A stretch of 63,980 nt of DNA, counting the filler, from Asterionella formosa (lineage: Eukaryota): assembly GCA_002256025.1 (NCBI GenBank). It is 16 parts of 16 records of this genome, joined end to end, with 100 filler letters (N's around TTAATTAATTAA, not from the genome) between each part and the next. Parts side by side here need not be neighbours in the genome. Positions count along the whole stretch, not along the records: positions 1 to 21,924 come from NKIB01002913.1; 15 more parts are not named here. The stretch is one strand, 5' to 3'. The position numbers were made by a program, and so were the translations under genes. The notes beneath the pieces are model-generated. The model worked only from the letters and a program-made list of their open reading frames with translations, was not told the DNA's origin and did no database searches. Of the stretch, positions 1 to 63,980 are shown piece after piece (the stretch's first letter is position 1; every line of letters begins with the position of its first letter).

Positions 1-1403
1 ATTAGGTATGGATGGGTGTGATCTGCCCAAGGTCGAAGTCATTCTTGTGTGTACATTTTGTACAGACCATGTTTTATGTGTCGGTTTGACCTAAAATTCA
101 GGGTGTGAATAAAAAGTTTATCATGCCAGTACTAGCATGTAACACACAACACCCAGGTACCTGGTACCAGTACTATAAAATACCCGGTATGCATAGAAGA
201 TATTGGCGCACCGGCACTTTAAAAACTCTAAATAAAGCGAAATATGATTGTGCACAAATTTTAAATAAATAAATACTATGGCGAAAAAACTAGTATTATT
301 GACGAAGTTGACAGGGGATGTGTATGAAGCGCGCATTGAAACCACAGAAAAACAGCAGGAGAATTCGGAATACAGGCAGGCTGAGGAAAAATTGAGAACC
401 CATGGGAGCCAATTAAAACATTCCTAGCAAAAATTGAAGATGAGGTTCGAAAGCAAGCAAGCGACATGTTAACCACACAAGAAAACGGTCATAGAAGAGT
501 CGATCTGCCAGAGAACAACCATGCAGAGGCTTCAAGGCAGAAAGCTCACAATTTTTTGAATTAGTTTTCGACAAAAGCAAATCATTGATCACCAAGCCTT
601 GCAAATTTATAGTCTCAAGATAAAAATTCACTCGCCCATGGCTAATGTGCAAAACTCGACTGCAGCTATGATGGGAAACCGGAGAAAAGGATCTACCCAA
701 GCTACTTAGAACCAACTACGAATCTAGATTAGTTGGTGCAACAAATCAACCTCAACAAAGCATCAAAAGAGGAATAAAGGAACATTTGCAGAAAAGGCAG
801 TCGAATGAGTCAGGAATTGAGTCGAAGTACCGGTAACTTGTTCGTGGAAGGCCTTTTTTATATGGCTTCAGCTTTTCTCGTATTTGTTGAAAAAGCCATG
901 CAATGGCTGGGGTACAACTGATTTGGACCAAAAAACGTAGACAGCCACTCTTGGGCCGGTATAAAACTAAAGAACTGGGACGAGATTGCAGTGTTCAAGT
1001 GGAACGAACAATTCTGTTGAAGAACTTTGTCTAATACAGATTTATATATAATTTTGACAATTATTCGTCTCAAACCGTGTGATTATACCCCGTTTTGACT
1101 ATGAGTACAAAAATGAAAGTTTGTACATATGACTCTCGGTTTTTAGGTGTATATTTTCCACAACTATTCCTACTGTTGCAAGGTACCCAGGTACCAGGTA
1201 CCAGGTATCATGTCATATACCGGTAAGTATTTTGTGCTGCCTTGGCTCGCCATCAGCCACGCTGTCGTTCTTTGGCTGAAGAGCCATCATTGCGTCTTGT
1301 CTTTTGTTGCATTGTAATTCCTCCATCAGCATCACTACTGCATTGCTTTGCTTTGCTTAAGATCCACAAGCACTCCTCTACATAGCAGCAAGCAAACAGA
1401 GAC

Positions 1404-4400
1404 ATGAGTAACAAGACGACTACGGAAAGCCCACCAGTACGACAGCAGCACAGTAGTACGACCACCAAACTCCCTGTTGCTCCCCTTCCCCTTCCTCCTC
1501 CTGTGCTACTCATGTCGACGACAGCCACAACTCCACCACCACCACCAGTACTAGAGGCTGTGCGTTCTACAGTAGAACGCATGCCAACATTAGCATCTGC
1601 ACCAAACAGTGGAATGAACATCAACATTACCGGTACTCAAACAGCTTCTACGACTCAGCCATCGTTTGGTGCTTTGCCCCTTCCACCTCCTCCACCACCT
1701 CCTCCCCCTTTGATACCTCCACATTCAAGCACAGTGGTGATGGATAATCCTAGATTTGCAGCAGTGTCTGCCCTCCCTCCACCACCGCCACCCAAAACAA
1801 CACCAAAGGCAGCCGTTGAACAAGTTCTTGAGGAACCCATTCTCATTCCTCCCAACCGGGTGGATAGGACCACCTTTGCTGCTACTTCCAATCAGACATC
1901 TGCAGCTTCAGTATCCTTATTTTTGGCGAAACGACAAACACAATTACCTATACTACTATTGGCATCAGAACAAGCACAACAAATGGCATGGAAGAATCAG
2001 TTACACTTGGTTGATTTGTTTCAAGGTCTTGTACAAGATCTGTCATCGGTTGTTAATTCACTACCATTACCACCGTTTCGAAGTGTGGTCAGCAATAGTA
2101 GCAACAGCACTACAAATACTACATTATCATGGAACAACATGTCCATTGGATTCCATGATTCAATGATACAAATGTCACCCTCACGGGCACAAGAATTATT
2201 ACAGCAATATGCACAACTGCTAGCAACAGATGGGAATGTTATGGAAGAATTGGATTTATTAGAAGATCAAGTGGATGCATTGATATGTGATTATGAGACT
2301 ACTATTACTCGCGGTGCCAATGGCACCACCAACAACAACAACTATCCACAACAAGACTATAAATCAGATATGCAAAAAAGTTTGGACCGGCAAGCACAAT
2401 TGGAACAAATTACAAAAGATGCTTTTGCATTAACATCACCACCAAATATACCATGGCTACGTCGATTTAGAGCTGCGTTGGATGAATCTACCAATTGGGT
2501 AGAACATGATTTAATTGCTACACCTGCTTTGGCATTGATTGTGGTGTCCACACAAGAAGTAGATGATGATATTTTACAAGTTGCCAAGGCTCTGTACTAC
2601 TCACCACATTACTTACCAGACGCATATACCAATGGGACATTAGACCCTGCATCCTTACGGAAGGAAGTTTTGGTGCTGCATGATTCTGTGCATGGACCAA
2701 CAAACTTCAGAGAAGATGACATTTTGCCACAATTTAAAAAAGCTTTCGGAAGTGGGGCGACAATTTTGAGAATTAATAGTATTCTCCCGACCATGGCAAA
2801 GACATTGGAACTGGAAAATACAACTGACTTGTGGGGCGGTGGAGGGAAACGAGGAAATAGATTGTCGCATTCAGATCGATTGAGTATTAGGCGATATATG
2901 GCGTCCATTATTGCATCATCCTTAATTCCAGCTCTGGAACGACGGATATCAGATTTGAATCATATTGTTACGGAAAAGAAAAAAGGAGTCAGGAATGTAT
3001 TCAAGTCGTTATGGCGAGGTGCACCTCCTTCGAACAGCACGAAGGAACTCACATCATCGACGGCAGCAGCCGATTCTACAACGACTTTGACTGCCAACAA
3101 AATGAGCAAATATCGTTATGACTCTGTGGAATCTCAAGTACGATTGTTAGCGGATACGCTATTTTTAATCAAGGATTATGATGCTGCACTTAACATGTAC
3201 AAACTCATCAAAGATGACTATAAACATGATCGATCACTCTTGCACTATGCAGGAATTCAAGAAATGTTGGCCCTGTGTACACTTCTTTTGAATGAACGCA
3301 ACAATGTCAAAGAACTATTTGGTTACTTTGAAACGGCATTGTTCAGTTATACGCGAGCGGCTGAAGAAGATCGTGGTATTTTTCCCACTGCAGTTGCGAC
3401 CCGACCCACGACAGCTTCAGTCGCGACACGATTGGCCACCCGATTGTGTTTGGTCATGTCAGCTGCGAAACCAACCACTATGACTGTCGAACGACATTTA
3501 GAAGTGGCAGATTTATTAGCATCCGCATCCTCCAATGAAACCTCACTCGGAGCTGCTGTCTTGTTAGAACAATCTGCAGCACATTATTTCAAGGCTGGCA
3601 TGTATCGAAAGTATGCATTTCATACACTCATGGCAGGACATATGTTCCGATCGGGAAGTCAAGAACATCATGCGTTCCGATGCTTCACAGCAGCGTTGTA
3701 CATTTATCATGATGGACAATGGGATGAATTGCACAATCATTTGCGTTCGGCACTAGCGGCACAATTGTATGCACTGGGCCGTATGGCAGCCAGCGTTGAG
3801 CTATATGCCAAATTGGTTGGAACAACTGGTGGAGGTCGTGTGTCTGTTAAATCCCAACAAAAATTTGTCCATCATTTGTTGGACATTTGCAAAGACCATC
3901 CCAAAAAGGCACTTGTGGGAGCCGATCGTATGGCTGCACCGACCAGCAAACGTAAAGATCGGTANNNNNNNNNNNNNNNNNNNNNNNNNNNNNNNNNNNN
4001 NNNNNNNNNNNNNNNNNNNNNNNNNNNNNNNNNNNNNNNNNNNNNNNNNNNNNNNNNNNNNNNNNNNNNNNNNNNNNNNNNNNNNNNNNNNNNNNNNNNN
4101 NNNNNNNNNNNNNNNNNNNNNNNNNNNNNNNNNNNNNNNNNNNNNNNNNNNNNNNNNNNNNNNNNNNNNNNNNNNNNNNNNNNNNNNNNNNNNNNNNNNN
4201 NNNNNNNNNNNNNNNNNNNNNNNNNNNNNNNNNNNNNNNNNNNNNNNNNNNNNNNNNNNNNNNNNNNNNNNNNNNNNNNNNNNNNNNNNNNNNNNNNNNN
4301 NNNNNNNNNNNNNNNNNNNNNNNNNNNNNNNNNNNNNNNNNNNNNNNNNNNNNNNNNNNNNNNNNNNNNNNNNNNNNNNNNNNNNNNNNNNNNNNNNNNN

Positions 4401-6444
4401 NNNNNNNNNNNNNNNNNNNNNNNNNNNNNNNNNNNNNNNNNNNNNNNNNNNNNNNNNNNNNNNNNNNNNNNNNNNNNNNNNNNNNNNNNNNNNNNNNNNN
4501 NNNNNNNNNNNNNNNNNNNNNNNNNNNNNNNNNNNNNNNNNNNNNNNNNNNNNNNNNNNNNNNNNNNNNNNNNNNNNNNNNNNNNNNNNNNNNNNNNNNN
4601 NNNNNNNNNNNNNNNNNNNNNNNNNNNNNNNNNNNNNNNNNNNNNNNNNNNNNNNNNNNNNNNNNNNNNNNNNNNNNNNCTTTTACACACCGGCTTTCTG
4701 TCGTACGTCACCACCAGAAGGCGAAGAGGCGAATGGGGCTTGGAAATCTGCCAAGGCCGATGACCTCTTTTTTGTTGTTACCAAGGTGGATCTATCAATT
4801 CAACCAGGCAGCACTTTACTTGTTTCACTCAGTATTTGTCCCCTGGTACAAGGAGATCTGGAGATTCTGGGTGTTCGAAGCAAACTCTTTAATGACGTTT
4901 GGGTGTATCATCCTTTCAAAATTAAGGGTGCGTTGCTCCATAGCACATCTGGCGGTATCTCAAATCGTTTTCGTGCCGAGCCTATGCTTTTGAAGGCCAA
5001 GGTAGAGCAAGAAATGCCAAGGCTCACAGTCAATCTTATTTCAAGTCGGGGACCGCCACAAGATATGTCGCACGCCAATAGCGCTGTTATTCAAGGTCAA
5101 ATTAGCAGTTGGACCTTACAAGTTTCAAACAGAGGAAGCGCACCTGCAACAAATTTTACGCTCAAGACGAACCTTCCTTGGATCAAGGTACCTACAAAAA
5201 AGAACACCGAAGAAGAAGCAACGTCTGGATGTGTCGGGCCCAGTGGTACATTGCAACTCATTCACTTCCCATACGAACAGATCGATCCTGGGGAAAGCAT
5301 TGAAATTCCTATTTTGATTCGGACCACTGGTACTGCATTGCAAGATTTTTACATGCTTTACCGCTATGCCCACGCTGACGACGTCAAGAAGCACAGGTGG
5401 CTTCGGCAGATGATTTCTGTTCCTGTGTACCCATCTCTTCAGATCAAGGCTTCATTGATGCCCTCTTATTGGACCAAGGACGAACACGTTTTGTCAGTAG
5501 AAGTGACCAATTTCAAGAGTGGAAGAATGTTATTAGACAAGGTTGCGGTGGCAAGTAGAGAGTATCGCTTATTGCCTATTGACGGGCAAGTAGAGAATGG
5601 TGCAGACATGATGTTGGATTTTCAAGAACGGGTTTCCATGCATTACCGACTCGTCACTGATTCCACCATTTCAAACACGTGTATGTTGAGTGAATGTCCT
5701 TTGTCTGGAACAAGTTCGAATTCTCCTTCAATTTCTCAATGCATTGCAACAGACAGTGTTGATTACATTTGTTTAGAGAGCGCGAATTCACGATTTCGAG
5801 CAGCTGTGAGGGCACACGAAATCGAGCAAGGCTCGAATGGTGAAGACGAGGACCAGCAACCTCGCCATGTATCTCAAATTCGTCGTGCGAAGACAACCCT
5901 GTCTGATAGTGAAAACGAGGAGTTGCCCTCCCATCCAACTTCGATTGGCAGGATTTTTTCATTGGAGGATAGCAAGTCAGTTATCAGTTTGATGTGCTTT
6001 TGGAAATCAGTGGAAGATAACAGTGCTGACATTGTCTGTGGGCAACATCACGTCACTAATTTGGTCGTGAGACCCAAGACATCTTGTAAGGGCTGCCCGG
6101 TAACTATTACCTGTCACCATCCGATCTCTCTGTCACACGACTTTAACAAAGGACCAGCTCATATTCCATTTGAGGTGACGGTCCGAAATCGTCAAGTTGA
6201 AGCTTCAGTTGAGTTTGAGTTTGCCTTGGAGCGACAGAAGACACTTGAGTTCATGGGATGTGAGTGCTTCACATGGGAATTGGAAGGAGGCGACGAGCTC
6301 ACAATTCCACTACAAGCTTTGATTTCATCCCCTGGTCTTTATAACCTGCAGGCTGTGCGATTAACTGTTACCAAAGAGGGTAAGAAAGTTCCTTATCTGT
6401 TTCCATTGCAATGGATGGTCACTGTCATTAGTAAATCAGTCTAA
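1404..6444 (+). CDS. TRAPPC8: TRAPP III subunit TRAPPC8/Trs85 (interrupted by N gap 3965-4679)
   Basis: Long ORFs on both sides of the gap. Trs85-type segments LIPALERRI, RLLADTLFLIKDYDAALNMYKLIKDDYKHD and RKYAFHTLMAGHMF; C-terminal beta-rich region; Pro-rich N-terminus. Confidence 0.85.
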
Positions 6445-6799
6445 ATTTTTATTCCATGATCGATCATGTTACGGTACTTTGTACATTCGGACCATTAACT
6501 CTTGGTGTAGACTTTTTAAATTTGTTCGCTTTCCTCCTTATTTTAACATTCTATTTGTATAAGGTGCCTTGGTGTTGATCCTCTCCCCTCAATATTTGTA
6601 GCATGAGGCAACCTACAGTCGACTAATATCATACGAACAGAAAGATGAAAAGGAGTGCGATGATACGATGCTGACAAAAACGTGTAGTGAAAAGGGATGC
6701 TTTGTTTATTGAAAGCATTGCTTGCTTGTTCATGGTGGCGAGTGCTTCATCTCCAAATATACCGGTAGACAATAAAAAACAGAATGAGATGCTCGTATC

Positions 6800-6899
6800 G
6801 ACAAACGAGCATCACAACTTACTCTCCCCTATACGCGGTCCAAGTTATTGACAAACGAGCATCACAACCTACTCTCCCCTATACGCGGTCCAAGTTATT
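6800..6899. repeat. 50-bp tandem duplication
   Basis: 6800-6849 and 6850-6899 are identical except for one mismatch. Confidence 0.95.
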
Positions 6900-7058
6900 C
6901 TGTCGACCAATTCATGAGGTATTCATTGAACAAGAGGAGAAACACACAATATACATATGTATAATTGGTAACCAAATTTAATTCTTCAAGTTTTGGTTGA
7001 ATCATGTCATTCCTTCAACAACCAGTCATGTTATATTCAGACGTAATCCCTTCTATTG

Positions 7059-8186
7059 CTAAATGACAAATGTAATGCCAAGAGCCTCTTCACACCATTT
7101 CCACACATTTTCCTGATTTTCCTTGGAGCACACCAATTTTTCACTGCCTTTCTTGATTTCATGACCATCGACAATCCTAGTCACAGGAGGTCCCTTCATT
7201 CCGCCCTTGGGGGCATAAAACGTTCCTGACGCGGCATCTTTTCCAAAGGCTGCCATTCCTGCATCTAAACTTCCGTTTTCGGCAGAATGGCCTCCAGGCA
7301 TGATCATTTTTGCCATCCAGCCACTCATTAAGCCATCCCCTTTGGTTGAATTTACTTGTAAATTCGACGATGCCAATCCTGGATCTGCCGAAAGGGCCTT
7401 GACCTTGGATCCCTTGGCCTTTAGTTTTTCATGCATGGCCATGGCAAATACAGCATTGGCCAATTTTGTCTGATGATATCTCGTCCATGGTCCTGCTTTT
7501 CCACAAAGTTCAGATATGATCCACGTCTGATCACCTCCCAAGGTATTTGGACCACATTTTCCAAAATACGCTTCTTCCAACATGCTCCCTGGACCAAAGC
7601 GAGCAGAACTGGAATGTGTTACCAACCGAGCTTCTCCTCTGTGAGTGGCAGCCTCTTCCAAGGCATCGTATAGCATGTAGGTGAGTAGAAAGTGTGACAA
7701 TTGATTGGTTTGCATTTGAATTTCAAATCCATCGGCCGTGCGTAAATCACGAGTTGCCATAATCCCCGCGTTATTGATCAACACATCCAACCCTCCATTG
7801 GCTGCAGCAATGGCTTTGACTTGTTCTGCAGCATTCTTTACAGAAGCAAGATCTTGCATGTCGCAAGTAATACTTTGAATGACGCATAATGGTGACGACG
7901 CCGACGACGAGTGAGCAGTGGCAAGGGCCAGCAATTCGTCTTGTCCCTTTTTGGCACTCGACGAATCTCGATTGAGCAACACAACGATTTTAGCATTCTT
8001 TCGAATAGCGATTTCAGCTGAATAGAATCCCAACGAGCCAGCAGATGTGCCCGTAATGGCAACGACCTTGTCTGTCAAATCCATAAAGATATCGGCGCTG
8101 GCGACGTACTCCTCAAACAGAGCGCGATCTGAATGGCCATGGTCTGTCAAGTTGTATTCTTTATTGCTGCTGAACATGCTTCCCAT
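7059..8186 (-). CDS. Short-chain dehydrogenase/reductase (retinol dehydrogenase/WWOX-like)
   Basis: VAITGTSAGSLG cofactor motif, CDMQDLASV, LINNAGIM, catalytic YHQTK. Likely start is the ATG at 8186 (MGSMFSS, possible N-myristoylation); the ORF-track start at 8336 is not ATG. Confidence 0.9.
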   Translation of the reverse strand: MGSMFSSNKEYNLTDHGHSDRALFEEYVASADIFMDLTDKVVAITGTSAGSLGFYSAEIAIRKNAKIVVLLNRDSSSAKKGQDELLALATAHSSSASSPLCVIQSITCDMQDLASVKNAAEQVKAIAAANGGLDVLINNAGIMATRDLRTADGFEIQMQTNQLSHFLLTYMLYDALEEAATHRGEARLVTHSSSARFGPGSMLEEAYFGKCGPNTLGGDQTWIISELCGKAGPWTRYHQTKLANAVFAMAMHEKLKAKGSKVKALSADPGLASSNLQVNSTKGDGLMSGWMAKMIMPGGHSAENGSLDAGMAAFGKDAASGTFYAPKGGMKGPPVTRIVDGHEIKKGSEKLVCSKENQENVWKWCEEALGITFVI

Positions 8187-10163
8187 GACTTGTTGAACTT
8201 GAAGAAGAGGAGGAGGAGGAGGAGATGGGAGTATAATGTGCCGCTGCTGTTGTTGCTTTCCGACAGGAGTGTTTACTATATATGACTCGTCACAAAATGT
8301 TATGTTGGATCTTTTGTTGGAATTGATGCTGTGCAATGGTCGACTTCACAGGGAATATAAACCGTGTAGGCAGGTATTTATCATAGGTACGGAAAAGGAT
8401 TCGACAACAATCGAAAGAATACAAATGAAACGCTTCGAAGGATTCATGCTTGTGGTCCATTATTCCTTCACTTGTAGGCTGGTTCCTGGTACCTGGTACC
8501 AGGTAGTTTGATTCTACACCTGTACGATGCTGTGTAGGCAGACTACCTGTAGTTCCAGGTTACTAGGAAGTACCTGGTAGGAGTATGAATATGGGTATAC
8601 TAATTACTCGCTCGCAAATGTCGGTCATTTCGCCGAGCGAACCTGAAATTTGGCGCCGGCAGGCACATATTTTCGACTTCTCCGACATTTAGACATTTCT
8701 AACGGTTTCGCGCTGGCCCATTAATTTCAATTTTATCAAAATCTAATTTTAAAGAAAGGTTTTCTGAAAAACCAGTTTCCAAACCCTGGTAAGACATGGA
8801 CTTTGAAATTTGGGGAATGAATTTCACCCTAAAATAGTTCCTGCCAAATCGAATTACAGCATAATAGTATTCAAAACGATGATGCCACTAATAGTGGTAG
8901 ATAACCGTTGTCCGAGCTAGCCAGCGCATTTTTTATTTCTCTATAAGATCTACAGGCGTGAATATCCGCCATGTCCTTATCGTCATATCGGGGAATTTAC
9001 CGTAACTTGAAAGTATCACATACTAATGAATGTCCTGTTGTTATAAACTCCGAGCTCCATGTACTTGGTGACCTACGTTACCTGAAACCATTGCTAACCC
9101 TTGGTACCTGGTACCAGGTACCAGGTACCCCATGTGCACTTCGTACTGTACATGATAGAAATACAATTCTCCTTCGTACAGTACATATGAAACGTTGGAT
9201 GAATCTATTGCACTACGTACATCGAACATAATAGCTTTATCCTGTGCATGCATGAGCGTAGAAAAGAAATATTAAGCAATTTTAGACTCCTTCAACAATA
9301 CACTATATGCATCTAAAAAAATGAAAAATACGCACGTAACAAGAATTCGGAGTAGATAAAAATCATCCATATGTATATTTGTCAGATATTTTCGGCAATG
9401 ACTATTTGCGTCTGAAAGTCTTTTCACACATTCTAATCCAATATTTTCGGTGAATCACCTTGCTCTCTGAAATTCCGTCTGTAAGTATTTATGTTCTTTT
9501 GTATGTTGAACCTTTTTAACTATTTTTGTAGATCGAGAGGAGTGACATAGCAATTGTACCGAATGTGCCGTCATTGTATTTTCGTCAATCAATGAACTGC
9601 CATTTCTCTCGTAGACAGACCCATAATATAACAATTTGAAATTTTGGTATCGGCAGACAAAAACATGCTTCATTCTCCTTCTGATTGTATGTGTGAGTCA
9701 TTATGATCGACACAAACCTAGACTTATCAATTAAATGATTGGGATGCCACCACAATTTCCAAGAAAATACCAGTAGTTTGTTTACCTTCAAGAATTTCTC
9801 CAAAGTGCTGCTTCTGAACATGCCCATTTTACAAAATATCGTCAAGTCAACAAGGTAAAAAATGATTTGGTTTGGAAACGACAAGTGACTATCTTTGGTT
9901 TTTGCTTTGACAGTTCTGCTGATGCCTGATGCAAGCGCGCGCGCTTTCATCACGGACAAGATTGTATGTGAGAACCAGAACATTCTATTTTTCGAATTGC
10001 TCACCTTCTTCATTTCGATTTGCCATTTCATTCTTCCCCTCAGATTGGTATCGGCTACAAACATCATTTCAACAACTCCCTTTCCGACAATCGTTTCGTC
10101 CTGCATCATATCTCTCGGCTTATCCAACAGCACCAGTGCACGCTTTTTTTTTGAAACAAAAAA

Positions 10164-12478
10164 ATGATCTTTATAGGAACACAAATGTTCTTGTTGGTTG
10201 TCGTCCTCTCAACGACAATGTGTGTTTCGTCGCATTCTCCTTCTAAACCACAAGGGAATGTCTTTCATGATGGGAAAGCAAGGTCAAATTTGAGACAGAA
10301 GGAAAACCGGCTTTTGGATACAACCACCGATGAATACCTTATTTGTCAATTGAAAGAGATTCATATCATGTTGAAAAAGGATAACAAGGTTCAGGGTGAA
10401 GTCATGCACAGTTGTTTGACAAGCCCCACACAAGAGGCCGATGCAGCAGCTGGAATGATTTATGCACTTCCAGAGGCATTTGTGCAAACTTTAGACGTTG
10501 AAAGTATTAAAACGGGTGGGAAGGCAATTGAAATTCAAGGAGCTCAAGCTTTGGATAATGTCATTGTCATTCCAGATGACGCCAATGTTGTTGTCTCACA
10601 AATTCCATCAAATCGCCAATTGGTAACAACGACTTTTGGGGTCAAAACGGTGTTGACACTTCGTGTGTCTTCGTTGGACGCTACAAATTCACTGGATGCA
10701 GCTACAATCTCCAGTCGACTGTATACCGGGAATGGGGCGACAATCTCAAGTATATATCACGATTGTAGTTGGAATTCGTTGAATTTAATTCCTGCTACTG
10801 GAAATGGGATTACAAATGGTGTTGCTGAAATATTTATCAATCAAAATACGGTGGGCGAGACTTCTCTATTATCTATCGAGAATGCGGTAACTGCAGTTGC
10901 TCAGAAACAAGTGCCAAATTTTGACAGCATTGATCATGTTATGTACTGTGTAAGTCGAGGAGCTTATTTGTACCTGCTGTGGAGCTTCGCCATTTGATTT
11001 CTAACGAATGTTGATTCATCATTGCAGATGCCAGCTGGAACAGCCGGAGATTGGATTGCCTACGGATATTCTGGATGGAGCAGAACGGTTTTCAATAACG
11101 AATGGTGCGGTTATGTCTCGTCGGCTGTACATGAAATAGGTCATAACTTGGGCCTTTCTCATTCGGCTAAGGGCAATGTCGAATATGGTGACAAACAAGG
11201 AATGATGGGTTTCTCGTATCGCAGAATCAATGCTCCAGCAATGTACGTCTCTTTACAAGAAAGAAATTAAATGATCGAAAATAAGCGTATCTCACTTTTG
11301 ATTTTTCCAACAACGCCCTCAGGTGCTTCAATGCTCACAAGCATTGGTTTCTCGGTTGGTACCAAAGTCGGTCTATCTCAGTGAATTTGTCGAGTGGATC
11401 ATGGCTAGGTAGAGTGGTAGCTTTTACTGACTATGATCAAGCAGGAACTGGAGACTATGTGGTAGTGAAGGTCGGTAATCTCTATATCCAATACAATAAA
11501 GCTGAGAAATTCAATTATCAGACGGTGGATAAGAAGAATCAATTGACGATTGTGACAGCTGACAATGACTCTGCGATTTCACATGTACTAGGTGGAATTG
11601 ACCTGACTAACAGCACATACCGACAGTCCGACTTTATTGGAAATACTGCTATCAACATCAAGATCTGCAGTGCCAGCGAAGAAAACGAAAAAAGTGTCTT
11701 TCTGGTCTCAATTTTTCTGGATTTTCAATCTTCAAGTTGTGATGGTCCAGTTAGCGTTCCACCGGACGACTTTGCTCCTCCCTTTTCGATGTGTTTTTCT
11801 GGATCAACAACGGTTGTCGTCAAGGATAAAGGCATCGTGCAAATGAACGATCTCCAGATTGGTGATCAGGTACTTGATGATGCAGGAAATTTCGAAACGG
11901 TGTACAGTTTTGGCCATCGCCACGAGACGCTTGATGCTTCGTTCCTTCAATTCCTGCCTTCTGGTATCGAAATTTCCAAAGATCACATGGTAAAGATCGA
12001 CGGGCGCTATATCCCCGCCTCTGCCGTAAAAGTTGGCAACGCACTTGAGACTGGAAATGGAGACTTTATAACCATTAGTGAAATTCGCACAGTGGTTCGC
12101 AAGGGAGTGTACGCTCCTTTCACTGCGTCTGGAACCATCGTGGTAAGCAACGTGAAAGTATCAAGCTACATCGCTTTTCAGGATTCTGATCGCCTAAAAA
12201 TTGGAGGGTGGACGACTCCTTTCAGTTATCAGTGGCTGGCCCATGCTTCTCAAGCACCTCACAGAGTATGCATCCGCATTTACGGCGCCTGCGACGAAAC
12301 ATATTCAGAAACCGGAATGTCGACTTGGATTGACGGACCCTACCAGTTAGGTTTGCATTTCCTTGAACTAAATGCTGTTGCCAAGGCATTGTTGTTGGCG
12401 CCTAGTCTGGTGTGCTTGTCAGTGGTTTTAGCCATTGAAAGTATCCTCAACTATAGTGGTCTACAAGAGTTATGGTGA
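10164..12478 (+). CDS. Secreted peptidase M11 (gametolysin-like) metalloprotease fused to a C-terminal Hog (Hint + SRR-like) domain; exons 10164-10949, 11028-11242, 11323-12478
   Basis: Hydrophobic signal peptide. GT-AG introns 10950-11027 and 11243-11322 restore one frame (HVMYC|MPAG, PAM|CFNAHKHWFLGWY). Zinc motif HEIGHNLGLSH plus YGD..GMMG Met-turn. Hint begins CFSG at 11792 and contains ISKDH and GVYAPFTASGTIVV. Confidence 0.88.
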
Positions 12479-13336
12479 AAACTCTAAATGGGAATGCCCA
12501 ATCTTCTGTGTTACACTGTTATCCATGCTAATAACGCTCTCGCTCTCTATTTGTATCCCTTGGAGTGTGAAACAAATTATAGTCGTTTCTAACCCTTGTT
12601 AACTATTAATCCTATAACCTACATGTATTTTCTGATATTAAGGTAGTACATAAGTATATTGCTTCAATCATGATCTTGAGGATGAGTATGGATTATGTAT
12701 ACTGTACAGCTATTTAGAAGTAACAACAATATACATTATACCGGTAGGTTCATATTTGGCATTACATAGAAGTTACCATTATACTACATGGTGTACTGAT
12801 CTGTTTATTGTTACTGTATGTATGTAGAATACATACCCCCGTATGCATGATTTACAAATCATTCAGACTAGTTTCTGTACGATGACGTTCTCTAGCTAGA
12901 TTCCTCTCGTAGAGCTTACGTCGATGTCGCAAGACTCGTGATAGATTCATTGTGATAAATGATTACCATTATCTCCGGACTTCACAGATCTATGGAATGT
13001 AATATCATACCGGTTGTTCACGACCCACAACGGGTTCGTACTGTACTGACCGGTATTGGCATTTGGCATCCATCATCATATGTATGTAGAAAGAGATATG
13101 ATGATGGATGCCAAATGAGAACACCTATTACCGAACTTGCTAGTTGACGCCTATATTCTTCTGACGAGAATTTTTTATGTCACCTATCATGATGTGACGG
13201 TCATATTTCATCACTATAGATCCATCCCCCACTGAAACATTAACAAGAATAGTAACATACCTACCAGTAGTTTTTTCTCGTGCTGAAAGGTTCTGTGTGA
13301 AGCACCAGCAACAGGAGCAACAAGAGCAAACGAAGC

Positions 13337-13744
13337 ATGGCATACCGAAAGGCAATCATCTCCGCCATTGAAGATATGGGTGACAATCATCTGCGGTCGT
13401 CAGTTGAAACCATTGAGAAGCATGTCAAGGCGAATTTACCAAGCGGAACAGAGTGGAATCACGTCTTGTTCTTGACCACCCTCAAAGCAATCATCGAAGA
13501 TGGAGACGTCGATGTCTCGTCCAACCACTTCACTCTTTCACCTGATTTTAAGCGAAAGCGAGTCCGCAGTTTCATGACCAAGTTGCAGCAATGCCCAAAC
13601 CCTCCCATGATTTACCCATCGTTTGATGCAGGCGATGACAACAATTCGCCGACTCCACGAAATAACGACGAGCATCTAAAGTACAAGGCTGCAAAGCGGA
13701 AGGTGGGACAGAACGAAAGGGAAAGTCTTATGGAAACGGCATAA
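13337..13744 (+). CDS. Linker histone H1/H5 globular (H15) domain protein
   Basis: YRKAIISAI...SSVETIEKHV...LKAIIEDGD...HFTLS fits the H15 winged-helix pattern. No long Lys/Ala/Pro tail; 3' end could be spliced. Confidence 0.65.
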   Translation: MAYRKAIISAIEDMGDNHLRSSVETIEKHVKANLPSGTEWNHVLFLTTLKAIIEDGDVDVSSNHFTLSPDFKRKRVRSFMTKLQQCPNPPMIYPSFDAGDDNNSPTPRNNDEHLKYKAAKRKVGQNERESLMETA

Positions 13745-14205
13745 CTAGTGTTTTAGTGGAAGTATACCAATAGGATCGAGGTACATTGATCTTTTTTAGA
13801 CACCGGTCCACTTATATGCTGTCAACGTTTAAAGGCAATTTTACAATAGAAGATTGCTTTGGTTATTCCATATTAGTGTTTCATCAATGTTTTCGATGTG
13901 CCTTTCTGTCAGTGGCAAAAATGTCTCAGAAGCAGACTTTCAAGGAAGACTTACTATACTAAAAATCTATATTGAAGAATAAACTACATTTTTTCTCAGC
14001 CAGCAGTTAATCAGTGCTGAACCCTGAATACAATCACTATTACCAGTACTAGCTCAGCCCAATTCGACCAAAACATTTAAAACGATGTTGTTGAGTTTAC
14101 ATTATTAAATCCACACGCGATACGGCATCTTTGAGTAAAACAAGTGGAAGCGCATGACAAACAAAATACTAAAACATTATCTCGATTCATAAAACATTTT
14201 ATGTG

Positions 14206-17200
14206 TCATTGAATAGGGCAAATATCAAAGCAACAACCACATGCCAACACACAGCCAACCATGGTGGTAGTCACTTGGTGTAGATTCTCGCAAATGCCCA
14301 ATGGAACTTCTCCGACAAAACAATTCCCAGCAATAAAAAATTCCTCGAGCTTTGTGAGCATACCAAGCGAAGCGGGCAACGAACCAGTCAAATTATTGTT
14401 TGCCACGTCAAGCAATGTGAGCAGGTCAAGCATCCCCCGCTCAGAAGGCAACGACTTGAATAACTTGTTATTTTGAAGTTCTATCGCTTTGAGGATTAAT
14501 AACGGGCCAATGGAAGTGGGGATGATTCCATCAATGCGATTGTCATTCAAGGCAATGCTTTCAAGGTTCGTCAATCCACTGAGATTTTCAGGAATAGAAC
14601 CTGTCAAACTGCAGTTGTTGAGGTGCAATTCACGAAGAGCCCCAAGATTCCCGTCTACTTCACTGATGCGACCTCCGAGATTATTGTTGCTTAACGCTAG
14701 AAATTCAAGATTGGAAATTTTTCTCAAGAACTCAACAGGAATGCCTCCAGTTAGAAGATTGTTGGAGAGGTCGAAGGAACTCAACGAGGAAGAGAATCCC
14801 AGAGGAATGGTGCCAGTAAACCGTTTACCTGAACCTCCAAAAAACTCAAGCAGTGACCAACCAACATTTCCTGAGGCAGGGACGGGGCCAGAGAAAGAAT
14901 TTTCTGAGAAATCAATGTACCGGAAGGTTAGAGTGTAACCGATCAAAGGTGAAATTATGCCAGTCAGCTGATTGTATGAGATGTCAGATCGTTGAATTTT
15001 GAAAGCAGTTACATCAAAGTATGTTCTATTGTAAATCAACTGCAGGAAGGCTTCCCGAAATACGATTGTGAGATAGGGTGACCTCTTTTCGTCGAATCAT
15101 TTCCTTATTCAAATCCGGCAAATGTTCCAGAAAATCGGTTGTTGTCTAGCCAGATAAATGTAAGAGACGTTAAACCAGCAAAGGTGGGAATCGTCCCATT
15201 CAACAAGTTGCTCTTGACGTCCAATGTCCCTAATGAAACGAGATTGGAAATATTTTGCGAGAGTGTCCCAGTGAGTTTGTTCTTGGAGAGATACAAATTT
15301 TTCAATAGTCCAAGAGTGTATATTGAGGACGGGATTGTACCAGTCAATGAGTTATCCATAAAGTCAAGAACGAGTAGGTTCTGAAGATTTCCAATCCCAC
15401 TAGGAACTGGTCCACTTAACTGATTGGCACTCAAATCAAGATTAACAAGATTGGTCAAATCCGAAATCTCTGGAGGTATCGTTCCATTGATAGCATTTTT
15501 TGCAAGACGAAGAAGAGTCAAACCCTCAATTAAACCGATCTCGCTTGGGATTTGGCTGCTGAGTCCATTTCTTGTCAAGTCGATTCCAGTTACAACTTGT
15601 TTTTGACTGCGGTCGGATGCACAAGTGACACTGATACTCCAGTCACAAACATGAAGGGTCGGCGACAGCCATTGCTCTTGTTCCAACCAATTCTCACCTT
15701 TCATGGCATAGTAGAATACGGTTAAAATGTATCGTTCAGAGAAAATCAATCCTACGCCTTCGGTATCAAATTCATCCACTGATGACAACCAACCAACAGC
15801 TAGATGCTGTGGCGATTCAGGAGTTAAGACAGTTTCAGAACCAGAAATAGCAATCGCTGCCATTTCAATATCTGCCGCAATGAAGGAAGGAGCAAATGAT
15901 GGTGATCCAGTGCTTGAAATTGTATCAACTGCTTGCACTGATTCACTTCCACAATATCGGATCACAGAAAACACAGTCACGCCCACAGCTACGCCTGCAA
16001 TGACAAAACAGAACAAGGCTAATAGGTATTTGAATCCAAAACTAGCAGACTCTGCATAGACAATATCAGTCTGTTCATCTGTGGCTGGCATCGCTTCAAT
16101 GACGTTTTCATTGTTGATCATGTCCGCTTCCACGTCCAGTCTCATAATTGTATTACTCCTGTTTGGGTTACGCTCGACTCGACGAGGTGCCCCAAAGGCC
16201 CGTCCTTCCATGTCGACAGTTTCAGGTCTATCAGCACGAGTCCAGTGAGCACGGCTTTGTGTCTGCTGCATTATGGAACGTTGTAACATGGGGGAGGCAC
16301 CTAGGGCTGTAGGAGCACTCACTTGCCGTGGGTAGCTATGGGCACCACCCATGGAAGCTTCCATGTGTTCTTGGTGAAAGAATGGTGGAATGCCATGCCT
16401 GAACCTAGAGTAACTCGAGTTATTTTGAGTCCTCTCAAGTGAGGGTTGATTTCCTTGTTCGTCAAATTGAGAATAATACGCTATTTGTGAAGCATCATTG
16501 GGATATGCACCTTTATGGAACATGTACTGATTCATAGATTCATCAACGTTTGATGATAGTTGAGAAAAATTATGCATGCTCCGTGCGCGTGTATTCGATG
16601 ATGATGGTCGAGCAAACGAAGGAGGTGAAATGGTATTAGACGAGGCAGATATCCTTTGTTGCTCATTCTGTTCACGTTTTGCACGAGATCTCCCTTGCGC
16701 CAAAGCACGAAACACAGCACTTGCGACACTACCTTCAGTGTTGTTGTTTTCATAATTCCAGCCCATCATCAACTTATTGTTTTCATCATCATCATCATCA
16801 TCATCATGGAATGATGCCTGATTGTCGCCATTGTCGATGCTAGCTGCTGTCGCTGCGGCTGAAGAGGAATAGGATGTTTCCATTCCCTGTCGTTGTTCGT
16901 GTTCAAACTGAGTGACCAATGCTTCTGCAACATCCGGATCAGTTCCATTAGAAATCATAAACTGAACTACCAAGTCGTGTGTTCCGAACCAGTTGGGCGA
17001 TGCATCAGCATTAGCACAAGCATAAGCATAAGCATAAGCATCAGCATTAGTGGCAGGTGTCGTCGTAGAAGGTCCCTCGGCAGCGTAGCCATCCTTATGT
17101 TTCTTTTTGTTTTGTTGTCTACGGGTGACGACTGAAAACTCGTTACTGTTGGGATTAACCTCATGTGCCATACCATCTGGATTGTCTTCAACTGGATGAG

Positions 17201-17606
17201 ACTGTCGAACAAATTCAGCTGCTGAATGAGCAGCGACGAGTCCAATGGAGGACAGAAACCTATCATGATGAGCCCCATCCTCATATTCGTTACGAAAAGA
17301 GGATGGATTCGAATTGGGCGGTTTATTATTCCTTTCCTTCTTCTTTTTCTTCTTCTTGATTGGATTCCCCCATTCGTCCACCTTTACTTTCTTCTCTCCA
17401 ACATATTTTCCGTCTTGGTCGTACCACACAACCAGTTTTGATTTTGGTTGTTTCGGACGCGTTGGCGTTTCCGAAGGCATCATCTTCACTTGGTCATTAG
17501 TAATTATAGACGATGAGTCTTCAAGAAGTTCCTCTCGAGATGGACCTGGCAGCATCGTCGGCACATTAGGGTCAACGGCATTTGTTTTCTCTTGCTGGAC
17601 CGACAT
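14206..17606 (-). pseudogene. Type-II membrane LRR receptor-like protein with two frameshifts near 15120 and 15040 (pseudogene or sequencing error)
   Basis: Low-complexity N-terminus, TM segment YLLALFCFVIAGVAVGVTVFSVI, cap SPQHLAVGWL..ERYILTVFYY..W..CDW, many LxLxxNxLxGxIP repeats. One repeat (LSHNRISGSLP) lies in a different frame between the two ORFs. Confidence 0.8.
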
Positions 17607-19309
17607 ACAGTATGTAACACCGTATTCTCACATATTATGACAGAGGCAATAATAAAATAATAATTAAAATAATATGGGCCGCCATTGTGAAAATTGGTCC
17701 CGGTAAGAATATTTATGGATGTATAAATATTTTTTGATTCCTCAAAACGTTATGAGAAAGGAAAAACAGCTAACTGTACTCACTCTTGCTGGTGAAAATA
17801 GTAGCATCAAATCGCCAGCACCCCTACCTTATTAGTGTCTTTACCGTTCCCATAGGACGGAGCCCAAATACAATATTTCTACCTGAGGGTCGGCTTACTC
17901 GAGAAAATTCTTTGATTATTAGTTACATAAACGTGAACATTATTATCATCGAGTTAAATTATTCGAAACCAATTTCACATGCATAGATGTACATATTGCC
18001 AAATGCCGTTCTGTATCGGCCGGCCACTCAAATATTTGCGGGAAACCAACTACCGGTACAACAAGCCACTGACATAATAATTATATCTTGAATAAAATAA
18101 CTGTCGTTCGGTATACCATACCGCCGGATATTTATCGGTTACATTCCTCAAAATCATCACCATTTTTGGGGTTGGTGCGCATTTCATGGTAATGGAACGC
18201 AAGTTGCCGTTGTTCTACTGTTATATCGTACTTTGTACGTTTGTTGAGATTAGAGAGATGGTTTGAAGAATAATAGGTCCTCATGCATCTGCATTTTGCT
18301 TGACATGGGCCAGAAGTGAAAATCGAAAAGGCCCAAAAATGTCTTTTTGGAACATAGTTGCCAATTTTTCTGAAGGTTGCGGCCCCGGCTTAACCCTAGT
18401 TTGAAGAAAATATTGCTAGGGTTGTGGAAACAGCGTGGAACAGGGAGTTTCTTCCTACTATGAATTTTACTATGAATTTGCATGATTTGAGTGTCCATTT
18501 GAATATTTGAATTAAATAGGAATTGGCACCAGATTGATAGAGTTCCATTTTAAACAAACAAAAATGATATTTAAAATATTTTTAATATATCCTCATTGCT
18601 GAGTGTAGATATATTTTGCTCACCACCAAAACACATTTATAAATCAGGAGTATGCCAACATGTATGCTCACTGTTTGTGTTCATAACATTATATTGAATC
18701 TACGCTGCTGTATGTAGTTTAAACATAACTTTATGCACAAAGGTATATATATAAATCAGTACAGTACCAGGTATACCAGTAGTACATAATCTTTGTTCAT
18801 GATGATGGAAGACAGGATGAAACTATTGCCGGTGTACCAGTACTGTTTTTACCTACTGGTATACAGTACATCTAATGCTTGTGGTTCAAGTGTGGCTGGC
18901 GTGATATCTATCTAACTGATGCCCCCCCCCCTCCCCATCACCAGCATTGCCTCGTCTAGTCAATGCATATTGCCTCTACAGTGGGGTTCACAAAAGTAAG
19001 AGGGGAAACCCAGCATAGATGTTGATCATGTTGCAACTATCTATAGTTGAAACATGATGAAAGATTCTCCAGCTGCTCACTGCCACTATCGGTACCTGTC
19101 TTCTCTTGTGTTTTGTGTGAGTACAAAAGAATCATAACCTGTTAGCTAAATAATTATATGCTAGTGCCTACGTTAACCAAAAGAATAATTGCATGTTTCA
19201 TTTTCTATGAAAAGAAATTTATTGGTGTTTGGTTCCACCGGCTCGAGAAAAGTGTACAGGGGGGCAAAGCTGTCGAATTATATGGCGCATCTTCTGGGGT
19301 GCTCCAGTA

Positions 19310-21924
19310 CCAGTAAAGAACTGCTGTGACCCACTGAGTTCTCCTATTCGTTTGATTAGTTCGACTAAACCTATTCCATGCCTTGCGAGAATCAACTTCC
19401 AGGTCTTGTTAACCAAAGGAGTCAGCAGGTTGCGGATCAGTCGGTATTCTCATGATTGAAGGTCGAGGTACTGAGATACAAACCATTTTATGCGGACAAA
19501 ATTTGCCGGTAATGGGTCACAGCAGTACTTAAATTTTTATGTATAATTGTATATAATTTTATATACCATTATGATCACGGATTACCCCGTTTGGTTTTCA
19601 CAAAATTATTTATAAGAATTTTCGCATCCATTATTTATATCACAATCACACAAAAATGCATTCAGCCACATTAAATGCTTGTGCCTATCAACACCACTGC
19701 AATATCGCCCTCATCCCTACTTAGCTCCTGCCCTTCCACAAGCACAACATCAAGAGGCCGAATTGGATATGGAGAATACTTTTCTCCACAGCAACAAGTC
19801 TCCAAATATCTTGCCAACAAGTTCTGTCTGGTTATTGGAAGCAGCGCATCGCCATTGCGCTTGTACCATGTCACCATTGTTTTCAGTTCAGCTATGTTGT
19901 GGTAGCTTCCAGCTTCCTTTCCGGTCTCTCTGATGGCCTGTACCTTCTGTGACAATTCAAAAAACCGTTGATTCAATTTCTGCTCCTTGTTTTGTTCCTG
20001 GATTTCATGCCGGCGTTTGATTTTCAGCATATGCTCAAAAAGCGGTGGTCCTAGACATGTGTTTCCAACAGCAAAGTGCAGTCCTGCGGTCATTCGTTTG
20101 TGTGTGTCGATTGCTGCTTGTGCTGTTTGTTTTCTTTTCCTGGCATGTTCTGCTGCATCATTACCATTTCGCACATCTTCTCTGTTTATGTATTCAACGA
20201 TTTGATTTGTAAGAGTTCCTGAAAGTCCTTCTTGCAGGTTGAGCTGGTCAGGTGAAATAGAGGTTCTGTTGCTGTGTGAGATTCTATTCAATGGGACAAC
20301 ACCAAATTTTGTCAGCTGTATTTCAGGATTCAACAAACAATTATAGTTCAAAGGTCCCCAGCCTCGTTCTGCTAACGCTTTTTTGTTTGTGCGTAATCTC
20401 GCAAAACTTTTTTCCCAAGCATATGCAACAATTCCAACTACATCTGTCTTCTCAATTGCAAATGGAAGATGGTACAAAGCCTTCTTGGTGAGTAAGTCTC
20501 TCTTTGCTTGTGTGAGGTGCATCTTGAAACATCCATTCTGTTCTGTTGAATCCCCAACTTGCCAGTATGATGTTCCATAGGGGACCCCAATATACACATG
20601 CCATGGATGGATAGGACTATTGATGTATACAAGGAAGGCCAGGTCGAAGCGGGATCCATGGCCATCAAGCAAAAGGAAGGGTGGGCTTGCCATCTGACCG
20701 ATCAAATATGTTTGATGAATCGATTTGTTTGAGCATTGCAGCCAGGAGTTCAGCAGTGATGGAGCCAGAGTCCGAACAGCAACACGTAGTGGGCATAGTG
20801 GTTCCATTTAGCATGCATATTGGTCCCTGTGGGTAGCGCTTGCCAGGTCCAGTGTTGGCAGGAATATTGTCAGGAGTTCCAATCCATTCAGCAAAGGGAT
20901 CAAGTCCTTGAACCCAACCAATCTCCAACTGTTTTGTGGCGAAAATAATTGCACACATTACAGGGTAACCGTCAGCAGCAGTGATTCCTAACACAGTGAA
21001 ATGGGCATCCTTGAGAGCACTTCGTTGTTGTGGTCTTCCAGCTGCATTGACCAAAAACTTCTCAACCCCAATCTGTCCATCCTTTGCCTGACTGGTGTTG
21101 CTTCCAACTTTGTCAACAAAAAGCAGCTTGTCTGGTCTTGTCAATTTATATTTTGTTTGCAATCCAAATGCCTCCCCTTCAGTTTCAACCACATCACCTT
21201 CCTTGTCAAACCACACTTCCTGCTCCAGCTCCTCAGCAATCTTTCCCATCACCATCTCTTTGTAAATGTCGGCATACATTGCTTCGAAGTTCTGATAGGT
21301 ACACCAGTCCGCACGTTTGCTGTCAAACTTAACACCTTTTTTGCCTTGACATTCAGCCCATTCCGCTTCATGAATCCTCGCCAGTACCCCTTTCCCAACT
21401 CCTTCGTTAACTGCTGCTCATCCCTGAATGAAATACAATGCTTACGACGCCAGATTTGAATGTTTTCCATTATCGACTTTCCATTTACAAGTGAATTTGC
21501 AAGTTGCAGTCCCTCTCGGCATGTGATGGGCGAACGCATTTTACCCAACTGATCAATGAGCTCCACAATGTAAGGTTCCACTTCAAGCATAGGTGAGATG
21601 CGAGCTGTGTTTGTTCCTTGATTTTTTTTCTTTTTGCACTTGTTCTAACTGTTTCGAAATTAATATTGACAGCAGGAGGAATACCAAGCGCCTCCTTTTC
21701 TCTCAATATTATACAGGTAAGTGTATTTCTCTTCACTCGTGATTCTCCTCCTCCTTTTTCTTTTTCCTCTTCTCTCACCCTCATATATTCTGCTGCCGAA
21801 TTGGAAATACATTCTTTCACTTTTTCTGCCATGATGGAGCTGGCTACTGCAGTTGTTCCCTTTGGACGACCACCATAGGGCAGGGTTATAGTGGCAGAAA
21901 TGATGCTGCTGCTTTCAGTTGATG
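19310..21924 (-). mobile_element. Decayed pogo/Tc5-like DDE_1 DNA transposon (truncated at scaffold end)
   Basis: Transposase spread over several frames (21832-19671) with LFVDKVGSNT, LLLDGHGSRF and WQVGDSTEQNG motifs. Near-identical copy at 55499-56707; the shared sequence ends near 19310 (CCAGTAAAG preceded by TA). Confidence 0.85.
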
Positions 21925-22024
21925 NNNNNNNNNNNNNNNNNNNNNNNNNNNNNNNNNNNNNNNNNNNNTTAATTAATTAANNNNNNNNNNNNNNNNNNNN
22001 NNNNNNNNNNNNNNNNNNNNNNNN
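21925..22024. other. Artificial contig spacer 44N-TTAATTAATTAA-44N (first of 15)
   Basis: Six-frame-stop 12-mer at 21969, 43985, 45419, 46852, 48285, 49717, 51149, 52581, 54012, 55443, 56874, 58305, 59735, 61165 and 62595. Confidence 0.98.
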
Positions 22025-22992
22025 TGTGAATTTTTAACTACCCGACCTGCTTTATCAGCTTGCAACAAATGGTGGACCCTCAGTGAAAAATTTGCATGAC
22101 ATGGTGATAGAGAATCCAGAAAGCTTGATTCAATTCAACAATAAAAAATGCGCCAGAGTTTAAAAACTTGAAATCGGTGAATAATAAATAGACAAACACG
22201 TTCGAAGGGTTTTTTAGCAATAAGAACAGGGTGGTTAATTGATGATAGCGGGCAATCAATTGGGCTTGAATTGGCGACAAAAACGAAGATGTATGACTCT
22301 ATACTACTAGGCATGGATGGTAAACAGAATAAATCAGACGACTACATAATCAAACGAACATTTTCATGGCTGTCATGATATCTAGTCATCAACATTCTAT
22401 TTCAAAATCACATCCACACATGCAACGAGCTGTTAGAATTGTGGTCGCATTACCAACATGTAACTATCACAAGATACTACAACCCAAAGTTCACCTTCAA
22501 TTTTGCTGCATACGACTAGCTAGTATTTTAGAGATTGACGAGACAGCATGGACTTCGGTTGATTGCTGCGATAATCGATCGTCGCCTCATACAAATGAGC
22601 ACATCCGTAGCTAGCAATGACAAAGGTGAGCCGTGGCAAACTGTAGACCGATCATATGGTTTCGAAAAAGAAAAGTTCATGCCGACAAGATTCTACAACA
22701 CACCGGTACGTACTGACATGTATGTATGCGCATCCATCAGGTACCAGGTACCTGGTACCTCGTACCGGTATTAGTACTCCATAACATCGTAGTAAGTCAC
22801 AACTACCGTCCTGTATAATTCTCTATTTATCTACTAGTACATCAATGCTCCATGTCAGGTGCGTATCTGGTATCTGGTACCAGGTACCTGGTAACGGTAC
22901 ATCCAATGCATCACGTACCGACATCAAGCTAAGTACGGTATGAACGATCAGAATCCGTCATCCCTTTTTTACACAATACAAAAGTATTGAAT

Positions 22993-23167
22993 GCAGCCAG
23001 GGAGTCATTATTAGGTTTTCCCGCACCTAAAAATCCAAGAACTGAAAAGGAAGTTCAACTTCGTCTGTAGCCTTATAGGAACATTTGTCTGTAGCTAGAA
23101 CGAGAAAATATTCTCAATCATTTCCTAAATTTTAGGTGCGGAATAACCTAAAATGACCCTCAGGGGC
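22993..23167. mobile_element. MITE-like element (~175 bp) with ~40-bp imperfect TIRs
   Basis: GTCATTATTAGGTTTTCCCGCACCTAAAA (~23004-23032) is the reverse complement of TTTTAGGTGCGGAATAACCTAAAATGAC (~23130-23157). AAT lies on both flanks. Confidence 0.65.
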
Positions 23168-23199
23168 AATTAATTTAACCTAAAATTCCCCACCTTCGT

Positions 23200-23706
23200 G
23201 TTGCTAACTGCTGACTTGATTTGCTGAAAATTTGAAATATTCGCTGACTGCTGACTTCGTTTGCTGACCGCTAACTTCAACATGCTGATGTCAAACAAGC
23301 TACTTTGTACATAGGAAGAGAATGACTACTGTTCCGGTGTACGAATTGTGTCTACTTTTCATATTAGAATAACGATGGAAACGCATCATCTTTTTGTTGT
23401 TGGGATACCAAAAGCGATGCCTTCTACGTTCATACTATACTATCGGGAGAAACATAGACGTTCTTAGTACCTAGTACTCAGTACATGATAATAAACTGTG
23501 AAATTGATATTTATAACTACGAAAATTCATTGCTATCATCATGTGCCGGTACTATTATAAAAATGCTGACATTAACTTGCTAACTACTGACTGCTGACTT
23601 GATTCGCTGAAAATTTGAAAAAATCGCTGACTGCTGACTTATTTTGCTGACTGCTGACATGAGATCAATGACTGCTGACTTCAGCTTACTGACTGCTGAC
23701 TTCAAG
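23200..23706 (+). repeat. Two clusters of (GACT)GCTGACTT motifs within a duplicated ~75-bp unit
   Basis: ACTGCTGACTTGATT.GCTGAAAATTTGAAA...CGCTGACTGCTGACTT occurs at ~23207 and ~23590, with extra GACTGCTGAC copies up to ~23702. Confidence 0.8.
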
Positions 23707-26106
23707 TTCATTTTGACAATAAAACGAGTAACGGCTTAAAGTCTATGTAAATGACTATTTAAAGAATATCGGAGTGGCGCAAAATTTAGGGGTTCGACAA
23801 TTTTTGGGCTATACCCCTTCCTTTTTCTTGTACGTGAATCGATGAACAGAAAACGAGCAACTTGCATGCTATGTGCGCTGATTACCGGACCTTCCTGATT
23901 AAATGGGCTATACACGTAAAAGACAGACATTTAGGCATGTGCCAGTCACAACATGAAAAATTCCGCAGACTCAGATGAGTCTGGACTAGAAGCAGGACAC
24001 AATACTGCTTCAATGGAATGATGTAAGCAACAATCATCACATTGAAGCAAACCTGTGGAGCATACACAAAATGTCCAAGTCATCATTTTCCAGTCTACAC
24101 ATGTACTTTGGAGGTGGGAACTGTCAGCATCCACTGCCCCTTTATAGGAAATTTTGTGTGCCTTTGGGAAGCCCAAAAACTCAGTGCTCAGCATTTTTGG
24201 TCAATCTTGACAAAAAATCTTGGCGATTCTTCTTCTTTCTTTTTTGTAATAAGGATTACATACCAATGCCTCCGCAAAGTGCTTGCAAAAACAGAGCATG
24301 CCATCGAGCTCCCTCCTTACAGAAGTTTTTATATGCAAGCATGACATAACACGCTATTTTGCCACCATTTCGTTGCCCATATCATTTCCAAACTGATTTG
24401 TGAAGGCCACTTTGCGTCATGGACATTCAAAAGCACCTCGAAATTTGTAGTGGTGACTGTTGAAAACCACTGTAAATGTAATTTGTTTTTGTTATTCATG
24501 GTCTGCACACACATTCCCCTCCACCATGCTCACTGCACTAATTTTCAATCCATCTGAGTGATTTCAGGTTCGCCCTCTACCTTTTTATCAAAGATAGACA
24601 AAATAGAATCTTTTCAGAACTACTATTGGATTGCTCTTGGATCCATTCAACTGTCTACTGTCACAAATTCCCGACTTATCCCACTAATTGTCAAAAAATT
24701 GTTTGCAACTCGTCATGACGAAAATTTTTCAGATGCTGGGGGAATTTTCAACAGCAATATCAACAAATCCAGCTGGAATGGCAACATCGTCAGTTTCATG
24801 AACTGCATCAGTACACTTGACAAGTTTGAGAAGCTCTGAAGGCATCACTTCACCTTCAGCTGCCTCCTCAAATACATAATCGCCTTTATCATAGTAAAAG
24901 GTGTATGGATCAGCATCAGAGATGATCTATAAGTGATTTTAAAGAGCATACAGCTTAGTTGTATCAGCATCATCCACAGTCCCAGGAGCTGTGACCACTG
25001 CAATGGCCATCACCTCCTTACCTCTGATTTTCTTGAGCTCCCTCAACAGCACTGTCATTCTTTCAAGTTGATGAACTTTTACGATGTTCACATGATGATT
25101 TCGGACCCAGAGTGATGGTTGAATTTACTTGGAAAGGCATGAAACGACCGCACCTTTGCCCATCATTGTCAAATTTCGTTTTCGCGCCATTCTTTTGGCA
25201 GGCAGACTTCTCATGAGCATGTATCTGAAATTGTTAAAGCCTATACAAACTTATTGCCATGCATACCTCCAGAAGCCTATAGTTCTGTAGATTTAGATTA
25301 ACTTTTCAGAAATGAAATATCTGTTGAATTGAGCTAGGGGCAAGGGATTGAAAACCCAGTCTGAATCCAGTCTAATAGGCTGAAATCAGCCTATCCGGAG
25401 AGAATTCGCTATTTTTGCTTTCAACTGAACATGAAGGTGTACATAGAGTCTGGTTTTCTTGATCTCATAATAACTGTAGAAAACCATGCAACTTTTCCCT
25501 AGTGTGGATGTTTTTGGATTTCCAAAAAAACCTGCATATCATCTGAAGTTGCGAAATTACTCATTACTACCGGTAGTCACCAAGATGATTATTGCAAGTT
25601 TGGTGAAATTTTCATTTTGGGGATTTCGTGTCTTTGACAGAAGAAGAAAGAAAACTGGTTTTAAAATGTTCTTGCTAAAAAATCAGGGGTTGAGAGATCA
25701 GACTAGCACTAAAGCTGCTTCAGTGTATGAAGATTAAATAGTGTACATGATAAATGATGTGCAAACTCAAGATATTATGATTGAAAGGCCCAAATTTGGC
25801 ATGCATAATTTCAGCCATGACACTTTTGACAATTAAGCTTGTCAGGCTTGTCAAACATATAGCCGAACTGTGATCATTCCACCAAAAATAACCTACTACT
25901 AATAAATGTGGCTTAAGAAAAAAACGATTAATCCTCCCAGATCAAAGCCATGAGTTATTGCCACAAATGTCCAACTGAGAGGCTATCTTCACAGCAGTGA
26001 TGCAACTGAAAGGATTCCCAGCAGAAAAAAGGGTTTAAAATTACATGAATCACTAGAATATAGTAACAGGCTTTGGTGACTTGAATGATTAGCTCACTTG
26101 ATCCCG

Positions 26107-28428
26107 TCATTCTAGGCTTGGAATCTCCTTTCGAGGGGGGCTGTCCCCATACATATACAATATGCCCCCTCGATCGGAGAATTTCAATGGATGAGGGCCA
26201 CTAACAGCTTGAACTATCTCGAGAAAGCCCTTTAGTCTTGCTGCTCCATATGATGGTCGAAAGCAATAAACTTCTTGGCCTGCTCGTCGAACAGAAATAC
26301 CGAGTGGCAGCGGATTAAGTAGTGATGTCGAAGCCTCTTGAATGACGAATTCCAAACCATTCAAGTCCAATAATGATGTACAGTATCCACCGACGATTGG
26401 TATCAGTTGAGTAACAAACATTATTTGAGTTGACGTCACATAGCAAGTTCCCGTCTTTGCTGTCCCCACAAGAATACTGCACTTAAAGAGTGGCACCTGA
26501 TCTTCCGCGGATATATCACTGTTTGCTTTTTCGGCGAAATGATGAAACTCGTCGGCCGCCTTTCGAGACTTAATAGACTTCGAATAGGATTGAGAAATTC
26601 TATCTATTGACTCTCGCTTGTGTGCTTGCATTTTTGCCAAGCGATCCATAACTTGCAAATTTTTGCGTCCTAGCCGAGCAGACTGTTCCTCGTCATCTTG
26701 AAGTTGAAAGGCATCTAATATCATTTGCACCGACTTTTCGGCTCGATCAAATGAACATTCTGGCGAGTGATTCATGACAGAAATCTTATTCAGGGCCTCC
26801 ATCACTCGAATCCCCCAAGGTGGACAAGTAGCTTGGTGTGGAGTAAAGTCAAGGGGATATGCTGTTAATGGTAGTGCCTGCGGAAGAGATGGTGCAGTCA
26901 GCTGATATATTTCAAAGGATGGCTTCAAGACCTGCACAAGATTTGCGCAGGCATATTCTGCTTCCCGCGCATATTCTTCCAGTTCCGACGCACTTTTCAG
27001 CAGTGATATAATCATGTTTTCTCGGCACACTCTTCTCAGTTGGCTACAGTAGTGTACATCTACCGTGGGCAACGACGGAAACATTCCAAAGGGAGCAGAC
27101 ATCAAACTACTATACGACAAGTCTCGTGAATCCAATTCTTCCCAGATATGTTCGACAAGGTTCCAACCTTCACAAAGGGTTGGCCAATCTTCCTGGGACA
27201 ATGCAGGGAGTGTGAGGTGGCCTCCTTGGACACTGGGACATGGTTTGTAATTTTGCAGAAGTTGCGATCGAACAGCAGCTTGCATATTCGTCTTGTCACT
27301 ATAGACATGTTTAGATGGCGAAAAGAAAGAATTCCCAAAGAGATTGTCGCGAGATCTCGATTCTAGTTTTTGGACCAAGGCAGCAGCTTCTTTTAACCTT
27401 AAATTGGCTTCCAAATCAGTTGCCTGAATAGCGATATCATCCTCCGTAAGCTCGTTCTTTGAGTCCATTCTTATTGGAATGTAGTAAAATCGCATCAACA
27501 ACGTTCGTTCACAAAATCTTCCACCTGAACCTTTATAGGTGCAAACTTGCAAATCTACTTCTAAGTCTTGTTCAAAAATGCATCTTATATGCCCTCCTTG
27601 CCTCCTTTCAATTTCTCCATGTTCAGTGCATGCTGAAAAAACTCCTTCCATGATGGCCCCAACCAGTACATCTGGTCTTAATTTCATCGCCACGATCCGC
27701 ACTGGCAATCGATCAAACGCAGAAATGGATTTGGGCGATTCTCCCGGTATGTTTTGATCCGAGTTTGTCAAACCAACGTATAAGCGCATAAGTTCTTTTT
27801 CAGGGACTGGAATTACATAGTCTCGAATGCTGCCATCTTCTTTTTGAGGAAGCACGTACCAGCCACCCCGGGGCTCCTTCAGCATGCCAAGAGCATGTGT
27901 GTGATCATACATGGTGTAGGGAGTCTTGGACATGGTCGTTCTTGACTCTAAAGCCCTTTCTGACGACGGTTTCGGCTGCTGCCCACCTTCACGGGAGTTT
28001 CCGCGCATCACGCCCTTTTCTGGAGATGTGATTGGTGTACTCAACATCGCTCCAAAGTCGTGAGCAAAATCCAGTTCTTGCCGAAGCAACTGTTCACTCG
28101 CTGCTAGTCGTTCCATTTCTTGGTCCATACTGTCGTTATCGTCGTCATATGAGTCATCAGTGTAGTAATCACTCCACAATGATTTTGTAGGAGGTTGTGT
28201 GTCGCTGGGATCAAAGACAACAGACGGAGACGCAAGCAAGAACTCTAATTCTCTGACTTGTGGAGCTAGCTTGGCTGCCAAGGAGCGCACTTGGTCGTCG
28301 TCGTCGTCACTTTCGGCTGGAACTATTCCTCGACCATTGCAGTCTTGCGGTTCGTCGGAAAACGTCGATTCTATAACAAGTTTCGTGGCCATCATTGCAT
28401 CAAATTCTAGATCAAGTGACGAGGACAT
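26107..28428 (-). CDS. Uncharacterised ~770-aa protein with helical core and C-terminal GRAM/PH-like segment
   Basis: Uninterrupted long ORF with likely start MSSSLDLEF at 28428. C-terminal LFKCSIL..GTCYVTSTQIMF resembles the GRAM motif. Function not recognised. Confidence 0.7.
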   Translation of the reverse strand: MSSSLDLEFDAMMATKLVIESTFSDEPQDCNGRGIVPAESDDDDDQVRSLAAKLAPQVRELEFLLASPSVVFDPSDTQPPTKSLWSDYYTDDSYDDDNDSMDQEMERLAASEQLLRQELDFAHDFGAMLSTPITSPEKGVMRGNSREGGQQPKPSSERALESRTTMSKTPYTMYDHTHALGMLKEPRGGWYVLPQKEDGSIRDYVIPVPEKELMRLYVGLTNSDQNIPGESPKSISAFDRLPVRIVAMKLRPDVLVGAIMEGVFSACTEHGEIERRQGGHIRCIFEQDLEVDLQVCTYKGSGGRFCERTLLMRFYYIPIRMDSKNELTEDDIAIQATDLEANLRLKEAAALVQKLESRSRDNLFGNSFFSPSKHVYSDKTNMQAAVRSQLLQNYKPCPSVQGGHLTLPALSQEDWPTLCEGWNLVEHIWEELDSRDLSYSSLMSAPFGMFPSLPTVDVHYCSQLRRVCRENMIISLLKSASELEEYAREAEYACANLVQVLKPSFEIYQLTAPSLPQALPLTAYPLDFTPHQATCPPWGIRVMEALNKISVMNHSPECSFDRAEKSVQMILDAFQLQDDEEQSARLGRKNLQVMDRLAKMQAHKRESIDRISQSYSKSIKSRKAADEFHHFAEKANSDISAEDQVPLFKCSILVGTAKTGTCYVTSTQIMFVTQLIPIVGGYCTSLLDLNGLEFVIQEASTSLLNPLPLGISVRRAGQEVYCFRPSYGAARLKGFLEIVQAVSGPHPLKFSDRGGILYMYGDSPPRKEIPSLE

Positions 28429-29549
28429 GTTTATCTGGCGGATAATGGCGAGGATGGCACCGAACAAAATAGTATGTAGTCGTTATTGTTCTATAAACAA
28501 CCTTACTGAGGAGTGAGGCAGCGATGCTTTGATGATTGCGTGTGAATCGTTTTCGTCACACTTTCACTTTGGCTGGGCTGTTGGAGGTTCGATTCTGCCT
28601 TCTGTTTTGGCTCGCTGCTATCATGTCTATCAACATGACCAGTATGCTCTATACATGAATACATTCTATGTTGTTCGATTCGGAATAATTTTCTAATAGG
28701 AGGGGCCATTGTGGTAGCCGGAGAATTATCGGAGCTTGCGCTTCATAATTTGACAGTTTGACTTGCAAGCCCAACACTAGGTACCTGTACCATTATACCG
28801 CCACGGTTATCAATGCTTATAATGAGTCACGAGGACTGTGGACTCGACCACAGTCCAATGAATCAAATTGTGTTTCNNNNNNNNNNNNNNNNNNNNNNNN
28901 NNNNNNNNNNNNNNNNNNNNNNNNNNNNNNNNNNNNNNNNNNNNNNNNNNNNNNNNNNNNNNNNNNNNNNNNNNNNNNNNNNNNNNNNNNNNNNNNNNNN
29001 NNNNNNNNNNNNNNNNNNNNNNNNNNNNNNNNNNNNNNNNNNNNNNNNNNNNNNNNNNNNNNNNNNNNNNNNNNNNNNNNNNNNNNNNNNNNNNNNNNNN
29101 NNNNNNNNNNNNNNNNNNNNNNNNNNNNNNNNNNNNNNNNNNNNNNNNNNNNNNNNNNNNNNNNNNNNNNNNNNNNNNNNNNNNNNNNNNNNNNNNNNNN
29201 NNNNNNNNNNNNNNNNNNNNNNNNNNNNNNNNNNNNNNNNNNNNNNNNCCTGCTTGTTGAGGAGAAGATGCGGCTGGTGGCAAGAAAAAGGGTCCTCATT
29301 TATCTCGATTTTTCTCGAGACGGCCAAAAGCAATGATCGATAAAACAAGAAACATTTTATTTGAATGCAGTTGCCAATTTTAAACTTTATATATATATAT
29401 TTATTATATATATATATTGTATACATAGATCTGTAGCTAGCTTTGAGCATGCCAAGCAATAGGGCAATTGAGGCGAAGAAAATCGTAGAAGTCAAGAGAA
29501 ATTTGAACCATTCTTGATGCAACTGATATCAGGCACCAGACTGGTACCA

Positions 29550-30540
29550 GCAAGTTGGGGCAAATTTACTGATGTGACAATTTGGACATTGTAGGTATTC
29601 ATGCCTGCCGATGTATTCCTCTGGATCTCTAGGGGAATGGCTTAGTGGTTAGCACACCCACTGTGGTGGCGGGTTCGATTCCAGCATTCTCCACCTGTCC
29701 TTTTCATTTAGTCCCTAGGGTTCCGGGGGTGTGGCTGACGGAAAGACAGGTCCCGTTGTACCGTAGTACGGAAGAATAAAACCGGTACTAATTGTGTACA
29801 TCTATTTTGTGGGCCCGAGTGCAATTATTGGAAAGCTTTAATGTACTATAAAATATAATTTTGACTTAAAATATTCCTCTGGATCTCTATTTGGCTGGAA
29901 CTATTGATGGTGAAACTTTGTATGAACAATTCCACTTTTGATCCGGCAATATATCATGGACACAACCTTGTTATTGTCGATTTCTATTTTAGCTAATTTG
30001 CAATGATTATCAAAGCTATGTCAATGATTGCTTCACTACTTGCTAGAAATCCTTGTATTCTTTTTAAGCAAAAAAATTGTTAAGCAGACGTATACATTTT
30101 AAAATTAATAATCCCTTTATCATGGTCATAATGGTACTAATGGAGAATTTTGTTTTTCAATTCATTGAAAAATTGTATAGAATATGCCACTTATATGCAT
30201 GTCAATGTGAACAGCCATTTTCACTCAAGAAACATTTGACATGACTTTTATGAAATGCATGCCATCCTGCTGAAGATTTCTAGAATAAGCAATCTTGACA
30301 GGCAGAGTTGAGATTGGGGGAAAACCCCAATGCAAAAACCTCAATTGTTGCAAGGCTTGGGAAACTGCTATTTTCAGAAAATCATTCTATAAACTTCATT
30401 TTGATACATTGAAACTAATTGTGCCTGCTACAAGAAACCATTAGAATTTTCCTATCTCGATGTAATTTCACCATTGGAGTTGAATTTGAGTGTCTGTCTG
30501 GTGCCAAGTTGTCAGTTTCGGCAAAATGACCGCAAATTGC
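29550..30540. mobile_element. Non-autonomous TIR element (~990 bp), long member of the GCAAGTTGCGGTCATTTTGC family
   Basis: Left end GCAAGTTGGGGCAAATTTACTGATGTGACAATTTGG; right end reverse complement GCAATTTGCGGTCATTTTGCCGAAACTGACAACTTGG. Same terminal motif at 35247 and 39981. Confidence 0.55.
29632..29871 (+). mobile_element. tRNA-derived SINE (240 bp) with 18-bp target-site duplication
   Basis: TATTCCTCTGGATCTCTA at 29614-29631 and 29872-29889. Head has A box TGGCTTAGTGG, B box GGTTCGATTCC and acceptor stem GGGGAAT/ATTCTCC. AT-rich tail ends TTGACTTAAAA. Confidence 0.85.
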
Positions 30541-32120
30541 AAGTACAAAATACATGGGAGTACTCACCAGTACCATATGCGTGTGTGTCAATATGTTTTT
30601 ACTTCCTAGCTACATACCACTTATATTTGTAGTACTCCGTAAAATAAAGATCACGAATTTCTGGATTTAGTCGATACGGCAATACTGAAGGCAATACACG
30701 CCCAAGGTTGTCGGNNNNNNNNNNNNNNNNNNNNNNNNNNNNNNNNNNNNNNNNNNNNNNNNNNNNNNNNNNNNNNNNNNNNNNNNNNNNNNNNNNNNNN
30801 NNNNNNNNNNNNNNNNNNNNNNNNNNNNNNNNNNNNNNNNNNNNNNNNNNNNNNNNNNNNNNNNNNNNNNNNNNNNNNNNNNNNNNNNNNNNNNNNNNNN
30901 NNNNNNNNNNNNNNNNNNNNNNNNNNNNNNNNNNNNNNNNNNNNNNNNNNNNNNNNNNNNNNNNNNNNNNNNNNNNNNNNNNNNNNNNNNNNNNNNNNNN
31001 NNNNNNNNNNNNNNNNNNNNNNNNNNNNNNNNNNNNNNNNNNNNNNNNNNNNNNNNNNNNNNNNNNNNNNNNNNNNNNNNNNNNNNNNNNNNNNNNNNNN
31101 NNNNNNNNNNNNNNNNNNNNNNNNNNNNNNNNNNNNNNNNNNNNNNNNNNNNNNNNNNNNNNNNNNNNNNNNNNNNNNNNNNNNNNNNNNNNNNNNNNNN
31201 NNNNNNNNNNNNNNNNNNNNNNNNNNNNNNNNNNNNNNNNNNNNNNNNNNNNNNNNNNNNNNNNNNNNNNNNNNNNNNNNNNNNNNNNNNNNNNNNNNNN
31301 NNNNNNNNNNNNNNNNNNNNNNNNNNNNNNNNNNNNNNNNNNNNNNNNNNNNNNNNNNNNNNNNNNNNNNNNNNNNNNNNNNNNNNNNNNNNNNNNNNNN
31401 NNNNNNNNNNNNNNNNNNNNNNNNNNNNNNNNNNNNNNNNNNNNNNNNNNNNNNNNNNNNNNNNNNNNNNNNNNNNNNNNNNNNNNNNNNNNNNNNNNNN
31501 NNNNNNNNNNNNNNNNNNNNNNNNNNNNNNNNNNNNNNNNNNNNNNNNNNNNNNNNNNNNACCAAATCTTTCCACTGCCCACCTTATACGGGCCATTGAG
31601 CGCAATGATGGCAACTCTAGAAATAGAATAATAAGATTGCGCTATAAAAATGATTAATTGATCCTTATCTTCAAATGCTACCTTGGAAGGGTCTAGTGCT
31701 AGGGTTAGGTGGACGAAATATCGAAATAGGGGGACATAATATCATTTTCCTATAAATATTATATTAAATTATTTACCATTATTCTGGCAATTATGCTAAA
31801 ATCTGCAAATTTGATTCCGAAAAATTGGATGTGCCCCATATCTTTCATAACAAATCACTTTGAGCCTATATATATTACTTTAGTAATACTTAAAAGTAGG
31901 CGAAGAATGGCAAGCTGTTGCCGGAAGCTGGAACAGCTATTGCTCTAACATAGGCATTGTTACCAACAATCGGCGCAATTCGTACGACTCGAAAGATAAT
32001 ATTTTGTTACCGGTATAGTACAAAAAATGATCCAACTCCCGGAAGAAAAAATAATTTAATGTTACAATATCCATGAGTGTTACTCTTGTTTCTCATGTTA
32101 CCCACTCGTCCCTGGTTTTG

Positions 32121-32955
32121 CTACACAAAGAGTGTTGCAAGGCCAACATAAGCAACTGCGTCTACAAAAAAATCGGCGTTCACTGGCGGGTCTTGTTGAT
32201 ATGTTGGTACAATTTGAAGCTCGCCATAGGCACCTGCCAGTTCTCCTGTGCCTCCTGTTATTGCCAATGTTCCTCCAAATATATCGACAACCTCGCCAAC
32301 GGCATTGAAGGTGACAGCAGTTGTTGTTGCACTGTTCATTGATGTAATAGTGTAGGTAAATTGACAGTAGCCGGATCCAACGAGGGAGTTGTTATTGCCA
32401 AGATCTACAATTGCTTGAGTTCGTGTGCATACACCAGTGACAAAGGTACTGTTTATGACTGTGAGGTTTACGTTCAACAGTGGATCATTGGAGATGAAGA
32501 CTGTTCCGACTTCACTGGGGGGTGCGTCGACAAAAATAGGAATGGTTGCATTTGGTGGAAGCTGGACGAATTGGAACTCAACAGTCACCACCGGGGGAGG
32601 AACGACGACAGTGCCACCCTTGCCTTTCGAGTTGGATTTAGACTTGCTTGATTTTCCGTTTTTACCACCCTTGCCTTTGTCTCCCTTCATTTTGCCGCCC
32701 TTCCATTTGCTGCCCTTCTCTTTTCCTTTGCCCCCCTTGCCTGTCGCAGGTGGAGCGTAATTGTTGGGAACAGAGACAGGGGATTTGGTAAGGGAACCCT
32801 TCCCTTTCACTCCCTTCCCTTTCCCTCCCTTGCCTGTCACAGGTGGATTATAATTGTTGGGAGCAGAGACAGGGGATGTGGCAGGAGATATGGCAGGGGA
32901 CGTGGCAGGGGAGGCGGCCGGAGAGGCAACGGGCGAATATTCTCCTTTTCCTCCT
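32121..32955 (-). CDS. Lys/Gly-rich, Ser-Pro-Ala-repeat protein with C-terminal dirigent/allene-oxide-cyclase-like barrel (5' end lost in gap)
   Basis: SPAA/SPAT repeats, KGGK/KGKG blocks, and C-terminal GxCxR..GSGYCQFTYTI..TFNAVGEV..GGTLAITGGTG. Clearly paralogous to 33908-35053. Confidence 0.8.
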
Positions 32956-33907
32956 NNNNNNNNNNNNNNNNNNNNNNNNNNNNNNNNNNNNNNNNNNNNN
33001 NNNNNNNNNNNNNNNNNNNNNNNNNNNNNNNNNNNNNNNNNNNNNNNNNNNNNNNNNNNNNNNNNNNNNNNNNNNNNNNNNNNNNNNNNNNNNNNNNNNN
33101 NNNNNNNNNNNNNNNNNNNNNNNNNNNNNNNNNNNNNNNNNNNNNNNNNNNNNNNNNNNNNNNNNNNNNNNNNNNNNNNNNNNNNNNNNNNNNNNNNNNN
33201 NNNNNNNNNNNNNNNNNNNNNNNNNNNNNNNNNNNNNNNNNNNNNNNNNNNNNNNNNNNNNNNNNNNNNNNNNNNNNNNNNNNNNNNNNNNNNNNNNNNN
33301 NNNNNNNNNNNNNNNNNNNNNNNNNNNNNNNNNNNNNNNNNNNNNNNNNNNNNNNNNNNNNNNNNNNNNNNNNNNNNNNNNNNNNNNNNNNNNNNNNNNN
33401 NNNNNNNNNNNNNNNNNNNNNNNNNNNNNNNNNNNNNNNNNNNNNNNNNNNNNNNNNNNNNNNNNNNNNNNNNNNNNNNNNNNNNNNNNNNNNNNNNNNN
33501 NNNNNNNNNNNNNNNNNNNNNNNNNNNNNNNNNNNNNNNNNNNNNNNNNNNNNNNNNNNNNNNNNNNNNNNNNNNNNNNNNNNNNNNNNNNNNNNNNNNN
33601 NNNNNNNNNNNNNNNNNNNACATATAATGCCCTGGTTGCGCGGGACCTGAACCAAGGTGCACAGTAAAAAAATCATTTTCAACCGCTGGCCCATAAATTT
33701 TGCTCACTCTATTGTCATCCTTTATACGAAAACTTGTATCCATTTAGAAGGAACCGGAAGCATTAGCGAATTTTTGTCGAAACGCATGCCATCGTAGTTG
33801 TGAGTACACGTGTTGAGAGGTGCTCTGTAATGTCGTTTGGTCGTACCGATGCGATCACAAAATCTCTTCCGACAAATTGAACATCTCAACTCACAAAAGT
33901 TCTCAAA

Positions 33908-35053
33908 ATGAAGGCGTCTCTCTACTTTCTCTCCATTCTCTTGACTCTCCCTGCTACGTCCGCCGTTGTTAAAGGCGTCAATGTCCCTGCAAAGATTTCT
34001 CCGTCCGATGTAAACGACAACTATGCCTTTGAGAACGAACTCATCGCTCAAATTGAGAATCGGCGACTTAAAGCGAAGAAACACAAGCGTGGTACGACGC
34101 ATGGTTCAACGGGACCATATACAGCGCCTGTCGCATCACCTGGCGCAGCATCTCCTGTAGCATCTCCTGTAGCATCTCCAGCAGCGTCTCCAGCAGCGTC
34201 TCCAGCAGCAGACTCAAGTCCCGGTTCAAATGCCCCAACGCGCCAAGAATGCTGTGATTGCAACCATTATCCTGGACATCCTGACATGAAAAGTAAGGGA
34301 AGTAAGGGAGGTAAGAAAACTAAGGGAGGTAAGGAAGCAAAGGGAAGTAAGGGCGGAAAAGGGGGAAAAGGTGGAAAGGGAAAGGGTGGAAAAGGTATGT
34401 TGATGGTTGGTCAATTTTACCAATATATACTTGATGCTCTCCCTAACGCGCGCTGTTCGCAATTCCAACTAGGAAATGGCTATCGTGTCTTGAAGGGCAA
34501 GGGAGGCAAGGGTGGTAAGGGAGGTGGTGGAAGTAAGGGTAGTGCCGATTGCGTTTGCTGCCCTGGTACAGGATCGCGAGACGTTACAGCCCTTGAGCTT
34601 TCATTTGTTATGTTGTCGCCCAATGCTTCGTTCCCGGCTATCGATACTAATAATGTAATTGAACCAGTTGGTACTACCTGGATTTACAACTCGGGTCTGC
34701 TTACTATGAACGCCACCGCCCTCATCGGTGCCTCGGTCATCGGATATTGCATACGCCTCCAAGAACCAGTCGGCACCACGGCGGCAGATGCTGTATCGGG
34801 TAAAGGATATTGCCACCTCACATACACCATTGTTGACGAAGCCTCGAACCAGGTAACTTTCAATGCCGATGGAGAGGTTATAGACCTCACGGGTGGAACT
34901 TTGGCCATTACCGGAGGAACCGGTGCTTTACAAGGTGTCGATGGTGAACTCGTGCTAGTGCCTTCATTCGTAGATACCAAAACAGAGTTCAACTTCTTTA
35001 CACATGCTGCTTTCTATCTCGGAGTAGCAACACTTTTTATCCAGGGATATTAG
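33908..35053 (+). CDS. Secreted silaffin-like Lys/Gly-rich protein with C-terminal dirigent/AOC-like barrel; probable intron 34395-34472
   Basis: Signal peptide MKASLYFLSILLTLPATSA, RRL and RVL motifs, SPAA repeats, KGGK repeats, GKGYCHLTYTI..GGTLAITGGTG. Intron has GTATGT donor, CTAAC branch and TAG acceptor. Confidence 0.85.
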   Translation: MKASLYFLSILLTLPATSAVVKGVNVPAKISPSDVNDNYAFENELIAQIENRRLKAKKHKRGTTHGSTGPYTAPVASPGAASPVASPVASPAASPAASPAADSSPGSNAPTRQECCDCNHYPGHPDMKSKGSKGGKKTKGGKEAKGSKGGKGGKGGKGKGGKGMLMVGQFYQYILDALPNARCSQFQLGNGYRVLKGKGGKGGKGGGGSKGSADCVCCPGTGSRDVTALELSFVMLSPNASFPAIDTNNVIEPVGTTWIYNSGLLTMNATALIGASVIGYCIRLQEPVGTTAADAVSGKGYCHLTYTIVDEASNQVTFNADGEVIDLTGGTLAITGGTGALQGVDGELVLVPSFVDTKTEFNFFTHAAFYLGVATLFIQGY

Positions 35054-35246
35054 ATTTCTATAATGTTCGTGGGGTAGTGGGAGCTCAATAACAAGTTTGC
35101 AGATCGTGTAAAATAAATCTTTTTCATGATAATAAGTACAGTCTGAATCCTTCCAAGTAAATAGGTGATGTAAGATTGCTCTAAGCTCTAATACTGAGGA
35201 CCAGGAACAACAACAGGAATCCTCAATGACCCTACTTGTGTATTTC

Positions 35247-35345
35247 CCAAGCTGCGGTAATTTTGCTGAAACTGAAGATTTAGCATATTTATCCCAGATT
35301 AAAACGTTAGTTTAATTACCGGTAAGCAAAATGACCGCAACTTGC
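35247..35345. mobile_element. MITE (~99 bp)
   Basis: TIRs CAAGCTGCGGTAATTTTGCT and AGCAAAATGACCGCAACTTG; interior homologous to 39981-40069. Confidence 0.75.
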
Positions 35346-35579
35346 TCTGGTCTCCAACCCCCTTCACATCACTTTTTGCCCTGCTGCAGTTACCAGGTAC
35401 AGGTAACATATACACGGTATACCGGTATTTGTAGAAGTGTAACATTTTTCAAGATCCAACGGTGCGTCTACCGGTATACTAAATACATATATCGGTATTA
35501 TACATACACGTATACCTTGAAACTAGACTGTATCTTTGATCGACAAAACAATTCTGCAGCATAAATCAATCAAGTCCTA

Positions 35580-37757
35580 ATGTTTGAAGAAAAACAAGAG
35601 CAAAGTGTCCTTGACATGACTGGAGATCGACCCTTCCGAATCTTGATCTGCTCTGGCAATCTTGGAAACGCCAGGCCTGACGAAGAGTCCATTGCCGAGT
35701 GGCTACCCGACGATGGATGCTTCAATGCAGTCAAGGATGCGACGGTACATCCCCTTCCGGACCCAGCAGAACACAGAGCAATCCTCAATGATCTGGGGTT
35801 GCCTCATTTTCAAGTGCACGAGCAAAAGATTCGTCAAGGTCTCCTTGACACGATCTCAGACGACGAATCTAAAGGCGATGGAATTCATCGAGACTACTTT
35901 GATATCATTGTGATTGGGATGCAAGAAGCTACGTTTGATGTTCCACCAAATGATCCGATGGTACGAGTCCCTGTCTTGTATCCAATTACGAAGACTGTAT
36001 TTAAGGCTGTAGGGGCTGGTGTGGATGCTCTGGGTAGTCTATCCAGAACTAAGGATTTCACCAAGGAGGACAGCATCACTATTTTTGGCTCGTCCGTCAA
36101 CCCCTTGGAATGGCTTGCCAAGGAAGATTCAAAAGTGTTGCAGGAGCTTTTCCGGAAGCGGCTGCCGAGCTATAATTTTTGCGTCCGCTATCAGCGAGGT
36201 GAAATGAGACTGGAGATTCTGGTGCGAGCGGGTGTAGAAGTTGAGGTTCTTAGAGTGAAGGCTCAAAATACTGGAATAGGGGTTAATGGGGTCTTGAATG
36301 CGGCAAACAAGGGAGGCATTGTGGCTGAACTCTTAGTTGAGAAGAACACGCGAATTTCGTTTTGTAGCGCTCATTTGCAAGCGCATGAGGGCAAAGAAAA
36401 TTATCTCAATAGAATTCGAATGGCTGAAGCTATTTTTGACGGAACTGCCGACGAAGTCAATGGAGTAGTTTCGTTGGATCTTGCTGTCAAGAGTCACATT
36501 TGCTTCATGATGGGTGACTTAAACTTTCGAAGTAACATAGAAGGAGTCTATACCAAAGAGGAACAAAATGCCCATGTGCATAAGATGGTAGTCGACCAGA
36601 ATTGGAGGCATTTAAACCAAACGGACGAGCTTTTTCAGGCATTACGTGACAAGCAGTGTTTCGTAGGCTTTGAGACCTTGCCCTGTTACTTTCCTCCTAC
36701 ATTCAAACTAGAACGCACCGCTGGGTACAGCTACAAAGATCAGCGACGACCTTCCTACACGGATCGTATCCTTTGGCGAACTTTGATTAAGATGGAGTCA
36801 TGTGTCAAACCTGTTGTGTACGAACCAATTGATAATTTTACAACTTCCGATCATAAACCGATTCGAGGAGCATTTGAAATTAATTTGAATCAATCTATCG
36901 TTTCTTTTCGACCTGGACTCCCTCTTGGTCGATTGTCTTCGACTCAATACATCATCAACTCTGCCAGGAACCTTTTTCACGGAGGAGGTGATCAAGCGCC
37001 GGCACCTCCAAATACTTTGCATATACTGGTATCAAACATCAAATGCAGCATCACGAAGAGAAATAACTTAAGTGCGCAACTTGGCCCTCCAGACCCATAT
37101 GTATCATTCATTTCGTTACCAGAAGAACTCGTTCGAAAGGATCGATCGAGGATTGAAAAGTTTAAGGCCTTGATCTGCCTCGGAACCAGTTTGCATCTCC
37201 AAACAAAACAAAAAGATGGCAAGACAACTCGGACTGCTTCCGGTTTTCCTCGAACAAAGAAGATGACAGGATCCTACAATCCAGACTGGGGCCAGGAAAC
37301 CATCCACATGATCGTGCGATGTAAGGATGGATACGACAACTTGAAGGGTGCAAATGGATCAATCCTTATGCTTTGTGTGATGGATCATAAATCGTCGGTT
37401 GCTGATAACCACGTTGGATCATTCCCGCTCAATCTTGCGCATATGCTATCTGTCCGTCCCAAGGCAGTACGTAAGCTAGGTCATGTCCCTATGCTAGGTG
37501 TTGGTCGGGATCAGAGAAAAGATATTCACAGGTTGAATTTGAAGCAACCCCTTCTTAAGAATACAAAGCAGACTGGATGGATCAGTTGCAGCATCGAAAC
37601 TTGGTGGGCTCCTGAAGATGATGAAGGGATTGCAAGCAGTTTATCAACCTCGCATTTGGAAGGAAGCAAGCTAAATATGCTTTGTCGCTGTAATGATTCC
37701 CCTGGTGTGTCACAAGAGTCCAGAGATAACGATCTATGGATTGAAGAAGACATGTAA
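35580..37757 (+). CDS. Inositol polyphosphate 5-phosphatase with C-terminal C2-like domain
   Basis: IVIGMQE, ANKGG, SAHLQAH, GDLNFR, PPTFK..RRPSYTDRIL and TSDHKPI motifs; then PDPYV..NPDW..VMDH C2-like motifs. Confidence 0.9.
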   Translation: MFEEKQEQSVLDMTGDRPFRILICSGNLGNARPDEESIAEWLPDDGCFNAVKDATVHPLPDPAEHRAILNDLGLPHFQVHEQKIRQGLLDTISDDESKGDGIHRDYFDIIVIGMQEATFDVPPNDPMVRVPVLYPITKTVFKAVGAGVDALGSLSRTKDFTKEDSITIFGSSVNPLEWLAKEDSKVLQELFRKRLPSYNFCVRYQRGEMRLEILVRAGVEVEVLRVKAQNTGIGVNGVLNAANKGGIVAELLVEKNTRISFCSAHLQAHEGKENYLNRIRMAEAIFDGTADEVNGVVSLDLAVKSHICFMMGDLNFRSNIEGVYTKEEQNAHVHKMVVDQNWRHLNQTDELFQALRDKQCFVGFETLPCYFPPTFKLERTAGYSYKDQRRPSYTDRILWRTLIKMESCVKPVVYEPIDNFTTSDHKPIRGAFEINLNQSIVSFRPGLPLGRLSSTQYIINSARNLFHGGGDQAPAPPNTLHILVSNIKCSITKRNNLSAQLGPPDPYVSFISLPEELVRKDRSRIEKFKALICLGTSLHLQTKQKDGKTTRTASGFPRTKKMTGSYNPDWGQETIHMIVRCKDGYDNLKGANGSILMLCVMDHKSSVADNHVGSFPLNLAHMLSVRPKAVRKLGHVPMLGVGRDQRKDIHRLNLKQPLLKNTKQTGWISCSIETWWAPEDDEGIASSLSTSHLEGSKLNMLCRCNDSPGVSQESRDNDLWIEEDM

Positions 37758-37838
37758 AAGTAATTGCAATGACTTAAATTGAAATCATTGGTATTTGTAA
37801 AAAGGCATCCGTGGTAGCTTTTGCCATATCTTAAAAGC

Positions 37839-39485
37839 TTACTGTAACAAATCATCCTCATAATCGCTTAAATTGAGTGCTTTCGCTTCAAACGTTGCTT
37901 GTTGCAAGTAGTCAATTACAGAATCATCGCAAACTTGAGTCCGTTGTGCAATTTCCAATGCCGTTCTCCCGTCAAAGTTCTTTTGGTTAACGGAATCAGG
38001 GAAGCTGTTTACAAGGATCTGAATAATTTGTAGAGAGCATCCCTTCGAACAAGCTACATGAAGAGGCAAGTTAGAATGTCGATCCATTGTTTTGCTAGAA
38101 TTTGGGTTGGTTTCAATCAGAAGTTGAAGTATTTCAACAGGGCTATCCAAATAGATTGCATTAGCTAACGCAGTGCATGCTTCAGGTCCATCTCGTTCCA
38201 ACAAAACCTTGGGTCCAGCTTGGCAGAGAACTCGAAGAACATCAATGGATGCATTTGATTTCAATGCAATATTGACTGGAAGGCTATAGCCATTGCGTTT
38301 TGTTCTCTTTGGGTGCCTCTGCTCGTCGTCTGCGGCATCAGCTGGGGTTTGTGCCCGTCTTGAAATAGCCGAAGGGTCGAGCCGTATCGCCGACGCGACG
38401 ACTGCTATTGTTTCGGGGTACAAGTGACAAGCTTGGTGCAATAAAGAAGAAGGCATCGTATCCACCTGAGGTGAATCGGACAAGACTTGAGTCATGGAGT
38501 AAAGTTTCTTGTTGGAGCCCTCAGTTGGCTGTTCCGGTCTCGAATTGCTAGTTGCCCAATCACAATTAGAGGGCTGCTCAGAGTTTCCCTCACTCGATAC
38601 ATGGTTGGCCTCAACGCTGTTGGTCATGTGCAGCCTAGAGTTGTTAAATCCATTGGCGAAGCCACTCATTCCTCGAAAATCCACCACTCCTGAAGCACTA
38701 TTGGTGCCAGTCGTCTCAATTCCCGAGCTTCTGTCATTGAAAATATTGGTGATCCCCTCGTCGTGGTCATTCACATTGGAGAGCATGAGGTAATTCATGG
38801 TTGTATATGCCGCTTCAGGAGCAGTGGAGCTTGCCATACTATAATTTATGCTGGGAAATTCCGCATTCAGAGCATTCGAGCCTCCCGAAGCGGAGAACAT
38901 AGTGTTGGAAAAGCCAGAGCCGCCAATACTGGAGTTGCTGGTGCTGGGTTTCATAGACTCCGTACCAGCGTTGCTCCGACCAGAGTTTGCCATGCCCATA
39001 GTTTCGATGGAATTGTTCATATTGGCAATCGAGTAGTTGAGGTTGTTGTTCATACTCAAAATGGCATTATGGTTGTCGAGATTAGTCATCTGAAGAAAGT
39101 TTTGTCTGGAGTTTTGCAGCATATTCATCAGCATAAAGTTTTGCTGTTGAAGAGCTTGTAGTTGCTTTTGCGTCGCCATCTGTTCGGTTGTGATCTGCTC
39201 TTGACTGATTATCCTTTGGTTTGTCACTGTGACATTAATTCGCTCAGCTAGATCTCCTGGAGTGTTGCCGTGTAGATGCGTCAATTTAGTCGGAAGCGAT
39301 GTTCCTGACATCTTGGAAGTACGCAATTGAGATGGAATTGACATCTTAAGTTGATGCTGTTTCTGATTCATCAACAACTGGAAGCGTTGCTGTTGATGAA
39401 GTGCATTCAAAGCTGGATTCATTTGATAGGCGTCCGATGAAGCTATTGCCGGAACGAACACATTCTGATTTTCAGACTTTGTCAT
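37839..39485 (-). CDS. Ankyrin-repeat protein with Q/N/M-rich low-complexity N-terminus
   Basis: LLHQAC, NLPLHVACSKG and DGRTALEIA repeats; first ATG at 39485. Confidence 0.8.
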   Translation of the reverse strand: MTKSENQNVFVPAIASSDAYQMNPALNALHQQQRFQLLMNQKQHQLKMSIPSQLRTSKMSGTSLPTKLTHLHGNTPGDLAERINVTVTNQRIISQEQITTEQMATQKQLQALQQQNFMLMNMLQNSRQNFLQMTNLDNHNAILSMNNNLNYSIANMNNSIETMGMANSGRSNAGTESMKPSTSNSSIGGSGFSNTMFSASGGSNALNAEFPSINYSMASSTAPEAAYTTMNYLMLSNVNDHDEGITNIFNDRSSGIETTGTNSASGVVDFRGMSGFANGFNNSRLHMTNSVEANHVSSEGNSEQPSNCDWATSNSRPEQPTEGSNKKLYSMTQVLSDSPQVDTMPSSLLHQACHLYPETIAVVASAIRLDPSAISRRAQTPADAADDEQRHPKRTKRNGYSLPVNIALKSNASIDVLRVLCQAGPKVLLERDGPEACTALANAIYLDSPVEILQLLIETNPNSSKTMDRHSNLPLHVACSKGCSLQIIQILVNSFPDSVNQKNFDGRTALEIAQRTQVCDDSVIDYLQQATFEAKALNLSDYEDDLLQ

Positions 39486-39980
39486 TACGTCCTTCGCACG
39501 TTCTTCGCGAGAGAAGGCCGTTGTGAACACAACAGATAGGTCTCTCGGAAAATATAAATACTGGTTCAAGCAGTTGATCAGATCAAGTCTGATGTGGTGC
39601 CGTTTGTTTTCGACAAGTATCAGCTGTCAGATCAGAGTGTTTGCGACCAGATCGTCTTGGTAAATTCAGATCGTTTTTTGTTTTGCGTTTTTAATTTTTT
39701 GATCCTCTCTGTGGATAGATACGTCAACTGACGGTATCCCGCTATATACTTACCGGTTAGTGTCAGATGCACCGGCAAGTCAACAGCAAGGGGGGGGGGA
39801 CGGGAAACTACAAGCAGGCACTGAAGAACCGCTCAGCACATATTATGACCGCATCAGCTGAATTGGTCCTGTTCGCTATTCGCAGACAGCATCGTACACA
39901 TATATACCGGTACTACAGTAATCCGTAATATTTTTTTACCGGGTACTCAGCGTTACACCGGATTCTACCTGTCAGTACAT

Positions 39981-40069
39981 GCAAGTTGCGGTATTTTTGC
40001 TCAACTAAGGGTTTAGCACTCTTTATCCCATATTAAATCGTTGATTAAAGCAAAATGACCGCGACTTGC
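39981..40069. mobile_element. MITE (~89 bp), same family as 35247-35345
   Basis: TIRs GCAAGTTGCGGTATTTTTGCT and AGCAAAATGACCGCGACTTGC; shared interior TTTAGCA..TTTATCCCA.ATTAAA.CGTT. Confidence 0.75.
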
Positions 40070-41850
40070 TGGTATCCTACCAGGGACCTTCTTGGAGAAC
40101 TCCGTCGAAGGGAACGAAAGGTACGTGTGGATCCTTATATATTCTACGACCTACAGAACTACCGGTAGTACTTTATGTCGCTCTCAATCAATCAACAAAG
40201 CGAGAATAGAAAAATGCATCCATCACAGTCGGCAACAACTACCAGGTACCTGGTACCTGGTACCGATAATCCCATAATAGTCAAGCTGTACTTTTTACCA
40301 AATACCNNNNNNNNNNNNNNNNNNNNNNNNNNNNNNNNNNNNNNNNNNNNNNNNNNNNNNNNNNNNNNNNNNNNNNNNNNNNNNNNNNNNNNNNNNNNNN
40401 NNNNNNNNNNNNNNNNNNNNNNNNNNNNNNNNNNNNNNNNNNNNNNNNNNNNNNNNNNNNNNNNNNNNNNNNNNNNNNNNNNNNNNNNNNNNNNNNNNNN
40501 NNNNNNNNNNNNNNNNNNNNNNNNNNNNNNNNNNNNNNNNNNNNNNNNNNNNNNNNNNNNNNNNNNNNNNNNNNNNNNNNNNNNNNNNNNNNNNNNNNNN
40601 NNNNNNNNNNNNNNNNNNNNNNNNNNNNNNNNNNNNNNNNNNNNNNNNNNNNNNNNNNNNNNNNNNNNNNNNNNNNNNNNNNNNNNNNNNNNNNNNNNNN
40701 NNNNNNNNNNNNNNNNNNNNNNNNNNNNNNNNNNNNNNNNNNNNNNNNNNNNNNNNNNNNNNNNNNNNNNNNNNNNNNNNNNNNNNNNNNNNNNNNNNNN
40801 NNNNNNNNNNNNNNNNNNNNNNNNNNNNNNNNNNNNNNNNNNNNNNNNNNNNNNNNNNNNNNNNNNNNNNNNNNNNNNNNNNNNNNNNNNNNNNNNNNNN
40901 NNNNNNNNNNNNNNNNNNNNNNNNNNNNNNNNNNNNNNNNNNNNNNNNNNNNNNNNNNNNNNNNNNNNNNNNNNNNNNNNNNNNNNNNNNNNNNNNNNNN
41001 NNNNNNNNNNNNNNNNNNNNNNNNNNNNNNNNNNNNNNNNNNNNNNNNNNNNNNNNNNNNNNNNNNNNNNNNNNNNNNNNNNNNNNNNNNNNNNNNNNNN
41101 NNNNNNNNNNNNNNNNNNNNNNNNNNNNNNNNNNNNNNNNNNNNNNNNNNNNNNNNNNNNNNNNNNNNNNNNNNNNNNNNNNNNNNNNNNNNNNNNNNNN
41201 NNNNNCCTGCTGGATCCTCAGTTTCTTGGGCACAATCATATTATGGCCATATAATCCTCTTTCTGCTCCATTTGTTGTCAGCATTCCATCATGCATGCAG
41301 TGCTCTCTATGGCATCACAAACACCGCCTACTTACGGAGATTCATAACAAGTAAGAGTGAGTTGAAGTTTGACTGGTAACATAGCAAACCAAGAAGTTGA
41401 TGGCAAATATATATGAAACACCAGGGAAAAAATGATTCAATAAAATTTCAATCTTCATTTAGTCAATAAACTGCCAATAGGATTACTTGCTTTCTTGCTG
41501 ACTTTTTCCGCCAACCTGTCACCCTTTGCAATGGCATTTCCATCTTTTGGAGACTAGTCCTTTGCTTGTTAACACTAACAAGAAAAACATGATACTCCCT
41601 TGTAATCATACCAGGATGATACCTTGTTGTTGAAAATTTTACCACGTCAGTCCTGTACATCCAAGCGGCAAGCATAACATGAAATCTCATCCAACAAGAA
41701 TGCCTTTGACAGTGACAAGAGATAGAACACAATGTGGTATAGCTGTGCGAGTGCATGATCTTTTTTTAAATTAAAGGATGCCACTATATCTCCAGCTAGG
41801 ATGTGCTGTCAGCAGTGAACACGCATGACAGGAATGAATGGGACTATCCA

Positions 41851-43932
41851 TTAACTTCGGGGCTTGTCAATAATGATACGAATCTCTTCATTCGCCTTGT
41901 TTGCATAATGATAAAGCTTCGTCAATCCAAAGACACCAACTTTTTCATGCGTCTTACTGTAGTGCACCTTTTCTGCTGACCGATCATCATAGTCAGGCAT
42001 ATCTGTAGCTGCCACCATCAAGTTGCGTTCAAGCCATGTAAACCGATGAGCTCCCATATCTTGCTTGTTTTGATTAAGAATGATAGTTCGGCCTGGAATT
42101 TGAAATCGTACATCATCAGGAGGAATTGAATTCTCCTGCTTACCCACATTGGACCATATATTGACATCCCCAATCTCCCATTCTGACTGCATATGATGTC
42201 CCAATATGGCATTCATACCAGCTCCCAAAATGCATGGGCCACAAATAAACAGAGTATCTACAGAATGAGAAACACTTAATTGAGGATTTGGGCAAAGCAT
42301 ATCATCAATGTCAACTCCAGTAAAACGGTTCCTAACATTGTTCACAACCAATTCAATGGTTTTTGCGAGGAATGGATGACCAGGTGCCACTGCAAGGAAG
42401 CCATTCCAGAGACAGGATCTGTGACCAACTTTGCTGCCAGGTTCGTCAATTGGGACCATGAAACCAATATCATTCGTCAACAGGTCATCCAAGTTACTTT
42501 CCAACAGGACATCCATATCTGCATAGACTCCACCTTGAATTAAGAGGACGCAATATCGAAATAAATCAGCCTTGAAGGCTCCGGGAATGATGCTCTCGTA
42601 GGCTTCCAAGACTTGCGGTGGAAAGTGATTTCGTAGAAACTGTGCGGCATGTTCGTCATTATAAAATTGGTACTCCCAGCCGATTTGTTTAAAGCTTTCA
42701 ATTAAACGTGACATGTTGGGATAATTTTCCTTGGTGACCGTCTCGTACCACGTTTGGTGAATGATCCTTGGAATGAGACGGGATGGGTCTTTCCTATATT
42801 GTGGCAATTTCACTCTCCATTCCTCGACAACTACCTTTGGAGGCGGGCGAATATGACATAATGTTTGGCAGTAGCAAGGGCATTCGTTGAGGCAGTCTTC
42901 ACATGATCCCATCTTCTTTAGGCACTTGTGGCACTGTTTTTGGGTTGGCAGGCAATCGTTTTTCAACAAAATGTCAAAAAAGTTGGGTGTCATTTGAAGT
43001 GTCACCCCCTTAGGATGATCAACAGGATGTCTAGAGACTGTAGCAAAATAAGGTGAATCACTACGCTCCTCCAATTCTCGATAGAATGGATGTCGAATTG
43101 CAATAATGATCTCGCCATTTGCGTCCCTTACTTGGCAACAGAACCCGCCCTTGACTGGACAGTGTCCTACGAGAGGCGTTCCACTAGTTTGTGCCGACGA
43201 GGTGATGATATTCTCCATCGTTTTTCGTGAAGCAGCGCTTATCGAATCTGACAGACGCGGATTGGAACTGTCTGCAAGATCAATACAAGTTACTTTCCAG
43301 ATAGTCCAGTGGTCGATATCGTTCCGGACCTTGTTGTACACGGTTTTTTCCAGAAGTAAATCGGTGCTGTGCAGTGTCTGAGGGTTTGTTTCCATTAAAA
43401 ACTGAATCATTTCTCGTAGAATTGGCGCCTTTCGCTGTTGCACCTTCAAAAAGGACGAATGCATCATACCTCCTTGATGTAGCTCAATTCCAATGCTACC
43501 TTTGATGCCTTGTAGTTCCGACACTTCGATAAGAAATACACCGTCGTCGAGCCAAACATTTCCATGGCCCATATATAAGATACAATATTTAAACAATTCT
43601 CGTTGATGTCGAAGTGGCAAATCGTCGTATCTGTTTATCAGATCCTTGGAATGGCAGAGAGACGAGTACTTCACCAGAAAATCCCGCTGTTCGTCGCTTG
43701 AATACAAAATATGCGACACTTCTTCATCGCTACGGAGTACCTGGTGATGATTGGAAATCCCAACAATGCGAATGGTGGCCTTCGGAACTGGAAAATGGAA
43801 AGAAATAGATCCAGACGACGCCATCGCATAGACGATACCCGAAATTACGAGAACGCATCCGACGAAGAGAAGAATAGGAACGATTCGTTGCCTTGTTTTG
43901 GTGTTCCTGTTAATTCCTGATCTCCATTTCAT
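41851..43932 (-). CDS. GT32-family glycosyltransferase (Och1/Sur1-like), type-II membrane protein
   Basis: N-terminal TM segment; IPRIIHQTW; AFKADLFRYCVLLIQGGVYADMD (DxD); NGFLAVAPGHPFL. Confidence 0.88.
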   Translation of the reverse strand: MKWRSGINRNTKTRQRIVPILLFVGCVLVISGIVYAMASSGSISFHFPVPKATIRIVGISNHHQVLRSDEEVSHILYSSDEQRDFLVKYSSLCHSKDLINRYDDLPLRHQRELFKYCILYMGHGNVWLDDGVFLIEVSELQGIKGSIGIELHQGGMMHSSFLKVQQRKAPILREMIQFLMETNPQTLHSTDLLLEKTVYNKVRNDIDHWTIWKVTCIDLADSSNPRLSDSISAASRKTMENIITSSAQTSGTPLVGHCPVKGGFCCQVRDANGEIIIAIRHPFYRELEERSDSPYFATVSRHPVDHPKGVTLQMTPNFFDILLKNDCLPTQKQCHKCLKKMGSCEDCLNECPCYCQTLCHIRPPPKVVVEEWRVKLPQYRKDPSRLIPRIIHQTWYETVTKENYPNMSRLIESFKQIGWEYQFYNDEHAAQFLRNHFPPQVLEAYESIIPGAFKADLFRYCVLLIQGGVYADMDVLLESNLDDLLTNDIGFMVPIDEPGSKVGHRSCLWNGFLAVAPGHPFLAKTIELVVNNVRNRFTGVDIDDMLCPNPQLSVSHSVDTLFICGPCILGAGMNAILGHHMQSEWEIGDVNIWSNVGKQENSIPPDDVRFQIPGRTIILNQNKQDMGAHRFTWLERNLMVAATDMPDYDDRSAEKVHYSKTHEKVGVFGLTKLYHYANKANEEIRIIIDKPRS

Positions 43933-44040
43933 GATTACACNNNNNNNNNNNNNNNNNNNNNNNNNNNNNNNNNNNNNNNNNNNNTTAATTAATTAANNNN
44001 NNNNNNNNNNNNNNNNNNNNNNNNNNNNNNNNNNNNNNNN

Positions 44041-44271
44041 TTGAATCAGCATGGGGTATCTCAAACAACCACCTCCACTGCCAGTGCCAATCCCACTCAG
44101 GCAATTATGAATTCAATTATTGCTTCAAACATGATTTCAATGCAGCAAACAATGCAAAGCCAAAATCCAACCTCGACAGCAGGTGCCAATGCACAACAAA
44201 CTTTGTCTGCCTCAACTCAATGTCAAACACCAAAAAACAACAGTGGTAGCAGTAGTAGTGATGATGAATAA
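44041..44271 (+). CDS. 3' fragment of an ORF convergent with the Harbinger transposase (possible element ORF2)
   Basis: M/Q/S/T-rich tail ending 77 bp from the transposase stop. PIF/Harbinger elements carry two genes. No domain is visible. Confidence 0.3.
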   Translation: MNQHGVSQTTTSTASANPTQAIMNSIIASNMISMQQTMQSQNPTSTAGANAQQTLSASTQCQTPKNNSGSSSSDDE

Positions 44272-44348
44272 CAACCTTAAATTAATTCATTCTAATATAA
44301 TGTGAAAGAAGTGGTGCTAAATAATCATGAAGGAATAATTTCTTTGAA

Positions 44349-45374
44349 TTACATGGCATATCTATTTGCATTCCTATGCAAATAGGGCATATACACTGAA
44401 GTAATTTGGTTCTGACCAACTTTGCTAGCACGAAAGTTGTAGAGCAATACAATCATTTGGAGAATTAATTTTCTCTCACCTTTTTCTTCATAACGAAATT
44501 TTTCTTTGATTCTCGGAAATGATCCCTGAAGGCATCGCATTCCCCATTCCGACAGCTGTCGGATGGAGGTGGCTTGGCGATTCATACCAAATCTTTGTTG
44601 AGGATTACCATTTGCATCAACATTGTTTTGATGCGATTTCAACATTGCATTTGATTTTTTAGATGCAAATGCTGAATCCACAACTACTTTTTTGCCTGTA
44701 TCCCTGTAAACTGTTTCAATCTGATCATAGATCGATGACCAAATTGCCATGGTGGAGTCATGTAGAACACCAGGTGCATTGAAATATGAGCAGCGAATTT
44801 TTCCATCAGGCGAAAAAAGAAACAAGTTTGTCACATACTAGTGTTCATGGGTCGCTGTGTTTCATTTCCAGCCCGTTGCAGGGTCAGTTTCAGACCATCC
44901 ATTGCTCCCCAACAATTTGTTATAAGTGGGTATTTCTGATTGATCATGGTTGCAAACAAGGTGGCTTCGTCTGCAATAGGCAGTCTCACAACAGCATCTT
45001 CATGTGTCAGCAGTACTTTTACAATCATTCGCCTTGAAAACCTCAACCAAACACTCAAAGAACCATGAGTTAATCCGAAAATAGTCTGAAGAATCATATA
45101 GGAACCACGAGTCCTGGTCCATGCTAACCCAAGCGCTAGACAACTGATGGAACAGAGGTATCTTTGCCGACCTTTCTTTGTTGTTGAATTTCTAACAATG
45201 ATCTTTGTTGTTGAATTTCTAACAATGAAATCCGTATTTTTCCTACAGGGAGTGAAGGAATAAAAACAAGGTTTGAACAGCTGGTGTAGGAGCTCGAAAG
45301 AAGCATGGTCAAACCCACACAAGGTAATCAGAGCATCATCATGCTTGCTGTTGAACAAAGTCCAGAATGGACTC
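44349..45374 (-). mobile_element. PIF/Harbinger DDE_Tnp_4 transposase, disrupted
   Basis: CWGAMDG, PGVLHDS, VVDSAF and RQLSEWGMRCLQGSFPR motifs. Frame break and stop near 44835-44855; short tandem duplication encoding IVRNSTTK twice. Confidence 0.88.
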
Positions 45375-46907
45375 NNNNNNNNNNNNNNNNNNNNNNNNNN
45401 NNNNNNNNNNNNNNNNNNTTAATTAATTAANNNNNNNNNNNNNNNNNNNNNNNNNNNNNNNNNNNNNNNNNNNNAAAGGGATCGAAACCAGTGGAAAAAT
45501 CAAAACAAGGGAACTAAAAATGCTCTGCAAACATCATCAGGACAATTGTGAAAGAGAAATGAAGGTTCTTGGGAGGAGAAGTAAAGGGATAATTGCTTCT
45601 GGTCTTGCAGGAGCAAGAATAGATCGACCCAACCAATGTTGACAGATAATAGGTACCTACCGGAAAAGGAAGCAATCATGGTTTCGACATCATCAATCTA
45701 TACACAAGCCTGCACCACCTGATGTCGTCAGTATATCTACCTCGACTTCATCAATGAAGAAGTCAATGGGTGGAGCATGTGAGGAAAATCGGGGTTGAGG
45801 TTTTCTTGACGCCAACGTGGGCCTGCTTGGCTGAACTCCTTGCAGATGAAGGCATTGAGTAACCTGGGCCTGTGAAGCCAAAGGATAAAGAAAAATCTAC
45901 AACAAGGGTGGTGAGATAGTGTTTAGGAAAGGGAGCAAAAGTTATCATAGCTGAACGCATTCGAAACTTGTATAGACAATAAATGGTGGCATGCCATGGC
46001 TGCTCTTGGCTGACAGCTGCCAAGTCAAGTACAAACACAACGAGCGAGGGTGCACAAAAGACAGTCCAGTTTTAATCGACTGCTGGCTGATACTTAGTTG
46101 TGAGACTCACCATTCTGCAATGGGGTGGACTTTGATCATTGCTTCGTTCAAAGCACAATCAATTCAAATGCTGTCCAGTGAAACAGCCAATGAAAACAAT
46201 TGTGGCGAAAAAGCGCAGAACAGATCAAGAGCAAGATTTCATAGGAATTAAAATAACAGGGCATATATTGCTGATGCACTGCTCCTTGTGTAGACTAGCT
46301 ATGTTTGATCATTTCCATATTTCATACTATACAGGTGCAGCATGGATGACTCCTCCCGCCCTTTCATTAGATATGCAGCCATGTTGCGATAATTCTACAG
46401 GACCTATAGGATTGGTAGTCTGGTGGTCATCCTTTCCGCATTGTATATACCAGTAGGAGTCATGTATGCATGCATGCTGCGATAATTCTTACAAGACATA
46501 AAAATTTGGTAGCTTGGGGGTTATCACTTCCGTACTGTATACAGGGGGAGGAAGGGGTTGCATGCATGAGCAACTACTCCGGTATAAACTATGATCTTTA
46601 AGGTTCCTGCATTTGAACCCCTAGCTCGAGGTAGGGTTAAAAAAATAATATTAAGTCAGAGTAGTCAAACATAGACTTCTTACGAGCAAAACGTAAATGT
46701 ATATCGCTAAACGGAGCTTTCACCAATACACACCCTTTCCACATGCTTAAATACAGTCATTTATCAAAGTAGGGGTATAGGTCAACGCTATATATCGTCA
46801 GGATATANNNNNNNNNNNNNNNNNNNNNNNNNNNNNNNNNNNNNNNNNNNNTTAATTAATTAANNNNNNNNNNNNNNNNNNNNNNNNNNNNNNNNNNNNN
46901 NNNNNNN

Positions 46908-47640
46908 GCCTGGGCCATCTGGGCATCCTTCTGCACCCAACACAACATCGACAACAGCCTTGCCCCCTACCCGGATCCCATCCCCATCCTCCAAGTCTTC
47001 GCTCATCGCTACTGCACCGGTCGCCTCGCCCCCAGCGGTAAACCTGTCCGGGCTCGCAAAGTGGAGGCTGCCGTACGCAATATCAGCCAGACGTTGGCCA
47101 GCCTGGGGTCCCCCCCGGTTGAACACCTTTGGCCACATTGATTTCCACCTTCAACGCCAACAACTCGTGTATGCAAAACACGACCCGCCCCCAGACCAAC
47201 TCGCGTCAAACCCATCCCTCTCCAGCTTCTCCTCCATGCCCTGCACACCGCACGCCGAAGCCCCCTCGCCCAGGATCAGGCCACTATTGACATGGCCATT
47301 TTAGCTTACTATTTTCTCATGCGCCCTGGCAAGTACTGTGGCCTGCCCTCCCCACTCCTCAACACCTGTTCATTGTTTCGTCTCCAGGACATTCAGATGT
47401 GGATTGGCGCTCGCCGCCTCACTATCCTCACCTGCCCCATTGCGGACATCGAACGCGCCACTTTCGCCACCCTCACATTTACAAACCAGAAGAACGGCGT
47501 TTGTGGGGAGGTCATTGGCCACGACCTCAGCAGCCACCTTTATGCCTGTCCAGTCCGTGCCCTCGCCCGCCGACTCATGCACCTCCGCGAGGCCCAAGCG
47601 AGCCTTAATGCCTACTACTTTCATCACTCTTGGCACTATT
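46908..47640 (+). mobile_element. Degenerate tyrosine recombinase of a DIRS/Ngaro- or Crypton-type element
   Basis: Across frames: RVKPIP, AYYFLMRPGKY (catalytic Arg box), LTFTNQKNG and ACPVRALARR. Frameshifted, C-terminal catalytic part missing, high GC. Confidence 0.75.
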
Positions 47641-49772
47641 GCTCAAGAACAGACCAGCCAAGATGTGCGATGGTTTCTGTCCTTTCGAGGATCACAGGGC
47701 TCAGTATGGTGATGATGATACTATGTATCCTCATTACCACATCAAGACGAATTTCAGTGTTCCTTTTACTACTGACCAGTTTAAGAGTACTTGCGACAGT
47801 ATGGACAAGTTACTTGAGATTGGCATGTTCAAGTATTTCCAGAGAGATCCTGAATTGTCCATGAAGAAACTCTATCTTTGATTGATCAACGCGTATGAGA
47901 ATGAGTCCTTTCTCCCTGATCCGCGAGGGATACAGGACTCATGTGGATTATCCACTGCTCTATTTTCTTGCTTTTTTCACTCATGTGAGCAAAAGTCTTG
48001 AGGCTCTATAGGAAGATTGTACATTGGTCGCATCAATGTACGTGACCCTAATGCTGATGATAGGCAGTACAAGTGGAAAGTTAGGATCACCCAAATTCCC
48101 CTTGACACCTTCTCCACCTCTAAAATCCCTTTGGAGATCAATGAGATTATGACTTTCTTGTCCAAATCTTTTGGTAACGATTGGAATTCCGTTGTTACCA
48201 ACCAAGCTCTATACGCAAATCAGCTCCAGAAGAAGCTTCANNNNNNNNNNNNNNNNNNNNNNNNNNNNNNNNNNNNNNNNNNNNTTAATTAATTAANNNN
48301 NNNNNNNNNNNNNNNNNNNNNNNNNNNNNNNNNNNNNNNNCGGGATATGTAATACATTCACCTATTTATGATGGAAGGTCGCTGCATACTTGCTAGTAGC
48401 AAGGCTACGTCAAATGATAGCAACTATCATGTATTCAAAAGGCACAAAACCAGCAACATTTATGGGCATCTACGAAAAGCCACACAAAGGGCTTGTATTT
48501 ATCAATACAGCAGATGGCAATATATAAAACAGTAAATCCAAATTATGACCATGTAGGCATGTGACAACAACGAACGCGATGGTCGTCAATAAATGCAAAT
48601 ATATACCCGTGTATTTGGAAACGAGCGACAGGGACGAGGGATCATTTAGCCGTACTGAAAATGAAAAATTCCCCTGCTTTCATGACTTTTATGTTGTATA
48701 CAGACAATAACATAACGAGGACGCGAGGCTTCAAAAGATTCTTTCTTTTTAGGTTCATTGACCTGCAGGCGTGGACATTGCACAAAAGAGCAAATGGGAT
48801 TGAACGCTTTGACCTGGTACCAGTACCGGTATATGTAGTGCACATTCAGAATGCGAGTGTTCGTCATAATGACACTCTACTACCCCCGGTATTCAAGTAC
48901 CGGTATTTTGATCTCCTTCCTAAATACCAGGGTCCCTGGTACCAGTACAACGATCAAGAAATGGAGTGATCATTTGGTGTGTTGTTCGACATTTTGACCT
49001 GAGCATGGTATGTGGCATATGCTATACTGTACCTTGTACTGTTGTATGATTCTACCCAGCTAATATAGTAGGGGTATGTAGGCCGAAGTTACATCGGTAA
49101 TATAATAGTCTATCAGATACAAGCCATCCATCATGTGTACAGAGACTCCCAAATCATCTGTATATGCGAAAACCACTACCGGTAGGTAACAACAGTACCG
49201 GTTATGATACATCGAAGCAATACTGATGTCAACATTACAAAGCTACCTAGATTCCATCTTCCACACCACTTATATTGTCTTCTTTTCATCGAACCAGATC
49301 ACTGCCGGTGAAGAAATTGTAGAAGTTGTAAGAGTGTATAATTAATAGTCATTAATAATGCCGCAATGTTGTTTCATTCTCTATTATTAGTAATGGGTTA
49401 ATGGTTTAGTCTATAATACATATACGACCTAGTTATATTTTTGAATGTGTATGTAATGTGCATGCCAGGTCTCGTCAACTTGATCAAACTCAGTATATTC
49501 AACGTAAAGCGCATATATGAGTTAGTTCATTGGAAAGTACCTTTCTCGTTCAATCATCGACAAAAGTCAAGCACACGAGCACACATACCTGTTTGTTGGG
49601 TTAGGTTTTCGTTTTGCGGTGAGGCCGCTTACTATTTTAGAAATACAGACACGAGAATGCAAGACAGATGGGNNNNNNNNNNNNNNNNNNNNNNNNNNNN
49701 NNNNNNNNNNNNNNNNTTAATTAATTAANNNNNNNNNNNNNNNNNNNNNNNNNNNNNNNNNNNNNNNNNNNN

Positions 49773-50072
49773 AGCAATTCTGCGCATAGGATGGACGTTG
49801 TCCGTGACCTTGCCTTCTATTCCGGCGTTCGCAACATTCTCGTGGATGATCTGTCGATTCTTCTCCGCCCGCTCCCCATCAAAGCCAAGTACATCAGCTG
49901 CTATATCAACTGCAGCTCCTCCTATCTGATCGATGACTCTATCGGTCACATCAGTTAGGTGTGTTGTTCTCTTTTGAAGGCTTTTCGCCTCCGCATTGTC
50001 AACTTCTGTTTCCGATGATAACTCTTGATTCAAAGGGGTAACGACGGCTTCAGGAGATTCAGCGTCGGTCAT
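49773..50072 (-). CDS. 5' fragment of an unknown protein
   Basis: ATG-initiated, coding-like ORF running into the contig end; no recognisable motif. Confidence 0.45.
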
Positions 50073-50739
50073 GGTATTTCGTGTTGCTGAAAGGATCGCA
50101 ATCTGAAACTATTTATGTGAACAGAGGCAGTTCTCGATCTCGATTGAATTTGACGATCACGCTTAACATACAAATAATGATGAGGGTTCGCGGGAGCGCA
50201 GGAGGCAACGTATAGATATGTATATGGATATACCGGCATTTTTATGCATAAAAATAGAATTGCGAACATACCATCGCTTCTATACACATAGTGATAGATA
50301 CACTGCCATGTATGTACTTCATATTGAAGTAAAAGAAAACCAACAATGCATTGCTGAGGAAGGGAAAATGGGGAGAACTTGTGTACGGTAGGTAGTAAGT
50401 AGGGCTAGGATAGCAGTACAAAAATACTAAGGTACCTGGTACCAGGTACTATGTCGACATGAATACAAAATATTGTGTGTGTAGGACCAACACCGTACCC
50501 CAGGTACCGGAAACCACAGCCATCCAGCCACCATCAAACAACCTGTATGTAGCACCGAATCTGCTGCTGGTGTGCATGACTGAATTTAATAAACCGTACT
50601 ATACCGGGTAATATATGTTGCATATTCATAGTATGTATAATATATAAGCAGTGCATGATGCGGCTTGCGGCTCGCCTCGTCGTCTCATCTTATCATATAA
50701 TTTTACTTCTTTTGTCGACATTGCGATCATCCAACAAAA

Positions 50740-51104
50740 ATGGCATCAGCAAAACCCCAGCAAGCAACAGAAAAAGATGATAATCATATAATCCTCTTCT
50801 ATCGATATCATGAGCTATCATCCGATCGAGCTCTCATGGAAGAATATAGAACAGCGTTGGCGCGACTTTGTTCAGTTCTGCGTCTGAAAGGTCGCATTTT
50901 GGTTGGCTGCAGTGACAAGGCAGAAGGCATCAATGGGACTCTGGCAGGAATGCTCAACGGCGTTCGAATGTTCACCCACGCCCTCCTCGGGAAGGATTAC
51001 CTTGAAAGTCAGAATCATATCATTATCGACTTGGACGAGCAAGCAACTTTCATCCTCAATACCTTTTGGGGCGACTGCAAGGCCTTCGCGGACAAAGCAG
51101 GCGT
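50740..51104 (+). CDS. 5' fragment of TrhO/UPF0176 (TSTD2-like) rhodanese-family protein
   Basis: IILFYRY...LKGRILV...EGINGTLAG, the N-terminal acylphosphatase-like domain signature. Confidence 0.8.
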
Positions 51105-51708
51105 NNNNNNNNNNNNNNNNNNNNNNNNNNNNNNNNNNNNNNNNNNNNTTAATTAATTAANNNNNNNNNNNNNNNNNNNNNNNNNNNNNNNNNNNNNNNN
51201 NNNNTGTGAAGAATATAATATAAAGCATTAATCAAACCAGCAAAATATCGGAAGCAATATTGCTCAAGGGAGGTTCGGGAAATGAAGATTGTCGGTTTGA
51301 GCTTTTTTACCGTAAGGTTATTACCATGGGTATAAGAAGGCTATGTTTCGCTTTATCCCAGAGGCAGAAATCTTGAAATCCTTCTTTCAAGGCTTGTTTC
51401 TGCAGGGACAGTATATTTAACAATTGCACAGGTCTCGGTACCTGGTACCTGGTGAAGGCGCTTTTACCTGCTAGGAGCACCAGGTTACCCTGGTGTCACC
51501 CTGGTGCCTGGCTCAAAGCCATAGATAAATTTTTTATCATACAAGTGGTTATTTTTATAGGCGACGGTTAGAAAATATTATATCGTTTGCATGTTTTTTC
51601 ATTTGTAGTTGTTGCATCGTTTTTAGACTGATGGTGTGCTTGTTGGTTCTCTCTCCTCGTATTTTTTGCAGTAGTTGTTGCATCATTCTTAGACTTGTGG
51701 TCCTCCCA

Positions 51709-52110
51709 TCATATCTTCTTTTTATGTAATGGGAGCAACCAAAGGGTGCTGAGGAAGTGGCTCCGCTGGTGCTGCAGCATCGCCACGCATCTCATGGTGT
51801 CATTGAATCTAGTAAGTAGCAGTTGTTTCGTTGTTGGTAATGGAAGATTGCCTGCTTGCTTGTACCTCGTTGCCATTGTTTTCGTTTGTTCTACTGTCCA
51901 CACAGCTGACTGTTTGTTAAGCGATCTGATTGCATAACCTTTGTTTGCAAGCGCCATGTGCGCATCTATTTTCAGATTCTCTCGCTCACTCTTCTGCACT
52001 TCTTCCGCATGCTTCTTCCTTTTTAGCTGGTCATCGACCACTTCAGGACCCAACAAGTACCTGCCTGCAGCGACATGAAGACCAGATGAGTATTGTTTAT
52101 TTCTTGGCGA
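51709..52110 (-). mobile_element. Diverged C-terminal relic of the pogo-like transposase family
   Basis: SSGLHVAAGRYLLGP and KTMATRYKQAGNLPLPTTKQLLLTRF align with TAGLHFAVGNTCLGP and KTMVTWYKRNGDAPLPITRQNLLARY. Confidence 0.7.
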
Positions 52111-52636
52111 TTGAATTACGGTCTCTGACATGAAAATATGACTCCATTTTTTGGCATTCAAGAAATATTGCATTCATCTACTAAGAGTGAGGAATTTACT
52201 CATTTAATGCTATAGTGCATGGTCAATGGCGGTTAAATGCAACTAAATATATATTAAATATTAAATTTTCAAGACAAATGTATACATGTATTTCCCGGAG
52301 ATGCCGGCTCAATGGTATAATATTTTTTTTGCCACTTTTGGACCGATTGCTGCTTTCCGACACATTTATCTGATTATCTAAAACCCAAGACCTAATTAAC
52401 AACTAGATATACTTCAACAATTGATGCCTTCTTGGTGTCATTCAAAGCCAAGTTGCTAATTCACCACAACCATTTTCTTGCACCTTAGCATTGGTACAGC
52501 AAATAAGACGACATCAGACAATCAATAACACGGTTTNNNNNNNNNNNNNNNNNNNNNNNNNNNNNNNNNNNNNNNNNNNNTTAATTAATTAANNNNNNNN
52601 NNNNNNNNNNNNNNNNNNNNNNNNNNNNNNNNNNNN

Positions 52637-53655
52637 CCATTGCCGACGCAACTGTGCTTGGATTGAGCTCTACATTGAACGACGTATTCCTTACGAACGG
52701 CATTGCAATGATTTTGTCTACCATTATGATTGGACAGCTCACTGCTCAGATCAACGCCGCCAACTGTTTGCTTGATTTTATCAATTCATACTTCATGCTC
52801 TTCACTACTTATGTGTCCCTTGGAATTGAATTCTCTGGCCTTCTGCATTCGGTATATCTTGTTCAAATCTTCTTCTCCAAGATCACTAAGACTCCTATCG
52901 ACTCGAAGGAGCCCCCTCGTAATGCTGGTCAGAATGTTTTCTTTTGGGCCCGTGTCGTCTTGTCTGTTACAGTCCTTGGATTTGCATTTGCAGTCACGTT
53001 GACAGCCTTGTTTGCTGGAAAAACAAAGATGTGGGGAGCGATCCCCCCATATGTCTCAGTGATCCTGTTGTTCGTCCTCATGGGCTTTGTCGGTATGATG
53101 GAGGGTATGCAGATTGCCCTTTTCGCTGTTATCAACATGCCCGAGGAAGAACTGAAGAAGCATACCATGGCTCACAAGAGTTGCGAGTTGACTTTCACTG
53201 GGCAAAACTTGCAAGCTTTCTTGGTTGGTCGCCAGATCTGTGTGACCGTTTGCATGTTCGTTGTTGCGCGCATCACGTCTCTTGACTACACAACTGGCGA
53301 CAACAACATTTTTGGCGTATCTGATGGACTCCAGAACTTTTTCAACACTGGCCTCATGGGAGCCATTATCACCACCATTGTTGGGTCGCTGGCATGGCGT
53401 ATTATTGCATCATCTTTCCCACTTGCCTTCCTTTCCAATCCTCTCATCTACCTGATCATTAGATTGTGCCTTCTCCTTGAAGCCACTGGTCTGTGCTCTG
53501 GTGCGTGGTTGTTAGCGTTGGTCCACAAGCAAATTGCTGGCTACCAACCTGATGAGGTTTATATTGGCACCTCCGACGAGCGTGCTGCCGCAGACGATGT
53601 TGATGTTGAACAAGTGGATGAGGCTGTTGCTCTCGCTGAAGAGGATAGAGCGTAA
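52637..53655 (+). CDS. SIT: Silicon transporter, C-terminal part (5' truncated)
   Basis: GQLTAQINA, CLLDFIN, IEFSGLLH, MMEGMQIALF and FLVGRQ (GxQ motifs), SLAWRIIASSFPLAFLSNP, DEVYIG; multiple TM segments. Confidence 0.95.
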
Positions 53656-54067
53656 AGGCATGTTCGTGTTCCTGATGCTCATTCCCGACAGATTACACTC
53701 GTAAGAATCCTACGAAATCACACAGGATCAACGAAAAATGCTTACAAGCATGAATAAAAATGTCCGTTTAAACTACCGGTATATGTTAATAATAATAAGT
53801 TTTAATTAAAAACAAGTTTCCGACCACTTTCTTTTCGTTAAGGGTCGTTCTTATCATTCCGAATTTGCTGTATCATTTCCGGGTTGTGGGCAAAAAATGA
53901 CGGTTGGTATCAAAACACGGTATCAGCAACGGTAACTTGATGGTATCAATTTTGTATCATTGATACANNNNNNNNNNNNNNNNNNNNNNNNNNNNNNNNN
54001 NNNNNNNNNNNTTAATTAATTAANNNNNNNNNNNNNNNNNNNNNNNNNNNNNNNNNNNNNNNNNNNN

Positions 54068-55398
54068 ATCAAGATTGGTAGCAGCTTCACTTTTGATGAA
54101 GCCCACTTTACCTCTTCCAAACGCCCTCCTGGGCCTCAATTTCTCTTTGACCTTGGTCTCCACCAATCTACTATCCTGGAGCCCCATACTGAGCCAGTGT
54201 CCACAACCATTACTGCTGTTGCCCCTGAACCACCTTTTCCTCTGTGTGCACCTATGACTCCTCCACTCCATGCATGTGCTTTTCCCCTACCCTTTGGGGA
54301 AAACTTCACACCTCCTCCTTCCCATGCCCTCCTTCTTCCTTCTCGTGGTGATCATCCTACCATTGCTGCCGCTGCTGCCCTTTCTGCTCCAGAAGTAATG
54401 TCAATTGAATTGTCAGGGAATCCTTTTGGCCCTAGCTTTGTTGAATCTATTCCAATCACAGGTACACATATCACAGCTGGCCTGGAAGTTCAATTTGATC
54501 CCATTCGAGGCTGCCTTTGCTTGCTATCCTGCACCCCTGGTACACCTGCTGCCCGCATCAGTCGCTGGCGCTCTCGTCTTCGCTTTGCTTATATCTTATC
54601 TGTAAATGATGTTCCTGTTTCCACCATTACTGATCTGGTCTCTGCCATTGCTCATGCACGTACTACTTCTCCCCATGCCTCCACCTGCAACATCTCTTTT
54701 ACCTTTGATGACATCCACAACACTCTTTCAGCTCAGGGTCTCCCTCAATTATATTTTGACCAACTTCGAGATATACGTAAAATTCAACAAAGCTTGCACA
54801 CAGATTTTTCCGTCCCTCAAGCCAGTCGTTTAACTCGAAAGGGCCTTCAAACCCAACCTGACTGGTTGGAATGGCTTGCTGCTGAGTTCCACCAATTAGA
54901 TCAATATGCACAGCAGGATATGTTTGGTGATCCTTGCCCTCCTCCTCTTGATGCTTCCATCTTTCATTGGGTATGGATATACAAAATCAAGGAAGAAGAA
55001 CAAAACCGAAAAAAGGCTAGGGCTGTTTGTGATGGTTCTACTCGTGGGGGCCAAGCTCAAATTCATGGTCCCACATATGCACCTACCCCTGACATGACGG
55101 ATATGCGTCTCTTCTTTGCACTTGCTGCTCTTGAGAACAAATTGGTCTTTGGTGCTGACGTTTCCAATGCCTTTGCTGAAGCCACTGCCCCTGAACAGGT
55201 GTATTACATGCGTGTTGATACCCAATACCGTGAGTGGTGGGCTAGTAAAGGTCATCCACCCATTCCTGTCGGTTATGTCATTCCAATAAGAAAGAACTTA
55301 CAAGGTCATCCTGAAGCTCCTCGCCAATGGTCCCGCCACATTGATACCATCTTGCAGGAATACAATTTTGTCCCCACAGTTCATGCTCCTTGCCTCTA
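54068..55398 (+). mobile_element. Ty1/copia (CoDi-like) pol fragment: linker with PDZ-like segment and reverse transcriptase N-part
   Basis: WIYKIK, KARAVCDGS, TYAPT, ADVSNAF and KNLQGHPEAPRQW (RVT_2 motifs). Confidence 0.9.
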
Positions 55399-55498
55399 NN
55401 NNNNNNNNNNNNNNNNNNNNNNNNNNNNNNNNNNNNNNNNNNTTAATTAATTAANNNNNNNNNNNNNNNNNNNNNNNNNNNNNNNNNNNNNNNNNNNN

Positions 55499-56707
55499 GC
55501 ACCTCACACAAGCAAAGAGAGACTTACTCACCAAGAAGGCTTTGTACCATCTTCCATTTGCAATTGAGAAGACAGATGTAGTTGGAATTGTTGCACATGC
55601 TTGGGAAAAAAGTTTTGCGAGATTACGCACAAACAAAAAAGCGGTAGCAGAGCGAGGCTGGGGACCTTTGAACTATAATTGTTTGTTGAATCCTGAAATA
55701 CAGCTGACAAAATTTGGTGTTGTCCCATTGAATAGAATCTCACACAGCAACAGAACCTCTATTACACCTGACCAGCTCAACCTGCGAGAAGGACTTTCAG
55801 GAACTCTTACAAATCAAATCGTTGAATACATAAACAGAGAAGATGTGCGAAATGGTAATGATGCAGCAGAACATGCCAGGAAAAGAAAACAAACAGCACA
55901 AGCAGCAATCGACACACACAAACGAATGACCGCAGGACTGCACTTTGCTGTTGGAAACACTTGTCTAGGACCACCGCTTTTTGAGCATATGCTGGAAATC
56001 AAACGCCGGCATGAAATCCAGGAACAAAACAAGGAGCAGAAATTGAATCAACGGTTTTTTGAATTGTCACAGAAGGTACAGGCCATCAGAGAGACTGGAA
56101 AGGAAGCTGGAAGCTACAACGTAGCTGAACTGAAAACAATGGTGACATGGTACAAGCGCAATGGCGATGCGCCGCTTCCAATAACCAGACAGAACTTGTT
56201 GGCAAGATACTTGGAGACTTGTTGCCGTGGAGAAAAGCATTCTCCATATCCAATTCGGCCTCTTGATGTTGTGCTTGTGGGAGGGCAGGAGCTTAGTAGG
56301 GATGAGGGCGATATTGCAGTGGTGTTGATAGGCACAAGCATTTAATGTGGCTCAATGCATTTGTGTGTGATCGTGATATAAATATTGGATGCGAAAATTC
56401 TTATAAATAATTTTGCGAAAACCAAACAGGGTAATCCGTGATCATAATGGTATATAAAATTATATACAATTATAGATAAAAATTTAAGTACTGCTGTGAC
56501 CCATTACCAGCAAATTTTGTCCACATAAAATGGTTCGTATCTCAGTACCTCGACCTTCAATGAGAATACCGACTGATCCGCAACCTGCTGACTCCTTTGG
56601 TTAACAAGACCTGGAAGTTTGATTCTCGCAAGGCATGGAATAGGTTTAGTCGAACTAATCAAACGAATAGGAGAACTCAGTGGGTCACAGCAGTTCTTTA
56701 CTGGTAC
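55499..56707 (+). mobile_element. Second copy (or allele) of the pogo-like element: transposase C-terminus and 3' end
   Basis: Near-identical to the reverse complement of ~19310-20520; similarity ends after TTTACTGGTAC. Confidence 0.9.
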
Positions 56708-56929
56708 CAGGTATCAGGTACCGTTATCCCTATGGCATACGTTTTGAAGCGATGCGACGAATGCAAACGATATGGAATACCACTATGCAGGAATTCTATT
56801 GTGTCGCAGTCCCGTACTCTCCTTGCTATNNNNNNNNNNNNNNNNNNNNNNNNNNNNNNNNNNNNNNNNNNNNTTAATTAATTAANNNNNNNNNNNNNNN
56901 NNNNNNNNNNNNNNNNNNNNNNNNNNNNN

Positions 56930-57666
56930 AACGTTTTCGTTTTGGCTTGGTTTACGAGTCCGAAGGCGATTCCGGTGCAGCTCATGATGAGCAACTGGTA
57001 CGCCTTGTCGTTGGCCTCGTAGATAGCCCTGACTCCTTTGTCTGTCTCGACTTCGTACTCTTCGTCAGAACACGGGTTGTGGTTCTTGGAGTACATCGTT
57101 CGGAATCCTCTTGCCTTCGCCAGAGCGAGCGTTTTAACGCTCCACTGGTACCAGTTCGTTTCGTTGCCATCAAACTTGATGAGCCTCATGCTCTCTTCAG
57201 ACATTTCTGTAGACATGTTAAAACACTTAAGTTCGTTTATAAACGTGTTAAAGTATTACCTTTTGTATAGATCTATATCGTTAGACAAAGAAGACTATAG
57301 ATAGAGACGTTCGTTTCTCTTTCCGTTTCTATATTCTTATTGTGAGTTTACTAATCTAGTTTAGGTTGTTCTGTTTGAACAAAACAAACGAACTATTCTC
57401 CAAATGCTGTTTGCATTTCTAGGAACATACAATCATAGATAGACCCATGTCTATCTCACACTTACTGATCATAGGTATTTAACCATGATCATTCATTTCA
57501 AACTATCGGTCTTCCGAAATAGCTTATATTGTCCGGCTCATAATAGTCGGAGTAACAAAGTATAATGTGTGGTTGATGAGAGCTTGGTACATCAAAGTTG
57601 ACTCATTCGAATCGTTTGACTCGTTTGACTCCGAGTCCTAACTACGTAGATGAGCTCACTTTAACA
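56930..57666 (-). mobile_element. Copia 5' region: gag N-terminus (57216 to 56930) and putative 5' LTR/UTR
   Basis: FDGNETNWYQWSVK..NDKAYQLLIMSC gag pattern. Possible LTR start TGTTAAAG at 57666 is tentative. Confidence 0.75.
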
Positions 57667-58360
57667 TACTAAGTCATTCTACACTCACCTACATTATTTC
57701 TGATTTCTTTGTCATTTGATGCTGTTCTTTTTCTCTCAAGAAATTTCTTGTTCTTGCTCTTCTGTTTGTAAGTTCATGAGAGGAAATTTACTTTATCAAT
57801 TGCTCTAAGAAAGATGTTGCTACAAGAAGGCATGAGAAGAAAAGATCCTGGATGCCTTTGCAGGAATTGTCAATGACAATGGATGCAACAATTATTTTTT
57901 TATACTGTTTGGCAGTTGCGGCTGATGCAATGCCGTGCAATTTTCTGGAAGACAATACATCAAGTACAGGCTTGTCTCACCCTCCACTAGCCAGCAGTGA
58001 TCAATTGATTGAACCTATCCACTTTAAAAAAAATCAAAAGCCGAAATTTCACCAGATAGAGCTGCTGACATCTCCAGACAGTTCATTAACCCTCTAGAAA
58101 TTGATTCCTTTATCTCCGAAGGTAACGGTAAGATTCATAAATAATTATTTTCTTCAGCTAAGTTTGGAGTAGAAAAGGAAGCAGCATCTGAAGTCCATTT
58201 TCCCGGAAAGTTGCATGGTCAAATTCAATCAAAAGATGCACTCAAGAATAGCCCTTTTTCNNNNNNNNNNNNNNNNNNNNNNNNNNNNNNNNNNNNNNNN
58301 NNNNTTAATTAATTAANNNNNNNNNNNNNNNNNNNNNNNNNNNNNNNNNNNNNNNNNNNN

Positions 58361-58982
58361 TGGCCGCCTCCCACAGTCCCTGTAGGGTCTGACGGAATTC
58401 TTTGGGGTGGGTAAGATAAAACCAAGTAGTACCTGGTATCTGCCACAAAAATTTCCCGATGGCCTTGCTTGCGGCTTTGATGGCTTCTTGCACTTGTTGT
58501 GGGATGCCCTTGGATGGCGGTGCGCTCGTGAGTGCCTTCGGAATGGTCGTCTTTTTGGTCTCGGTCGAGAAATGCATCCGGCGGTCGTTCGTTCGAGCCA
58601 ATCCTCCCAACAATGTCGAATTGAAATGTGCCGTCACGTAATGCCGGGCATATGCTGGGTGCACCGAATAGCGCCCAATTGGGAAGGACTGCCCACGGTA
58701 GGGAGGAGCAACCGAGACGATGGACAAGACATTGCTGCTGCTTCCATGAGGACGGACAGTACCAGCTTTGAAACAGCCACGAGCATGCGCAGATGGATCA
58801 AGCGTATGCTGTGGGAGGTAGTTCTGGTTCGATGGGGATTCTTCTTCGGGAAGCGAAGCGTACGAGCAAAGGGCCTTTGTGAGTTCAGTCGTCGATGAGA
58901 AAGCGGATGGAAGAGCTCTATGCGAATAGCGACGCCTGGCCGCAGTGAGCGATCGTTGCGCGATACTACGAGAAGCCAACAT
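58361..58982 (-). CDS. 5' fragment of a mitochondrial protein, probably LETM1/Mdm38-like
   Basis: Arg/Ser-rich transit peptide MLASRSIAQRSLTAARRRYS. The final residues (YLTHPKEFRQTLQGLWEAA) resemble the stretch preceding the LETM1 domain, but the domain itself is beyond the contig end. Confidence 0.5.
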
Positions 58983-60004
58983 GGTTGTATTGTTTTTGTT
59001 CCTAAATAGCCAATGAGAATCGTCGTTCCGATGCAACAATGATGCTGCTAGTGAAGTGCAAAGCCACAATATACACCAGTATTTGTAGATTGAAACTATT
59101 CAACAAGATGTGAGCAGTTGGAGGCTCGTATTTCATATACTATTAATGATCACCGTGTATCATGTGCTTGTGGCAATGTTGTTATAAAACACCGTACATG
59201 TGGTGCCTGGCCTACTGGTAACCTGGTACCAGGTACTGGTAAACTCACTGTTGCCGTCATCACGGGACTTCTCTAGTACCAGGTACCTGGTACATAGACC
59301 ATCGCGGTTTTGATACAGTACCGATACCTGGTTCCTGCAATAGGTACTGCTACATACTATAAATGAGGTTGGTACCAGTAGCATTCCGGTAGACTAATAT
59401 GCCGGCCAAAGTGCATTTCGTCGTATCGGAATGTGAGGTGGACTCTACCTCGTATCTGTATAACGAACGCACAGCACATGATGAATCATGTGTTGATGAT
59501 ACAGTACATTTATGAGTAGGGTTCTCTTCCCACATCGACGTCATGCAACCATCGACTGTACAGATCTGCCAACCTGTTGTAGCAGGTACAATAATGTACG
59601 TATACTCCAACCACAATCAATTGTTCTTGTCGGAGTTGAGAGGAGTAGGAAGCTGTTACGTAATGCAGGTGCACGAAGAAGGGACTTGACNNNNNNNNNN
59701 NNNNNNNNNNNNNNNNNNNNNNNNNNNNNNNNNNTTAATTAATTAANNNNNNNNNNNNNNNNNNNNNNNNNNNNNNNNNNNNNNNNNNNNAAAACTTCAC
59801 ATGAAACAGTTAAAAGTAATCTTTTTTACGTGAAGAGTGGCATTAATGCATGTGAAGTACCACATAATTAACACTCATACGTAGACGAAATTTCGAAAAG
59901 TGGCGTATTTCGCGTCTTAGATGCACGCGTAGCTACCAGGAATAAATTTCTGTGTCCTTATTTTTATCTCATCGACCAGGGGAATAGCTTACTGGTACTA
60001 CTGG

Positions 60005-60772
60005 TACTATTGCGAACATTTGTCCACACATGCATACTAAAAAACTGTAGACTACCGGGTAGGTTGAGTACCATATATACCGGTTGGAGTACCGGTATGC
60101 TGGACGAAGTCATTTTCTTTTATAGATTGCGTACACAGTACCAGTATAATACACCTTGTATTGTACTGTCTAGTAAAGAATGTATATTTGCACAATAATC
60201 CTAAAAAAAGGCAAAAAAATATAAATGAAATTAAACGGGACGATTAACAGTAAATTAAACTCACAAGATTTAAGTTTTTTCTTTAAAAAAATTCTGCCTT
60301 ATTAAATTTACAGATTTTAAAATCTAGAATTTATGAAAAAAGGTTATGTTTAAAAAATTCATTGTTTGAAATTGAGGAAAAATTTATGCAATTAAAAATT
60401 ATACTATTAGTAATATATTCGTACCATCTATCCAATAAAACTATTTTATTCATTGGAATACCTGAGAAAATAATTAGTATTTTAAAAAGAATAAGCGATT
60501 ATCATATATTTTTACCTTCAAAAATTTGGTTAAAAAGAGGTTTTAGTTCAAAAAATTCTGTTCGAAAGCATCCAAAATTTAAAAGCGTAAAAAAAGGTTC
60601 ACAAGAAATAAAATAAATAAACTTTTTATTTTAATAAAAATACCAAAATTAGTTGTTATATGTACTGCACTCCTTGCCATCATGAACAACAGCCGTGAGG
60701 AATGGTTGAGCTGGCTGGGAGTTCCGGGAAAGTCCGAATACTATTGCGAACATTTGTCCACACATGCATACT
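60005..60772. repeat. 34-bp exact direct repeat bracketing a very AT-rich block
   Basis: TACTATTGCGAACATTTGTCCACACATGCATACT at 60005-60038 and 60739-60772. Confidence 0.85.
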
Positions 60773-61220
60773 GCTGTATGTAACATAAACCATACAAAAC
60801 TGTTAGGGTTGCAAATATACCGGTTGACTACGTACGTATCAGTACATCGGTACCATACAGGTAGACTCCCGGTAATAAATGTATACAACAAAGATATGTG
60901 TACAAAGTAGCATACACAGTATCCGGTATGTAGTTCTACTATACTACTATCACAAATCAAAATTGCATGCAGTTACTACTAATACTGCATGCATGTCAAG
61001 ATTTAGTACTGCGTGCATATTAGTTCAGTCGAACTAATCAATCTTGAATAATATTCCAGCCAAAATCCCGTATTGAAATGCTGTGAGAATTTGAACAGCA
61101 TTGATTGCCAAGAACTATATNNNNNNNNNNNNNNNNNNNNNNNNNNNNNNNNNNNNNNNNNNNNTTAATTAATTAANNNNNNNNNNNNNNNNNNNNNNNN
61201 NNNNNNNNNNNNNNNNNNNN

Positions 61221-62336
61221 CCCTTTCGTGTAGAAGGCCTGTTCACTCTTGTTCTTGTTAGTCGTTTTGACGTCATCCCGGACATATAGATCGTAGTAGT
61301 CCCGGATGTCTGTCTTAATCTCTTCGACCGTTAGCGTGTTGCGCGCCAGGCCGAACCTTCCTACTACCAATCTCTTGTAGCTTTCAGGTAGGTTGTTGAT
61401 CATGTGTGCCACATAGGCACCATCCGAAACGGCGGAGCTCGTATTGCCCAATCGTTCCCGGATTCGATCCAACTCCACATACCAGCTGTCGGGGTTCTCG
61501 TTTTCCCCTAGAGTGCACTTCGTCCATTGGTGGGACAAGGCAATGACATTCGCCATGTTGCCTGACTCATACGTAGAAATGAGCTTGTCCCATGCTTCTT
61601 TAGCATTGCCGTTAGGAAACTCGGCACTTCTTGCATTATTTACGTGTCCGAATGGCCCACTCTGGCATGCCATTATCAGACTTGCGTAAGCAACTGTGTT
61701 GCTCCTTCGGATGCATCTCTCGTCAGCATCCGACAACACGATCGTATCGCCCTTTAGGTCTTTCTCTCCTCTTGGTAGTTCGTCACCGTTAAGTATTCCT
61801 TGAAAGTTCTTGTAGCACGCGTATGCGAGAAACTTCGCTTTCCACATGTGCCATTTAGCATCTTGCCCATCGAATGTCGGCAACCTCACTGACGTGTCTT
61901 CGTCACTTCCCATGGTTCCTGAGTAGCCTGTGGCCTTAAAGTGAACGCTTTAAAGCGTGTTGAAAGGTCTCGTACTCCTTCCCGTCTGACGGGTTCCTCT
62001 TACGTAGAACTTACCTGCTATACCACTAGTATTGTTATCTTCTTTCTGCTGCTAGCCTTCGTGCTAGTTTTCGCTATTGACCTTTCTCTGTCAATTCTCA
62101 CTGTTTCTTAATTATAAGATTAAACTAAAACTAAGTTTCAATCCCATTCATCACACTTCGAGAACCTGTTCTTCGTGTTCCCTTTTCGTTGATGTAAACC
62201 TTCTTCTGATTGATCTAAGACATCAATCTCGTTAGCAAGCTTCTTGACATGGGAACGCACCATTTGACTCATTGGACTATAGTCGAGTCCACAGTCCTTG
62301 TGACTCATTATAGCCATTGATGCTATATTCTTGACA
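61221..62336 (-). mobile_element. Copia 5' region: gag (61913 to 61221) and putative 5' LTR/UTR
   Basis: LPTFDGQDAKWHMWKAKFLAYA, GNAKEAWDKL, ENPDSWYVEL and HMINNLPESY gag motifs. Possible LTR start TGTCAAG at 62336 is tentative. Confidence 0.85.
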
Positions 62337-62653
62337 CAGTTGACGAGGCAGCTTTCTTCTTCCTTTCTTCCTTGTACTTTCGTCCATCCTTCGTCAGAAT
62401 CTTCTACCCTATCTTCTGTATTTTATGACAGTGATGTACTTGCTTTGAGTTCATTATTTATAGATGACATAGCGGCGGTTGCTTCCGACTCCGTGATGAA
62501 GGCATCTGCACTGCTATCATTACTTTGTATGTTTTCTATTTTACCATTGANNNNNNNNNNNNNNNNNNNNNNNNNNNNNNNNNNNNNNNNNNNNTTAATT
62601 AATTAANNNNNNNNNNNNNNNNNNNNNNNNNNNNNNNNNNNNNNNNNNNNAAT

Positions 62654-62979
62654 ATTCAATGCATGTCGCCGTAGTGAGTCGAAATTGAGATGTGCCGCGA
62701 TGGCTGTCTCCTTCTCGGAGCGGCTACAAATAGTCTACAGCGATAACTCTAGCAAGTACAATATAGAAAAAGAAGGAGAGGAGGAGCAACTGTCAACGAA
62801 TGAATTCGTAAAATTGTTTAGAAACAGCTGTTGCATATTTTAACATTCAATGCATGTCGCCGTAGTGAGTCAAAATTGAGATGTGCCGCAATGGCCTTCT
62901 CCTTTTCGGAGCGGCTACAAATAGTCTACAGCGATAACTCTAGCAAGTACAATATAGAAAAAGAAGGAAAGGATGAGCA
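62654..62979. repeat. ~135-bp direct repeat at 191-bp spacing
   Basis: ATTCAATGCATGTCGCC...GAGCA at 62654-62788 and 62845-62979 with few mismatches. Confidence 0.92.
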
Positions 62980-63950
62980 GAAATTGTACGCATCCTGATG
63001 ACCAATTTGATCAATATATGTCGGCATTGACCTCGTGTACATCGAATACTTTTCTAGATAGAAATCAGCCTTAAAATGGTGGAGCAACCAAGATGGTGAG
63101 GAATTTTTGTTGCCACAGCAATTACAATCAGTCCACAAGCACCGAAAATTTTATTTCACATCCTGATAAACAATTTGATCAAAATATGTTCGTTCTTAGT
63201 ATATCGACATTCATTATGACGCCATTGATGTCGTGTTGTTCATCGAATACTATGATTGATAAAAATTAGAATTAAATTGGTGGAGAAAGATGGTTTGTAT
63301 TTTTTGTTGCCACAGCACTGATGATCAGTCCACAAGCATCCGAAAATTTACACATCCGGAGGCCTCCTTTGATCAATATACGTTCGGTCTGAGCATATGA
63401 ACCTTCGACATGACTGCATTGATTTTGTGTACATCAAATACTATGCTAGATACAAATCTGCCTTAAATTGGTTGAGAAGGGTTGTTTGGAATTTTTGTTG
63501 CTACTGCACTAATGATCAAGCCACAAGTACCGAAAATTTACACACCATCCTGATGAGCAATTTGATCAATGTATGTTCGTTCTGAGCGAGCATATCGACA
63601 TTCGAAATATCGGCATTGAAATCTCGTATAAATCGAATACTATGCTAGATAGAAATTGACAATGAATTGGTAGAGAAAGATGAATTGGAAGTTTGGTTGT
63701 TAAAGCAGTGGTCCTAAAATTTACACATCCTGATGCCTCCTTTGGACAATATACGTTCGTTTTGAGCATATCGACATTCGACAAGAAGCCTTTGATTTCG
63801 GGTACATCAAATAATATATTAGATAGAAATCGGCATCAAATTGGTTGAGAAAGAAATGAATTGGAATTTAGGTTGCTACAGCACTGGTCATCAGTCCACA
63901 GCAAGCACCGAAAATTTTACGCATCCTGATGACGAATTTGATCAATACTG
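62980..63950. repeat. Diverged tandem satellite, ~170-196-bp unit, about 5 copies
   Basis: Recurring CATCCTGATG..TTTGATCAATA..TCGACAT..CATCGAATAC..TAGATAGAAAT..GTCCACAAGCACCGAAAATTT, anchored near 62991, 63159, 63353, 63546, 63726 and 63922. Confidence 0.85.
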
Positions 63951-63980
63951 ACTAAGCATAGACTGCGCCAGCTTTTTCTG

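Follow-up and report, generated by a model that had tools for sequence, protein, structure and literature searches.

Does the locus at positions 10164-12478 of the window (the whole 63,980-nt stretch of Asterionella formosa DNA analyzed here) encode a single protein in which an M11 metalloprotease is joined to a Hedgehog-type Hog module, and what would such a module do to the protease that it carries? An earlier note on this DNA had proposed a secreted fusion of this kind, spliced across two introns and ending in a complete Hog domain. Covalent attachment of protein to sterol is called unique to Hedgehog in passages of two papers (PMC7242414; PMC12054796), and whether the Hog domains of non-animals attach any adduct has been an open question since Burglin (2008).

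Gene structure and transcripts

The first in-frame ATG is at 10164, an in-frame stop lies upstream of it at 10152-10154, and the ORF of 10155-10997 terminates within intron 1. Removal of the two introns (Table 1) gave a product of 718 residues. Both joints, 10949 to 11028 and 11242 to 11323, each with GT..AG borders, were carried by RNA contigs from lake metatranscriptomes. Two contigs from two samples of one study, X1 (2501 nt, word depth 136.5) and X2 (2520 nt, depth 28.6), have both joints exactly and, rather than stopping before the Hint exon or skipping it, extend past it to at least 12613 and at least 12700. X1 also has a loose end at 10042 that corresponds to window positions 9825-9852, which is the basis for the optional intron in the 5'UTR; X2 is unspliced there. 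The contig comparison covered four of the 11 RNA runs listed. Five runs, all of them lake or freshwater metatranscriptomes, contained at least half of the words sampled.

A 711-residue database protein, P0004, is identical to residues 8-718 of the spliced product with N214Y as the sole change, and reads HVMYC followed by MPAG across the exon 1/2 joint. Intron 2 interrupts the conserved M11 motif P-x-MCFN directly after its Met, and the joined MCFN is kept in relatives. Of the relatives that carry a name, the nearest belong to diatoms (Thalassiothrix antarctica and a Synedropsis record). When the window was searched with P0004 using tblastn, this gene alone was matched and no second copy was found. 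Its neighbors (a TRAPPC8-like gene, a short-chain dehydrogenase and LRR proteins) are all unrelated to it, and a functional linkage with them was rejected.

Intron sequence was retained in two low-depth contigs from other studies (X5, 10898-11243; X7, 11251-11417), which could be pre-mRNA or DNA carry-over. Their presence is what might be said for the view that each of the three ORFs is a gene of its own, or that the assembly is chimeric, with no fusion protein behind it. The chance that this view is correct is negligible: all three exons are joined in frame by high-depth RNA contigs, the splice junctions rebuild conserved M11 motifs, 711-residue proteins of the P0004 cluster occur across several independent collections, and further M11 proteins with a Hint domain belong to other clusters (P0014, P0040, P0043). 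It was ruled out by the RNA contigs with both joints. The M11-Hog gene is real, spliced and expressed as one protein, as the earlier note had read from its two GT-AG introns and had suggested checking by RNA; every motif that it quoted was found where it had placed it.

Table 1. Features of the M11-Hog gene (positions count along the window; aa, residues of the spliced product unless P0004 is named)
Feature	Position	Strand	Remarks
Optional 5'UTR intron	9855..10043	+	GT..AG; spliced out in some transcripts
Coding exon 1	10164..10949	+	aa 1-262; signal-like segment, N-terminal beta domain, start of M11
Probable signal peptide	10164..10235	+	about aa 1-24, core LLVVVLSTTMCV; end approximate; by hydropathy
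N-terminal beta-rich domain	10335..10601	+	aa ~58-146; full-length model, strands at P0004 51-139, pLDDT mostly >85
Peptidase M11 (gametolysin-type) catalytic domain	10686..11494	+	aa ~175-391, across both introns
Intron 1	10950..11027	+	78 nt, GT..AG, in-frame stop inside; absent from RNA contigs X1 and X2
Coding exon 2	11028..11242	+	aa 263-333 plus two bases of Met334
Zinc-binding motif HEIGHNLGLSH	11130..11162	+	aa 297-307
Met-turn region GMMGFSY	11199..11219	+	assigned by analogy with metzincins
Intron 2	11243..11322	+	80 nt, GTACGT..CAG; absent from RNA contigs X1 and X2
Coding exon 3	11323..12478	+	aa 334-718, then TGA stop
Beta-sandwich domain after catalytic domain	11540..11719	+	aa ~407-466; model strands at P0004 400-459, pLDDT >90
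Linker ending in Met490	11720..11791	+	pLDDT <50 at P0004 471-479; Met490 precedes the predicted scissile bond
Hint domain	11792..12172	+	Cys491, His532, Ser552-x-x-His555, Ser615; Pfam PF01079
CFSG (Cys1 = Cys491)	11792	+	start of Hint domain
SKDH (S-x-x-H)	11975..11986	+	Ser552-x-x-His555
GVYAPFTASGTIVV	12104..12145	+	Hint-domain segment quoted in the earlier note
Post-Hint adduct-recognition-like region	12173..12373	+	beta hairpin, helix 1, Cys-containing loop, helix 2 (GMSTW...)
WLAHASQAPHR (helix 1)	12233..12265	+	H641/P646/R648
GMSTWIDGPYQLG	12314..12352	+	second segment quoted in the earlier note
C-terminal transmembrane helix (predicted)	12374..12451	+	aa 685-710; model helix 202-227; 8-residue tail after
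Hydrophobic tail	12374..12436	+	within the C-terminal helix

The protease and its N-terminal region

The N-terminal segment, with a hydropathy of 2.53 over 12 residues, is a probable signal peptide; among 11 further cargo-Hog relatives listed, five (P0014, P0043, P0209, P0005 and P0017) have a similarly hydrophobic start (mean of at least 2.2 over 12 residues). The beta-rich domain that follows matched no Pfam family and is possibly a pro-domain. In the full-length model NRQL (10611), where the earlier note had placed the end of a pro-region, falls within the linker that leads from this domain into the catalytic domain at its first strand.

Pfam family PF05548 (Peptidase_M11) matched P0004 at 168-384 with an E-value of 6.2e-13 and a score of 48.9 bits, above its gathering cut-off of 21. 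HExGHNxG is present in all 23 relatives that cover the site (alignment A3), and the final His of the zinc-binding motif is replaced, by Asn, in P0175 alone. By PF05548, HExxHxxGxxH and the Met-turn, then, the domain is assigned at the level of sequence to peptidase family M11, and the intact metzincin site described in the earlier note is present.

The Hint domain

Pfam family PF01079 matched exon 3 with an E-value of 5.6e-18 (65.7 bits) and P0004 with 1.9e-17 (64 bits), far above the cut-off of 29.7, whereas PT-HINT, Hom_end_hint, Hint_2 and Vint all scored under their Pfam cut-offs on exon 3. The match for the protein itself halts at profile position 163 of 213. Among PDB sequences the Hint profile matched 6tyy (E 1.3e-18) and 1at0 (E 2e-16). 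An AlphaFold model of the Hog part (pLDDT 94.9, pTM 0.90) was compared with known structures using Foldseek; fly Hedgehog HhC 6tyy was ranked first (E 1.1e-9, TM 0.78 by target) and 1at0 second, with inteins and BIL domains in the ranks after HhC. Identity as an intein was rejected: the Hint domain ends in VSSY and is followed by a helical tail and the end of the protein, with no C-extein, and the intein families of Pfam were under their cut-offs on exon 3. The protein was likewise rejected as a bona fide Hedgehog, its N-terminal part being Peptidase_M11 and no Hedgehog N-terminal family appearing in the Pfam scans.

Cys1 is kept in 74 of 75 aligned relatives and S/T-x-x-H in all 75 (Ser in 63, Thr in 12, His in 75). 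Of the five active-site residues of Hedgehog, two are different here. The position of Hedgehog Asp46 is occupied by His532 here and by His in all 75 relatives, and that of Cys143 by Ser615 here and by Ser (33), Asn (21), Thr (14), Cys (5), Ala (1) or Ile (1) in relatives. PDB entry 6tyy is titled 'Hedgehog autoprocessing mutant D46H', and in a passage of PMC12054796 D46H Hedgehog still gives processed HhC; a His at the Asp46 position is therefore compatible with activity in Hedgehog. According to the same source C143A and C143D abolish processing, C143 being the residue that bears the branched thioester intermediate. Since Cys143 is absent here and variable in the family, the complete Hedgehog route is not available to this protein.

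The residue at -1 is Met490; in relatives it is mostly hydrophobic (Phe in 25, Ile in 12 and Leu in 7 of 75). Hedgehog has Gly there, and the bulky residue counts against the processing proposed below.

The post-Hint region and membrane anchor

In the Hog model the post-Hint helices lie at residues 153-160, 162-171 and 185-199, with pLDDT of 90-98. By the same numbering, H158 is kept in 67, P163 in 61, R165 in 73, G182 in 74 and W186 in 74 of 75 relatives. The H-x4-P-x-R of the tail is spaced as H374/P379/R381 of human SHH, which are described as critical for cholesterolysis in cells in section 18 of PMC7906309, and a helix-loop-helix is the arrangement given for the Hedgehog sterol-recognition region (SRR) in a passage of PMC7242414. 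When a tail-only profile was searched against PDB sequences, which include full-length fly Hh and human Shh, no Hedgehog match was obtained at E<=10; the sole match, 3nwj_A (E 1.3), was taken as chance. None of 12 post-Hint tails matched PF01079, and 24 of 70 relatives aligned to profile position 198 of 213 or beyond. In light of the negative tail-only searches, the resemblance to the SRR stands at the level of motif, position and secondary structure only. The earlier note's view of the two tail segments as sterol-recognition helices thus keeps its H-x4-P-x-R, location and helix-loop-helix, and loses any claim to significant sequence similarity. Its description of the Hog module as complete is supported as regards the Hint domain, with Cys1, SxxH, profile and HhC-like fold; it is weakened by the tail and by the positions of Asp46 and Cys143, both replaced.

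The hydrophobic C-terminal tail that the note had pointed out was modeled as a helix, with a hydropathy of 2.26 over 19 residues, and a strongly hydrophobic stretch also lies within 70 residues of the C-terminus in 166 of 168 relatives. A GPI signal was rejected on visual inspection: the stretch has 13 residues after it, and a single 26-residue helix is modeled. Hydropathy suggests a signal peptide at one end of the precursor and a membrane anchor at the other. Hedgehog is not known to have a C-terminal transmembrane helix.

Distribution of the module and its cargo

The Hog module is C-terminal in at least 5,035 protein clusters at 50% identity. In all 70 relatives scanned PF01079 was found at the C-terminus behind varied cargo, which included M11, trypsin, subtilase, M43, M14, multicopper oxidase and sulfatase. 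A 235-position profile was built for the 'Hog cassette', that is, the Hedgehog-type Hint domain, the conserved helix-loop-helix and the predicted C-terminal transmembrane helix; 163 of 168 relatives cover it from position 12 or lower to position 195 or higher, a span that takes in the Hint and post-Hint regions and leaves the membrane helix outside.

Trees of both halves were inferred by quick IQ-TREE runs. The Hog tree was made from 70 of the 163 profile-spanning cassettes (the ones with ids no higher than P0075, for which cargo had been scanned). On it the four M11 rows need 4 changes, at least 3 of them forced by starred branches, and 25 changes are required when every cargo label is counted, as against a mean of 25.6 for shuffled labels, with cargo scattered. 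On the M11 tree, in contrast, the seven Hog-fused rows fall in one clade of 12 with starred support of 99, and 3 changes are needed against a shuffled mean of 6.3. PF01079 was found in none of the 19 M11 relatives retrieved besides P0004 in one search. A single old M11-Hog gene with co-inherited domains was rejected, because the two trees disagree; together they indicate that cassette and cargo differ in history, through swapping or homogenization. The M11 fusion is not special in itself and is one cargo among many on the same cassette. Literature searches found no publication on an M11-Hog protein or on this architecture, in agreement with the earlier note, whose author knew of no characterized fusion of this kind. 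The Hog-cassette family is very large and apparently unstudied. In a passage of PMC12803021 one diatom genome is credited with more than 290 genes for Hint domains and another with 112.

Proposed processing and its alternatives

The 718-residue product is proposed to be a type I membrane precursor that would enter the secretory pathway, with the order signal peptide, beta domain (possibly a pro-domain), M11 protease and beta-sandwich, flexible linker, Hog cassette. In the ER or Golgi lumen Cys491 would attack the carbonyl of Met490 in an N-to-S acyl shift aided by Ser552-x-x-His555. The thioester would then be resolved by a nucleophile that the invariant His532 activates, and the protease ectodomain would thereby be freed from the membrane-anchored Hog remnant. 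Because the helix-loop-helix would adjoin the bilayer next to the anchor, a membrane sterol, through its 3-OH, is taken as the most likely nucleophile, and its use would leave the protease lipid-esterified at the cell surface; the main alternative is water, with plain release. Diatoms make sterols.

A membrane-tethered M11 precursor that cleaves itself before Cys491, with a sterol as the favored nucleophile, is the best explanation overall, with a probability of about 0.7. Self-cleavage before Cys491 is predicted with good confidence, and would most naturally free the protease from its membrane tether. For a sterol adduct on the released protease the odds are put somewhat below even. The protease may act, for example, in wall or matrix remodeling.

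Were water to resolve the thioester, the cassette would serve as a self-removing tether that times or places the release of a soluble exoenzyme, and no lipid would be attached. Such hydrolysis is a possible outcome, if a less favored one. It fits the missing and variable equivalent of Cys143, a tail without significant similarity to the Hedgehog SRR, cargo that is usually a soluble secreted enzyme (trypsin, subtilase, M14, sulfatase, multicopper oxidase), and a transmembrane anchor that is enough to account for how the precursor associates with membranes. Hydrolysis, however, would need no more than a bare Hint domain, whereas a 65-residue helix-loop-helix with near-invariant residues is kept family-wide along with the invariant His at the base position, and the cassette profile is covered through the post-Hint region in all but five of the 168 relatives.

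Conservation of the tail without detectable Hedgehog likeness is also what would be expected of an 'adduct recognition region' (Burglin) that passes the protease to some other nucleophile bearing a hydroxyl or amine (a different membrane lipid, a glycan or a polymer of the wall, for instance); for the same reason the adduct of the nematode Hog proteins is left open in a section of Burglin (2008; PMC2362128). We consider this improbable, in that the H-x4-P-x-R spacing matches the cholesterolysis residues of Hedgehog and the module is modeled at the membrane surface beside the transmembrane helix, a placement that favors a membrane lipid. Still more improbable is a Hint domain that does not cleave at all and forms the structural stalk of a permanently membrane-anchored ectoprotease. 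The two altered active-site residues and the bulky -1 residue might be explained in this way, yet the retention of Cys1, the base-position His and S/T-x-x-H in 74 or 75 of 75 relatives is hard to explain without catalysis.

Significance

It is conceivable, though we regard it as doubtful, that the cassette is a portable C-terminal device serving as a general lipidation and release system in diatoms and probably in other protists. If so, M11, M43 and M14 metalloproteases, trypsins, subtilases, multicopper oxidases, sulfatases and lipases would be sterol-esterified and would form a sterol-anchored coat of exoenzymes on membranes. Protein sterylation would then be a widespread and ancient modification rather than a Hedgehog speciality, and one that runs without Cys143. 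The present gene is expressed and offers a concrete case for testing, drawn from a very large family in which a natural D46H 'general base swap', a missing Cys143 and an added membrane anchor are combined. It bears on the ancestral chemistry of Hog domains, on the need for the branched intermediate at Cys143, and on how diatoms display or release surface enzymes. The cassette could find use as a self-cleaving or lipidating tag.

Comparison with known systems

The overall layout was compared with an M6 immune-inhibitor-A-type zymogen, 4yu6_B, which Foldseek matched with an E-value of 3.8e-5 over 618 columns at a TM-score of 0.24. Both have the order pro-domain (putative in the diatom protein), metzincin-like catalytic domain, C-terminal beta domains, although the zymogen belongs to another peptidase family; the resemblance lends weak support to a zymogen-like arrangement in the model. 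The nearest language-model clusters are M11/M6 look-alikes, all with scores below 0.9, and are leads only. With gametolysin and Volvox VMP the protease shares PF05548, HExxHxxGxxH and the Met-turn region. It is set apart from M11 enzymes of that type by its fusion to Hog, which on the M11 tree occurs within a single starred clade.

Non-Hedgehog Hog proteins of nematodes (warthog, groundhog, quahog), protists, red algae and mosses resemble the diatom protein in having a signal peptide (probable in the diatom protein), variable cargo and a Hog domain. In sections of Burglin (2008; PMC2362128) the motif J cysteine (Cys143 of Hedgehog) is noted to be often Ser, Thr or Asp while motif K is kept, and other recognizable N-terminal domains are given for GmGIN1 and Hoglet only. 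The cargo of the diatom type, by contrast, consists of known enzyme families, and a transmembrane anchor like the one predicted here is not described in those sections. The words 'diatom' and 'stramenopile' occur 0 times in that paper, and no diatoms are listed.

The best match in both sequence and fold is the HhC/Hog of animal Hedgehog (PDB 1AT0, 6TYY; PF01079). Shared with it are Cys1 at the start of the domain, S/T-x-x-H, a post-Hint helix-loop-helix with the H-x4-P-x-R spacing, and secreted N-terminal cargo upstream. The cargo, in contrast, is a protease here and the Hedge signaling domain there; Ser replaces Cys143, Met replaces Gly at -1, and the tail is without significant sequence similarity. 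An invariant His takes the place of Asp46, a naturally occurring equivalent of the engineered D46H mutation, and the predicted C-terminal transmembrane helix is an addition of the diatom protein.

Gene structure and transcript support

Sequence reading and stop-to-stop ORFs across 9800-12900 gave three collinear plus-strand ORFs, which were joined through two short GT..AG introns into a product of 718 residues. The start at 10164 is the first in-frame ATG downstream of a stop at 10152-10154. In alignment, intron 2 interrupts P-x-M|CFN, a motif kept across M11 relatives. No functional link of the flanking TRAPPC8-like, short-chain dehydrogenase and leucine-rich-repeat genes to this gene was apparent. 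The window contains 4,816 N.

Features of the window and of the spliced product
Feature	Position	Strand	Details
TRAPPC8/Trs85-like trafficking subunit	1386-6444	+	
Short-chain dehydrogenase	7059-8345	-	
5'UTR intron	9855-10043		189 nt, GT..AG; absent from some transcripts
Exon 1	10164-10949	+	translation P0001, 262 aa
Intron 1	10950-11027	+	78 nt, GT..AG, in-frame stop inside
Exon 2	11028-11242	+	translation P0002, 71 aa
Intron 2	11243-11322	+	80 nt, GTACGT..CAG
Exon 3	11323-12478	+	translation P0003, 384 aa
Leucine-rich-repeat proteins	14206-17627	-	
Disordered N-terminus	P0004 1-47		AlphaFold model
Beta domain	P0004 51-139		AlphaFold model
Catalytic domain	P0004 about 152-390		AlphaFold model
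Beta sandwich	P0004 400-459		AlphaFold model
Linker	P0004 471-479		AlphaFold model, low confidence
Hog part	P0004, after linker		AlphaFold model
Beta hairpin	directly after Hint domain		model of last 235 residues
Helix (WLAHASQAPHR...)	153-171		model of last 235 residues
Loop with two cysteines	between the flanking helices		model of last 235 residues
Helix (GMSTW...)	185-199		model of last 235 residues
26-residue helix	202-227		model of last 235 residues

Eleven public RNA runs matched part of the window, and contigs from four of these were compared. Both introns were skipped exactly in two metatranscriptome contigs from separate samples of one study, X1 (2501 nt, word depth 136.5) and X2 (2520 nt, word depth 28.6), which span the Hint exon and extend into the 3'UTR to 12700 and 12613, respectively. 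Transcripts thus neither stop short of the Hint part nor skip it, as the earlier note's reading requires. The same junctions (HVMYC|MPAG and APAM|CFNAH) are spanned by P0004, a database protein of 711 aa, so that the splicing proposed in the earlier note was borne out at both introns. P0004 equals product residues 8-718 with the sole difference N214Y, an A>T change at 10803 that is shared by X1 and X2 and probably distinguishes strains or alleles; the RNA contigs differ from the window at several other single bases as well. Sixteen proteins drawn from several collections make up the P0004 cluster, four of them further forms of 700-711 aa on contigs of about 2.5 kb. Evidence against a clean splicing picture came from two other RNA studies, in which intron 1 was retained in an X5 contig (10898-11243, depth 4.7) and part of intron 2 in an X7 contig (11251-11417, depth 6.4); these may represent unspliced RNA or intron retention, or DNA carry-over in the library. 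The gene model is real.

In the leader, an X1 contig has a loose end at 10042 that matches 9825-9852, and X2 retains the 5'UTR intron. On inspection by eye, splicing would give the leader an upstream ORF from an ATG at 9820, beyond the reach of the RNA evidence, with its TGA overlapping the main ATG (ATGA, 10164-10167). One X5 contig matches 10000-10103 and then, over 18 nt only, 10158-10175; the gap of 54 nt beside T and A runs may reflect an indel variant or be artefactual.

Protease and Hint domains

Exon 2 alone matched Pfam Peptidase_M11 (E 6.8e-7) and exon 3 alone the Hedgehog-type Hint module PF01079 (E 5.6e-18); other Hint families on the exon pieces all fell under their Pfam cut-offs. 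The fusion in one protein was confirmed on P0004, which matched PF05548 over residues 168-384 (E 6.2e-13) and PF01079 over 483-612 (E 1.9e-17; profile positions 12-163 of 213). The metzincin site described as intact is so, with HEIGHNLGLSH and the GMMGFSY region present and the zinc site kept among aligned M11 relatives.

A full-length AlphaFold model of P0004 (pLDDT 88.1, pTM 0.69) placed the RQL sequence in the stretch linking the beta domain to the first catalytic strand. Hint matches aside, Foldseek returned a weak match to the M6 zymogen 4yu6_B (E 3.8e-5, TM 0.24), which together with the RQL position makes a pro-domain in the N-terminal part possible. M11 enzymes of green algae act in lysis or remodelling of walls and matrix. 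For Pseudo-nitzschia multistriata, a gametolysin-like 'autolysin' induced early in mating is described in part of one report (PMC8769554).

When exon 3 was searched against PDB sequences with phmmer, the matches were Hedgehog HhC (C-terminal autoprocessing domain) chains and one bacterial intein-like domain, and nothing else. A profile of 75 relatives matched 6tyy (E 1.3e-18) and 1at0 (E 2e-16), which were also the top Foldseek matches of a model of the last 235 residues (pLDDT 94.9, pTM 0.90); inteins, BIL and Vint domains ranked lower. The Hint assignment was thereby upheld by both profile and fold.

The Hedgehog active site comprises C1, D46, T69, H72 and C143; D46 activates the cholesterol hydroxyl, and processing is blocked by C143A and C143D and persists in D46H (passages of PMC12054796). 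The entry 6tyy is itself titled 'Hedgehog autoprocessing mutant D46H'. In HMM alignments these positions correspond to Cys491, His532, Ser552, His555 and Ser615. Among the 75 aligned relatives, Cys1 is kept in 74 and His72 in all; the D46 position is His in 75/75, the T69 position Ser (63) or Thr (12), and the C143 position S33, N21, T14, C5, A1 and I1. By these counts, the family seems to have kept thioester formation and a general base; the Hedgehog Cys143 step is not conserved. The Asn found in 21/75 at this last position (132 of the Hog alignment, window 12164-12166) is an intein-ending residue; no C-extein lies downstream.

Post-Hint region and membrane anchor

The Hedgehog sterol-recognition region is a helix-loop-helix needing both helices (PMC7242414, in part), the first of which contains the conserved HPR motif (H374/P379/R381 of human SHH; PMC7906309, in part). 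Like these, H641/P646/R648 of the window protein have the identical H-x4-P-x-R spacing. Conservation in the modelled helix-loop-helix is high (W155 63, H158 67, P163 61, H164 68, R165 73, E176 66, Y178 67, G182 74, S184 70 and W186 74, n=75). A tail-only profile of 12 sequences matched none of the Hedgehog chains in the PDB at E<=10, full-length fly Hh and human Shh being among the sequences searched, and PF01079 was matched by 0/12 isolated tails. The Pfam match of the window protein ends at profile position 163 of 213, and that of only 24/70 relatives reaches at least position 198. Since the tail searches were null and the Pfam matches short, homology to the sterol-recognition region is not demonstrated, and we term the region adduct-recognition-like. 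The claim of a complete Hog module therefore has partial support, from the Hint domain, the conserved helix-loop-helix and the motif spacing, and none from tail sequence similarity to Hedgehog.

The hydrophobic tail was found as described: the last helix (aa 685-710) has a mean hydropathy of 2.26 over 19 residues. A hydropathy window of at least 1.6, in whichever helix, occurs in the last 70 residues of 166/168 relatives. With an N-terminal signal-like segment (hydropathy 2.53 over 12 residues), this suggests type I membrane topology for the precursor, with the Hog active site just above the bilayer. Animal Hedgehog is not known to have a C-terminal helix of this kind.

Proposed mechanism

Most probably, the precursor would enter the secretory pathway, where Cys491 would form the Met490-Cys491 thioester and His532 would activate the nucleophile; the protease ectodomain would be freed and a membrane-bound Hog remnant left behind. 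Such self-cleavage is predicted with a probability of about 0.75, and its complete failure is very improbable. The attacking nucleophile may be water, giving hydrolysis and no adduct, and for this a bare Hint domain would suffice; yet the helix-loop-helix is conserved and is placed at the membrane surface, and a membrane lipid, most simply sterol, would for these reasons be favoured over water. Release by hydrolysis alone is rather unlikely, the sterol adduct is put forward tentatively at somewhat under even odds, and an adduct other than sterol is improbable.

Family and cargo

A full scan of 1.84 billion cluster representatives with exon 3 at a limit of E<=1e-3 gave relatives in 5,035 clusters, of which 465 passed E<=1e-30; the typical match spanned query 145-375 and lay at the C-terminus of the matched protein. 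PF01079 was present in all 70 relatives examined. Their cargo included trypsin (4), Trypsin_2 (1), M43 (3), subtilase (2), M11 (2) and LRR (3), as well as M14, multicopper oxidase, GDSL lipase, TrAA12, beta-lactamase fold, sulfatase and DUF7467; 44/70 Hog-tree rows had no cargo family assigned. One relative is automatically named 'Zinc carboxypeptidase/Hint module' at JGI. P0046 (798 aa) has two tandem Hint-module stretches (PF01079, 178.8 bits).

M11 and Hint were also joined in P0014, whose cluster contains a Thalassiothrix antarctica transcriptome record, and in P0040 and P0043. Besides P0004, none of 19 M11 relatives found through the protease part carried Hint. In the nearest M11 relative, P0172 (59% identity over 246 residues), the Hog cassette gives way, past the beta-sandwich domain and the corresponding linker and at the equivalent point, to about 320 residues of unrelated, cysteine-rich tail with no Pfam family; this tail is to be treated cautiously, since P0172 comes from ORF calling on genomic sequence and runs on through an in-frame intron.

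On the Hog-domain tree (70 rows) cargo labels were scattered: all labels together required 25 changes (shuffled mean 25.6) and the 4 M11 rows 4 changes, and the window's Hog domain was closest to trypsin-, M14- and oxidase-linked Hogs. The tree of M11 domains (25 rows) placed the 7 rows fused to Hog within one 99* clade of 12. Cassette and cargo thus differ in their history, through either module swapping or homogenisation within genomes.

Relation to known Hog proteins

According to Burglin 2008 (PMC2362128), many protists have Hog proteins, the N-termini of which are secreted and for the most part unrecognisable, and the motif J cysteine can be replaced; the paper names neither diatoms nor enzyme cargo. 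Part of a 2025 diatom genome paper counts, without analysis, more than 290 IPR001767 genes in Pleurosigma pacificum and 112 in Seminavis robusta (PMC12803021), and Hint-domain proteins are noted for the sexual stages of Seminavis in a passage of a paper on Ectocarpus (PMC3879662). In full-text literature, with subscription journals mostly outside, nothing was found on M11-Hog or enzyme-Hog proteins, the membrane anchor or the chemistry.

The earlier note thus stands as to gene, fusion and domains, and in part as to interpretation. The gene is a new member of a large Hog-family variant that is annotated automatically and uncharacterised, with M11 as one cargo among many. Hog proteins outside animals were already known, and sterol transfer is a prediction; the family offers a direct way to ask whether protein sterylation exists outside animals. 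The variant is marked by enzymes as cargo, His as the general base, the lack of Cys143 and a membrane anchor at the C-terminus; in contrast to Hedgehog, the residue preceding Cys1 is not Gly but Met in the window protein and mostly Phe, Ile or Leu in its relatives.
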